Of a DNA stretch of 53,469 bases, positions 1 through 53,469 are shown in pieces. How positions within the stretch are numbered: the first letter of the stretch is position 1; every line of letters begins with the position of its first letter. The position numbers and the translations under genes were made by a program. The notes beneath the pieces are model-generated. The model searched no databases, had not been told where the DNA came from, and was given only the letters and a program-made list of their open reading frames with translations. Origin of the DNA: Prorocentrum cordatum (taxonomy: Eukaryota); assembly GCA_963575745.1 (NCBI GenBank), contig CAUYUJ010000312.1, positions 62,001-115,469 on the forward strand, in the 5' to 3' direction.

Positions 1-154
1 TTCCAACGCCACGGATCAACCTGACTGTGGCGTTTTGACACTCCTGAATCGTGCCAGAACGCCATTCCCGGGACTCCAGCACAGCGAAACAACGTTGTTG
101 CGCCCGCATAATCCTTAATCCTTTCAGCACATTATTTCTGGTACGTTGATGATG

Positions 155-560
155 GGAATCCGTGAAGCTCGTGCAATTTGTGTCAACGAATGTGCGCGGT
201 GCTAAGGTGAGAGCCACAGTTTGAAAAGGATCTGCCCTCAATCCGTGAAGCTCTTGCAAAGTTTTAAAACGAATGTGCGCCCCAATCCGTGAACATCGGG
301 CAACCTTTAAAAATGAATATGCGCCGCGCTCAGGCGAGAGCCACACTTTGAAAACGGGTCGCCCTCAATCCGTGAAAGTCTTGCACATTTTTAAACGAAT
401 GTGCGTCGCGCTCATGCGAGAGCCACATTTTGAAAACGACCCGCCCTCAATCCGTGAAACGCTGGCAATCAAAAGCGAAGTTGCGCCGCGCTCAGGCGAG
501 AGCCACATTTTGAAAACGACCCGCTCTGCATCCGTGAAGCTGTTGCCAATTTTCAAGCTT
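155..560 (+). repeat. Degenerate ~82-bp tandem satellite (AATCCGTGAA...GCGCTCAGGCGAGAGCCACATTTTGAAAACGACCCGCCCTC)
   Basis: AATCCGTGAA recurs at ~157, 240, 284, 368, 449 and 530; reverse-complement copies occur at ~31315-31700, ~32050-32210 and ~39885-40255. Confidence 0.85.
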
Positions 561-663
561 CAGAGTCATAAGTGGTGAGGGAGTCTCAGGCGAAACGCCC
601 GGCGCGCCCTAAGCACTGGTCTCGGGGTACTACAGGGAGAGACTATTTACAAGGAAAAGGAAT

Positions 664-812
664 GGAGGGAGGAGGGAGGCCGGAGGAGGGAGGAGGGAGG
701 AGGGAGGAGGGAGGAGGCGGAGGAGGGAGGAGGAGGAGGAAGAGGACGAGGAGGAGGACGAGGAGGAGGAGGTGGCGGAGGAGGAGGAGGAGGAAAAGGA
801 GGAGGAAGAGGG
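664..812. repeat. (GAG/GGA)n purine microsatellite
   Basis: Direct inspection; similar tracts at 1722-1810, 2078-2160 and 2518-2563. Confidence 0.95.
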
Positions 813-1192
813 AACTCTTAACAAGAGTTATACGTATAACAAGAATAGTGTCAATACTAATAATAATACGATGAAGGATAGTACGAAAATGGTTATTGAT
901 AAAAAGATCCATGCTAATACTGATAATCGTACAACGACTAAGAACACATATGAACACAATAAGCATACTAATACGACTAATACTAATCGTATTCGTAGTA
1001 AGGAAAAGCATACTGATAAGAGGAAGATGAGTACTAATAGGAATGCCACTGTTAATTTAGATATTACTCGGACGACTATCTCGAAACATATTAAGAGTAC
1101 GATTGAAACATAATGAATGCTGATAGCACTAATCTTAATATTATGATTAATGTTTGTAAACTTATTAGAACTAATACTACTAGTACTCGGAC

Positions 1193-1580
<388 letters not shown>

Positions 1581-2215
1581 ATACTCATGCTAATACTAAC
1601 CGTCGTAATACTAATAGCAACACTAATAGTAACACTTATACTAATAGCAGCACTAATCGTAACACTTATACATCGTAGCAGTAGTAATAATATTCTTAAT
1701 GCTACAAACAATAAATGCTATGAGGAGGAGGAGGAGGATGAGGAGGATGAGGCGGAGGCGGAGGCGGAGGCGGAGGCGGAGGAGGAGGAGGAGAAGGAGG
1801 AGGAGGACGAATCACATTAATAATAGTATGAAGACGACTAGGGTTACTATGACGAATCAATATAATAACATTTTTGTAATAGTAGTAATAATCATATGAA
1901 TAATATTGATATTAGAGAGAACAATAATACGAGTAATACTAAGGGTAATAAGAAGACGAACACAAGCATACATACTATTACTTTTAGTATTAGTCATAAT
2001 GATATAAGTATAAGAACAATAATGCTAATGCTAATTGTACTAATAGTAATCATGATAGTAAGGAGAAAAAATAAGAGAAGGAGGAGGCGGAGGAGGAGGA
2101 GGAGGAGGAGGAGGAGGATGAGGAGGAGATCGGAGGAGGCGGAGGAGATAGGAGGAGGCGGACGAGATAGGAGGGGATAGGACGAGGAGGGCCTGCCCGT
2201 CGTCGGGGGGCCTGC

Positions 2216-2341
2216 CCGTCGTCGGGACGCCCCGTGGCGGAGGCGAGGTGCCGCCCGCCGCCCGCTGCCCCGCAGGTGCCGCCCGGAGCAGCTGTCGCAG
2301 TGGGCGAGCCTCGCCCCGCCAGGCGGCTTCCAGGACCCGCC
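2216..2341 (-). CDS. Candidate internal exon (phase 1 to phase 1): RVLEAAWRGEARPLRQLLRAAPAGQRAAGGTSPPPRGVPTT, product unknown
   Basis: Unique GC-rich island between microsatellites; minus-strand GGAG|GG acceptor and ACGG|GCAGG GC-type donor; helical, protein-like peptide; no transcript or homology evidence. Confidence 0.3.
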
Positions 2342-2749
2342 CTCCGGGCCGCCTCCCGGGAGCCCTCGGCATCCACCGTTGACGCGAGGGGCATGGGAGA
2401 TCGAGGATCGAGGGGGTTCGAGGAGGATCGAGGATCCAGGAGGCTCCAGGAACGAGGAGGAGGCGGGTAAGGAGGATCGAGGAGGATCGAGGAGGATCCA
2501 TGAGGATCTAGGATCGAGGAGGGGGAGGAGGAGGAGGAGGAGGAGGAGGAGGAGGAGGAGGAGGCTCGGGAGCGGCCTCACTTGGACCACCATGGGTGGT
2601 GGTGATGGTGGTGCTGCTGCTCCTGATGATGAACTTATTGTTGAGACTGAGACAAGGATGATGATGGTTCTGGTGGTGACGATGACCACGGCGGGGGCGA
2701 GTAACGACGACTATGGTGTTGTTGGTTGAGTTTCCATTTCTAAATAATG

Positions 2750-2779
2750 ATTATTGTTGTTGTTGCTGCTATTGTTGTT

Positions 2780-2838
<59 letters not shown>

Positions 2839-2840
2839 GG

Positions 2841-2875
<35 letters not shown>

Positions 2876-2972
2876 GATGTTGATGTTGATGTTGTCGTTA
2901 TTGTTGTCGTTCTTGTTGTCGTCGTAGTCGTCGTCGTCGTTGTCGTCGTTGTTGTTGTCGTTGTCGTTGTCG

Positions 2973-3039
<67 letters not shown>

Positions 3040-3061
3040 CGTTATCGTTGTCGTTGTTGTT
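2750..3061. repeat. (GTT/GTC)n microsatellite
   Basis: Direct inspection; further (GTT)n tracts at 4058-4403, 6214-6360, 7358-7538, 8435-8506, 9258-9372, 10169-10212 and 10890-11103. Confidence 0.97.
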
Positions 3062-3773
3062 GGATTCTCATTTCTGAAGAATAATTATTGTTGATCCCCC
3101 CCACCGGTGCATACTGTTTTTCTCAATCAAAGTGTGCCCCTTGACGCTCGCACCCTGTTTTTTGTCAGGGAAAGTCTTCCTGCTCAAACTGGCCCCCTGG
3201 CCCCCGGGTTACAACGGCTCCCGCCGGAGACTTCCTTACAATTTAGCCAGGACCCCCGCTCCCGCCCGAGACTTCCTCGCATTCTATTCAGGAATCGCGC
3301 TCTCGCTTGGGACTTCCTTACAATTTAATCAGGAATCGCTCTCCCGGCGCTCTGAAACCGCGCTCTCGCTGGAGACTTGCTTGCAACTTACTGAAGAATG
3401 GCCTTGCGTTGGAATTTCTTACGATTTGCCCAAGCGCCGCGCTCCCGACACCCAGGCACCCAGGAGTCGCGCCCGTTGTGGCCCCATGTGCGTGCCCTTC
3501 GTGGCCCCGCTGTCGCCATTTGTCTCCCTCACTGTCCTACGTGGCCCAGTTGCTACCCTCAGTGGCCCCATAGTTGCCTTCTGTGGCCCCGCATTATCTG
3601 CCCTAACGTGGCCCCCGCTCGTTCGCATTCTTCGTGGCCCCAGACGCATTCCCTACGTGTCCCCGCTGTCGCCCTTCGTGGCCTACTTCGTGCCCTTCGT
3701 GGTCCTGCTGTCGTTCTCTCTCGCTCTCGCTTTCGCTCGTCGTCGCCGTCGTCGTCGTCGCCGTCGTCTTCGA

Positions 3774-3809
<36 letters not shown>

Positions 3810-4055
3810 GGTCGGTCCCCTGTCCGTCCCTCTTGAGGTCGGGTCGACGGTCCGCGGCCGCCCCGCCGATCAGCGCTGCCGCTGGCCAGGCCGACGGTCC
3901 GCGGCCGCCCCACCGCTTGCCGGGGCCCGGCCTGCAGGGAAGAAAGGTATACCCCCCAGAAGGGGTTCGATCGAAGACGAAGAGGGCGGGTATCGAGGGT
4001 TTGGGAAATACGCGTTATTGGACACTCGAGAATATAAGGGTGAGCAGTCTTTAAC
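3062..4055. mobile_element. Non-coding module type A, copy 1, flanked by (GTT)n
   Basis: Starts TTTCTGAAGAATAATTATTGTTGATCCCCC and ends ...GATCGAAGACGAAGAGGGCGGGTATCGAGG...CAGTCTTTAA; nearly collinear with 6360-7352. Confidence 0.6.
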
Positions 4056-4232
4056 TTATTGTTGTAGTTCTTGTTGTGGTTGTCGTTGTTGTTGTTGTTG
4101 TTGTTGTGGTTGTTGTTATACTTGTTTTTGTGGTTGTCGTTGTGGCTGTTGTTGTTGTCGTTGGTGTTGCTGTTGCTGTTGCTGTTGCTGCTGTTGTTGC
4201 TGTTGTTGCTGTCGTCGTTGTTGTTAATTATT

Positions 4233-4286
<54 letters not shown>

Positions 4287-4362
4287 ATTGTTGTTGTTTT
4301 TGTTGTTGTTGTTGTCGTCGTTGTTGTTGTTGTTGTTGTTGTGGTTGTGGTTGTGGTTGTGG

Positions 4363-4402
<40 letters not shown>

Positions 4403-4889
4403 GTTTGAACTCATTTCTGAAGAGTCATTATTGTTGATCCCCCACCTGTGCATATTGTTTTTCTCAATAGTGTGCCCCCCCCCAACTCTCGCACCCTGTT
4501 TTCTTGACAGGGAAAGTCTTGATGCTCAAACTGGGCCCCTGGCCCCCGGGTTACAACAACAAGGGCTCCCGCCTCTCGCAATTTAGCCAGGACCCCCGCT
4601 CCCGCCCGAGACTTCCTCGCATTTTATGCAGGAATCGCGCACTCGCTTGGGACTTCGTTACAATTTATGTAGGAATCGCTCTCCCGGCGCTCTGGAGTCG
4701 CGCTCTCGCTGGAGACTTGCTTGCAATTTACTGACGAAAAGCGCCTCTCTCCTTTTTTTTTTTTTTGTTCTCTCTCTCTCTCTCTCTCTCTCCGCAATTT
4801 ACTCAAGCGCCGCGCTCCCGACACCCAGGCACCCAGGAGTCGCGCTCACGCTTAGGACTGCCTCACAGATTACCTAGGAATCGGGATCT

Positions 4890-5865
4890 CGCTGCCCTTC
4901 GTCGTGGCCCCGTTGCAGCCCTTCGTGGCCCCCTCGCTTTGATTCGTGGCCCCGTTGCAGCCCTTCGTGGCCCCGTTGCAGCCCTTCGTGGCCCCGTTGC
5001 AGCCCTTCGTGGCCCCCTCGCTCCCCTTCGTGGCCCCGTTGCAGCCCTTCGTGGCCCCCTCGCTGTCATTCGTGGCCCCATATATGTCTGCCCTTAGCGG
5101 CCCCCACTCGTTCATTCGCGCCCGTTGCTCTGGACGCCCGAAATGGGCACGGAAAGAATGGGCACGATGCCCATCAGCAGTTCCTGTTCATTTTGAACAG
5201 GGCTCGCTGTCCACGCCGCCGCGGCCTGTGTCCATTCGAGACAGGAGGCCGCCCGCCCAACAGCGGCCGCTGTTGGTTTGGGACAACATTTGTTGTTGGG
5301 CATTGTGCCCATTCTTTCCGTACCCATTTCGGGCGTCCAAAGTTGCAGCCCTTCGTGGCCCCCTCGCTCCCCTTCGTGGCCCCGTTGCAGCCCTTCGTGG
5401 CCCCCTCGCTGTCATTCGTGGCCCCATATATGTCAGCCCTTCGTGGCCCCCGCTCGTTCATTCGCGCCCGTCGTGGCCCCATATGTATGCGCTTCGTGGC
5501 TACGCTGTCGCCTTCAGTGGCCCCCTCGCTGCCCTTCGTGGCCCCCTCCCTGTCCTCAGTGGCCCCGTCCTGGCCCTCTGCAGCCCAATCTGCGTATGCC
5601 GTTCGTGGCCCCCGTTCGTTCGCACCCGTTGTGGCCCCATGTGCATGCCCTTCGTGGCCCCGCTGTCGCCGTTTGTGGCCCCCTCACTGTCCTACGTGGC
5701 CCAGTTGCTACCCTCAGTGGCCCCATCGTTGCTTTCTGTCGCCTCGCATTATCTGCCCTTCGTGGCCCCCGCTCGTTCGCGCTCTTCGTGGCCCCATACG
5801 CATTCCCTTCGTGTCCCCACCGTCGCCCTTCGTGGCCTACTTCGTGCCCTTCGTGGCCCTGCTGT
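4890..5865. repeat. ~21-bp minisatellite (GCCCTTCGTGGCCCCGTTGCA and variants)
   Basis: Core CTTCGTGGCCCC repeated dozens of times; also present at 3478-3710 and 6780-7015. Confidence 0.92.
5128..5342. mobile_element. 215-bp MITE-like element with ~50-bp TIRs
   Basis: Left arm CTCTGGACGCCCGAAATGGGCACGGAAAGAATGGGCACGATGCCC matches the reverse complement of the right arm (CTTTGGACGCCCGAAATGGGTACGGAAAGAATGGGCACAATGCCC); flanked by a 131-bp direct duplication, 4997-5127 and 5343-5473. Confidence 0.85.
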
Positions 5866-5890
5866 CGTTCTCTCTCGCTCTCGCTTTCGC

Positions 5891-5947
<57 letters not shown>

Positions 5948-6224
5948 ACGTCGTCGTCGTCGTCGTGGTCGGTCCCCTGTCCGTCCCTCTTGAGGTCGGG
6001 TCGACGGTCCGCGGCCGCCCCGCCGATCAGCGCTGCCGCTGGCCAGGCCGACGGTCCGCGGCCGCCCCGCCGTTTGCCGGGGCCCCGCCTGCAGGGAAGA
6101 ATGGTATACCCCCCAAAAGGGATTCGATCGAAGACGAAGAGGGGGTATCGAAGGTTAGGGAAATACGCGTTATTGGACACTCGAGTAGATAAGGGCGAAC
6201 AGTGTTAAACTGATTGTTGTTGTT

Positions 6225-6286
<62 letters not shown>

Positions 6287-6315
6287 CGCCGTCGTCGTCG
6301 TCGTCGTCGTTGTCG

Positions 6316-6359
<44 letters not shown>

Positions 6360-7352
6360 GAATCCTCCTTTCTGAAGAATAATTGTTGTTGATCCCCCCC
6401 CACCGGTGCATGCTGTTTTTCTCAATCAAAGTGTACCCCTCGACGCTCGCACCCTGTTTTTGGACAGGAAAGTCTTGATGCTCAAACTGGGCCCCTGGCC
6501 CCCGGGTTACAACAACAACGGATCCCGCCTGAGACTTCCTCACAATTTAGCCAGGACCCCCGCTCCCGCCCGAGACTTCCTCGCATTTTATTCAGGAATC
6601 GCGCTCTCGCTTTGGACTTCCTTACAACTTATTCAGGAATCGCTCTTCTGGCGCTCTGGAGTCGCGCTCTCGCTGGAGACTTTCTTGCAATTTACTGAAG
6701 AATGGCCTTGCGTTGGAATTTCCTACGATTTGCCCAAGCGCCGCGCTCCCGACACCCAGGCACCCAGGAGTCGCGCCCGTTGTGGCCCCATGTGCATGCC
6801 CTTCGTGGCCCCGCTGTCGCCATCGGTGTCCCCCTCACTGTCCTACGTGGCCCAGTTGCTTCCCTCAGTGGCCCCATAGTTGCCTTCTGTGGCCCCGCAT
6901 TATCTGCCCTTCGTGGCCCCCGCTCGTTCGCGCTCTTCGTGGCCCCATACGCATTCCCTTCGTGTCCCCGCTGTCGCCCTTCGTGGCCTACTTCGTGTCC
7001 TTCGTGGCCCTGCTGTCGTTCTCTCTCGCTCTCGCTTTCGCTCGTCGTCGCCGTCGTCGTCGTCGTCGTCGCCGTCGTCTACTACGTCGTCGTCGTCGTC
7101 GTCGTGGTCGGTCCCCTGTCCGTCCCTCTGGGGGTCGGGTCGACGGTCCGCGGCCGCCCCTCCGATCAGCGCTGCCGCTGGCCAGGCCGACGGTCCGCGG
7201 CCGCCCCGCCGTTTGCCGGGGCCCGGCCTGCAGGGAAGAAAGGTATACCCCCCAAAAGGGGTTCGATCGAAGACAAAGAGGGCGGGTATCGAGGTTTTGG
7301 GAAATACGCGTTATTGGACACTCGAGCATAAAAGGGCGAACAGTCTTAAAAT
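6360..7352. mobile_element. Module type A, copy 3
   Basis: Collinear with 3062-4055 along its whole length. Confidence 0.6.
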
Positions 7353-7431
7353 TATTATTGTTGTTGTTGTCGCCGTCGTTGTCGTTGTCGGTCGTTGTCG
7401 TTGTCGTTGTCGTTGACGACGTTGTTGTTGC

Positions 7432-7505
<74 letters not shown>

Positions 7506-7537
7506 TTAGTATTGTTGTTGTTGCTGTTGTTGTTGTT

Positions 7538-8433
7538 GAACATTATTCCTTCTAAAGAATTATTATTGTTGGGACCCCTGGTGCGCGACCTCTGCGCCGC
7601 GCCTAGGCCGCAGCTACATTTTCATCATTTTTTCGCGAAAGCTTCAGAAAAGTGGATGAGCTCCGGATCCGGTTTTTTGTTGACGCTCGTTTTCCCTTGC
7701 AAAAAACAATAGAAAATGAAAATTCTTGTTTTTACTTGATCAAATTGCAAGAATCCCTTGCAAAAAATAAGGTAAAGTGGACATTCGTGCGCGCAAGACG
7801 AAATCCTTCCAAAACCTTAGGTTTCGTAACGATTTTAACATAAAAACATCAAAAACCCAATGGTTTTCTCAGACAAAATTGTCAAAATGTCCTTCCGCGC
7901 GCTCTTGCGGATTCCTAGGAAACCCACCAGATTTTAAACATTTCTGTTAAAAGGGCCTTTTCGAGGCGCCTTCCCAGGAATTTGCCTCAAAAATGTGACC
8001 AACTATCTTGGCACTGCGTACCATCTCACGTGTACCGTGTACCACATCTTCTCAGGTTGCCTCACACATGTGACGAATCTCTTTCTATCTCTCTCTCCAC
8101 TGGCTCTCTGTCTTGCTCTCTCTCTCTCTCTGTCTCTCTGTACTATGTATGTCATACGCAACAAATGCACCATGCGGGGCACATGCGGGGCCCAAACAAG
8201 TGATCAACCTCTGCGGGTGTGTACTCCACGCCAGTGTAGTATCCACGATCGTCCGCGCGCCACGAAGTGAAGTGTCCTGACGTCATAGGGCGGGAAGCTG
8301 GGTGTGGGTGGTTCCCGAGAGTCGTGTGGATGTTTGGTAGAGCTTGCATTGCCCCCCCACGAAGTGGGGGTATTGGCTGGCGTCGCATGAAAACCCTGGC
8401 ACTGGGGAGAACACTGAGCGTTCGGGTAAAATG
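7538..8433. mobile_element. Module type B, copy 1, flanked by (GTT)n
   Basis: Starts GAACATTATT..TTCTAAAGAAT.ATTATTGTTGGG and ends GAAAACCCTGGCACTGGGGAGAACAC...GCGTTCGGGTAAAATG; homologous to 9373-10167. Confidence 0.6.
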
Positions 8434-8506
8434 ATTGTTATTGTTGTTGTGGTTGTTGTTGTTGTGTTTTTTGTTGCTGCTGTCGTTGTTGTTGATGCTG
8501 CTGTTG

Positions 8507-9257
8507 CAAATTCATTTCTAACGAATAATTGTTGTTGATCTCCACAGATGGTTCCGCGCGCTCTCTTTTCTCTGAAAACGAGGCTCCCGCTCGAGCGTTG
8601 GCTTGAGCCTAAATGTGGGTCTTTGGAGGCCCAACTGCGACAACAACGGCAATTTACCTTGAGACACCCTGGCCAGAGAGCCTCGACCTCAGGAGCGGCG
8701 CTCTCGTTTGAGACTACCTCGCAATTCAAGAGCTCCTGCTCGGTACTTCCTCACAGTTTACCCCGAGACACCCTGGCCAGAAAGGCTCCCGACCTCAGGA
8801 ACGGCGCTCTCGCTCGGACTTCCTCGCAAGTCAACCAGATGGGCGGATGCCCAGCCACGACGACAAGGGCTCTCGATACGTCTTCACGATTTACTTCGAG
8901 AGCCCCTGTCCAAGAAGGCCCCCGAACTCAGGATCGGCGCTCTCGCTCGAGACTTCCGCGGAGGAGTCCCCAGGAGGCCTCAGCAGGACGTTCCAGGGAG
9001 ATATGTTCGGTGATCGTTTTCGGCCCACCCGCCCCCCAGGGAGGCGCCGGGAGGCACTTTCCGCATTCGCATCCGTGTTCGAAGGGCGCTGGCGGCCCCT
9101 CCGAGGGCCCTAGGAGGGCTTTCTTGATGTTGGGATCCGTGTTCGGGGAGTGCTGCTCGGCCCTCCCGCCCCCCAGGAGGCGCCAGGAGGCACTGTCTGT
9201 GTTCGAATCCGTGTTCGCAGAGCGTTGTTTCGGCCCCTTGGAGGGCCCCAGGAGTTT
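8507..9257. mobile_element. Module type C (A-like left end, internal GGCGCTCTCGCTCGAGACTT subrepeats)
   Basis: Left ~100 bp shared with 10213-10889; flanked by (GTT)n. Confidence 0.5.
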
Positions 9258-9287
9258 TGTTGTTGTTGTCGTTGTCGTTGTCGTTGC

Positions 9288-9372
<85 letters not shown>

Positions 9373-10167
9373 GAACATTATTAATTCTAAAGAATAATTA
9401 TTGTTGGGCCCCCTGGTGCGCGCCCCCCCCGCCGCGCCTAGGCCGCAGCCACGTTTTCATCATTTTCGTGAGGAAGCCTCAGGTAATTCGATGTCATCAA
9501 GATCCGGTTGTTTTGTTCCCCCCCGCTTTCCCTTGCAAAAAACACTATAAAATGACATTTCTTGTTCTAATATAATCAAATTTCAAGAATCCCTTGCAAA
9601 AAATAAGGTAAAGTGGACATTCGCGCGCGCAAGACGAAATCCTTCCAAAAGCTTAGTGTTCGGAGCGATTTTAACATAAAAACATCAAAAAACCAATGGT
9701 TTTTCAACAAAAAAATGTCAAAATCTCATCCCGCGCGCTCTTGCGGATTCGTAGGAAACCCAACACTTTTTAAACATTTCTGTCAAACGGGCTTTTGCGA
9801 GCAACTTTTTCGAACTTCTGCGACAACGGTTGCGCACCTGCCAGGGCCATCATCCCTGTCAAATAATACCATCCGCGCATGTGCCCAGCATGGCACAATT
9901 GCACCATGCTGGGCACATGCGCGCCCCGAATAAGTGACCAAGTTCTGTGGGTGTGTACCCCACGCCAGTGTAGTAGCCACGGTCGTCCGCACGCCACGAA
10001 GTGAAGTGTCCCAACGTCATAGGGCGGGAAGCTGGGTTTGGGTGGTCGCGAAGAGTCGTTTGGATATTTGGTAGAGCTTGTAATGCCCCCCCACGAAGTG
10101 GGGGTATTGCCTGGTGTCGTATGAAAACCCTGGCACTGGGGAGAACACCACGCGTTCGGGTAAAATG
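9373..10167. mobile_element. Module type B, copy 2
   Basis: Homologous to 7538-8433 at both ends and through most of the body. Confidence 0.6.
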
Positions 10168-10208
<41 letters not shown>

Positions 10209-10212
10209 CGTT

Positions 10213-10889
10213 GAATACTCACTTCGAAAAATAGCTGTTGTTTATCTCCGCAAACGGTTCCGCGCGCCTCGACGCTGGCTACATCCTCTCTGAAAACGAG
10301 GCTCCCGCTCGAGCGTTGGCATTGGCTTGACCCCACATGTGCGCCCCTGGAGGCCCAGCTACCACAACAGCGGCTCCCGCTCGATATTTCCTCACGATTT
10401 GCCCCGAGGCACCCTGGCCAGAGAGGCCCCCGAACTCAAGAACGGCGCTCTCGCTCGAGGCTTCCCCGCAATTGAATCAAGTTGGTGGAGGCCCAGCCAC
10501 GACGACGAGGGTTCCTGCTCGATCCTTCCTCACGATTTGCTCTGAGAGCCCCTGGCCAAAAAGGCTCCCGAACTCAGGAACGGCGCTCTCGCTCGAGACT
10601 TTCACGTAAGTCAGGCAAGTTGGTGGAGGCCCGGACACGGCGACGAGAGCTCCCGTTCGATATTAGTCCATAGGTATTCCGAGAGCCATTGGCCACAGAG
10701 GCCATCGAACTCAGGAATGGCGCTCTCGCTCGAGACTTTTTCGCTCTTGAGTCAGTGGCCGGCAAGGAAGAGATTCCTTCCGAAAGGGGGTACAATCGAA
10801 GACGAAGTGGGCGGGTATCGAGGGTTGGGGTATACGGTATACAGAAAGCGAGACACGAGAGCCAGGAAAAACGAACGGTCTTAAAATGC
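10213..10889. mobile_element. Module with C-type left half and A-type right terminus
   Basis: Ends ATCGAAGACGAAGTGGGCGGGTATCGAGGG...GAACGGTCTTAAAATG followed by (GTC/GTT)n. Confidence 0.5.
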
Positions 10890-10894
10890 TTGTT

Positions 10895-10969
<75 letters not shown>

Positions 10970-11001
10970 GCTGTTGTTGTTGTTGTCGTTGTTGTTGTTG
11001 C

Positions 11002-11079
<78 letters not shown>

Positions 11080-11559
11080 TGTTGTTACTGTTGTTGTTAC
11101 TTGTTTTTTCTTTTTAAATCTCTCTCTCTCTCACTCTCCCTTATATAAGTATATACTTATACAGATGCACAAACCTATGTATACACATATTCGGAATCTG
11201 TGTTCGGGGGGTGCTTCTCTGCCCTCCCGCCCCCCGGGAGGCCCCAAGAGGCCCCGGGGGACGATTTCCTGCGTCGGGATAGTTCTTTGTGCGGGGGGCG
11301 CTCTTCGGGCCCCCCCGCCCCCAGGATGCCCCCAGGAGGCCCCAGGAGGCATTCTTCTGCATTGGGCTCCGTGTTCGAGGAGTGCTTCTCGGTCCCCCGT
11401 AGATTCTCCTTTTTAAAAAGAGAATGGACTCACTCCCCCCCCCCCTGCGTTATCGTCCCCCCTTTCGGGTATGTAAATCACATATGATTCTGACCACATG
11501 TCCATCCTAAATATGAAATCGCAATGTCCCAGGCCAACCGGTATCCCCCCCCTGAGGTT

Positions 11560-12088
11560 CCCTTGTAAAAAACACTATGCGGTGACATTTTTTGTTCTAA
11601 CATAGCACTTTTTCACGAATCCCTTGCAAAACATGGGACGAAGTGCACACGCGCGCGTCGTCGCGCGCGCACGCCGAAATCCTTCAAAAACCTTCGGTGC
11701 CGGAAGGATTTCGCAATCGAGTTTCCCAAAAACATGCAAAAACACAAGGTTTCGTAACACTGACTTGCTAAAAAACGCTTACGCGCGAGCTCTTGCTAAA
11801 AAACGCTCACGGTTTTTCAAGATTTTCACAACATGCTACCAAACGGGCGTCGCGCGCGCATGTCGAAATCTGTCGAACGCCCTTGCGCGTGTGCCGTCGA
11901 GAGAATACTCTGCAAAAAGCGGGACGAAGTGCAGACGCGCGCGTTGTCGCGCGCGTACGCCGAAATCCTTCAAAACCCATCGGTTTCGGAAGGTGTCGCG
12001 CGCGGTGTCGCGCGTCCAAAAAACCTACAAAAACACAAGGTTTCGCAACACGGATTTTCAACAAAAGCGTGCGCGCGCGCTCTTGCGG

Positions 12089-12090
<2 letters not shown>
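11560..12090. repeat. Two ~285-bp units related to the interior of module B (CCCTTGCAAAA, GCGCGC..CGAAATCCTTC.AAAACC, GCGCGCTCTTGC)
   Basis: GGGACGAAGTGCA at ~11636 and ~11921; motifs shared with 7690-7910 and 9530-9745. Confidence 0.7.
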
Positions 12091-12119
<29 letters not shown>

Positions 12120-12620
12120 CTCCCTCCTCCCGCGTCGTCGTCGTCGTCGTCGCCTACGTCGTCCTGTGTCTTTCCTCGTGTTCGTCGTCGTCGTCCTCTT
12201 TGGCGTCGTGGTCGTTTCCGTCGTCGTTGTCGCCGTGGTCGTCCTTCCTCCTCCTCCCTCGTCGTCGTCGTCGTCGTCTGTCTTCGGCGTCTCGTCGTCG
12301 TCCCTCCTATTTCGTCGCTGTCGTCGTCGTCGTCGTCTTCGTCTCGTCGTCGTCTTCCCTCCTCCCTCGTCGTTGTCGTCGTCGGCGTCGCCGTCCTTCC
12401 TCCTTCTTCGTCGTTCGCGTCGTCGCCGTCCTCCCTCCTGCCTCGTTGTCGTCGTTGTCGTCGTTGTTGCTGTCGTCGTCCTCCCTCCTCCCTCGTCGTC
12501 GTCTTCGTTGGCGACGTCGTCGTCGTCTTCGTCGTCGTCGTCGGCGTCGTCGTCTTCGTCGTCGTCGTCGACGTCGGCGTCGTCGTCGTCGCCGCCGTCG
12601 TCGTCGTCGTCGTCGGCCGT
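12088..12620. repeat. (GTC)n degenerate microsatellite
   Basis: Direct inspection. Confidence 0.95.
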
Positions 12621-13289
12621 CTTGCTTCTCCGGCCTTCTTGGGGCGCTCTTGAGACGCCCCCGAGGGCTCCAAGACGACCCCGGAGCGATATCAGTGCTC
12701 GGTCCCGCATGGGTTTTGTAAACCAAGTTGCGGGTGGGTGGGTGGGATGATTGCGCGAGCAGTGGAGTTGATAACTTCAAGTTCGGCAAGTGAGCTTCGC
12801 CCCCATAGGCTTCCCCGCCTCTCTCCCGGGGCTTGCGTCCTGTTGTGATCTTCTTACGTTCCTGTAGATTACCTTCTCCTAGGTCTCGAATCCTTTGTGT
12901 GTTTACGTATCTTCCTATAGAGGGCCCCTCGACCAGGGCTCGAATCTTTTGTGCTTGCGAATATTCTTATCAATTCCCTTCGACCAGGGCTCGAATCCTT
13001 AGTGTTTCACATATGTCCCCCAGGTTGCCCGTCTCCTGGGTCTCGAACCCTTCGTGTTTTGACTCCTCACCGCTCCCCATCGTCGCACTGCTTTTTGCAT
13101 GTGTCGTGCGAGCTGAAAGTGGGAATGTGCCTCGGGACAGGTGTTGGTGGCTCGACGTCCTTGGGTGGGAGATCTGGGTGTGGGAATATCGGCCCCCCTT
13201 TCCGTATAGTTCCCCCAAGTGGAGGTGGCGTCATGATGGATGCCTGTGGCATGTTGACGCACGGCGCATGAGGGTACATTGATTGCCGT

Positions 13290-14340
13290 TGTTGATTTCT
13301 CATTTCCAACGATAATGATTGTTATTCCCCTTGCCCGGTGTCAATTGAGTCTTTTAGATCTCAGTGCCCTTATGAGGCACGCACCCTGTTTTTTTATAAG
13401 GGTAAATCTTGCGCATCAGAATGCTTGGTTTCCCCCCCAAACTGCCACAGCAATGACTCCCGCCTCGTGCTTCCATACAGTTCATTTAAACATCGCGCTA
13501 TCGCGCAGGACTTCCTCACAATTTGTGCATGAATCGCGCTCTCGTGTGGGAATTCCTCGCAACTTCTTGCGGCGCCGCGCCCCCAACACTCAGTAATCAC
13601 GCTCTCGCTTTTGTCTGTCTCGCGGTTTATGCGGGAATCTCGCAATCGCTCGAGATGTCCTCGCGATTCATGCAGGACTGATGCTTCAGCGACCCGCCCG
13701 CTCAACCCCGCCGGTTCGGCCTGCCCCCCCGACCCGTCCGTTAGGGTCTGCCGATGCACGGTGACGATGATGGATGCATGATGGCGATGCAAATCAAGCG
13801 CCATCATCGGGACACCAATCGGGACACTACTGGGACACCACCGGGACACCATCGGGACATCACCGGGGTGCCAAGTGGGACGCCCATCGGGACACCACCC
13901 GAACACCATCGCGAGACACCGCTGGGACACCATCGGGACACCGCGGGACACCATCGGGACACCGCGGGACACCACGGGACACCTCGGAACATCACGGGAC
14001 ACTACGGGACACCACGGCGGGACACCCCCAGCACCCGCGTGCCACGCGGACGGGGGTGGGGCGGACTTCTGTCCTGGCGGCGCCCTGGCCCAGCAATGGA
14101 GGATTCGTTCCTCTCGCCCGCCCACGCAGCTTCGCCTCGCGCGCACGCGCAACACGAGCACGAAACCGAAACCGATTTCCCCGTGGGGGGTGGCTCGCCG
14201 TTCCACGTCGATCTCGTCCCCCAACCACCTCCGACGCCCAAAGGGGGCACGATCGAAGACGACGAGGGCGGGTATCGAGAACTTGGGGCATACATGTGAC
14301 ATGCTACGCAAGCAGATAAGAACGAACAGTCTTAAGCTGA
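13290..14340. mobile_element. Diverged type-A-like module containing a GGGACACC 10-11 bp minisatellite (13805-14027)
   Basis: Left TTTCCAACGATAATGATTGTTATTCCCC..CGCACCCTGTTTTT; right GATCGAAGACGACGAGGGCGGGTATCGAG...GAACAGTCTTAAG. Confidence 0.5.
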
Positions 14341-14905
14341 TGCTTGTTGTTCTTGATGGTGGCGCCGACGACGCCGATGATGATGATGATGATCATGATG
14401 CTGATGATGATGCTGATGATGGTGGTGGTTGATATGATGACGATGACGACGGCGATGATGAGGATGAGGATTGGGAGGATGATGATGAGGATGAGGATGA
14501 GGATGGTGAGGATGAGGATGGTGAGGATGAGGATGAGAAGGAGGATGAGGATGAGGATTCGGTGAGGAGGTGGAACAGACATCGCCAACGGTTCAAAGGA
14601 GCATGAGGTTGAGGAGGAGAAGGATGATGATGAGGATTAGATGGGGAGGTGGAGCAGATATCGCCAACGGTTCAGAGTGTTGTACAGCCGACAGCATTGG
14701 CGACAGAGCTGTGCGAACCGCGCGTGTATCGGGATGGTCGAAATGCGTGACGAAAGGAAAGGTGACGAGCACCGAACGCGGTTTCTGCCCATTCTGAGCA
14801 GGCCGTCGGTGTCGCCGCGGGCATTCTGCATTCGGTGCTCTGTGCAGACGTCGCCTGCACGTCGGCGGCCGCTGTTTGTTTTTGGCTAACATTCGCTGTG
14901 TAGCA

Positions 14906-15067
14906 TTAAGTCGGTCGTCCCCTCCACAGAAGGAATACTAAACATAGTCAAACAATGGTCTGGGGACGACTTTTTCGATTAGTTTTGCGCATCTTTGGGA
15001 TGTTTTTGAGCACTATTTATGATTTGTCCTCCAAGCTCCGCCCGTAGGAGGACATACCCGATCTAAG
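14906..15067 (-). mobile_element. ~160-bp TIR element; reverse-complement relative of 44423-44557
   Basis: Ends TAAGTCGGTCGTCCC and GGACATACCCGATCTAAG; internal TGGGGACGACTTTTTCGA is the reverse complement of the TCGAAAAATCGTCCCC-like motif at ~44485 and ~44612. Confidence 0.6.
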
Positions 15068-15109
15068 TTTAGCATCGTCCCACTTTTTCATTCCGTCCCA
15101 CAATTTCGG

Positions 15110-15316
15110 TCGGGGAAACGTGCGACTCGAGTAAGCCAGAACTCGGTTTAGCCGACATTTTTTGACGAGCGCGCCCTGGATTTTGACGGTCCGGTTTTCG
15201 TATGATGTTTGTAGCGGGAGCTTCGCGTCAAATTTCGGATTCGGCCTCGCCATTTTTATGATGGCCCCCGTCAGGCCAACCCGAGTCCCCCGTACCCGAG
15301 TCTTACGTCTCCCCGA
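15110..15316. mobile_element. 207-bp MITE, termini TCGGGG...CCCCGA, 5-bp TSD TTCGG
   Basis: TSD at 15105-15109 and 15317-15321; imperfect ~35-bp TIRs; homologous to 17308-17513. Confidence 0.85.
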
Positions 15317-16022
15317 TTCGGGCGTGCCAAGTGAAGCACGCTCTCATCACATCACCGAGCAGGGCAGAGCAGTGTGGAACGCACCAGAGCAGGATGCCAT
15401 GGGAGGAATGGGATCGAGGATCGGGAGGGGAGGAGCAGCGCTTTTGCGGAGACTGTGGAGGATGCGACTGCGGAGGAGGAGGAGGAGCAGGAGAAGCAGG
15501 AGGAGAGGGAGGGAGAACGAGGAGGAGGAGGAGGCGGAGGAGGAGGATGAGGAGGAGAAAGAGGGAGGATTCTCACGTTGAGCAGCCTGCGCGCAGGAGC
15601 GTTGGTTTGAGGGCATGGTCAAACCAGGCGGCGCGGCCAGTCATGACAACATCGATTGCTCCCCCCTTCATGTGTTTTGACAAGCTGGGACCACCGCCCT
15701 GCTTCATGCCCTTCCTTCTCTACAGCTGCCTTTCTCCGCCACCGATCTGCCTCCCTTGACCCCAGGCTCGCTCGCTGCCCTCGCGCCCTCCTCCTCCTCC
15801 TCCTCCTCCTCCTCCTCCTCCTCCTCCTCCTCCTCCTCCTCCTCCTCCTCCCCTCCTCCTCCAGCTGGGCCCTCTGAGCGGGGGGCCGCGCCCCGAGGCC
15901 TCGGCCAGGACCAGATCGCAAGATGCTTCCTGGGGGCCAGGGGCCGGCTGCGTGCGGAGCCGCCAGGCTCGGAGGTGCAGAGTGGGGGGGGGGGGGGGGG
16001 GGGCGATGGCCCGTCGCGGCGT

Positions 16023-16101
16023 GGGGGCCACATGCGAACCCTATCCCTACCCCCCACGACTTCGGAGGGGGGTAGGGGTGGGGGTTCGCATGTGGCCCCC
16101 C
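16023..16101. mobile_element. ~80-bp fold-back element (GGGGGCCACATGCGAACCC family) flanked by ~40-bp direct repeats
   Basis: Arms are reverse complements; GCAGAGT-(G)n-ATGGCCCGTCGCGGCGT lies on both sides (15977-16022, 16103-16140). Confidence 0.8.
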
Positions 16102-16279
16102 GGCAGAGTCGGGGGGGGGGGGGATGGCCCGTCGCGGCGTGGGGTCCGGGCGCAGATCCAGGAGATCCGCGCGGACGTTGCCAGAGTTTCCTCTGCTCCA
16201 GCTTCTGCCCTCTTTTTTTTTTTTGTTTTTCCTCCGCGGCCCGCGGCTGCGCGGATCGGAGCGCACCTCTCGTGTCTCC

Positions 16280-16645
16280 CTGAGGGATCCTTGAGGGACT
16301 CCCAGAAAAGGATTCCTGAGCGCTTCCCGGAGAGAGCTCCTGATGATTCCTGAAAGGGGCTCCTGAGGGATTCCGAGAGAATTCCTGCGGATTCCCGAGG
16401 GAGTCCTGAAGGATTCCCGAAGAATGCCTGAGTGTTCCTCAGGGATTCCCGAGGGAGTCCCAAACAAATTCCTGAGGATTCCTGAGGGATCCCTGGGGGA
16501 TTCCCACAGAACTCCTGAGGATTCCCGACAGGGATTCCTGACGGGAAGGCCTGAAGCATCCCCGAGGATTCCTGAGGGCTCCCCGAGGGGTGCCCCCCAG
16601 AGAACCCCTGAGGATTCCCGAGGGCTCCCCGATGATCCCTCAGGG
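16280..16645. repeat. Degenerate GATTCC/CCTGAGG minisatellite
   Basis: GGATTCC recurs every ~10-25 bp. Confidence 0.8.
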
Positions 16646-16764
16646 ACCGCCCCGTGGGAGAGCGGCTCCCCGCAGGCGCGGCGCGGGGCCCTCTGCGTGC
16701 GAGCGCCTCGGCGCCCCGGCGCGGCGCACCGGGCCCTCCTCGGAGGGAGGCGGCCCAGACCTGC

Positions 16765-16965
16765 CGCGCCCGCGCCCACGCCCACGCCCACGCCCACCAC
16801 GCTCGCGCCCACGCCCGCGCCCACGCCCACGCCCGCGCCCGCGCCCGCGCTGGCGCCCACGCCCGCGATCGCGCCCGCGCCCGCGTCTGTGCCGGCGCCC
16901 GCGCCCACGCCCGTGCTCGCGCCCACGCTCGCGCCCACGCCCCCACGTCCACGCCCACGCCCACG
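16765..16965. repeat. (GCCCAC/GCCCGC)n hexamer repeat
   Basis: Direct inspection. Confidence 0.95.
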
Positions 16966-17307
16966 TCTCAGAGGAGCAAGAGGTCATGATAATGATACGC
17001 TCCAAGATTTCCAAGGCTTCCAGGATCCCTCACAGTTCCGAGTGTTCCGCACCAGCTGCGCCGCTAGACACTCTGGAAATCCTGTATCCTGAGCAGATCT
17101 TTTCACGACATCATTCTCGCCCTAGTATCGACCCCTCTGGATTCGAATGCGACTCGATTTCGATCGACCCCGACCCCCATTCGATTCGACTTCGGGCTCC
17201 GACTTTGGCTTCGGGTTCGGGAATCGGTGCCTCGCTGGCCTGCCGGCCTCCGCCGATTCGGCTTCTCCCGGCTCGCCTGCCGACTTCCACCGCTGCGATC
17301 GCCTTTG

Positions 17308-17513
17308 TCGGGGGAGCGTAAGACCCGGGTTTGCCGGGACTCGGGTTCGCCATCGTTTTTTGACGATCGCGACTCGGATTTTGACGAGGAGGAGTTTTGT
17401 GGGATGTCTGCAGCGGGAGGCCTCGTCAAAATGCAGGCTCGGCCTCGTCATTTTTTTGACGACCTCGTCGGGGATTTCCGAGTCCCCCGTACCCGGGTCT
17501 TACGTCTCCCCGA
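17308..17513. mobile_element. 206-bp MITE, termini TCGGGG...CCCCGA, 5-bp TSD CTTTG
   Basis: TSD at 17303-17307 and 17514-17518; TIR core CGTAAGACCCGGGT / ACCCGGGTCTTACG. Confidence 0.88.
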
Positions 17514-17553
17514 CTTTGGAGCGCCGCTCCGACCTGCCGATTCGGTGCTGGGC

Positions 17554-17612
17554 CTTCCTGCCGGCCCCAGACGGGCGAGGCTCGGCCGCTCGGCGGCTCC
17601 GCCGGCGTCCCC
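17554..17612 (-). CDS. Candidate short exon (phase 2 to phase 1): GTPAEPPSGRASPVWGRQE
   Basis: Minus-strand CTCAG|G acceptor and GAAG|GC donor; phases compatible with candidates 37948-38072 and 2216-2341; sites were chosen by eye. Confidence 0.2.
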
Positions 17613-17675
17613 CTGAGGGCCGACGCTGCGAGCAAGAAGCGCAGCGTCGTGAGAATCGCGTGCGAACCCCCAGAG

Positions 17676-17828
17676 TCAGGAGGGAAAAAAACACACAGAC
17701 ACAATTAATCCTCGATTCCCAGGAAAATATGGGAAAATATGGGAATTGGGGGGGAAGACAAAAACCCAGAAAATATGGGAAAATATGGGGACTATTTTTA
17801 TTTGTGTGTATTTATTTGTGTGTCCTAA
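17676..17828. mobile_element. ~150-bp dispersed element (TCAGGAGGG...ACACAATT...TCGATTCCCAGGA...TTGTGTGTATT..TTTGTGT)
   Basis: Homologous copies at ~43465-43620 and ~49120-49274, diverged copy at ~18230-18423; weak terminal inverted similarity; no TSD seen. Confidence 0.65.
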
Positions 17829-18723
17829 TTTCCCTTTACAGAGCCCCTCCTCCCTGCAGACTCGCACAACGGGGAGCGGATCGAGCCTGCCCATCGCCGA
17901 CCTGTGAGGGAGAGCAAGACACGAATCCAGCTGCCTCCGGCGTTTGTCGAGCCAGATCCATCGGTGATGGCCCTGGGGCACGAGCCTGGGCGAGTTGTAA
18001 CGCCCACATCTCGAGACCGTTGTTTAGGGTCCGGCGATCGCCCAGGTTATCAGGCCCGTCCGCCCCCCCTCCGCCCCCCATCCCAGGATCACCTGACCTC
18101 GTCGGTCGCGCAGGTCCGAATGGTGTGCGCAGCATTCGTGCGCGCGGGCATGCGTGGGGCTGCCCAGAGCGAAGAGCTTAGGCCAGACGCCGGCCCCTCC
18201 CCTCCCACCCCCCTGATGACCTGGATCATTCAGGAGGGATGAGACACAGACACAGATCGTCGATCTCCACTCGAGAATCCGGGAAAAGATGACACACGGC
18301 GAGGAAGCTGGAACTCCAAGAAATATTCAATATTTAGTACTTAATATATATACATATAAACTTTAAAAAGTGAATCGATAAAAGTCTTGGGATTCCTGTG
18401 GCTATTTCTTCGTGTCTCCCTGACCCCCTTTGAACCGTCGCCGGAAATTATGAACGACCTCCTGTGGTTTGGCCGTCGGCCTCAGTCAGCGGCTGAAGGC
18501 CAAGCGCCCGCTCTGGGGCTGCGCGTCCCCCCCCCGGGGCGGGCTGCACTTCTGTGGCCATGGCGGAAGTGCCCTCGGGCAGCCGCTGAGCGAGGCGGAG
18601 CGGAGAGCCGCGCAGCGGGGGTGCCAACACTGGACGTGCAGGTGCGACCGCCCGTCTGTCTGTCTATCCCCATCGATCCGTCGATCAATAGATCTATCTA
18701 TCTATCTCTCTGTCTACCGAACA

Positions 18724-18904
18724 TGTGTATATATATATATATGTACATTTATACATATACATATTTATATGCATATACGATATATATATACACATATATA
18801 TGTGTGTGTATGCATGGATGTATGTATGTATGTATGTATGAATGTATGTATGTATGTATGTATGTATGCATATATGTATGTATGTGTGCATGCATGTATG
18901 CATG

Positions 18905-18935
<31 letters not shown>

Positions 18936-19225
18936 TATAATATAGTGTAATGTATGTATGTATGTATGTATGCATGCATGCATGCATGCATGCATGTATG
19001 TATGTATGTCTGTCTGTATGTATGTGTGTGTATGTATGTATGTATGTATGTATGTATGTATGTATGTATGTATGTATGTATGTATGCATGCATGCATGCA
19101 TGCATGTATGTATGTATGTATGTATGTATGTATGTATGTATGTATGTATGTATGTATGTATGTATGTATGTATGTATGTATGTATGTATGTATGTATGTA
19201 TGTATGTATATACACATATATATAT

Positions 19226-19268
<43 letters not shown>
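18724..19268. repeat. (TATG)n/(CATG)n/(TA)n compound microsatellite
   Basis: Direct inspection. Confidence 0.97.
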
Positions 19269-19270
<2 letters not shown>

Positions 19271-19479
19271 CGTGCACGAGGCCCTGGGGCCCGGGACCGC
19301 GACCTCGACAGCGCATGAGGGGACTGAGGGCTTTGGGGGGCCAAAATCGGTGCCGTCATCCCCCATGGGGCCCCCCCCCGAACGTTTGGGGGGTCACAGA
19401 CCCCCCGGGACTGCCCTGGGCCGCTTCCAAATTGCCCACGACAGGCCACGCGGGCCGTACAGATGGTCACGAAAGCCTG

Positions 19480-20995
19480 AAGAGGCCCCGAAGACGCCCA
19501 AGAGCGCCCCAAGAGGGCCCGTGAGGGCCCCAAGAGGGCCTTCAAGAGGCAAACATCTGCCCATTTCCTTCGTAAAAATGCATTTTTGGCATACTCGCTG
19601 GCTTCGTCTTCACAGTGCCCCAGACGCCCCCGCGGAGCCCCAACACAGCCCAAGAGAGACCCAAGAGGGCCCCAAACGGCCCAAAAGCGTCGGCCTGTGG
19701 GGCTCACGGAACCCCCCAAGACGGCCCAAGAGGCCCCGAAGCTGGCCCAGGAGGCGTCCAAGACGGCCTCAGGGATGCCCAAGAGGGCCCCGTTCGAAAT
19801 CATGTTCCCGGAAGCCTCTCGGGGAACATGACTTCCGGGCTCCCAGGGCCCCCTACTGAGCCCCAGGACAGCCTCAGCAAGGCCCAGGAGGGCCCGAGAT
19901 GGCTTGAAGATGGCCGAAGAGGGCCCCAAGAGGGCCTTCAAGAGGCAAACATCGGCCCGTTCCCATAGTAAAACGTGCATTTTCGGCATGCTCGCTGGCT
20001 TCGTCTTCACAGTGCCCCAGACGCCCCCGCGGAGCCCCAACACAGCCCAAGAGAGACCCAAGAGGGCCCCAGACGGCCCAAAAGCGTCGGCCTGTGGGGC
20101 TGACGGAACCCCCCAATACGGCCCAAGAGGCCCCGAAGCCGGCCCAGGAGGCGTCCAAGACGGCCTCAGGGAGGCCCAAGAGAGCCCCGTTCGACATCAT
20201 GTTCCCGGAAGCCTCTCGGGGAACATGACTTCGGGTTCCGAGGACGCCGAAGAGCCAAGAGGGCCCGAGATGGCTTCAAGATGGCCGACGAGGGCCCCAA
20301 GAGGGCCTTCAAGAGGCAACGTACATTTTCAGCATGCTTGCTTGCTTCGTCTTCAAATTGCCCCGGACGCCCCCGAGGAGCCCCAACACAGCCCAAGAGA
20401 GACCCAAGAGGGCCCAAGACGGCCCGGCAGGGTCGGCCTGTGGGGCTCAGAGAACCCCTCAAGACGGCCCAAGAGGCCCCGAAGCGGACCCAGGAGGCCC
20501 CCAAGACGGCCTCAGGGAGGCCCAAGAGGGCCTCGTTCGACATCACGTTCCCGGAAGCCTCTCCGGGAACATGATTTCCGGATTCCCAGGACGCCCAAGA
20601 GGCCCACAAGACAGCCTCAGCAAGGCCCAGGAGGGCCCGAGATGGTTTCAAGATGGCCGAAGAGGGCCCCAAGAGGGCCTTCAAGAGGCAAAATCGGCCC
20701 GTTCCCATAGTAAAACGTACATTTTCAGCATGCTCCCTTGCTTCGTCTTCGCAGTGCCCCAGGCGCCCCCGAGGAGCCCCAAGACAGCCCAAGAGAGACC
20801 CAAGAGGGCCCAAGATGGCCAAAAAGGGTCGTCCTGTGGGGCTGACGGAACCCCCCAAGACAGCCCAAGAGGCCCCAAAGCCAGCCCAGGAGGCCCCCAA
20901 GACGGCCTCAGGGAGGCCCAAGAGAGCCCTGTTCGAAATCATGTTCCCGGAAGCCTCTCCGGGAACATGATTTCCGGGTTCCCAGGACGCCTCAG
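19480..20995. repeat. Four-copy tandem array of a ~370-400-bp unit rich in CCCAAGAGGGCC subrepeats
   Basis: CCCCAAGAGGGCCTTCAAGAGGCAA at ~19529, 19924, 20295 and 20667. Confidence 0.92.
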
Positions 20996-22800
20996 GACGG
21001 TCGACGACGCCGCCAAAACGTCCCAAGAGCGCCTCCAGAGGCCCCTCCAAAGGGCCCCAGAAGCCGAACATCATCCATTTTCCAATGGTTTTTGAAGCGT
21101 TCTTGCGCTTTCCCATGTTCCGCCTCCCCACGGTCCCGGACCGCGTCAGAGGTCCTTCAGATCGCTCCAAGATGGCCGAAGAGGCTCCCAAGAAAGCCCA
21201 GAGACGGCCCAGGAGGCTCCCCAGATAAGCCAAGAGGGCCTCGAGAGCGCCCCAAGAGAGCCCCAAGAGCGACCCAAGGAGGGCCCGAAGATCGCGACAT
21301 TTCAAGGTCTCCGGCCTGAGAGGCTCCTAGGACGCCCCCTAAGGCCATCAAGAGGCTCCCAAGAAGTCCCGTGAGGCTCCCAAGAGGCCCCCCGGAAGCC
21401 CCAATAGGCCCCCAAGGGACCCCCAGGGAAGCCCCCTGCGGGCCCCCAAGACACTTCGGTAAATAGTATTTCCCAGATAGCTTTCCGGGAACATGATTCC
21501 TTGGGCTTCCGCCCAGCGCCCCAACCATGTTTCCAATAGGCTTGCCAACAAGGCCAAAAGTCGCCCCTGGGTAAGCCCCTAGAGGCCCCCCTCTTAGAGA
21601 GCCGAACAAATCATGCTCCCGGAAAGCTTCCCGGGAATCTGATTCTCTATCTCGGAGTAGGCCCGGGGGGGGGGGCGGGCCGCTGCCTGTTCCCCCCATC
21701 GGTGCCCACAAGGGGTTACGGGGAGGGGGGTCCAGGGCTCCCGAGGCGGCCCGAGCCTGCCCCGAAGCAGGCCACGACAGGCTAAGGGGGTCCCGAGAGG
21801 ACCCAAGACGGTCCCACGAGGCCCCGAAGACGCCCAAGATGCCCTCAAGACAGCCGACGAGGACTCCAACACGCTCCAGGACGGACTGAAGAGGCTCCCC
21901 AAGAGAGCCCTGGAAGGCAAGATTCACTCGTTTTCCGAGTGTTTTGGATTTTGGCGTTCTCGCTTTTCCCGCTTTCCAGCGCTCCCTCACGGCCTCGGAG
22001 GCCTTTCAGATCGCTCCAAGAAGGCCCACGAGGCCCCGACGAGGGCCCCAAGACGGCCCAGGATGCTCCCCAGACAACCCAAGTGTGCCCCAAGAGCGCG
22101 CCAAGAGAAGGCCCAGAGGGGTCCCGAGGTGGCCCGGGCCCGCCCCGAAGCAGGCCACAACAGGCTAATGAAGGTCCCGAGAGGGCCCTAGACGGTCACT
22201 AGAGGCCCCGAAGACGCCCAAGCTGCCCTCAGGACGGCCGACGAGGACTCCAACACGCTCCAGGACGGACTCAAGAGGCTCTCCAAGAGGGCCCTGGGAG
22301 GCAAGATTTGCTAATTTTCTTTTGGTTTCTGAAGGATTTGTGCGTTCTCGCTTTCCCCGCTTCCTGGCGCTCCCTCACGGCCTCGCTCGGAGACCCTTCA
22401 GATCGCTCCAAGACGGGCCACGAGGCCCCGAAGAGGGCCCCAAGACGGCCCAGGAGGCTCCCCAGACAACCCAACTGTGCCCCAAGAGCCCCCCAAGAGA
22501 GGGCCCAGAGGCGGTCCGCCAACCGATAATTCGAGGTCTCTGGCCCTAGAGGCCGCCTGTAGGCCCCCGGAGGCCACCAAGAGGCTTCCACGAAGCCCCG
22601 TGAGGCGCCCAAGAGGCCCCCAGGAAGCCCCAAGAGACCCCCAAGGGGCTTCCAGGGAACGCCCGAGAGGCCCCCCAACACACCCCAAGAAGTCATGACC
22701 CCAGAAAACCTTCCGGGGACATGGTTCATCATGTGCCCGAGAGTTCCCGGAGGCCCCCAAGGGGCCCCCAGGGAACGCCCAAGAGACCCCCCCAGCACAC
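20995..22800. repeat. CCCAAGA(G/C)GGCCC-rich dispersed/tandem repeat, including a ~390-bp duplication
   Basis: CGGCCGACGAGGACTCCAACACGCTCCAGGACGGACT-like sequence at ~21851 and ~22235; related sequence at 23560-23900 and reversed at 34900-35720 and 48060-48310. Confidence 0.8.
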
Positions 22801-22923
22801 CCTAACAAACCATCATGCTACAGGAGAGCTGTCTGGGAAGTTGATTGGGAGCATGACTGATCGCCTTCTCGCGGCCCTCCGCAGATCGTTTCGCACAAAC
22901 TTGCCCCAAGTGCCCTCTTGAAT

Positions 22924-23027
22924 CGACGACGACGACGACGAAACGACGAAGACGACGACGACGACGACGACGACGACGGCGGCGACGACGACGACGACGG
23001 CGCGCCCCAATATGCGACGACGACATT

Positions 23028-23106
<79 letters not shown>

Positions 23107-23152
23107 CGCGCCCCAATAGGCGACGACGACATTACGACGACGACGACGACGG
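22924..23152. repeat. (GAC)n microsatellite with a duplicated GGCGCGCCCCAATA interruption
   Basis: Direct inspection. Confidence 0.95.
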
Positions 23153-23343
23153 CACGCCCCAACAGGCTCCCCAAGACGCCCCAAACCCATGCTCCCAGAA
23201 GGCCTTCTGGGAACCCGATTCATACGGCCTCCGCCCCCCTACACAACCATTTTCCTCGAAGGCCTTTCGGAATGCAGATTGGCATGCGTGGACTGTGGTC
23301 CACTACTTCAGTGGAGCAGTGAATTCGTCAAGGCCTGGGGCCT

Positions 23344-23386
23344 GCTAGAACCTGAGCGCGCGCGAAGCGCGCGCGATGGTTCTAGT
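23344..23386. other. 43-bp palindromic hairpin cassette ending CTAG|T (Helitron 3'-end-like), copy 1
   Basis: GCTAGAACCTGA-GCGCGCGC-GAA-GCGCGCGC-GATGGTTCTAGT. Confidence 0.6.
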
Positions 23387-23914
23387 ATGTATATATGTTT
23401 GCACGTGCATATTTATCTATCTGTCTATCTATCGATCTTTCTCTCTCTCTCTATTTATATATATATATATATATATGTATATGTACAGGCCAGCAGCCCC
23501 CAAACATGTGCCCCCATTGGGGTACGGGGTTCCGGCAGTTCTGCTGGGGCGCCGGGGGCGCCCTAAGATCGCCCGGAGACGGCCCCCGGATCGCCAAACA
23601 TGGCGCTTCCAGACCACACGAACGACCAATGGCGGCCAAGACGGCCAAGGCGGCCAGAATTAGCCCCTGACTATCAAAGAGGCCTCCAAGACGCCCCCAG
23701 AAACCTCCAAGATGCCACAACTTATTGCTTATCCAAAAGTTTTTGAAGGATTTCCAGGTTCTCGCCTTTTCAGTTTTCCGACGCTCCGCAACGGCCCAAG
23801 AGGTCATATTGTCCGCTCCAAGACAGCCCGAGAGGCCTCGAAGACGGCCCAAAAACGGCCCAAGAGGGCCCCAAGACGGCGCCATAGGCGCACAGGACGG
23901 CCCGAGAGGGTCCT

Positions 23915-24320
23915 ATGGAGCTCCACCGAAGGCCCCAGTGGGGGTGCCCGCATGCGTCCGCCACACCCAGTACAACGTTTCGTGGCCCCATAGGGAACTC
24001 CACCGACGGTCTCAACTGCGCAGCCCGCATGCGTCTCACCCACCGAGCACAGCGCTTCGTGGCCCCATCGGGAGCTCCGACGAAGGTCCCAGTGGCGCAG
24101 TCCGCATGCGTCTCCCCCACCCGGAACAGCGTTTCGTGGCCCCATCGGGAGCTCCGACGAAGGTCTCAATTGTGCAGCCCGCATGCGTCTCCCCCACACA
24201 GTACAGCGTTTCGTGGCCCTACAAGGGGGCTCCACCGAAGGCTCCAGCGGCGTAGTCCGCATGCGTCTCCCCCACCCAGTACAGCGTTTCGTGGCCCTAC
24301 AAGGGGGCTCCACCGAAGAC
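23915..24320. repeat. ~77-bp tandem repeat, about 5 copies
   Basis: CTCCACCGA/CTCCGACGA at ~23921, 23998, 24075, 24152, 24230 and 24308; each unit has CCGCATGCGTC and TTCGTGGCCC. Confidence 0.92.
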
Positions 24321-24624
24321 GATGCCTTCAACTGCGATGTTCACAACTGCATATGATTGGGTCCTTCGCCAGGCCAATTCAAATTTGCCCCCGGTTTATT
24401 TTTGCACATCAGACCATCAGTAAAGCCCCCGTCACCATCGAAGAAAGATCCCAGGAAGCCTTCGAGGGCCCCAAATCATCGAGCACCTAAATGAAGTGGA
24501 TGATTTTGTGGTTTCCTCATTTCCCCTTCTATACGCTTCCGAGGCTTGCGCAGGGACTCCAAGAAGGTCGTTAGATGCACAAGGCGCTTCAACAATTGAG
24601 ATTCCATGCGTTAGTCTGTCGGTA

Positions 24625-24667
24625 GCTAGAACTGGAGCGCGCGCGAAGCGCGCGCGATGGTTCTAGT
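24625..24667. other. 43-bp palindromic hairpin cassette, copy 2
   Basis: GCTAGAACTGGA-GCGCGCGC-GAA-GCGCGCGC-GATGGTTCTAGT; flanks unrelated to copy 1. Confidence 0.6.
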
Positions 24668-25019
24668 TCCATATTTCCATGGATAGTGGCAATTCGGCTA
24701 TCGCTCGAGACTCCCTCAAGCCTTATGCACATAATGGCAAGACTCCGCAACAGCTTCATGTATGGAGCGTGAGTCATGTTCGACATGGGTTCTCGCATGG
24801 CACTTCAGGCATGCTGTCATTCGACATGGGTGGAGGGTTGCGCCTTTCAAAAGGGGTCCGTAGGTGGACATCTCTTTGAACTTCGTGCTCCTAACTGTGG
24901 CACTTCGCATAGACATAAGGATGGAGGGCGGATTTGGCTTTCGCCTGAATGACGCGCCCGCGGTGCGCTCGTCTTTCAAATGGGCGTCTCTCCGTAATGA
25001 ACACTTTTGGCAAGCGGCA

Positions 25020-25722
25020 CATGCGCACATGCACCTGTGCACATTCTGTATAGACATATAATATATATACATACAAGCGGCACACTTTTGGCAAGCGGCA
25101 CATTCTGTATAAATATATACACCTGTGCACATGCATACATTCATGCCATCATGCATGCATGCGTGCATACACATCCATCCATTCATCCATCCATCCACCC
25201 ATACCTGGGCGCACACACATACATACATGCGCACATGCACACACAGATACACATACACATACACACATATTCATATGTATACCTATACATGTACATAAGC
25301 ATTTATACATATAAAAGCACATACATAGCACACCTACTTACATACATCCACATGTCCATCGTGTACATATACGTATACACATGGTTTTACGTATGCATTC
25401 ACCTTTACACACATATAGATATATATTTTAATTTGCGCCCACACATGCATATACATATGCACATGCACACACGTACATAAACATATACACATACATGCGT
25501 ACATACACATACACATACACATACACATACACGCATACGTATGTGTATGCATATATATATATAGACATATGCATTTACATACATACACGTATACGTACAC
25601 ATGCGCACACATGTATGTATGTGTAGATATACACGTATATGCATACACACGCATGTCTGTAATAGTATGTGCATGCCCACACGTATACACATTATCATAT
25701 GCATATCTATGTATATATGTAC
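25020..25722. repeat. Decayed (CA/TA/CATA)n alternating purine-pyrimidine tract
   Basis: Direct inspection. Confidence 0.9.
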
Positions 25723-25824
25723 CGGGCTCGGCGACCGAAACTGTGTGACACCGTGCGCGTTGCGGGGGCGCCTCCTGAACCTCCAACGTGTTGACGCAAA
25801 TCGGTATGGAGGCATTTTGTAGTT

Positions 25825-25925
25825 TTCGGGGCCTCCAGGGCCCTGACCGGTCTCAGGACCAAAAAACGGTTCGGGATGAAAAGCCGGCCACGGGGAAAGG
25901 GTTGGGACATCGGGGACCATGTATT
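25825..25925 (+). repeat. Dispersed ~100-bp repeat (GGGCCCT..CGGGCC.C.GGACC...AAACGG.TC.GGATGA.AAA.CGG)
   Basis: Similar sequence at ~38160-38260 and ~44060-44160. Confidence 0.65.
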
Positions 25926-26442
25926 GAAATCATCAGTGCGCCGGATCTTTAGGCCTTGCGGTCGCTTACAGCCGCCCGTGATATAGCACGGAAGCGTAGG
26001 AATTTTCTGCCTTCCTCATCGCGTCCCCCACAACGGGTAGGGCTCACCAGGAGGCATGTGGACATCACCACCGTGCCTGGCCAGGGCCATCCTGGGCCGC
26101 AGGATGGTGCATAGATCTTCCTGGCGCCTCCACCAGGAGGGCGCGTGCACCACGCCAGGGCCCACAATGGCCTTGGCCTGGCACAGTGGTGGTGACATTC
26201 CACCTTCTGTGTATATCCTTCGCTCTCAGCTCCTGCCCCGTGGCTGATGTCTGCCTCGTTTTCCGCCTTCTGGGGTCCGAGCTGTTTCCGGTGGCCGCCC
26301 CCCACCCCCCCTCCACCCTCTCTGGCAGGCTGGTGGGCCACGCAGCACCGGTATGTTGTGGACAACCCCGTGCCGCTGAACCGTTTTTTGCACGCGGACC
26401 TGCCGCTGGCCGTCGGGTGGAAGGAGGGGGGAGGAGGATGAG

Positions 26443-26628
26443 TCAGGTCACGTGAGACTGGTGTTTGCCAAATTTGGGTTGCCGCCCCTGGCATGACTTT
26501 TGACGGTTCATTTTTCGTGAGATGTCTCCGGCAGTTCGCGCCGAATTCCAGACCAGGTCGCGCCATTTTTCTCGCGGCCCCGTCAGGCAAGGGCGAGCCC
26601 CCCGAACTCGAGTCTAACGTCTCCCCAG
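26443..26628. mobile_element. Decayed third copy of the TCGGGG...CCCCGA MITE family
   Basis: TTTTGACGG, CGCCATTTTT, GGCCCCGTCAGGC and CGAGTCTAACGTCTCCCC are collinear with 15110-15316. Confidence 0.6.
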
Positions 26629-29619
26629 GCGAGCTTCTAGATCGGCATTACACAACCATACTTTATACTATGTGTGCGTTGCCCCCCCCCCCCCCCCCCA
26701 CCAGTGGCGACGCGCGCTCAGAAATCTGGCAGTACGTATCTGCTCGGTGGTGTTTTTTTTCTGGCCATAGCTTGTGTGCCAATCTACTTTAAGGTATTAG
26801 TACTATATGTTCGGTTTGGACGTGTGCCTCCAGGGGGGCCGCGTAGTCCCAGTGATTATGTCCTTCTGCGTCTCATGTGAGGGAGGGCCAGGATTACCCC
26901 CACCTTGCGCATCCAGCGCTCCAGTGGGGCCTCACTGCGACGCACCTGTTCCGTGGCGCCCAGGATGCCGCACACCTTTGTGTTCTGGGCCGAGCTGTGG
27001 CCTGCGCGGCCCGTTGGTGCGCCAGCACGTGTGTGCCACCTTCCTCGGTGACTCGGCGGCCTCATTGGCACCGTAGTGAACTTCGAGGGCACCTCGATTC
27101 GAAGGGCGGAGGTCAGCACAAACCGCGCTGGCGTCATCGTCTGACCTGGGAGGAGGTGGCGAAGGCGGTCCTGCAATAGGGTTGCCTATCGACTCCCCAT
27201 CTTCGCTGTCGCCAGTGGCATCGTTCTTCACGTGGTGGCCGTGGTTTTTGTTGTGGTGCTATGGAAGGCACAACAAGGCAGCACAAGCATACACTTTCGG
27301 GCCGCCTCTGATGTTGTTTCTGACAAGGCTGTTCGCCCTTCAGCCGGTGCTAGCCCAGCTATCAGACATCCTCCGAACTATACGTTCGTGCACCCCCCTT
27401 GTATTCGATGCCTGTGCGCCCGCCTCCTTCGCGCCTGGTGTTGAGCAGATCCGCCAGCGAATCACGCATCCCTCCGTAGTGACTCAGCTCTATCATTGGG
27501 CGTCGTCAGGACCAACGCTAGAGTTCTGCCATCTCACTCCTTGTCCGCATCTCCTTCTGAGGCTTGGCGCGGGCGCCGTTCGGAAGCTCTCGATTCGGTC
27601 TGCGTTCCTTTTAATTCTAGACGCTTCGCGTAACCCCACCAGTCAGCCCGATTGACACGCCCTCTGGACTCTTCCTTGCGGGCCGCAGATCAAAAAGTAA
27701 CCCCACCAGCAGGAGTGGTCTGGCCTTCTTGGTCTGCCATGTGTGACCGTCCCCGTTGGCGTGCAGCCTAGCACGTTGGACTGCTTATGCAGCCCCGCGC
27801 TTCGCCACTCTTGTGGCGAGTCGACTTCTGGCGCCTGTTGCGACAAGGTTCAATTCATCCTTCCTGGTGGTCTCGCCTCTGGGATGCCCGCACGCTTGCC
27901 TGGTTCTCCTGGCAGCTCCTGGCAGTTCCTGGCAGCTCCTGCAGCCTCAGCTTCGGCGCAGCTCAACGTCCCTCGGCGGTAGTTTTGCAGCCGTGTGTGC
28001 GCGCGCTATGTTAATTTAGCTTTGCTCGTAGCCCGAGCTATCTTGTGGCGCCGCTGTGCGCCTTCGCCTGCGGTTGGGGCGGACAAAAATAACCCCACAA
28101 GCCACGGCGTCTTCGTCTACCACAGGTTCGCTCAGCACCACGGCGATCGACGACGCTGAACGCCCACCCCAGGACGTGCGCCCCAGCTGCCACATCCCCC
28201 CGGCACTCCGGAGGCCAGGGTGCCGCAGTCGCAGCCCCCGCTCCCGCTCGTTCTCCTGAGCCTCCGGGTTCGGATGTCCGCCTCTCTCGCCTCGCTCCTA
28301 CTCACAACTGGGAGCCACAGCGCTGCTGCTATGGCACGTACCCTCATTGGGTGCGCGGCCCATTCCCCGGCTGCCACCCTCCGGGCCCCCTCGGTGCCCC
28401 CCGCGGGGCCCTCGCTCCTCCCATGCCGCCACCCCAATACATGCGACCGCTAGGCGCGACGCCCCCTCGCCTCCGCCGCCTCTGCCGCTCCATACCAGTA
28501 CTTGCGACCGTTCGTCGCCTCTCCGCTTCCCCTCGCTTGCGGCTCTCGCCGCTCACCCCCCTTTCTGCTGCGCCCCCGTGTGCGGCACAAAGACTTGCGA
28601 CCGTTAGTCGCCTCTGCGTCCGCCCCCGGCGCGACTCCCCTTCGCGGGCGCTGGCGCTCCTGCCAGCCTTCTGCGCCCGAGCCCCCCGCCTTCCCCCCCC
28701 CCTGCCTCGCCCGCCCTCCCCGCGGCCCCCCCGGGGGCCGCCCCGGCCTCGCGCCCAATACCGCCAGGCGCGTGCCTCAGCTGGGGCTGTCGGCTCGCGG
28801 CGCCTGGCCTCCCAGTGCGCCCTTGTCACTGGGTTAGCTTGTGGCTCTTCGCCCCCTGCCGCCGGGCCCCCCCCCCTTGCCCCTCGCCCAGCGCGGGTTG
28901 CTCGGGGCCCCCTCGGTGCTCTGCCCCCGCCTCTGGCCCCTGGGTCTCAGATGCGCCTGAGGCGTTTCCCCACGGCGCCCCGCCCGGCGGCCTATGCTCT
29001 GTCCTCCTCTTGCCCCGCCCGCTTCAGCTGCCCCTCCGCCTTGGCCCTTCCGGCCTTACGGCCCCTGGCATGCGGCATCCCTCCTCGACCTGGGGCAGGC
29101 TGACCTTCGGTCACCTCCCACCGACGGTCCCCAAGCGGGATCCACATGCCTCCCGGTGCGCGAGCTTTCGCCAGCACCCCTCGCGTTGAGGCACGCGGTT
29201 TCGACACCAGTCCCTGACGGTGTCTGGCGATCCGGACTCTGGTCTGTTGAGCGCCTGCACGGAGTTGGTCGACGCCTGCCGGTGCGTGCGACTCGACTTC
29301 CACTTGGCGACGGAGTGACCGTTGGTCCTGACGCCTGGTCCTCGTGGTTCGTTCTGCCGGTGGCCCCTGTCTTTAGTACGCTCGCGGTGTCTTTCAACCA
29401 GAACTCCCCGCCATTTTGGCTATGCAATCCGCCTGGAGGCCCCCCCCAGTCGACGGCGCCCACTTCTGAGCGGCAGCGAGACCCGCCTCCTGTTAGTTCC
29501 TGCTCCCGGTGTCCTCTCGTCGCCTCCCTCTCCCCCTGGTGCGCAATTCGCTCGTATCTTGCCTGCTGTGACCTTGACGGCGTCTGGCAACCTCCGGTGC
29601 GCTCGCGTTCAAAAAGTAG

Positions 29620-29800
29620 CCCCACCAGCCCATCCACAAACGATTCCCAGGCGAAATGCCTTGATCAGGGATGCGGAGGAGAACGCAGTGGAATATGGGT
29701 TTCGTGAGGTCGTCATACCCCAAGATGGGGAGGATGAGGAGGAATCGAAGGAGGAGGAGGAGGAGGAGGAGGAGGAGGAGGAGGAGGAGGAGGAGGAGGA
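29620..29800 (+). repeat. Dispersed ~130-bp segment followed by a (GAG)n tail
   Basis: Aligns by eye with 32686-32860 (CCCACCAGCCC.TC.A.AAACGAT...GAACGCAG.GGAA...CCCCAAGA.GGGGAGG). Confidence 0.65.
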
Positions 29801-30231
29801 ATTTCTATATTGGTAAGAGGAATATTGAGTCAATGCTCAATACAGCTATTAATCATACTGCAACGAGTCGTAGGCATACTACGGCCACTAAGAAATAATG
29901 CGAATAACATTCACGCAGGCCGAAACATTTTCCTCTTGACCCCCACATGTCGGAAACGACGTGCCGTTCAGGTGAATGGATGCATGTAGCGCTTTCCTCG
30001 GCTTGGGGATTGCAATCTGTTCGGGGGGAAGATGCGGGAGTTGGCCTGGCACGTTGTGGCGTTCGAGCAGCCTGATGTTATGGGGGGATTTTCGGGAGAT
30101 GACCAGGCCCGCTGTGGCGCTCGAACAACCGCATGTTCTGGGCGGAGTTGAGGGAGGTGGCTAGGCCCGCTGTGGTGTTCGATCTTCCGATCTTGATTTT
30201 GTGTGTCCCCATGCTCTCCGTCCTCCATTTT

Positions 30232-30480
30232 CCCTCCTCCTCCCACCTCCCTCCTCCCCCCCCTCCTCCTCCTTCTTCCTTCGTACTTCCGCATCCCTCC
30301 TCCCTCTTCCCTCCTCCCTCGTCCTCCTCGTCCTCCTCCTCCTCCTCCTCCTCCTTCTCCCCGTCCTCCTCCTCCTCCTCCTCCTCCTCCTCCTCCTCCC
30401 ATTTCCCTTTCGTCCTCCCTCCCCCCCTCCTCCCTGATTGTTCCTCCTCTCTGTTCCCTCCCCCGTCCATTCTCCTCCGC
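30232..30480. repeat. (CCT)n pyrimidine microsatellite
   Basis: Direct inspection; similar tracts at 15788-15862, 31020-31195, 36887-36965 and 48800-48925. Confidence 0.95.
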
Positions 30481-31711
30481 CCCCTTCTCGTGCTCTTGTT
30501 ATCCTTCCCATCTCCGTCCTTGGAAGACCCTTCCCCCCCGTAGGGGCATAACTTTGGTCCGCAGATCCACTGTTTCGTGTATATCATGATGCTTCACGTG
30601 CGGTGCCCCGCGGATCCCATGTCCCCTGGGTCCAGGATGTGAATCAGGATTGCATGTTTATGCCCAAAATATGAATACATTGATGCATTGTTTTTTTCAC
30701 ACACGGGATATTGGATCCGCGCAATACATAAATAGGTTTCCACGACGTTGTCGCACACCCGAAACACAGGGATCCAATTGGATCCATCGGTGCTCTCATA
30801 TTTTTAGACCATGAGGAATGAACTTTCGGCCTGGGGATGTAATCGCGATTGTAATAATAAAGGAGAAAAGTCGTACTACAAGGAGACAGGATATAGTAAC
30901 CAGGACATGAATACTGATAAGACGGGTGATACTAAAACTACGAATAACACTACTACCCCACATGATTAATAACATTTGGTTCGATGAAGAAGAGGATGAC
31001 GAGGCAAGGAAGAGGAGCCTTCCTCCCCTCCCCCTCCCTCCTTCCGCCCCCCTCCTCCCCTCTTCCTTCTCCTCCTCCTCCTCCTTCTCCTCCTCCCCCT
31101 CCTTCTCCTCCTTCTCCTCCTCCTCCTCCTCCTCCTCCTCCTTCTCCTCCTCCTCCTCCTCCCCCCCCTGTCTTCCGTCTCCTCCGTCCCTTCTCCTTTT
31201 ACATTATTCCTCCCTGGCGCACCGTCAGATGTGTCGGTAGGGCGGGCCGGACGTTTCGCTTTAGACTTCCTCGGCCTGCATGGTTCTGCAGCTTGAAGCT
31301 CGCAACAGTTTCACTCAGGGGGGGGGCGGGTCCTTTTCACAATGCGGCTCTCCCCTGAGCGCCGTGCACATTCTTTTTGACCGCTTACAGCCCTTTCACG
31401 GATAGAGGGCTGGCCTTTTTAAAAATGTGGTTGTCGCTTTAACGCTGTGCACATTTGCTTTCTAAATTTTCATCCGTTTCACTAATGGAGGGCGGGCCGT
31501 TCTCAATCTTTGATTCGTTTCAGCGCAGCGCACAGTCGTGCGGACACTTTGCAGCAGCTTCATGGATGGAGCGCGGGCCGTTTTCAACATGTGAATCTTG
31601 TTTCAGCACAGCTTTCATTCGTGCTGGACATTTTCAGCAACTTCACGGATGCTAGGCAGGCCATTTTCAAAATGTGATTCTCGCCTCAACGCTGCGCTTC
31701 GTGCGTTTTAT

Positions 31712-31973
31712 GTTGTTGCTGTCGTCGTAGTAGTAGTAGTAGTAGTAGTAGTAGTTGTTGTGGTTGTGGTTGTGGTTGTGGTTGTTGTCTGTTGTCTGGT
31801 TGTTTGTTGTTTGTTGTTTATTGTTTGTTGTTTGTTGTTTGTTGTTTGTTGTTGTTGTTGTTGTTGTTGTTTGTTGTTTGTTGTTTGTTGTTTGTTGTTT
31901 GTTGTTTGTTGTTTGTTGTTTGTTGTTTGTTGTTTGTTGTTTGTTGTTTGTTGTTTGTTGTTTGTTGTTTGTT

Positions 31974-32016
<43 letters not shown>

Positions 32017-32050
32017 TTGTTGTTGTTATTATTGTTTTTGTTGTTGTTTT
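31712..32050. repeat. Compound (TAG)n-(GTTGTG)n-(TTGTTTG)n-(GTTGTC)n microsatellite embedded in the reversed ~82-bp satellite
   Basis: Direct inspection; satellite units on both sides. Confidence 0.92.
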
Positions 32051-32944
32051 TCTCAAAATGTGGCGGGCCGTTTCAACATGTGGATGGAGGGCGAGGGGCC
32101 GTTTTCAACATGTGGCTCTCGCCTTGGCGCCGTGTCGTAGCAGTCCGGGGCAGGTTCCAGGATGGAGAGCGGCCCCTTCTCAACATGTGGCTCTCGCCTT
32201 TGCGCCGCACGCATGTGTCTTTAACGTCTCAAACAGTTTCAAGGAATCGTATGGCCGAATTCTCAAGACTACTCCAGATTTCGTAATAACAAGGAGGGGG
32301 TCTGGACCCTCCAAGACAAGCCATTTCAGACCTCCCCCGTGGGAGAACCCTCCAAAACATCGTCCCCAGACCCCCCAGGCACTCCAAGATAGCCTGGAAG
32401 AGACCCCCCCCGAAATGAGACCCCCCTCCCTTTATTACGAAATCTGGACTAGCCTTTGGCGCAATGTGGGACTGCCAGGGCGCAGCAGTGATCATGATTC
32501 GCGAAGCTGAAGTCCCAGGAATGGTGTCCTGGCACGGTTCAGGATCGCCAGGACGCAACAGCCACGTTGATCCGCGGCGTTGGAATCCTAGGAACGGTGT
32601 TTTGGCACGTCTGAGGATCCTCAGACGGTTGTCTTCTAACGGGCCACTTCCCGCAGCGACTATATTTTCAGGCGCTTCGCGTAATCCCACCAGCCCGTCT
32701 AGAAACGATGCCCTGACGAGTTGCCCTGATTAGGCATGTGGAGGGGAACGCAGAGGAACACAAGGCTATGTAAGACGTCGTGCCCCAAGACGGGGAGGTT
32801 GGAGGAGGAATCGGAGAAGGAGCCAAGGGGGGAGGAGGAGGAGGAGGAGGATGAGGAGAAGGAGGAGGATGCGGAGGATGCGGAGGAGGAGAATGCGGAG
32901 GGAGGGGGGAGGGAGGAGGGACGAGGATGGAGGATGAGCAGGCG

Positions 32945-34840
32945 GATGATGCTGCTGCTCCTGATGATGACGACGCTGATGATGCTGATGATGCTGGTGA
33001 TGATACTGATGATGTCGATGATGATGCTGATGATGATGCTGTTGATGATGATGTTGATGCTGATGCTGATGCTTATACTGATGATCTCGATAATGCTGCT
33101 GATGATGCTGCTGTTGATGCTGATGATGCTGATGATGTTGCTTAGGATGATGCTGCTGATGCTGCTGATGCTGATGATGTTGATGATTATGATGTTGCTG
33201 ATGTAATGATGCTGATGCTGGTACTGATTGTGATCATGCTGCTGCAGTTGCTGCTACTGCTGATTAGGATGCTGATGATGCTGATGATGCTGATGATGCT
33301 GATTATGATGCTGATGCTGGTGATGATGCTGATGCTGATGATGATGATGATGATGATGATGATGCTGACGTCGATTCTGACGAGGATGCTAATGCTGCTG
33401 CTGATGATGATGATGATGATGCTGATGCTGACGCTGCTGCTGATGCTGATGATGCTGATGATGATGACGATGATGATGCTGATGATGCTGATGATGCTGT
33501 TGATGATGATGCTTATGATGCTGATGATGCTGATGCTGCTGATGGTGGTGGTGGTGGTGATAAGGATGCTGCTGATGCTGATGATGATGAGGATGATGCT
33601 GATGCTGCTTATGTTGATGATGCTGATGATGCCGATGGTGCTGATGATGATGCTGCTGATGATGATGATGATGATGATGATGCTGATGATGATGATGATG
33701 ATGCTGATGATACTGATGATGATGCTGCTGACGATGATGATGGTGATGCTGCTGGTGATGTTGATGATGCTGATGCTGATGCTGCTGATGATAATGACGA
33801 TGCTGATGCTGATGATGATGATGATGATGATGCTGATGATGATGCTGATGACGCTGGTGTTGGTGGTGAGGATGCTGATGATGATGCTGATGTCAATGAT
33901 GATGCTGCTGATGCTGCTGATGATTATGGTGATGATGCTGATGCTGCTGATGATGATGCTGATACTGATGCTGATGATGATGCTGATGCTGCTGATGATG
34001 ATGTTTATTATGCTGATGATGCTGGTGACGATGATGATGCTGATGCTGATGATGATGCTGATGATGCTGATGACGCTGATGTGGATGCTGATGCTGATGA
34101 TGATGCTGTTGCTGCTGATGGTGATGCTGATGAAGCCGATGCTGCTGCTCCTAACGATTTTGATGATGATGGTGATGGTGATGTTGATACTGATGTTGAT
34201 GCTGATGATGATGAGGATGCTGATACCGCTGATGATGCTGATGATGCTGCTGATTATGATGACGATGATAATGATTCTGCTGTTGCTGCTGATGATGATG
34301 ATGATGAGGAGGAGGAGGAGGAGGAGGAGGATGAGGAGGAGGAGGCGGAGGAAGAGAGGGATGAGGAAGAGGAGGGAGGATGAGAGATGATGATGCTGAT
34401 GATGATGATGAGGAGGAGAGAAGGAGGAGAGGAGGAGGAGGAGGAGGAGGGAGGAGGAGGGGGAGGGAGGAGGAGAGGGAGGATGAGAGGAGGATTAGGA
34501 GGAGGAGGAGGAGGATGATGCGGATGAGGCAGAGGAGGATGAGGAGGGGAGGAGGATGAGGATGAGGATGAGGAGAGGAGGATGAGGAGGATGGGTGAGG
34601 AGGAGGAGGAGAGGAGGAGGAGGAGGAGGAGGGAGGAGGAGGGAGGAGGGAGGAGCGAGGAGGAGGAGAGGAGGAGGGGAGGCGGTGGAGGAGGAGGAGG
34701 GGGAGGGGGAGGGGGGGGGAGGAGGGGGGGGGAGGTGGAGGGAGGGGGAAGGAGGAGAGGAGGAGGAGGAGGAGGAGGAGGAGGAGGCGGCGGAGGAGGA
34801 GGAGGAGGAGGAGGAGGAGGAGGAGGAGGAGGAGGAGGGG
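32945..34840. repeat. (GAT/GCT)n tract of ~1.4 kb followed by a (GAG)n tract
   Basis: Direct inspection. Confidence 0.97.
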
Positions 34841-35099
34841 GGGCAGCAGAAAGGCCAGAGGCTTCATGGATGCCTCTCGGAGTCTTTTTGAAGTTCTTTC
34901 GACAGCGTCTTGGAGTCCGCTTGGGGCGTCTTAGGGGTCTCTTGGCATTCTCGGGGGCCTCTTAGGGCGTGTTGGTTGCTTCTGGAGGGGTTCTTGGAGC
35001 CTCTTGGGGATCTCTGGGGAGCCTCTGAGCCTCTTGGGAGCATCTAGAGGACCTTTGGGGCCTCTTGGGGCCTCTTGGGGCCTCTTGGGCAACTCTTGA

Positions 35100-35835
35100 G
35101 GCCATCTTTGGGCACCCTTGCGAGCCTTGGGGGCCATCTTGGGGCCATCTAAGAGGAGATCGATCAAAGGAGGGGGGATCCTTGCTTAAGGTCCCCCCCT
35201 CCCAGGAGGCCAGCATGTGGCCAACACCTTAGTAACATCCATGACTTTTGGCAATCTCGCAGAGGCCTCTTGGGGCGTCTTGGGTGCCTCTTGGTGGCCG
35301 ATTGAGGCGTCTTGGGGGTCTCTTGGGAACCTCTTTGGGGCATCTTGGGGGCCTCTTGGGGGCCTCTTGGGGCCTCCTGGGCACCTCTTGGGGCAATCAT
35401 GCGGCACCCCTTGGGAGCCTCGGGGGCCATCTTGGGGCCATCTGGGAGGAGCTCGATCAAAGGAGGGGGGCTCCTTACTCCAGCTCCCCGTCCCTCTTAG
35501 GAGGCCAGCATGTGGCCAACAGCCTAGTACAATCCATGCTTTGGCAATCTCACAGAGGCCTCTTGGGACGCCTTAGGGATCTCTTGGGGGCCTCTTAGGG
35601 GCATCTTGGGGGCCTCTTTGGGGTATCTTTGGGGCCTCTTAAGGCCTCCTGGGCACCTCTTGGGGCAATCATGCGGCACCCCTTGGGAGCCTCGGGGGCA
35701 ATCTTGGGGCCATCTTGGAGAACACCGATCACAGGAGGGGGGCTCCTTACTTAGGTCCCACCCACCCCAGGAGGCCAACATGTGGCCAACACCTTGGTAC
35801 ATCAATGATTTTGGCCTTCTCGCCGAGACCATCTT
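35100..35835. repeat. Three-copy ~270-295-bp tandem unit
   Basis: GATCA.AGGAGGGGG...GGAGGCCA.CATGTGGCCAACA at ~35162, 35456 and 35727. Confidence 0.85.
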
Positions 35836-36474
35836 GGACGCTCCAGCCTCTTGCGAAACGTCCCGTCCAGACCCAGGGGTAGAGGGGTAGGGCGAGGGGC
35901 AAACCCTTCCCCGAAGGAGAAGAGTTTCTTCCCCTTCGGGGTGGAGGAGGAGGGAGAGGAGTAGGACGAGGAGGAGGGCAGGGGGCAGGAAGTGTTGGCA
36001 GAAGAAGCTCACTAAACCACTCCCGCCCTGAAGGGCTTGTAGGACTTCCTTGCTGGGACCCACGAAGAGGAAATTGAATTTGGAGGGAGGACAGACTGCG
36101 ACATACGGCCACGCCGTGACGCCCAGAAGCGTATGCTGCACTGCCCTTTTGTGATAGTGGACCGCTTCCCAGGGCCCATTGGACTGGACTGGACTGGACT
36201 GGACTCCCTCCTCCTCCCTGCTCCCAGCTCCTCCCAGCTCCTCGTGCCCTTGCCCCCGCGGCTCCCCCCTGCTCCCTGCTCCCTCCCTGCTCCCTCCCGC
36301 CCTGCTCCTCCCGCCCTGCTCCCTCCCTGCTCCCTCCCTGCTCCTCCCTGCCCGCCCTGCGCCTCCCTGCTCCTCCCTCCCCGCTCCCTCGCTGGACTCC
36401 TCCTCCGTCTGCTCCTCCCTGCCCCTCCCTGCCCCTCCCGGCTCCTCTTGCCCTTGCCCCCCCCTCCCCTTCCG

Positions 36475-36682
<208 letters not shown>

Positions 36683-37050
36683 AGAGAGGAGGGAGGAGGA
36701 GGAGGAGGAGGGAGGAGGAGGAGGAGGAGGAGGAGGAGGAGGACTCCCCCCCCCTCTCCCTAGGGACCCCCCTCCCTCCCGGTGTGCAGGTCGGCCGCCC
36801 GCCGCCCGAGCCCGGGTACGCCGGGAGCGAGGGCCCGCTGCCGCGCACGGGCGAGCCGCCCGCTCCGGGGTGGGGTGGGGGGGAGTCCTCCTCCTCCTTC
36901 TCTTCCTCCTCCTCCTCCTCCTCCTCCTTCTCCTTCTCCTTCTCCTTCTCCTCCTCCTCCTCCTCATCATCATCATCGTCGGAAGGGGAGGGGGGGGGGG
37001 GCGGAGGTCGGCGGCTGCGGAGGGCGTGGCTGCTCGGGCCGAAGGAACGG

Positions 37051-37166
37051 TCAGAGACCCGAATCATCAGGGGTGACTCGGGTCAGGGCTAGCTCGGGTT
37101 CGTTCTTCGGGAGTCCGAACCCGAGTTACCCCGGACCCGCGTTACCCCGGATAACTCGGGCGTCCA
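37051..37166. mobile_element. 116-bp fold-back element flanked by ~59-bp direct repeats
   Basis: Left arm GAGACCCGAATCATCAGGGGTGACTCGGGTCAGGGCTAGCTCGGGTTCG resembles the reverse complement of the right arm (GACGCCCGAGTTATCCGGGGTAACGCGGGTCCGGGGTAACTCGGGTTCG); DRs at ~36992-37050 and 37167-37225. Confidence 0.75.
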
Positions 37167-37360
37167 GGGGGGGGGGCGGAGGTCGGCGGCTGCGGAGGGC
37201 GTGGCTGCTCGGGCCGGAGGAACGGGGGGGATAGGCAGGGCGCCATACGCGAACCCTGCCCCTGGCGGCCCGCTCCGGGGTGGGGGTGGGGGGGGGGGGA
37301 GGTCGGCGGCTGCGGAGGGCGTGCCTGCTCGGGCCGAACGGACGGGGGGATGGGCGGGGC

Positions 37361-37508
37361 GCCACACGCGAAGCCTGCCCCTGCCCCCCACGATCTCTGA
37401 GGGGGAGGGTGGGGTTCCCTCCGTGCGGGAGCTCCCCAGCGAAGTGAACCCCACCCTCCCCCTCAGAAATCGTGGGGGGGTAGGGGTAGGGTTCGCGTGT
37501 GGTCCCCT
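37361..37508. mobile_element. ~150-bp TIR element, GCCACACGCGAACCC family
   Basis: Homologous to 43781-43936 including internal GCGAAGTGAACCCCACCCTCC; no flanking duplication seen. Confidence 0.8.
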
Positions 37509-37703
37509 AATAGGGAAAAGGGGGGGGTACGAAGTCTGCTGCATGCAGCTGGTTTCGGCCCCGCCGCCGGGCCCATTCCTCGACACATGGGCGCCTCCGG
37601 CGCCGGGAGGCGCCGGGGAATCAGCTACGCGAGCTGATTCTCACCCCCCCCCTTTGCTATCCCCCCCCTTTCGCCCGGCCGAGCTGCGGGGGAGGAAAAT
37701 CAG

Positions 37704-37893
37704 GGGCAACGATAGGGGGGGATGCATCGACACCCGATCGCCCATTGATCGCGAAAAGGGGCCCGATGGCCCCCGACCTGCCCATGAAGGTGCGGAGTCA
37801 CGATCGGAGGCCCATCGCCGATCCGTCGGCGATGCATCGCCGATTCCAGGTCGATGCATCCCCCCCTAGATCAGTCCCCCCTATCGTTGCCCC
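37704..37893. mobile_element. Nested inverted-repeat element
   Basis: Inner TAGGGGGGGATGCATCGAC / GTCGATGCATCCCCCCCTA; outer GGGCAACGATAGGGGG / CCCCCTATCGTTGCCC. Confidence 0.65.
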
Positions 37894-37947
37894 TCCGAAA
37901 AGCCCAGGCCCCCTCGTGTCATGAAGCCCTTCCCTTCGTGGCTAGGC

Positions 37948-38072
37948 CTGGCGGCGAACACGGCGCGGCCGACGCCGTCGAGGGCCCCGCGCGCGAGGTC
38001 CGCCAGCGACGAGGCGTGGGGCACCTCCTCGCCCATGCGGAGCTCCCTGGCGGGGAGCTCCGGCGGCATCGC
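37948..38072 (-). CDS. Candidate internal exon (phase 0 to phase 2): AMPPELPARELRMGEEVPHASSLADLARGALDGVGRAVFAA, product unknown
   Basis: All 41 codons end in G or C; AG|G acceptor and CAG|GC donor; the plus-strand frame sharing third positions is an S/R/P/A/T-rich shadow. Confidence 0.5.
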
Positions 38073-38457
38073 CTCTCGGCAGCTTCAGGCCCACCCCACT
38101 TGCAATACCCCCTCGGGTTAGGAAACAGTCACGACGGGATGCTTTTCGGTCTTTTCTGCCTCTCGGGGCCCTCAACGGGCCTCGGGACCGTGGAAGAACG
38201 GCTCAGGATGAAAAACCGGTCCCGGGGAGTGGGTCTGGACCTCAGGGGGTCGCGCCATGAAAAATTTATCATGTCGGGGGTCTGGGAGGTAATTATCCAT
38301 ACTGCTATCCGTCGCCCATTTTCCCTCCTTTTGGGCCTCCTGGGAGGCCCTCGTCGTTACTGGGGGATTCGCCTCGGGTTTCTGGTCAGAGTGCACCGTG
38401 CACCCTGCGAGAGGTCCGGGGAGTAGCGGTATGGGTACCGTTGGGTTTTCCCAGTGG

Positions 38458-38651
38458 TTGCGGATGGTTCGCGCCGTGTCGACTGGCGGCGACTCCGCCG
38501 CCGGCGTTCAGCGTTGAACGCCGCTGGCGACCCAGAATCGGTGGATGCTGAACGGCCTGACGTTTCGGAAGCGGCCGATCTTTCTAGGTTGAACGGTCCC
38601 CGCGGTGTCAGGAACCAACGCTGGAGTCGACACGGCACGATCCTGCGGTAC
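38458..38651. mobile_element. TIR element related to 44262-44398
   Basis: GGTTCGCGCCGTGTCGACT ... AGTCGACACGGCACGATCC; shared interior GGCGACCCAGAATCGGT and CCCGCGGTGTCAGGAA. Confidence 0.7.
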
Positions 38652-39884
38652 GCCAGGGTGTGATTCGCGATCGGCGCCGTTGGGGCTTTGGGGGCGCGAT
38701 GCTGTCCTCGTCGGGCCCCCTCGGGGCGCGGCGGAGAGTTCAGTCGAGGTTCTCGCTCGCACCCCAGGGTGCCAGTTGCAAACCGCACCTTTTTTCCAAA
38801 CCGCACCCTTCGGAGTCGCCGAGGGGCGGGCTGGGACAAACGGAGCGGACAGGAGGGTGGCGCGAGCGGTCGGTCACCACATTTTCGGGCTGGGTGACAA
38901 GCTACAGACGAGCTTTGTTCGTAGGTCGACCCTGCCAAGCCGAAGGTATATGCTTGCGCCCTGGGTGTTGGTTGCCCATGCCTTCTGCGTTCCTATGGCA
39001 GTGTGGCCCTCGGCAGGGTCCGGTGTCCTCCCTCGCGTCCCCTACAAGCAGTCTCGACTGTAGCTGATGCGCGAGGCGCTGGCCAGGGCGCCGATGCCCG
39101 CGCGGCTCCGGAGGAGGGGCGACGGCTGAGGCGTTGGTGGCCGGTGCCGCTGCTCCTCCCGGGAAGCCCTCGCCGCCACTGCTGGATCCTCCTCGGAGTC
39201 CTGGTCAGAACGCGCTCCAGGAGAGGTCCGGGGGGGGGCAACCAGGGCAGGTAGGAGAGGGTGGCGCGGGGGGTGGGGGGCAGCCCTCTTGCCGATGCCA
39301 TTGGCCTTGCCTCACTGTTGCCTTCTTGGTTCTGCCCGGAGGCTCTCTTCGCCACGGCTGGATTCGCTTCGGAAGCCTTGGGCAGAGCGCAGCACCCCGA
39401 GAGAGGTCCAGGGAGTCCCCACTTCCAAGACGGCGGGAGGCTTCATAGAAGGCGGGTGCATTCTCAGAAGGGCCTGGGGGTCTTCCAGGAAGGCTTCTTC
39501 GAAGCCAGGAGGGATTCCAAGAAGCCATCCGCTTTCTTAGAACCCTTCCGCCTTCTTAGAAGTCGCGCTCCCCTGGCGCGACCCCTTGGTGCGCGCCGCC
39601 GAGGGGGGGTGGTCAGGCTGGGTGGCTGAAGGGCCGAGTCTCAGAGGAGGAGAGAGATGGATATTCACACACACACGTGCATCTATCTATCGACATTTAT
39701 ATATATATATATATATATCTATAACTCCGCGGGCTGGGCGTTTTACCTGAGACTGCCTTACCATATATGGCCCTGCAGCTCTTTCAAGATAACAACTTGT
39801 TGTTACAGATCTGTATACGTATATACATACATTCATATATACATACGTATACGTGCATATACTTATGAAAGAAAATCACTGCTC

Positions 39885-40255
39885 GAGGGCGGGTAGTTTT
39901 CACAATGTGGTTCTCGCCTTAGGGCCGCACACACTCATTTTTTAAAAGTTGCGAGAGCTTCACGGATTGAGGGCGGGTCGTTTTCAAAAGTTTATTCTCG
40001 CATGAGCGCCGCGAACATTCGCTCTAAAATGTGCAAGAATCTCTCGGGCTGAAGGCGGGTGGCTTTTCAAAATGTGGCTCTCGCAGTAACGCCGCGCACG
40101 TTCGTCTTAAAAGTTCCCCAATGCTTTACAGATTGAAGGCGGGTCGTTCTCAAAATATGGCTCTCGCCATGGTGCCGCGCACACTCGTCCTAAAAAACGC
40201 AAGACCTTCACGAATTGACGGCGAATGGTTTTCAAAGTGTGACTCTCGCCCTAGC
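39885..40255 (-). repeat. Reverse-orientation array of the ~82-bp satellite seen at 155-560
   Basis: GA(G/A)GGCGGGT..TTTTCAAAATGTGGCTCTCGC recurs about every 80-85 bp. Confidence 0.85.
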
Positions 40256-40764
40256 GAGGGCCCTCCGAAATTCCATCCTCAGAAGCCCCATCCTCAGAAA
40301 GATTGTGAGCAACGCCTTCGACGAAGAATGTGTCGATCTGTATTGCAAAACTCTTACACACGTGCTCAAAACTCATACGTCGTGAAAGTCGCAGTAGTAA
40401 TCGAAACATACAAATACATACAATAGTCATAAGACCAGCAGCAACGCTAGGAATCGTAATATCGTACGCCATTACAAAATAATACCAGCAAAAATAATAA
40501 CAATACGCACTATCACAATAAGAATGATGGGAGTTGTAATAGCCATGGTAATACGCATGGGAATAATAATGGTAACACCAATAGTGGCGATAGCAAAGGG
40601 AATAGCTACCCTTATGAAGTAGGTAGTAATTGTAGTAGTAATAAAGAAGCATGGAAACATATGAGAGAAATTAATACACATGGGAGTAAGAGCAAACGCA
40701 ATCGTGACTCTAGACGTAGCAATAGTGGCAACACCATTCGTATACGAATCGGAGTTATACGCGG

Positions 40765-41471
<707 letters not shown>

Positions 41472-42951
41472 AAACGGCCCCGTAAGACAGGTTCGCTACC
41501 TTGTGAGTGCGAGTCCCTGCGGGTCAGTGTGGGGAGAGCAGCTGTTGGCCCTCTCGCGTGCCCATGACGATGGGGGCGCGCTGGGCGAGCAGGGCTCCCA
41601 AGCATGGGGGAGGACGACGACACGACCTCACTCGACGCAGGGAACAGAAGAGAGGATGCAGGAGGCCCCTTCGTGCCAAGCTTGTGCTGGTGGGGTCTAA
41701 CTATTAGTCTACCTACGACCTGCTGCGCCCACGCTTCTAACAGAGTCCTTCCCTCTCTAGGTTCACTTTTCTTAGGACGAGGAGGAGGAGGAGGACGAGG
41801 ACGAGGAGGAGGACGAGGACGAAGACGAGGAGGAGGAGGAGGAGGAGGAGGAGGAGGAGGAGGAGGAGGAGGAGGATTGGGAGCAGGAGGAGCATGAGGG
41901 ACCAGGAGAGAGAGCGAGAGAGAGAGAGAGAGAGAGAGAACGGCCCTGCGAGGCGAACCGCCGCTCGACGCCCCGGGCCCGCCGCCCGCCGCCCCCCGCG
42001 AGCCTGGCTGGTGCGCCGTGGCCTGACCCGCGGGCGGGGCTGCGCCAGGCTTGCCCGGCGGAGGCCCGGGAGGCGCCCGCTCGAAGGCCGTGGGCGGGCC
42101 AGCGCCCGCTGCACTCGCAGCGTGAAGGCGGCCCGGTGCGACTACCTCGAGCTTGCTTTCCCGTCGGTGTGGGTCAGGGGCTGCGGCCCGCAGGCCAGGG
42201 GGAGTCCAGCAGCGACGGCATGCTCTTGGCGCGTCGGGGTCGCCTCGTTTGGAGGGGACACTGCGGACTGCGCCGGGCGCACGGGGCCCGACCCCTCCGC
42301 CGCCCCCGCGGGCTGCCGTGCCGAGGGGAGGTGAACGCGTGCGTCCATACAGCCGGGGCCCTGCAGAAGGAACCCTTTTCTTTGGGGAGGGGCTCGGTGT
42401 TCCTTGATTGTTCTACAGTTTGCCTTCTGTTTTCCTGAGGTTTTCCATGGGAAATCGAAGTTCAACTTACGTGAGAAAGCGGCCCCGTTCCTTATTTAGG
42501 GTTCCTTAGGTCAACGCCCCGACTGTAATAGCTCGTTCGCGCGAGGCCCGGTGAGCAAGCAGTGGTGCAGCCAGGGCTTCGTCCTGCCGAGCGGAAAAGG
42601 ATCGCCGCCGGCCTCCCCCCCTCCCCCTCAGGTTCCCCTCTGGCTCCCCCATGCCTCCCCTGCCGAGCGGCTTGGGAGGCATGGTGCCTGCCGTGCGCTG
42701 ATTTCTTTATCTCAGCGGCAGGTGGCGTGGATGCCTTCCTCCCTCTGCTCATCCTACTTCTTTCTTACCTTATCTTATCTTATCATCCCTCCCCTGCCTG
42801 CTCCCCCTCCCTCTCCCCCCCTGTCGGGGATGGCCTCCCCCTCGACTTGCTTTGGGTTCGGGGCCACTGCCCCCGGCACAGGCCGGTGACTGCCCGCCTC
42901 CCCTGGGGGACGTCTCCGCGCTCCGCTCCGGCTCCGCTCTGGCCCCCCTCT

Positions 42952-43121
42952 TCGGAGGGCACCAACTATACACCAACACCGATCCTGGCCCAGGATCACC
43001 CTGGGCCCATGATCGGTGTATATATGCCTTCTTGCGCAAGGCGGGAGGGCGTATACACCGATCCTGGGCCCAGGGTGATCCTGGCCAGGATCGGTGTTGG
43101 TGTATAGTTGGTGCCTTCCTA
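42952..43121. mobile_element. 170-bp near-perfect palindrome (fold-back MITE), probable 5-bp TSD CCTCT
   Basis: ~75-bp arms GGAGGGCACCAACTATACACCAACACCGATCCTGGC... / ...GCCAGGATCGGTGTTGGTGTATAGTTGGTGCCTTCC; CCTCT at 42947-42951 and 43122-43126. Confidence 0.85.
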
Positions 43122-43780
43122 CCTCTTGCCAGTCTGCCCGATGGGGTCCGATGGCATCCTGAGCCACAGCCTGGTCCACAGAAGGCCTGTCCTGGCATCG
43201 GGGCCTCCGCTTTGGAGCCCTCGTCGGGCCCGAGCTCGCTGGGAGGGGACCCGTGCCCCGCCGAGACGACGAAAGCGACAACAAATTCGGATGCAACTCC
43301 TGGGAGGTCAAATTCAGAGCTCGCCCTGGTCCGAAATCCGGCTCAATCCGGTTTGTTCCCGCTTGCTCCTGCCTAGTCCCGTTGAACCCGGCTTAATCCC
43401 GCTTGATCCGCGGTCCAATCCGGAGTAGCAGCCCCATCCTTCCGACGAAGACCTCCCAGTAGTTTCAGGAGGGGGCAAAGACACACAGGCACAATTCACT
43501 GTCGATTCCCCAGGACATCTGGGAAGCCATGGGAGGTGGGGGGGGAAGACGAAAATCCCCCCAAAATGGGAAAGTATGGGGACTCCTGTCACTTGTGTGT
43601 ATTTCTTTGTGTGCCCTTGGGCCTCCTCGCGGTTGCCTCCTGGGCCTCCTGGTGACTGGCCGGGGCGCCGTCTGCCGACGTGCGCGGCAGCCTCGTGCCG
43701 TGCCGGTACGGCGGCGACCTCAGCGGCGCGGGCGCCCCGGGTCTGCAGGTCGCCGGCCTGCGCCTGACTAGCGACATCGA

Positions 43781-43936
43781 CAGGGGGCCACACGCGAACC
43801 CTGCCCCTACTCCCCACGAGTTCTGGAGGGGAGGGCTGGGTTCACCTCGTTCGAGAGCTCCCGAGCGAAGTGAACCCCACCCTCCTCCTAAAAAATCGTG
43901 GGTGGTAGGGGTAGGGTTCGCGTGTGGCCCCCTACA
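43781..43936. mobile_element. 156-bp TIR element flanked by 41-bp direct repeats
   Basis: TIR AGGGGGCCACACGCGAACCCT; DR GGTCTGCAGGTCGCCGGCCTGCGCCTGACT(A/G)GCGACATCGA at 43740-43780 and 43937-43977 with 1 mismatch. Confidence 0.9.
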
Positions 43937-44261
43937 GGTCTGCAGGTCGCCGGCCTGCGCCTGACTGGCGACATCGAGCGAGCCTGCGCGATCAGCACGC
44001 CCAGAGATCGAACGTATTGAAGAAAGCACGACGGGTTTTTTGTTGTCGCTATTTCTTCGGCCTCTGGGGGCCCTCGCCGGGCCCCAGGACCGTCAAAAAA
44101 CGACTCAGGATGAGAAATCGGTCCTGGAGAAGGGGTCGAGACTTCTGGGGACCCCGTCTTGAAAAAATCACGACATCGGATCTATGGGAGCCGCGGTCGG
44201 TCAAGGCTGAGCGATCCACGCGGCGCCACCGAGCAAGTCGTCACTACCCGAACCCGCCGTA

Positions 44262-44398
44262 CGGTAGGTTCGCATCGTGTCGACTGGCGGCGACCCCGCC
44301 GCCGGCGTCCAACGTTGAACCCCGCAGGCGACCCAGAATCGGTCGATCCCCGCGGTGTCAGGAATCCACGCCAGGGTCGACACGACACGAACCTGCCG
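44262..44398. mobile_element. 137-bp MITE with TA on both sides (Tc1/mariner-like signature)
   Basis: TA|CGGTAGGTTCGCATCGTGTCGAC ... GTCGACACGACACGAACCTGCCG|TA. Confidence 0.7.
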
Positions 44399-44422
44399 TA
44401 CCCTCTCCCTCATGCCTCGTCG

Positions 44423-44686
44423 TAAGTCGGGCGTGTCCCCCTGCAGGCGGATTTGGGAGATACTCCAAACATTTTCAAAAATAGTCGAAAAATCGTCCCC
44501 GATTATTTTTTGACTATCTATGAATATTCTTTCTGTAGAAGGACATGCCCGACTTAAGCTTCGTCTCCCCCTCCATATTTAAGAAAAAACACCAGAAATG
44601 CGCAGAAATAGTCGAAACATCGTCCCCAGACTATTTTTTGACTACTTTTGAATATTCCTCCTGTAGAGGGACACGCCCGACGTAAG
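44423..44686. mobile_element. TIR element family (TAAGTCGGGCGTGTCC...GGACATGCCCGACTTA) with a duplicated right half
   Basis: Inverted ends at 44423-44440 and 44541-44557; right half repeated at 44606-44686; further termini at ~44880, ~45042 and ~46928. Confidence 0.65.
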
Positions 44687-45230
44687 CCCACGTACATTAA
44701 CACGGTCCCCCAATCCAGGAGACCGTCCGCATGATGCGAACGTTCGCGCAATGCGTACTCTCGAAAACAGCGTGGATCCATTTGCGTGTGCGTCGTGCGT
44801 CCTGCTGTCGCTCCTCACCTCCTGCCTCCCCCCTCCTCTGCCAGAAGCACACAAATCTCTCACAAAGTCTCCCGTCGAGGGACATGCCCGACTTTAAGCC
44901 TCGCCTCCCCCCTCCCTGAAAGTGCCACCTGGTGCGCCGACTCCGCGGCGGGCGCCCGCCCACCACGAAGAGAGCGACCAGCCTTAGCCCTGCTGTCGTC
45001 CTCTCCGTGGGCCCCCCTCGGCGCACGCCTCCCCTCGTCTGAAGTCGGGCCTGTCCCTCGACAGGGGGCATATTCAAAAAACACAAAAATAGGCCACGAT
45101 CTTTTGTTTATTTTTGACGGCTTTTTTTCCCAACCCTCCTTGGTTGGGTATTCGTTTGGAATAGAGCACTGTGGTCGCGTCCCTTCTTCTCCCGCCTCCC
45201 ACCTCCTCCTGCCTTCTCTTCGCCGACGAC

Positions 45231-46765
45231 GGGGGCTGCGATCTGCGAAACTGTCGCCACTTTCGAGGGCTGCTGGTGGGTCCTGCGGAGTGAGGCACCG
45301 CGCAGATCTGAGCGGGACCTCGCCGTGCCTGGGGGGCTGCGATTTGCCAAACCATCGCCACTTTCGAGGGCTGCTGGTGGGTCCTGCGGAGTGAGGCACC
45401 GCGCAGATCTGATCTGAGCGGGACCTCGCCGTGCCTGGGGGGCTGCGATCTGCGAAGCTGTCGCCACTTTCGAGGGCTGCTGGTGGGTCCAGCGGAGTGA
45501 GGCACCGCGCAGATTCGAGCGGGACCTCGCCGTGCCAGGGGGGCTGCGATCTGCGAAGCTGTCGCCATTTTCGTGGGCTGCTGGTGGGTCCTGCGGGGTG
45601 AGGCACCGCGCAGATTTGAGCGGGACCTCGCCGTGCCAGGGGGGCTGCGATCTGCGAAATTGCCGCCACTTTCGAGGGCTGCTGGTGGGTCCTGCGGAGT
45701 GCGATCTGAGCGGGACCTCGCCGTGCCAGGGGGGCTGCGATCTGCGAATTTGTCTCCACTTTCGAGGGCTGCTAGTGGGTCCTGCGGAGTGAGGCACCGC
45801 GCAGATCTGAGCGGGACCTCGCCGTGCCAGGGGGGCTGCGATCTGCGAAATTGTCGCCACTTTCGAAGGCTGCTGGTGGGTCCTGCGGAATGAGGCACCG
45901 CGCAGATCTGAGCGGGACCTCGCGGTCCCTGGGGGGCTGCGATCTGCGAATTTGTCGCCATTTTCGAGGGCTGCTGGTGGGTCCAGCGGAGTGAGGCACT
46001 GCGCAGATCTGAGCGGGGCCTCGCCGTGCCTGGGGGGCTGCGATCTGCGAAGCTGCCGCCCTTTCGAGGGCTGCTGGTGGGTCCAGCGGAGTGAGGCACC
46101 GCGCAGATCTGAGCGGGACCTCGCCGTGCCAGGGGGGCTGCGATCTGCGAATTTGTCTCCACCTTCGAGGGCTGCTGGTGGGTCCTGCGGAGTGAGGCAC
46201 CGCGGGGATCTGAGCGGGACCTCGCCGTCCCTGGGGGGCTGCGATCTGCGAAACTGTCGCCACTTTCGAGGGCTGCTGGTGGGTCCTGCGGAGTGAGGCA
46301 CCGCGCAGATCTGAGCGGGCCCTCGGCCGTGCCTGGGGGCTGCGATCTGCAAGACTTTCGAGGGCTGCTGGTGGGTGGGGGGCTGCGATCTGCGAAACGG
46401 AGTGAGTGGCACCGCGCAGATCTGAGCGGACCTCGCCGTGCCTGAGGGCTGCGCTGCGCGATCTGCGAAGCTGTCGCCACTTTCGAGGGCTGCTGGTGGG
46501 TCCAGCGGAGTGAGGCACCGCGCAGATCTGAGCGGGACCTCGCCGTGCCTGGGGGGCTGCGATCTGCGAAACGGTCGCCACTTTCGAGGGCTGCTGGTGG
46601 GTCCTGCGGAGTGAGGCACCGCGCAGATCTGAGCGGGACCTCGCCGTGCCTGGGGGGCTGCGATCTGCGAAACCGTCGCAACTTTCGAAGGCTGGTGGCG
46701 GGTTCAGCGGAGCGAGGCTCCAAACAGATCTGAGCGAGACATCGCAATCCTTGGGGGGCTGCGAG
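45231..46765. repeat. 101-bp tandem satellite, about 15-16 units
   Basis: Unit GGGGGGCTGCGATCTGCGAA.CTGTCGCCACTTTCGAGGGCTGCTGGTGGGTCC.GCGGAGTGAGGCACCGCGCAGATCTGAGCGGGACCTCGCCGTGCC; starts at 45231, 45332 and onward. Confidence 0.97.
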
Positions 46766-46972
46766 CCTCACGAATGCCGCTCGCAGAAGTAGATGCGCCC
46801 ATGTCACGTCATCACCTCCGTATAACGTCTCCCAAGCTACTCATGCCCCGCATTGCGCAGGGGTTGGGTACGTCGCCAGTGTAATTGAACGTTTATTATT
46901 TTTCGCCCGAAATCCGCCTGCTGTAGAGGGACACGCCTGACCTAACCCTCGTCCCCTCCTCCCTTGGCTTTG

Positions 46973-47179
46973 GGCCTCCCAGATTGGGTCGAAGTAGTTG
47001 GGGTCGGAGCATCGCGCCGCATCGCCGATGCATCGGCGATGCGGCTCGATGTGGAACCCGACTTTCTCTACGCCGACGTCGCCAACGACGTCGCCGATAC
47101 ATCGCCGATGTATCGGCGCTGCACTGGCGATGCGGCGCGATCCTCCGACCCCATCTGCCCAGACCTCATTTGGGAGGCC
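46973..47179. mobile_element. 207-bp MITE-like element with ~60-bp imperfect TIRs (GGCCTCCCA...TGGGAGGCC)
   Basis: TGGGGTCGGAGCATCGCGCCGCATCGCC versus GGCGATGCGGCGCGATCCTCCGACCCCA; internal CATCGCCGAT palindromic repeats; TSD unclear. Confidence 0.8.
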
Positions 47180-50139
47180 TTTACTGGTGGACGGAGACTG
47201 GTACAGTGGGGGCCCATGCCAAGAAACACCCTGCTTGTCTCCAGGGTGCCCTTGGTTTCTTGGGTTTCGATGGTTTTGGTTTTCTTGTGGAAGGTTTCTT
47301 GTGGACTGGCCTCCACTACAGGGGGACACAAAGAAAGGGGCCAAGCCTGGATCCCAGAGTCCCATATCAACGCTGTCCGCGGCGCGGTCGGTTCGGCTGC
47401 GTCGACGTCGGCTGCGTTCGGTCGGTTTGGTTTGGTCGGCTGTGGCGTCGTTGTCGCTTCCTTCTGGACTGCTTCCAGGATAATCGGGTTCGGTCGGTTT
47501 CGGCCTCGCCATCGGTTCGGTCGGTTTTCGGTTGTTCTGTCGTCGTGGACGGCCTTGCGCCCTCATTCTCTCAGAGAGCTGATCACGTCTAGGGCGGGCA
47601 TAACCGAATATAGCCCTCCCCAAGGAATGCATAAGCCATATCAGAGTCACATGTACATGAGACCTGTCGCACCTCCTACCTCTGTAATACTGCAGAGTGG
47701 CCTGCAGAGAAGCACAATGTAGTGGCAGCAACACCGTCGGCTTCAAATTCCTGCCTCCGAGCGCATACACACATCGGTGCAGGTGTCGAAATCCCCGTCG
47801 TTTTTCTCATTCCCCCCATCATTCTCCGTTTGCTTGCAGCGACGTGATGCATGATATCCAGCTGCCTGCGGCTAGCCCCGCCACTGTGCCAGCCCAGCAC
47901 TGGGAGACGACTGTTCGAGGGGCGCACAAGAAGCAGTATCTCGTGGCATCTCGTGCCCCGAGGCTTGGAATCTCCGTGAGATAATACACGCTTTTCCACG
48001 TCGTCTCGGGGTGTCTCTCCTCGTGTGCGTCGTCGTCTTCCTTCCTTCCTCTTGTTCCCTCTGCCTCTCTTGGGGCCTTTTGGGTTCTCTTGAGGGCATC
48101 TTGGGGGGTCTTTGGTTCCCTCTGGGGGGCTCCTTCGCCTGTCTCAGGGCACTTTTGGGTAGTCCAGTGCCTGGAGAGTCTGTCCTGGGAGCCACTCTGG
48201 ACCGTCTTGGGGCCCTCGTGCCCTGAAGGGTTGTCTTGGGGGTCTCTTGGAGGCCTCTTGGGCCATCTTGGGGCCTCTTGGGCCGCGTGTGGTCTCCCTT
48301 AGGGGCTTCTCGGACCACTTCTCTTTGGCCGTCCTGGGCTGACGGAAGCGGGAGAAAGCTCGAGACAGCCCAGACGCTTGGTCTATGGGAGAGACCGTTA
48401 TTCGAGAGGCGTATACAGGTCCGCCGGCCCCCAAGGATGTACCCGACAGACTCTGTGCGCAAAGCAACTGCCGTGGACAAGCGCTCCCAGCACAAGGCCG
48501 CAACATGTGGCAGTTTGCACCGCGAGCCTCTGGCAGCCGGGTCTGCTCAGTAATTTCTTCCGGCCCTCCTTTGACTTTGGAGGCTTCCGCGGAGTCTCTT
48601 CAATGCTTTTTGGGGCTCCTGGGGACCTCTTGGGACCCTCTGTGGGCTCCTTGGGTGTCTGTTGGAGGCCTTTGGCGAACATGTTAAAGGTCTCTGAAGC
48701 CATCTTGCGGGGGACGGCCCTTCGAGCCTCCGCGTGCTAGCCCTCTGAAGCCCCTCTTGCGGCCCTCTTTGTTCCCTCCTTCTCCGATGTGTCGCCCCCT
48801 CTTCCCCCCCCCTCCCCCTCCCACTCCTTCCTCCTCCTCCTCCTCCTCCTCCTCCTCCTCCTCCTCCCCCTCCTCCTCCTCCTCCTCCTCCTCCTCCTCC
48901 TCCTCCTCCTCCTCCTCCTCCTCCCTCTTTTGTGCAAGAGCCATGGCGCGCGTGCCGCCAATCCTGGGCCCAGCGGTGTGGGACGTCCTCAAAAAAGCAT
49001 GCGCTGTGAAGGACCGGCTGGCTGGCTGGCTGGCCGACTGGCTGGGTCGGCTCCCCGGCTGCCAGGCGAGCCGGCGTCCCGAGGCCGATTTTTGACACAC
49101 ACACACACACACACACACAGCAGGAGGGGAACAGAAACGCACAGGCACAATGAATCGTCGATTCCCAGGAAAATTTGGGACAATATGGGAAGTGGGGGGA
49201 AGACCAAACCACAGAACATCTGGGAAAAGTATCGGGAATCCTGGTGTTTGTGTGTATTCATTTGTGTATCCTGGGGCCCCTTCAATAACCTCACACGGAT
49301 CGCGCCTAGGGGGCCCGAACCATGTTTTCACGGGAAATTTTTCTTGACCCAGATTCGTTTGACCAGAAAAAACAGTAATAAAATGATCGATCCGCGGCCC
49401 CAGCTGTATTTTGGTCGCGCGAGCTTGGGCCTCGCAGCAGTGGCACAAGCCCTGCTGAGGGGACAGGATTTGTTAAATTTTAGGTGTCCCGGCCTATCCA
49501 ACACAGGAGGGTTAGGTCAAGTTGAAGTTGAATAAGGTCCCCAGCTGTGTGCGTATCGCTGTGTCCCCCCAGATCAGGGAAGCGTGGGATCCCATGGGAG
49601 CACGCAGCGCAACGAAGACGGTGGGCAGCCGCCGGGCTGGAGCTCGGGGAGATCAGCCCGAGCAGGCCCAGGAGTCAAAACCGCACGTGCTCGCGGCCGC
49701 TCCAGGCGTGCGGCCGGCAAGTTCTCCGGTGCGTCCGCACGCTCGATGAGGAGCCTCAGCTGCTTGGAAGCATCCCGAGACCAGAAGGCCCCGGGGAGCA
49801 CGGGAACACGTCCGAAAGCCTGGAGCCTCGCGGAGGAGGAGGAGGAGGAGGAGGAGGAGGAGGAGGAGGAGGAGGAGGAGGCTCCCCTCTCGCCCCAGGG
49901 ATGCCGCCGCCGCTGGTGCGATAGCGTCCCCTTCTTCCTTGAGAGGCCTCTATGTCGCTGCCTGTCGCGCGGTAGGCAGCTGTTCGAACCCTACGTGACG
50001 GAGGACGCCGTGCCATGGGTCTGCTTGTGATGCGTGGTAATGGCAGCGGGGCGTCGCCACGGTGAGTGCGATGGTGGTGTTGCGCGTGAGCGTGAGTGCG
50101 GTCGCATGCCCGTGAGGATGTTGTTAAAGGTGACGTTAC

Positions 50140-50303
50140 GATGATGATGCTGCTGATGATGATGCTGCTGATGATGACGATGATGATTATGAGGGATGTG
50201 GTGGCGATGATGACGATGATGATGGTGGTGATGATGCTGCTGATATTTGTGGTGGTGATGATGGGTGGTGGTGGTGGTGGTGGTGGTGGTGGTGGTGGTG
50301 GTG

Positions 50304-50351
<48 letters not shown>

Positions 50352-50353
50352 CC

Positions 50354-50407
<54 letters not shown>

Positions 50408-50957
50408 AATGATGATGATGATGATGCTGCTCATGATGATACTGATGGTGATGATACTGAGGATAATTATGACGATGCTGATGATGATGATAATGATGCT
50501 GGCGATGCTAATGACAATGGTAATGATACTGATAATGATAATGATACTGTTGATGGTGATGCTGATGGTGATGGTGGTGGTGGTGATGGTGGTGGTGGTG
50601 ATGATGTTGCTGCTGCTGATGATGATGATGAGGCTAATGCTGATGCTGAGGACGATGACGATGACGATGATGAGGATGTTGTTGATGATGATGATGGTGA
50701 CGATGATGTTTTTGATGATGATGGATTCGGATGCTGATGTCACGATGATGATGATGCTGATGATGAAGATGACGATGATGCTGCTGATGATGCTGATGAT
50801 ATGGATAATGATGATGGTGATGCTGATGCTGCTGATGATGCTGATTATGATGATGGTGAGGGTGTTGATGGTCATGGTGTTGGCGATGGCGATGGTGATG
50901 GTGTTGGCGATGGCGATGTTGATGCTGCTGATGATGATGGTGATTATCATGATGTTG

Positions 50958-51003
<46 letters not shown>

Positions 51004-51083
51004 CGATGATGGGTGGTGTTGGTGGTGGTGGTGGTGGTGTGGATGATGATGATGATACTGATGATGATGATGATGATGATGCC

Positions 51084-51144
<61 letters not shown>

Positions 51145-51195
51145 CTGATGCTGATGCTGCTGCTGATGATGATGACGGATGATGATGATGATGAT

Positions 51196-51230
<35 letters not shown>

Positions 51231-51582
51231 GTGAATGCTGATGGATGATGATGATGATGAGGATGAGGATGAGGTGCGGATGAGGATGATGAGAGATGAG
51301 GATGATGCTGATGATGATGATGATGATGGTGATGAGATGAAATGATGATGATGATGATGATGATGTGATGATGTGATGATGATGATGATGATGATGATAT
51401 GATGATGGGATGAGGATGAGGATGAGGAATGATGAGGAGGAGGATGATGATGCTGCTGATGAATGATGATGATGATGATGATGATGATGGTGATGGTGTG
51501 ATGATGATGATGATGATGATGATGATGAGGAATGAGGATAGAGGTGAATGATGATGAGGATGAGGATGATGGATGCTGATGA

Positions 51583-51651
<69 letters not shown>

Positions 51652-51671
51652 TTGATGTTGATGATGATGCT

Positions 51672-51714
<43 letters not shown>

Positions 51715-51770
51715 TTGATGTTGATGCTGCTGCTGCTGCTGCTGCTGCTGGGTGGTGGTGGTGGTGTGGG
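50140..51770. repeat. (GAT/GCT/GGT)n compound microsatellite of ~1.6 kb
   Basis: Direct inspection. Confidence 0.97.
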
Positions 51771-52529
51771 TGGTCCTCTCGGAGCTCCACGCCCGCTGGG
51801 CAGGGAGCGGGTGGGCGGGACCGGGGAGGCACGGAGAGGGGGGAGAGGGAGGAGGGGACCGGGCCAGGGCAGGGATGGGGGCGGGCAGGGCGAGAGGGGC
51901 ATGGGAAGGGGGGAGGGAGCGAGGCATGGGAAGGGGGGAGGGAGCGAGGCATGGGAAGGGGGGAGGGAGGCCGGGGCTGGTGGCCGACGAGAGGAGGGAC
52001 CGGGGCATGGGAAGGGGGGAGGGAGCGAGGGCGGCGTGGGAAGTGGAGTGGGAAGTGGAGTGGTGGCAGGAGCATTGGCCCATCGCGAAGTCTGACAGCG
52101 AAGGGCCCATCGCGAAGTCTGACAGCGAAGGGGAAGATCATGCCGAGTGCGAGGAAGGCATGCTTGCAGACGCCCACGGATCTTCACACCGACTTCGGGT
52201 CTCTCGGCCACCAGCCGGCATGGGAGCGGAAAGGCATCGGAGACCACGCTCAGGCTGGGGAAAGCCGATCCCACGTGTGGCAGAAGTACTTTCGGGCCTG
52301 CTGCTACACCGAGAGCGGTGAAGCAACGTGTGCGAGCGCTTGGTATTTTCGGCCCGACCCAGGAGTCGGGCTGCAGACCCAGGGGCAACCTGCCGAGGTG
52401 TCAGTCACCACCTTAGAGGGGCGCGCAGAGGTGCACGTACATGCGGACGCAGACGCACCACTGCAGCCCAGCACTCGGAGTAAACCCGGGGTGCCGAAGC
52501 ACAACTGCCATCTCTCGAGACCCTGCTGC

Positions 52530-52583
52530 CCTAGGATGGACGTCCCCGCTAATGTCGAACTGGAACCAGGATACCCCGTAGAC
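52530..52583 (-). CDS. Candidate exon VYGVSWFQFDISGDVHPR (3' boundary uncertain)
   Basis: Begins at CAG|GT inside the left direct repeat and continues the frame of 52801-52878; possible AGG|GC donor. Confidence 0.4.
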
Positions 52584-52592
52584 CTGGACTTT

Positions 52593-52793
52593 GGTAGGGG
52601 AACGAGAAATGACATACACATAAAAACCCGGAGGTCCGCGCGGATTTCTTGGATCCGCGCTGGACCACCCTCCCTGGCGCGCGGAGTGCGCAAGGGGCGG
52701 CGCCGAAGGCGCCGCCAGGGGGCCCCAGCGCGGATCCGAGAAGTCCGCGCGGACCTCCGAGTTTTTATGCTCATGTCGTTGGTCGTTCCCTGA
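52593..52793. mobile_element. 201-bp TIR element flanked by 16-bp direct repeats; candidate introner
   Basis: ~65-bp TIRs (GGGAACGA...CATAAAAAC.CGGAGGTCCGCGCGGA.TTCT.GGATCCGCGCTGG); DR CGTAGACCTGGACTTT at 52577-52592 and 52794-52809; internal hairpin GGCGGCGCC-GAA-GGCGCCGCC. Confidence 0.88.
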
Positions 52794-52800
52794 CGTAGAC

Positions 52801-52878
52801 CTGGACTTTTGTGCTCCTTCGCCGCCAGACGAGAAGCATGGTGCCGACGGTGCCCTCGATAGACGAGAAGCGGCAGCC
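52801..52878 (-). CDS. Candidate exon GCRFSSIEGTVGTMLLVWRRRSTKVQ, product unknown
   Basis: CCAG|G acceptor and CAG|GT donor, 26 whole codons mostly ending in G/C, protein-like composition. Confidence 0.45.
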
Positions 52879-53388
52879 CTGGCGCCACCCGGAAGGCCAC
52901 GAGGCGAGGCGAGGACCGCAGCCCGGGACAGCCCGCGCGAGCCACGCGGAGCCCCCGCAGGCTGCTGCAGGAGGCCCGCGGGAGGGAGGGCAGGACGGGA
53001 GTGCAAGGGCCGGCCGCGCGCAGACGGGGGCTGACTTTTGGTCGGTTGAACATTTTGTTCTCGAAATTCAACAATTCGTTAGAGCTCTAGTATTTTTTCC
53101 CATGGTATTCGATCTTATTCCCGCTCGCCATCTTGATCTGAGCTCGATCGGGTCTCTTTACTGCCAAAAAGCAGGCAGGCGATCGGCCGTATGGGGGAGG
53201 GGACAAGGCCTTCTAGAAGCACCCCTGCTTCCTGCAGGCGCGGGCCTTCCCTCTGCGCGTAAGGCCGGCGCCCTTCTACAGAAGCGGCCCCCTTCCAAGA
53301 AGTCTTCCCCCCTCCCCCTGCCCCCTTGTGCGCGCCGCCAGGCGGGGTGGGAGCGAGGGCGGAAGGGCGGGGGGAAGGAAGGATGAGA

Positions 53389-53418
53389 TGTGTGTGTGTG
53401 TGCGTGTGTGTGTGTGTG

Positions 53419-53461
<43 letters not shown>

Positions 53462-53469
53462 GTGTGTGT
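53389..53469. repeat. (GT)n microsatellite running off the window end
   Basis: Direct inspection. Confidence 0.98.

Follow-up and report, generated by a model that had tools for sequence, protein, structure and literature searches.

According to the available parts of the sources cited here, dinoflagellate introners that take both splice sites from their target site duplication (TSD) have TSDs of 3–8 nt (bioRxiv 10.1101/2020.10.14.339549), dinoflagellate introner TSDs are elsewhere given as 3–9 bp (PMC9860276), and the introner families in about 40 rows of a family table have TSDs of 2–10 bp (PMC12130899). Introner elements of Amoebophrya carry inverted repeats of 8–20 nt and direct repeats of 3–5 nt (PMC7789003), a pattern that served as the search rule in the Prorocentrum cordatum genome paper (bioRxiv 10.1101/2022.07.25.501386). 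The identical repeated intron boundaries (IRIB) of dinoflagellates span 2–11 bp (PMC5032977). Intron gain by tandem duplication of AGGT has been shown experimentally (PMC3265369), and intron gain by staggered-break repair in Daphnia is associated with flanking repeats of 4–12 bp (PMC4202315). Variable or long TSDs are described for Replitron-1 and some Chlamydomonas Helitrons (PMC10288648) and for Dualen and R9 LINEs (PMC9977147); the terminal repeats of Replitrons are short and direct, and RG precedes their insertion site (PMC10288648). No introner with duplications of tens of bases was found in the literature covered, with preprint supplements, most rows of PMC12130899 and subscription journals largely outside its scope. 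The available part of bioRxiv 10.1101/2021.04.23.441226, considered as a parallel, held nothing that fits a palindromic element.

The window analysed here, the whole stretch of 53,469 nt from P. cordatum, is rich in repeats, long microsatellites and many short hairpin elements, and its G+C content around the locus was 0.57–0.68 per kb. The locus consists of two 41-bp direct repeats with a period of 197 and an identity of 40/41, the sole mismatch being an A at 43770 against a G at 43967. The chance expectation for such a repeat pair in the whole window is about 4e-15. The 156 nt between the repeats fold as a single long hairpin, made up of a 154-nt element with 76-bp palindrome arms and two further bases, and the fold of 43740–43977 had a z of -13.8, with 0/200 shuffles as strong. 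The repeats adjoin the element termini at both ends within 0–2 nt. The element ends were placed at 43781 and 43934 because the match to the sister copy ending at 37509, and likewise that to two contigs of run X2, breaks off at 43934–43935, and for the same reason 43935–43936 appear to be filler. Pfam gave no match in the frames crossing the element, and five miRNA-precursor matches in Rfam were all under the gathering score, as generic hairpins. The coordinates are collected in Table 1.

Table 1. Positions of the features of the locus, its candidate introns and its sister copies, in coordinates of the window.
Feature	Position	Strand	Remarks
First copy of the 41-bp duplication	43740–43780	+	Private A at 43770
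Palindromic non-coding element, MITE-like, 154 nt	43781–43934		Ends CAGGG (left) and CCCTA (right); complementarity of the arms 82%
Additional 2 nt separating the element from the second repeat (filler or 'fuzzy end')	43935–43936	+	Create second CAG/GT acceptor
Second copy of the 41-bp duplication	43937–43977	+	G at 43967
Candidate intron, 197 nt, GT..AG	43749–43945	+	Both CAG/GT sites from the duplication; splice compatibility from sequence
Equivalent alternative candidate intron, GT..AG	43741–43937	+	Acceptor at element end; same product as 43749–43945
Two alternative GC..AG cuts (43758–43954 and 43764–43960)	43758–43960	-	Less likely strand
Coding-like stretch upstream of the cut	43659–43748	+	GC3 28/30; G at first codon position 16/30
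Continuation of the plus frame to the stop at 44018–44020	43946–44020	+	GC3 6/7 (43946–43966), 11/12 (43967–44002), 1/5 (44003–44017)
Contig of run X1, 114 nt, depth 3.8	43658–43769		No difference; last 2 letters unaligned, from private base 43770
Full-length sister copy	37355–37509 (match 37357–37509)		86% over 153 nt; without long duplication, possible 5-bp repeat only
Short sister copy, 78 nt	16023–16100		Terminal bases missing; flanking duplication about 34–45 nt, containing G run

The locus resembles the TIR introners in that these are non-autonomous, have inverted ends and take both splice sites (AG/GH, the stroke marking the splice point) from the duplicated target, and in that removal would restore the exon exactly, several cuts are equivalent and either strand is possible. 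TIR introners differ in having short TSDs that are mostly fixed per family, whereas the duplication at the locus is 41 bp long and varies within the family, and its splicing is only predicted. Instead of a short family-specific TSD (2–11 bp in the literature covered), the family showed 41 bp here, about 34–45 at 16023 and at most 5 at 37355. If spliced, the locus would work like a class-14-type introner. The Amoebophrya and P. cordatum pattern likewise comprises inserts that form hairpins and have direct repeats at the ends of the intron; at this locus, in contrast, the palindrome takes up the entire element, the direct repeat measures 41 nt and the candidate ends are canonical. In IRIB, as would be the case here, a repeat that holds AG/G lies at both intron ends and occurs once in the mRNA, but the repeats are 2–11 bp long and the available part of that account describes no element. 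Both in AGGT duplication and in Daphnia, duplicated exon sequence supplies donor and acceptor as it would at this locus, where, unlike in those cases, the two copies are separated by an element of a repeat family. A further study is said to deal with intron gain by tandem AGGT duplication. In outward form, the duplications of variable length and the extra bases at one end (16–130 bp and 0–7 bases over five events) resemble those of Replitron-1; the element ends here are, however, inverted, the left flank ends in GA and the flanks misfit the RG rule in the plus orientation. Dualen and R9 LINEs differ in being retroelements without terminal inverted repeats.

Ends of the form G[TC]..AG/G were found at 4/42 equivalent positions of a 197-nt cut, two on the plus and two on the minus strand, which bears out the splice sites that the initial annotation had placed in the repeat on both strands. 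The cut at 43741–43937, which it had not named, uses the two extra bases after the element for its acceptor. All four canonical cuts retain the G of the second repeat and remove the A of the first, and removal at these cuts restores the target exactly. A frame check of the joined sequences also confirmed that excision of 197 nt leaves open frames on both strands, as had been proposed. Open frames are weak evidence here, because a minus-strand frame of 167 codons (43592–44092) already crosses the whole insert without excision. The presence of sites on both strands is itself functionally meaningless, since splicing can use one strand only.

The frequency of such sites was estimated, each time from 4000 draws, in random non-simple 41-mers of the window. 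AGG[TC] was present on a given strand in 27–29% of these and on both strands in 8%; for AGG[TCA] the values were 40–42% and 17%, and the stricter CAGG[TCA] occurred on both strands in 0.9%. Per strand, such motifs were found in 1–3% at 5 bp and 4–7% at 8 bp. The argument of the initial annotation that a long TSD is likely to duplicate an AG/GY site therefore holds as arithmetic (for AG/G[TCA], about 40% at 41 bp against 3–7% at 5–8 bp).

The host stretch had a coding-like composition. GC3 was 45/49 codons in the plus frame, compared with 42/54 in the minus frame put forward initially; open stretches of equal length with GC3 as high numbered 46/11,887 in the window, a count that includes overlapping windows and other exon-like pieces. 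That minus frame mirrors the plus frame as its in-register antisense. A second open frame on the minus strand is rich in Pro, Ser, Ala and Thr, with C at the second position in 26/53 codons, a shadow-frame make-up. The coding strand, left undecided by the initial annotation, is thus likelier to be plus, as both the codon pattern and the orientation of the nearest upstream gene favour it. A stop lies just 5′ of the coding-like stretch (43653–43655), and after it the plus frame contained no ATG and no AG/G acceptor except one inside the repeat. That this internal CAG/GT is the true exon start, with the upstream 90 nt intronic, is disfavoured by the codon pattern, which is strongest upstream, and by the X1 contig, which crosses the site unbroken. 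Just upstream, three different inverted-repeat elements lie close together between 42954 and 43651, the first with a 6-bp flanking repeat, and these may have disrupted the 5′ end of the host exon. An 8-bp repeat at 42885 and 43651 was rejected as the TSD of a larger insert, as inverted ends were absent and there was an in-frame stop.

Searches for homologues returned 0/317 candidates for the plus peptide and 0/390 for the initially proposed minus frame, with queries of 40–52 residues that are short and weak as negatives. HMMER against 1.84 billion representatives gave five matches, all set aside: four were tandem-repeat or low-complexity proteins scored by summed weak stretches, and in the fifth no single stretch passed alone. 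An atlas search gave no usable match. In Pfam, five of the 122 open frames scanned, out of 185 listed for 35.5–53.5 kb, had matches, all under the curated cut-off, and 0/4 peptides of the locus matched at E up to 10. Nor did the Pfam search support a resemblance between the YGG motif and the terminal part of CRAL-TRIO domains. The best PDB match, cytochrome c-553 (E 0.076; 43680–43760, plus frame), was attributed to chance, as the aligned segment comes after the heme motif and the two-cysteine-histidine motif is not kept.

None of the sequencing runs listed for the locus is on record as RNA, and the best share was 0.17. Runs X1, X4 and X5 each contained one contig of 1.0–1.2 kb (depth 22.7–24.9) whose match starts at 41952, one base before AG/G, and covers 242 nt with 4 differences (1.7%). 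An exon-like piece at 36790–36850 joins in frame to 41953, with a stop at 42024–42026, and the last two bases of this piece would place the start of the contig match exactly at 41952. The regions 36790–36850 and 41953–42193 are probably the last two exons of a plus-strand gene. Since the contig match starts at this exon-like join, we infer that X1, X4 and X5 are RNA and that the plus-strand gene ends about 1.6 kb upstream of the locus. Minus-strand coding-like pieces were found at 37920–38075 (GC3 0.96) and 39060–39128 (GC3 1.0), inside the apparent last intron of this gene; a homologue search with the former returned 0/207 candidates.

Among the matches listed, only one contig covers the upstream flank of the element, in 1/3 sibling runs (X1, Table 1); X4 and X5 contained next to none of the words of the locus. 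The X1 contig starts 3 nt after the upstream stop and ends inside the first repeat, before the insert. Because it is unaligned from the private base of the first repeat, it cannot be the allele of the window in unspliced form. A spliced product would account for it, as would an allele without the insert or a strain whose two repeats both have G, and a strain difference at 43770 is plausible, since the same runs differ at 4/242 bases in the neighbouring exon. No contig bridging the insert was present among the matches listed for the four public runs. The only joint listed, at 42412–42480, falls in another repeat and has no bearing on the insert. Three regions without contig cover in all four runs (42592–42698, 43127–43233 and 44839–44945) were not counted as evidence.

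These results divide the intron gain proposed by the initial annotation. The duplication does look insertion-made, and the arithmetic holds; a live exon and the splicing of 197 nt found no support in a bridging record, a homologue or a 5′ boundary. We give about even weight to the reading that a splice-ready MITE with a long duplication inserted into a weakly used or broken coding-derived stretch, and that its splice compatibility is incidental. An exon with weak or no expression, or else a fragment of a gene, is the likeliest identity of the host stretch. As the host has no valid 5′ boundary and no homologue, and lies outside the frame of the neighbouring gene, the splice compatibility is probably incidental and not that of a selected intron. 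We infer that the insertion caused the duplication, by nicking of the target, in a plus-strand stretch of low function. A non-autonomous palindromic MITE-like DNA element would have inserted into a coding-derived stretch on the plus strand and duplicated 41 bp of target, either through two widely staggered nicks or through strand transfer and subsequent fill-in, and 2 filler bases would have been left at the right end. By chance, the target so duplicated would hold CAG/GT, so that the spliceosome could remove the element and one repeat exactly, and the element itself would not need to provide a splice site.

That the locus contains a working new intron is a doubtful proposition overall. On the plus strand it would mean that 43659–44020 is a real, weakly expressed exon, with a 5′ boundary that is non-canonical or mis-sequenced, from which the 197 nt are spliced out, and we consider this possible yet rather unlikely. 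The two ends carry a perfect CAG/GT, and GT, GC or GA donors with AG/GH acceptors are the dinoflagellate pattern, as given in the available part of bioRxiv 10.1101/2020.10.14.339549. As 197 mod 3 = 2, retention of the insert would shift the plus frame, which would then meet a stop within the second repeat. The codon pattern is strong on both sides of the insert, GC3 remaining high for 12 codons past 43966 (11/12, with the end point chosen after looking), which runs counter to an incidental compatibility, as does the fact that the sole mismatch lies in the copy removed by every canonical cut, though this is one base. The X1 contig, which lacks the A of the first repeat and begins close behind the upstream stop, points the same way, but it ends inside the repeat and not across the insert, and the strain difference would explain it equally well. 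The missing acceptor, ATG and homologue argue against a real exon.

Family-level counts rest on this window and the contigs of the four public runs. Besides the two sister copies in Table 1, neither of which lies in an evident exon, a family fragment was found at 37236–37263. The terminal motif of the element had 8 matches in the window at no more than 3 mismatches, against 0.68 expected, and contigs of run X2 contained further family copies with other flanks. Pattern scans for more copies returned 4 loci in metagenomes, 4 in viral contigs and 2 in prokaryote genomes, none of them a family member; a metagenome contig (L002:600–950) contained a palindrome of about 350 nt that is near-perfect but unrelated, a chance match of the scan. 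The element has the features of a MITE, being short and non-coding with terminal inverted repeats. The hAT superfamily has the terminus consensus YARNG, and the element termini fit it (left CAGGG, right end TAGGG on the other strand). The hAT transposon Ac makes an 8-bp TSD (PMC3744419); an 8-bp TSD was absent from the element, the 8 bases on each side being different.

Long duplications were also present at other hairpins in the window. Flush flanking repeats scoring at least 16 were found at 5/13 hairpin elements, with lengths of 130, 59, 41, about 34–45 and 16 bp, whereas 5/150 random placements scored at least 14 (Fisher p 2.9e-4 against the hairpin elements). By their ends, the five hairpins belong to two or three families, and each has 0–7 additional bases beside one of its ends. 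The surroundings are repetitive in three of the five cases, namely a degenerate satellite, a G run and a triplicated unit. AGG[TCA] was present in 2/4 of the other long duplications, which is no enrichment. The hairpins at 5126–5341 and 37051–37166 have different interiors and a common 11-nt terminal motif, with flanking duplications of 130 bp (126/130) and 59 bp (58/59), respectively, and 52593–52793 is a 201-nt hairpin of another family with CAGGG- and TAGGG-like ends and an exact 16-bp flanking duplication. A survey of the window gave 159 local repeat pairs, of which 83 did not lie in multi-copy arrays and were mostly parts of older tandem duplications; the 130-bp case was excluded by the array filter. 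The strongest hairpins among the 83 pairs were this locus and 52577/52794 (z -12.9 and -12.3), neither with a third copy. Given this, and given the long repeats flush at other hairpins, the 41 bp most likely arose through a process linked to the ends of the element. The window also contains a tandem array of about 16 copies of a 101-bp unit (45137–46860).

A separate question, weighed apart from that of intron or no intron, is whether the 41-bp repeat is a target duplication at all. A MITE with a short TSD may have inserted, and a local duplication may have followed or accompanied this through repair or alternative transposition, with template switching and hybrid-element or sister-chromatid events as candidate routes, which we judge unlikely. 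Local duplications are abundant in the window, and the full-length sister copy at 37355–37509 has at most a 5-bp repeat, both of which count against a long TSD. At 37167–37383 two copies of a unit of about 95 nt enclose a 26-nt insert without a hairpin; this insert copies the sequence just after the donor at 36851, which suggests templated repair. In maize, according to the available part of PMC3744419, alternative transposition makes tandem duplications with the element at the junction. The copy at 43781–43934, however, shows no remnant of a short TSD, and five separate events show long repeats flush against the ends of a hairpin, so that a process tied to the ends is required in any case.

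It is improbable that there is no new intron because the exon already ended at a G/GC donor in the duplicated sequence (43967/43968, or 43770/43771 in the G allele) and the element inserted into an existing intron. In this case the 114 nt of the X1 contig would correspond to an exon from 43659 to the donor plus one shared G at each end, the form to be expected of a contig with a dinoflagellate junction on either side. A GC3 of 0.69 overall after 43969 agrees with this, but GC3 stays high up to 44002; in the first repeat of the window the last exon position is occupied by A instead of G, and a contig of depth 3.8 can end anywhere. Intron gain on the minus strand, through one of two CAG/GC sites and an exon starting at CAG/G near 43983, is highly improbable: two GC..AG cuts, an open frame, a contig (X1) that fits either strand and the minus-strand coding-like pieces at 37920–38075 and 39060–39128 agree with it, but its frame is the antisense of the plus frame with a lower GC3, the other minus frame is shadow-like, no homologue was found and the neighbouring expressed gene is on plus.

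The preferred account of the locus, a MITE insertion with an incidental splice-ready duplication, is thus set beside an intron gain that is unproven and of a known kind. Dinoflagellate MITEs that make introns with both splice sites taken from the TSD have been described, and a further case would be ordinary; what differs here is the length of the duplication, and the notable feature is that several hairpin families have long duplications of variable length. It is a speculative suggestion, and more likely wrong than right, that the route by which several palindromic MITE families of this dinoflagellate have been mobilised produces long target duplications of variable length (5 to 130 bp, with a few filler bases), and that this locus is a clean intron caught in the act. 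If it were true, an element with a 41-bp duplication could become a clean intron without a splice site of its own, because such a duplication holds a coding-strand AG/G[TCA] in about 40% of cases, against 3–7% for 5–8 bp, and the transposon and tandem-duplication models of intron gain would be joined in one mechanism. Pipelines that search for repeats of 3–5 nt would miss such cases. Should long, variable duplications prove regular for these hairpins, the enzyme would be unlike a standard cut-and-paste transposase, and the ability to make introns would depend on the length of the duplication and not on evolved element ends.

Follow-up and report, generated by a model that had tools for sequence, protein, structure and literature searches.

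A hairpin element between long direct repeats, with introner-like splice-site geometry, in repeat-rich dinoflagellate DNA

The window analysed here, i.e. the whole stretch of 53,469 bp, contains at 52593-52793 a foldback, MITE-like element of 201 bp that belongs to a very high-copy family and has no recognised coding capacity. Its left (52598-52671) and right (52717-52790) inverted arms measure 74 nt each, are 84% complementary to one another and are separated by 45 nt. The element is bracketed by two perfect copies of a 16-bp direct repeat, at 52577-52592 (copy 1) and 52794-52809 (copy 2). These are the only two occurrences of the 16-mer in the window, and two matches were obtained in none of 100 dinucleotide shuffles; at 95% likeness the repeat reaches 19 nt. 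Folded computationally as RNA, the element together with its two repeats gives a single long hairpin (−157.9 kcal/mol, z = −14.8), and an equally good fold was found in 0 of 200 shuffles. Terminal inverted repeats, small size and lack of coding capacity, the features by which MITEs are recognised, are all present. An earlier note on this DNA had described a TIR element set between copies of a 16-bp duplicated target, and this description is borne out by the paired 16-mer, the 74-nt arms and the shuffles. The sequence supports the view that the focal element is of the TIR (foldback) type and that locus-specific DNA has been duplicated over some length on its two sides.

The surroundings are very rich in repeats. 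The locus itself amounts to ∼0.9 kb of unique DNA, bounded by a 1.6-kb GAT microsatellite (50140-51726) with other tandem repeats, by a hyper-abundant repeat and by a TG microsatellite. Elsewhere in the window, self-matches over 45231-46764, offset by ∼101 bp, are suggestive of tandemly arrayed 101-bp units, kilobase-scale segmental duplications are present (e.g. 6214-7538 versus 2916-4257, at 89%), and low-complexity tracts at 33146-34494 and 1183-1717 display a 3-base GC periodicity. The GC content of the window is mostly 50–66%; that of the P. cordatum genome is 59.7% (PMC10666404). A search of the whole window against Rfam at gathering scores returned 0 matches, a search at E ≤ 1 over 52300-53400 returned one chance-level match (20.3 bits versus a gathering score of 112), and no tRNA was found.

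The interest of the element lies in what its repeats would offer to a minus-strand transcript. In that orientation the upstream exon-like side stops with ...CAG at 52801, within copy 2, which then supplies a GT (52800-52799); copy 1 supplies an AG (52585-52584) followed by a G (52583) that would be the first base of the downstream exon. This is the only GT...AG pairing within the 16-bp repeat, and its use would excise precisely the element together with one copy of the repeat. The hypothetical intron (52584-52800, minus strand, GT...AG|G) would be 217 nt long (3n + 1), and its removal restores the target exactly. GY...AG boundaries at the edge of element and target site duplication (TSD), a hallmark of introners, can thus be read directly from the sequence. 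As the earlier note had stated, the GT donor comes from one copy of the repeat and the AG acceptor from the other, and removing 52584-52800 unites the two frames it had drawn. We therefore considered the possibility, raised in that note, that the element is introner-like, having hit a minus-strand coding exon of a lineage-specific gene, and that it is spliced out from GT to AG so that the mRNA is unchanged and the insertion tolerated. In favour of this are the exact GT...AG|G geometry itself, with a junction that falls between codons (phase 0) of the GC3-richest open frame, a pyrimidine-rich stretch immediately upstream of the AG and the computed hairpin, which would juxtapose both splice sites. 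The sites are also compatible with those of P. cordatum, in which AGG acceptors account for 79.7% and donors are GT (24.7%), GC (51.4%) or GA (23.8%) (Table 2 of PMC10666404). On the other side, 217 nt is far below the mean intron length of 4.7 kb reported for this species (PMC10666404). Chance has to be weighed as well: of random 16-mers taken from the window, 6.6% carry AGGT on one or the other strand and 32% carry AGG[T/C/A], and the chance of AGG[T/C/A] on a given strand is 1.3% for 4 bp, 16% for 16 bp, 39% for 41 bp and 51% for 59 bp.

If the element interrupted an exon, its flanks would be expected to look like coding sequence. The upstream exon-like flank (52801-52878, minus strand) has GC1-3 values of 0.50/0.58/0.81 in the frame of the earlier note and stays open to 53067; the downstream flank (52416-52583, minus strand) is open for 56 codons before a stop and has GC1-3 values of 0.56/0.39/0.78 over 52530-52583. 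Openness as evidence of coding was rejected: the minus-strand frames of 52416-53067 contain 4, 0 and 0 stops, so that all three are largely open and two continue uninterrupted across the element, and 11% of Markov-1 simulations leave a 145-codon frame free of stops. In the 132 nt joined after removal of the 217 nt, the GC-periodicity statistic is 0.284, a value matched by 0.3–0.4% of non-repetitive 132-nt windows and equal to or above those found along the real coding sequence of a related locus described below (0.09–0.30), and the periodicity phase of the two flanks is continuous only once the 217 nt are removed, as the introner-like reading would have it. However, the periodic signal spans only ∼130 nt, and with unbiased bounds of ±66 nt the statistic falls to 0.182 (upper tail 8.7%). 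Periodicity was likewise rejected as proof of coding, given that a non-coding hyper-abundant repeat some 200–230 bp away scores 0.33 (53002-53181) and is clearly not a unique exon. Of the 'open, GC3-rich frame' claimed earlier, the richness in GC3 stands within the bounds chosen there (joined GC1-3 0.52/0.50/0.80); the signal is weaker outside them, and the openness carries no weight.

Nor did searches for homologues point to a known protein. The earlier note had looked to homologues of the joined peptide as a check on its proposal; they were sought for both flank peptides (89 and 56 aa) and for a 221-aa read-through, and none was found for either flank. Against 1.84 billion representative proteins the upstream 89 aa gave three weak matches at E ≤ 0.001, one to a protein of 7,265 aa for which no matching stretch was given and two in 6–7 stretches at 32–33% identity, which we read as low-complexity matches. 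The downstream 56 aa had no match among longer or near-length proteins, and the read-through query yielded nothing beyond its element-derived part. Of the 321 stop-to-stop ORFs of at least 100 aa in the window, the 120 with the highest residue entropy were scanned against Pfam; none reached the curated cut-off, one gave a sub-threshold match and no transposase domain was found among them. For the introner-like reading the lack of homologues is unfavourable, the more so as the database searched includes P. cordatum proteins, and so is the position of the locus between the GAT microsatellite, other tandem repeats and the TG microsatellite. Little weight attaches, however, to the absence of homologues, since functional annotation is missing for over half of the gene models of P. 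cordatum (PMC10666404).

The abundance of the family was assessed by placing contigs of public DNA runs on 52150-53390 at a likeness of at least 85% (5,198 contigs in run X1); the summed contig depths obtained in this way are not copy numbers. Over the element core (52612-52779) the depth was about 2.1–4.7 × 10^4 in X1, 0.65–2.0 × 10^4 in X2 and 1.0–1.9 × 10^5 in X3, versus 3.2 for a contig identical to the unique flank 52299-52530. The focal element family is very abundant and, as is characteristic of introners, is present in many copies in one genome (core 10^4–10^5 versus ∼3 for the flank, X1–X3). The bins bearing the 16-mer (52570-52611 and 52780-52821) have a depth of only 28–83, which indicates that the 16-mer is locus-specific and lies outside the element family. 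Among the contigs of the public runs, whose cover of the flanks is missing in parts, there was neither a contig bridging the element nor an empty site. Another repeat, at 53030-53173, ∼230 bp from the element, reaches summed depths of 2.2–4.6 × 10^5 in X1 and 1.8–3.1 × 10^5 in X3 versus ∼3 for unique DNA; it has no second copy in the window and no Rfam match, and its loose-end consensus indicates that other copies go on past both ends.

Other copies of the focal family provide a view of where it inserts. The window holds no second full copy, only a 27–36-nt fragment at 16141-16176. The core pattern was found at two loci in metagenome contigs (L001 and L002) and had 0 matches in viral contigs and 0 in prokaryote genome contigs. 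In L001, the source of the coding sequence used above for comparison, one end of an element lies ∼20 nt past the stop codon that closes a persuasive reading frame of 147 codons; this site is not an intron position. L002 is a full copy of the same architecture with no recognisable gene context and no detectable flanking duplication (347–365 of 1000 shuffles score equally). The frame through the element matched a single protein, listed for Prorocentrum cordatum as a 362-aa 'unnamed protein product' (38/51 identical), and the match is confined to element-derived residues, i.e. the gene model reads the element as exon. Taken with the GC content of the window, this match would suggest a dinoflagellate of Prorocentrum type. 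This model (P0002) is (d)CMP-kinase-like with an N-terminal kinase domain (PF13671); its residues 262–312 are a translation of the element family within a low-complexity C-terminal tail, and it looks as though the model had been extended into DNA that is non-coding or unspliced. The three other family copies examined thus lie after a stop codon, within an exon of a gene model and away from any recognisable gene, and the location of the first two outside intron positions speaks against an introner-like family.

Long duplications are not peculiar to the focal element. Eleven palindromic hairpin-type elements, identified by self-comparison, were tested for abutting direct repeats. Exact abutting repeats of at least 16 bp were present at 3 of the 11 (the focal element, 43782-43933 and 37051-37166), the remaining 7 tested hairpin elements had repeats of just 5–8 bp, and the longest abutting repeat in 600 random placements in non-repetitive DNA was 9 bp. 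A fourth long duplication, at 16022-16105, was noticed by eye; the automatic test had missed it because its G-runs differ in length. In an unbiased listing of direct-repeat pairs, tandem and segmental repeats predominated so heavily that it was left out of these counts. Hairpin elements in the window thus repeatedly, though not always, have long duplications at their flanks. These duplications adjoin the element ends within 0–5 nt, and neither a poly-A stretch nor any other 3' tail can be seen.

The palindromic element at 43782-43933 (152 bp) is unrelated to the focal element yet mirrors its pattern, and this parallel adds to the case for an introner-like origin. Its repeats (43740-43780 and 43937-43977) are exact over 30 bp and agree at 40 of 41 aligned positions. 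They contain CAG|GTC on the plus strand, in phase 0 of the GC3-richest plus-strand frame (GC3 = 0.90), and on the minus strand two AGGC. The periodicity of the flanks is phase-continuous after removal of 197 nt (statistic 0.227, upper tail 3.3%); a stop lies 31 codons upstream of the junction in the same frame. The element at 16022-16105 (within 15977-16144) is a shorter member of the 43782 family, and the focal-family fragment at 16141-16176 comes after it. Its repeat, ∼41–49 bp with 22 bp exact, continues through a G-run (20 versus 13 G) and a GCAGAGT motif, and AGG[T/C/A] is absent from it on both strands. The similar duplication lengths of these two relatives (41 and ∼41–49 bp) hint at a family-specific stagger.

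The longest duplication belongs to the element at 37051-37166. Its repeats (36992-37050 and 37167-37225) are exact over 50 bp and 98% identical over 59 bp by self-BLAST, and contain AGGT and AGGA. A third, more diverged copy of the target is found at 37290-37345; the target is ∼57–59 bp long and begins with a G-run, so that G-runs occur in two of the long duplications (those of the 37051 and 16022 elements). Between target copies 2 and 3 sits a half element of the 43782 family, and a full element of that family (37357-37509) follows copy 3 with no further repeat. The region 36992-37509 looks as if a single hot spot had undergone insertion or duplication in series.

Cut-and-paste families of eukaryotes usually have TSDs of ∼2–11 bp, and the 16 bp found here set the focal element apart from MITEs. 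In other respects it resembles MITEs and foldback DNA transposons, being small, non-coding and high-copy, with long inverted arms and a flanking target duplication (PMC7789003, PMC9860276). The focal element is not known to have an autonomous partner. The closest parallel for its splice-site arrangement is class 14 of Polarella glacialis, in which a 4-nt AGGH TSD provides the donor as well as the acceptor (Roy et al., bioRxiv 10.1101/2020.10.14.339549). Like the focal element, class 14 is described as non-autonomous, with inverted repeats and a target duplication that bears both sites, and its splicing restores the mRNA exactly. An origin of both sites from the TSD is thus a published mode, which favours the introner-like reading; the suggestion of the earlier note that a long target duplication supplied them fits the geometry, but the idea itself was already in print and only the 16-bp length differs. 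Polarella introners differ from the focal element in having TSDs of 3–8 nt according to the same account, and their families were drawn from thousands of annotated spliced introns, whereas the focal site was recognised on sequence grounds and the other copies seen of its family lie outside introns. More broadly, introner TSDs are given as 3–9 bp, with some families co-opting both splice sites (Gozashti et al. 2022, PMC9860276). Introner elements (IEs) of Amoebophrya and P. cordatum have hairpin-forming terminal inverted repeats and direct repeats that span the exon/intron boundaries, as here, and occur in 2.4% of P. cordatum introns (Dougan 2023, PMC10666404, supplement). The pattern by which they were sought, as described in these reports, consists of inverted repeats of 8–20 nt and direct repeats of 3–5 nt (Farhat 2021, PMC7789003; Dougan 2023, PMC10666404), and 74-nt arms with a 16-bp repeat would escape it as such. 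Full-text searches of an open-access library turned up no description of dinoflagellate elements with TSDs this long. A target duplication that supplies both splice sites is a known mode; what is new is its length of 16 bp (and of 41–59 bp at the other elements).

Primate retro-DNAs carry a poly-A tail, and we know of no link between them and dinoflagellates. They do set a precedent for the mobilisation of sequences derived from transposons by a different machinery (PMC11195612), and may carry long TSDs. Unlike the focal element, at which no poly-A is visible, they mobilise by retrotransposition (PMC11195612).

Taking these observations together, we think it probable that a non-autonomous hairpin element inserted, with a 16-bp target duplication, in DNA other than a spliced, expressed exon. 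An abundant foldback/MITE-like element of a Prorocentrum-type dinoflagellate would have entered at a break with nicks 16 nt apart, and fill-in of the overhangs would have duplicated 16 bp of target. On this view it is by chance that the duplicated target contains CAG|GT, and with it any minus-strand transcript would have one GT...AG|G pairing that removes the element plus one repeat copy. The hairpin stem would hold the repeat-borne GT and AG side by side and, if the minus strand were transcribed, the spliceosome could use these sites and restore the pre-insertion message. On balance, the focal copy is rather to be placed in unannotated DNA than regarded as a working intron of an expressed gene, and the host DNA is possibly an orphan exon or a decayed one.

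That the element did strike a coding exon of a lineage-specific gene and is now removed as an introner-like intron is possible, though we hold it to be doubtful. Unlikely, in our estimate, is the broader proposal that the window samples a class of hairpin elements with very long, perhaps family-specific duplications (16, ∼41 and 59 bp) that turn exon hits into exact introns without splice signals of their own, the focal and 43782 copies being two such introns. An origin independent of any transposase, in which the hairpin was copied in at a stalled fork through a template switch during replication or through repair of a break, with synthesis resuming 16 nt upstream, or by a variable second-strand nick as in target-primed reverse transcription, would leave duplications of arbitrary length and would suit the range seen (16, 41, ∼41–49 and 59 bp versus 3–9 bp for introner TSDs; PMC9860276), the G-runs in two duplications, the extremely stable hairpins and the undetectable duplication at L002, the sole other full copy, but it is very improbable given duplications that abut the element ends as in transposition, lengths that agree within the 43782 family and the lack of a visible 3' tail.

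Introners create introns, in dinoflagellates among others; no source of new spliceosomal introns is better supported, and the richest case is that of the dinoflagellates. Published introner families have 3–9-bp TSDs and usually carry one splice site themselves. Should the locus investigated here not be expressed, what remains would be the unusual insertion of a MITE. Follow-up is most warranted for the recurrent long duplications. If a class with 16–59-bp duplications is real, it would imply an insertion machinery with a stagger far beyond that of known eukaryotic transposases, and long duplications would provide a simple statistical route to 'self-healing' insertions, so that the connection of transposition chemistry with the birth of introns could be tested across the genome. 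Elements of this kind would then be predisposed to become exact, harmless introns without any splice signal of their own.
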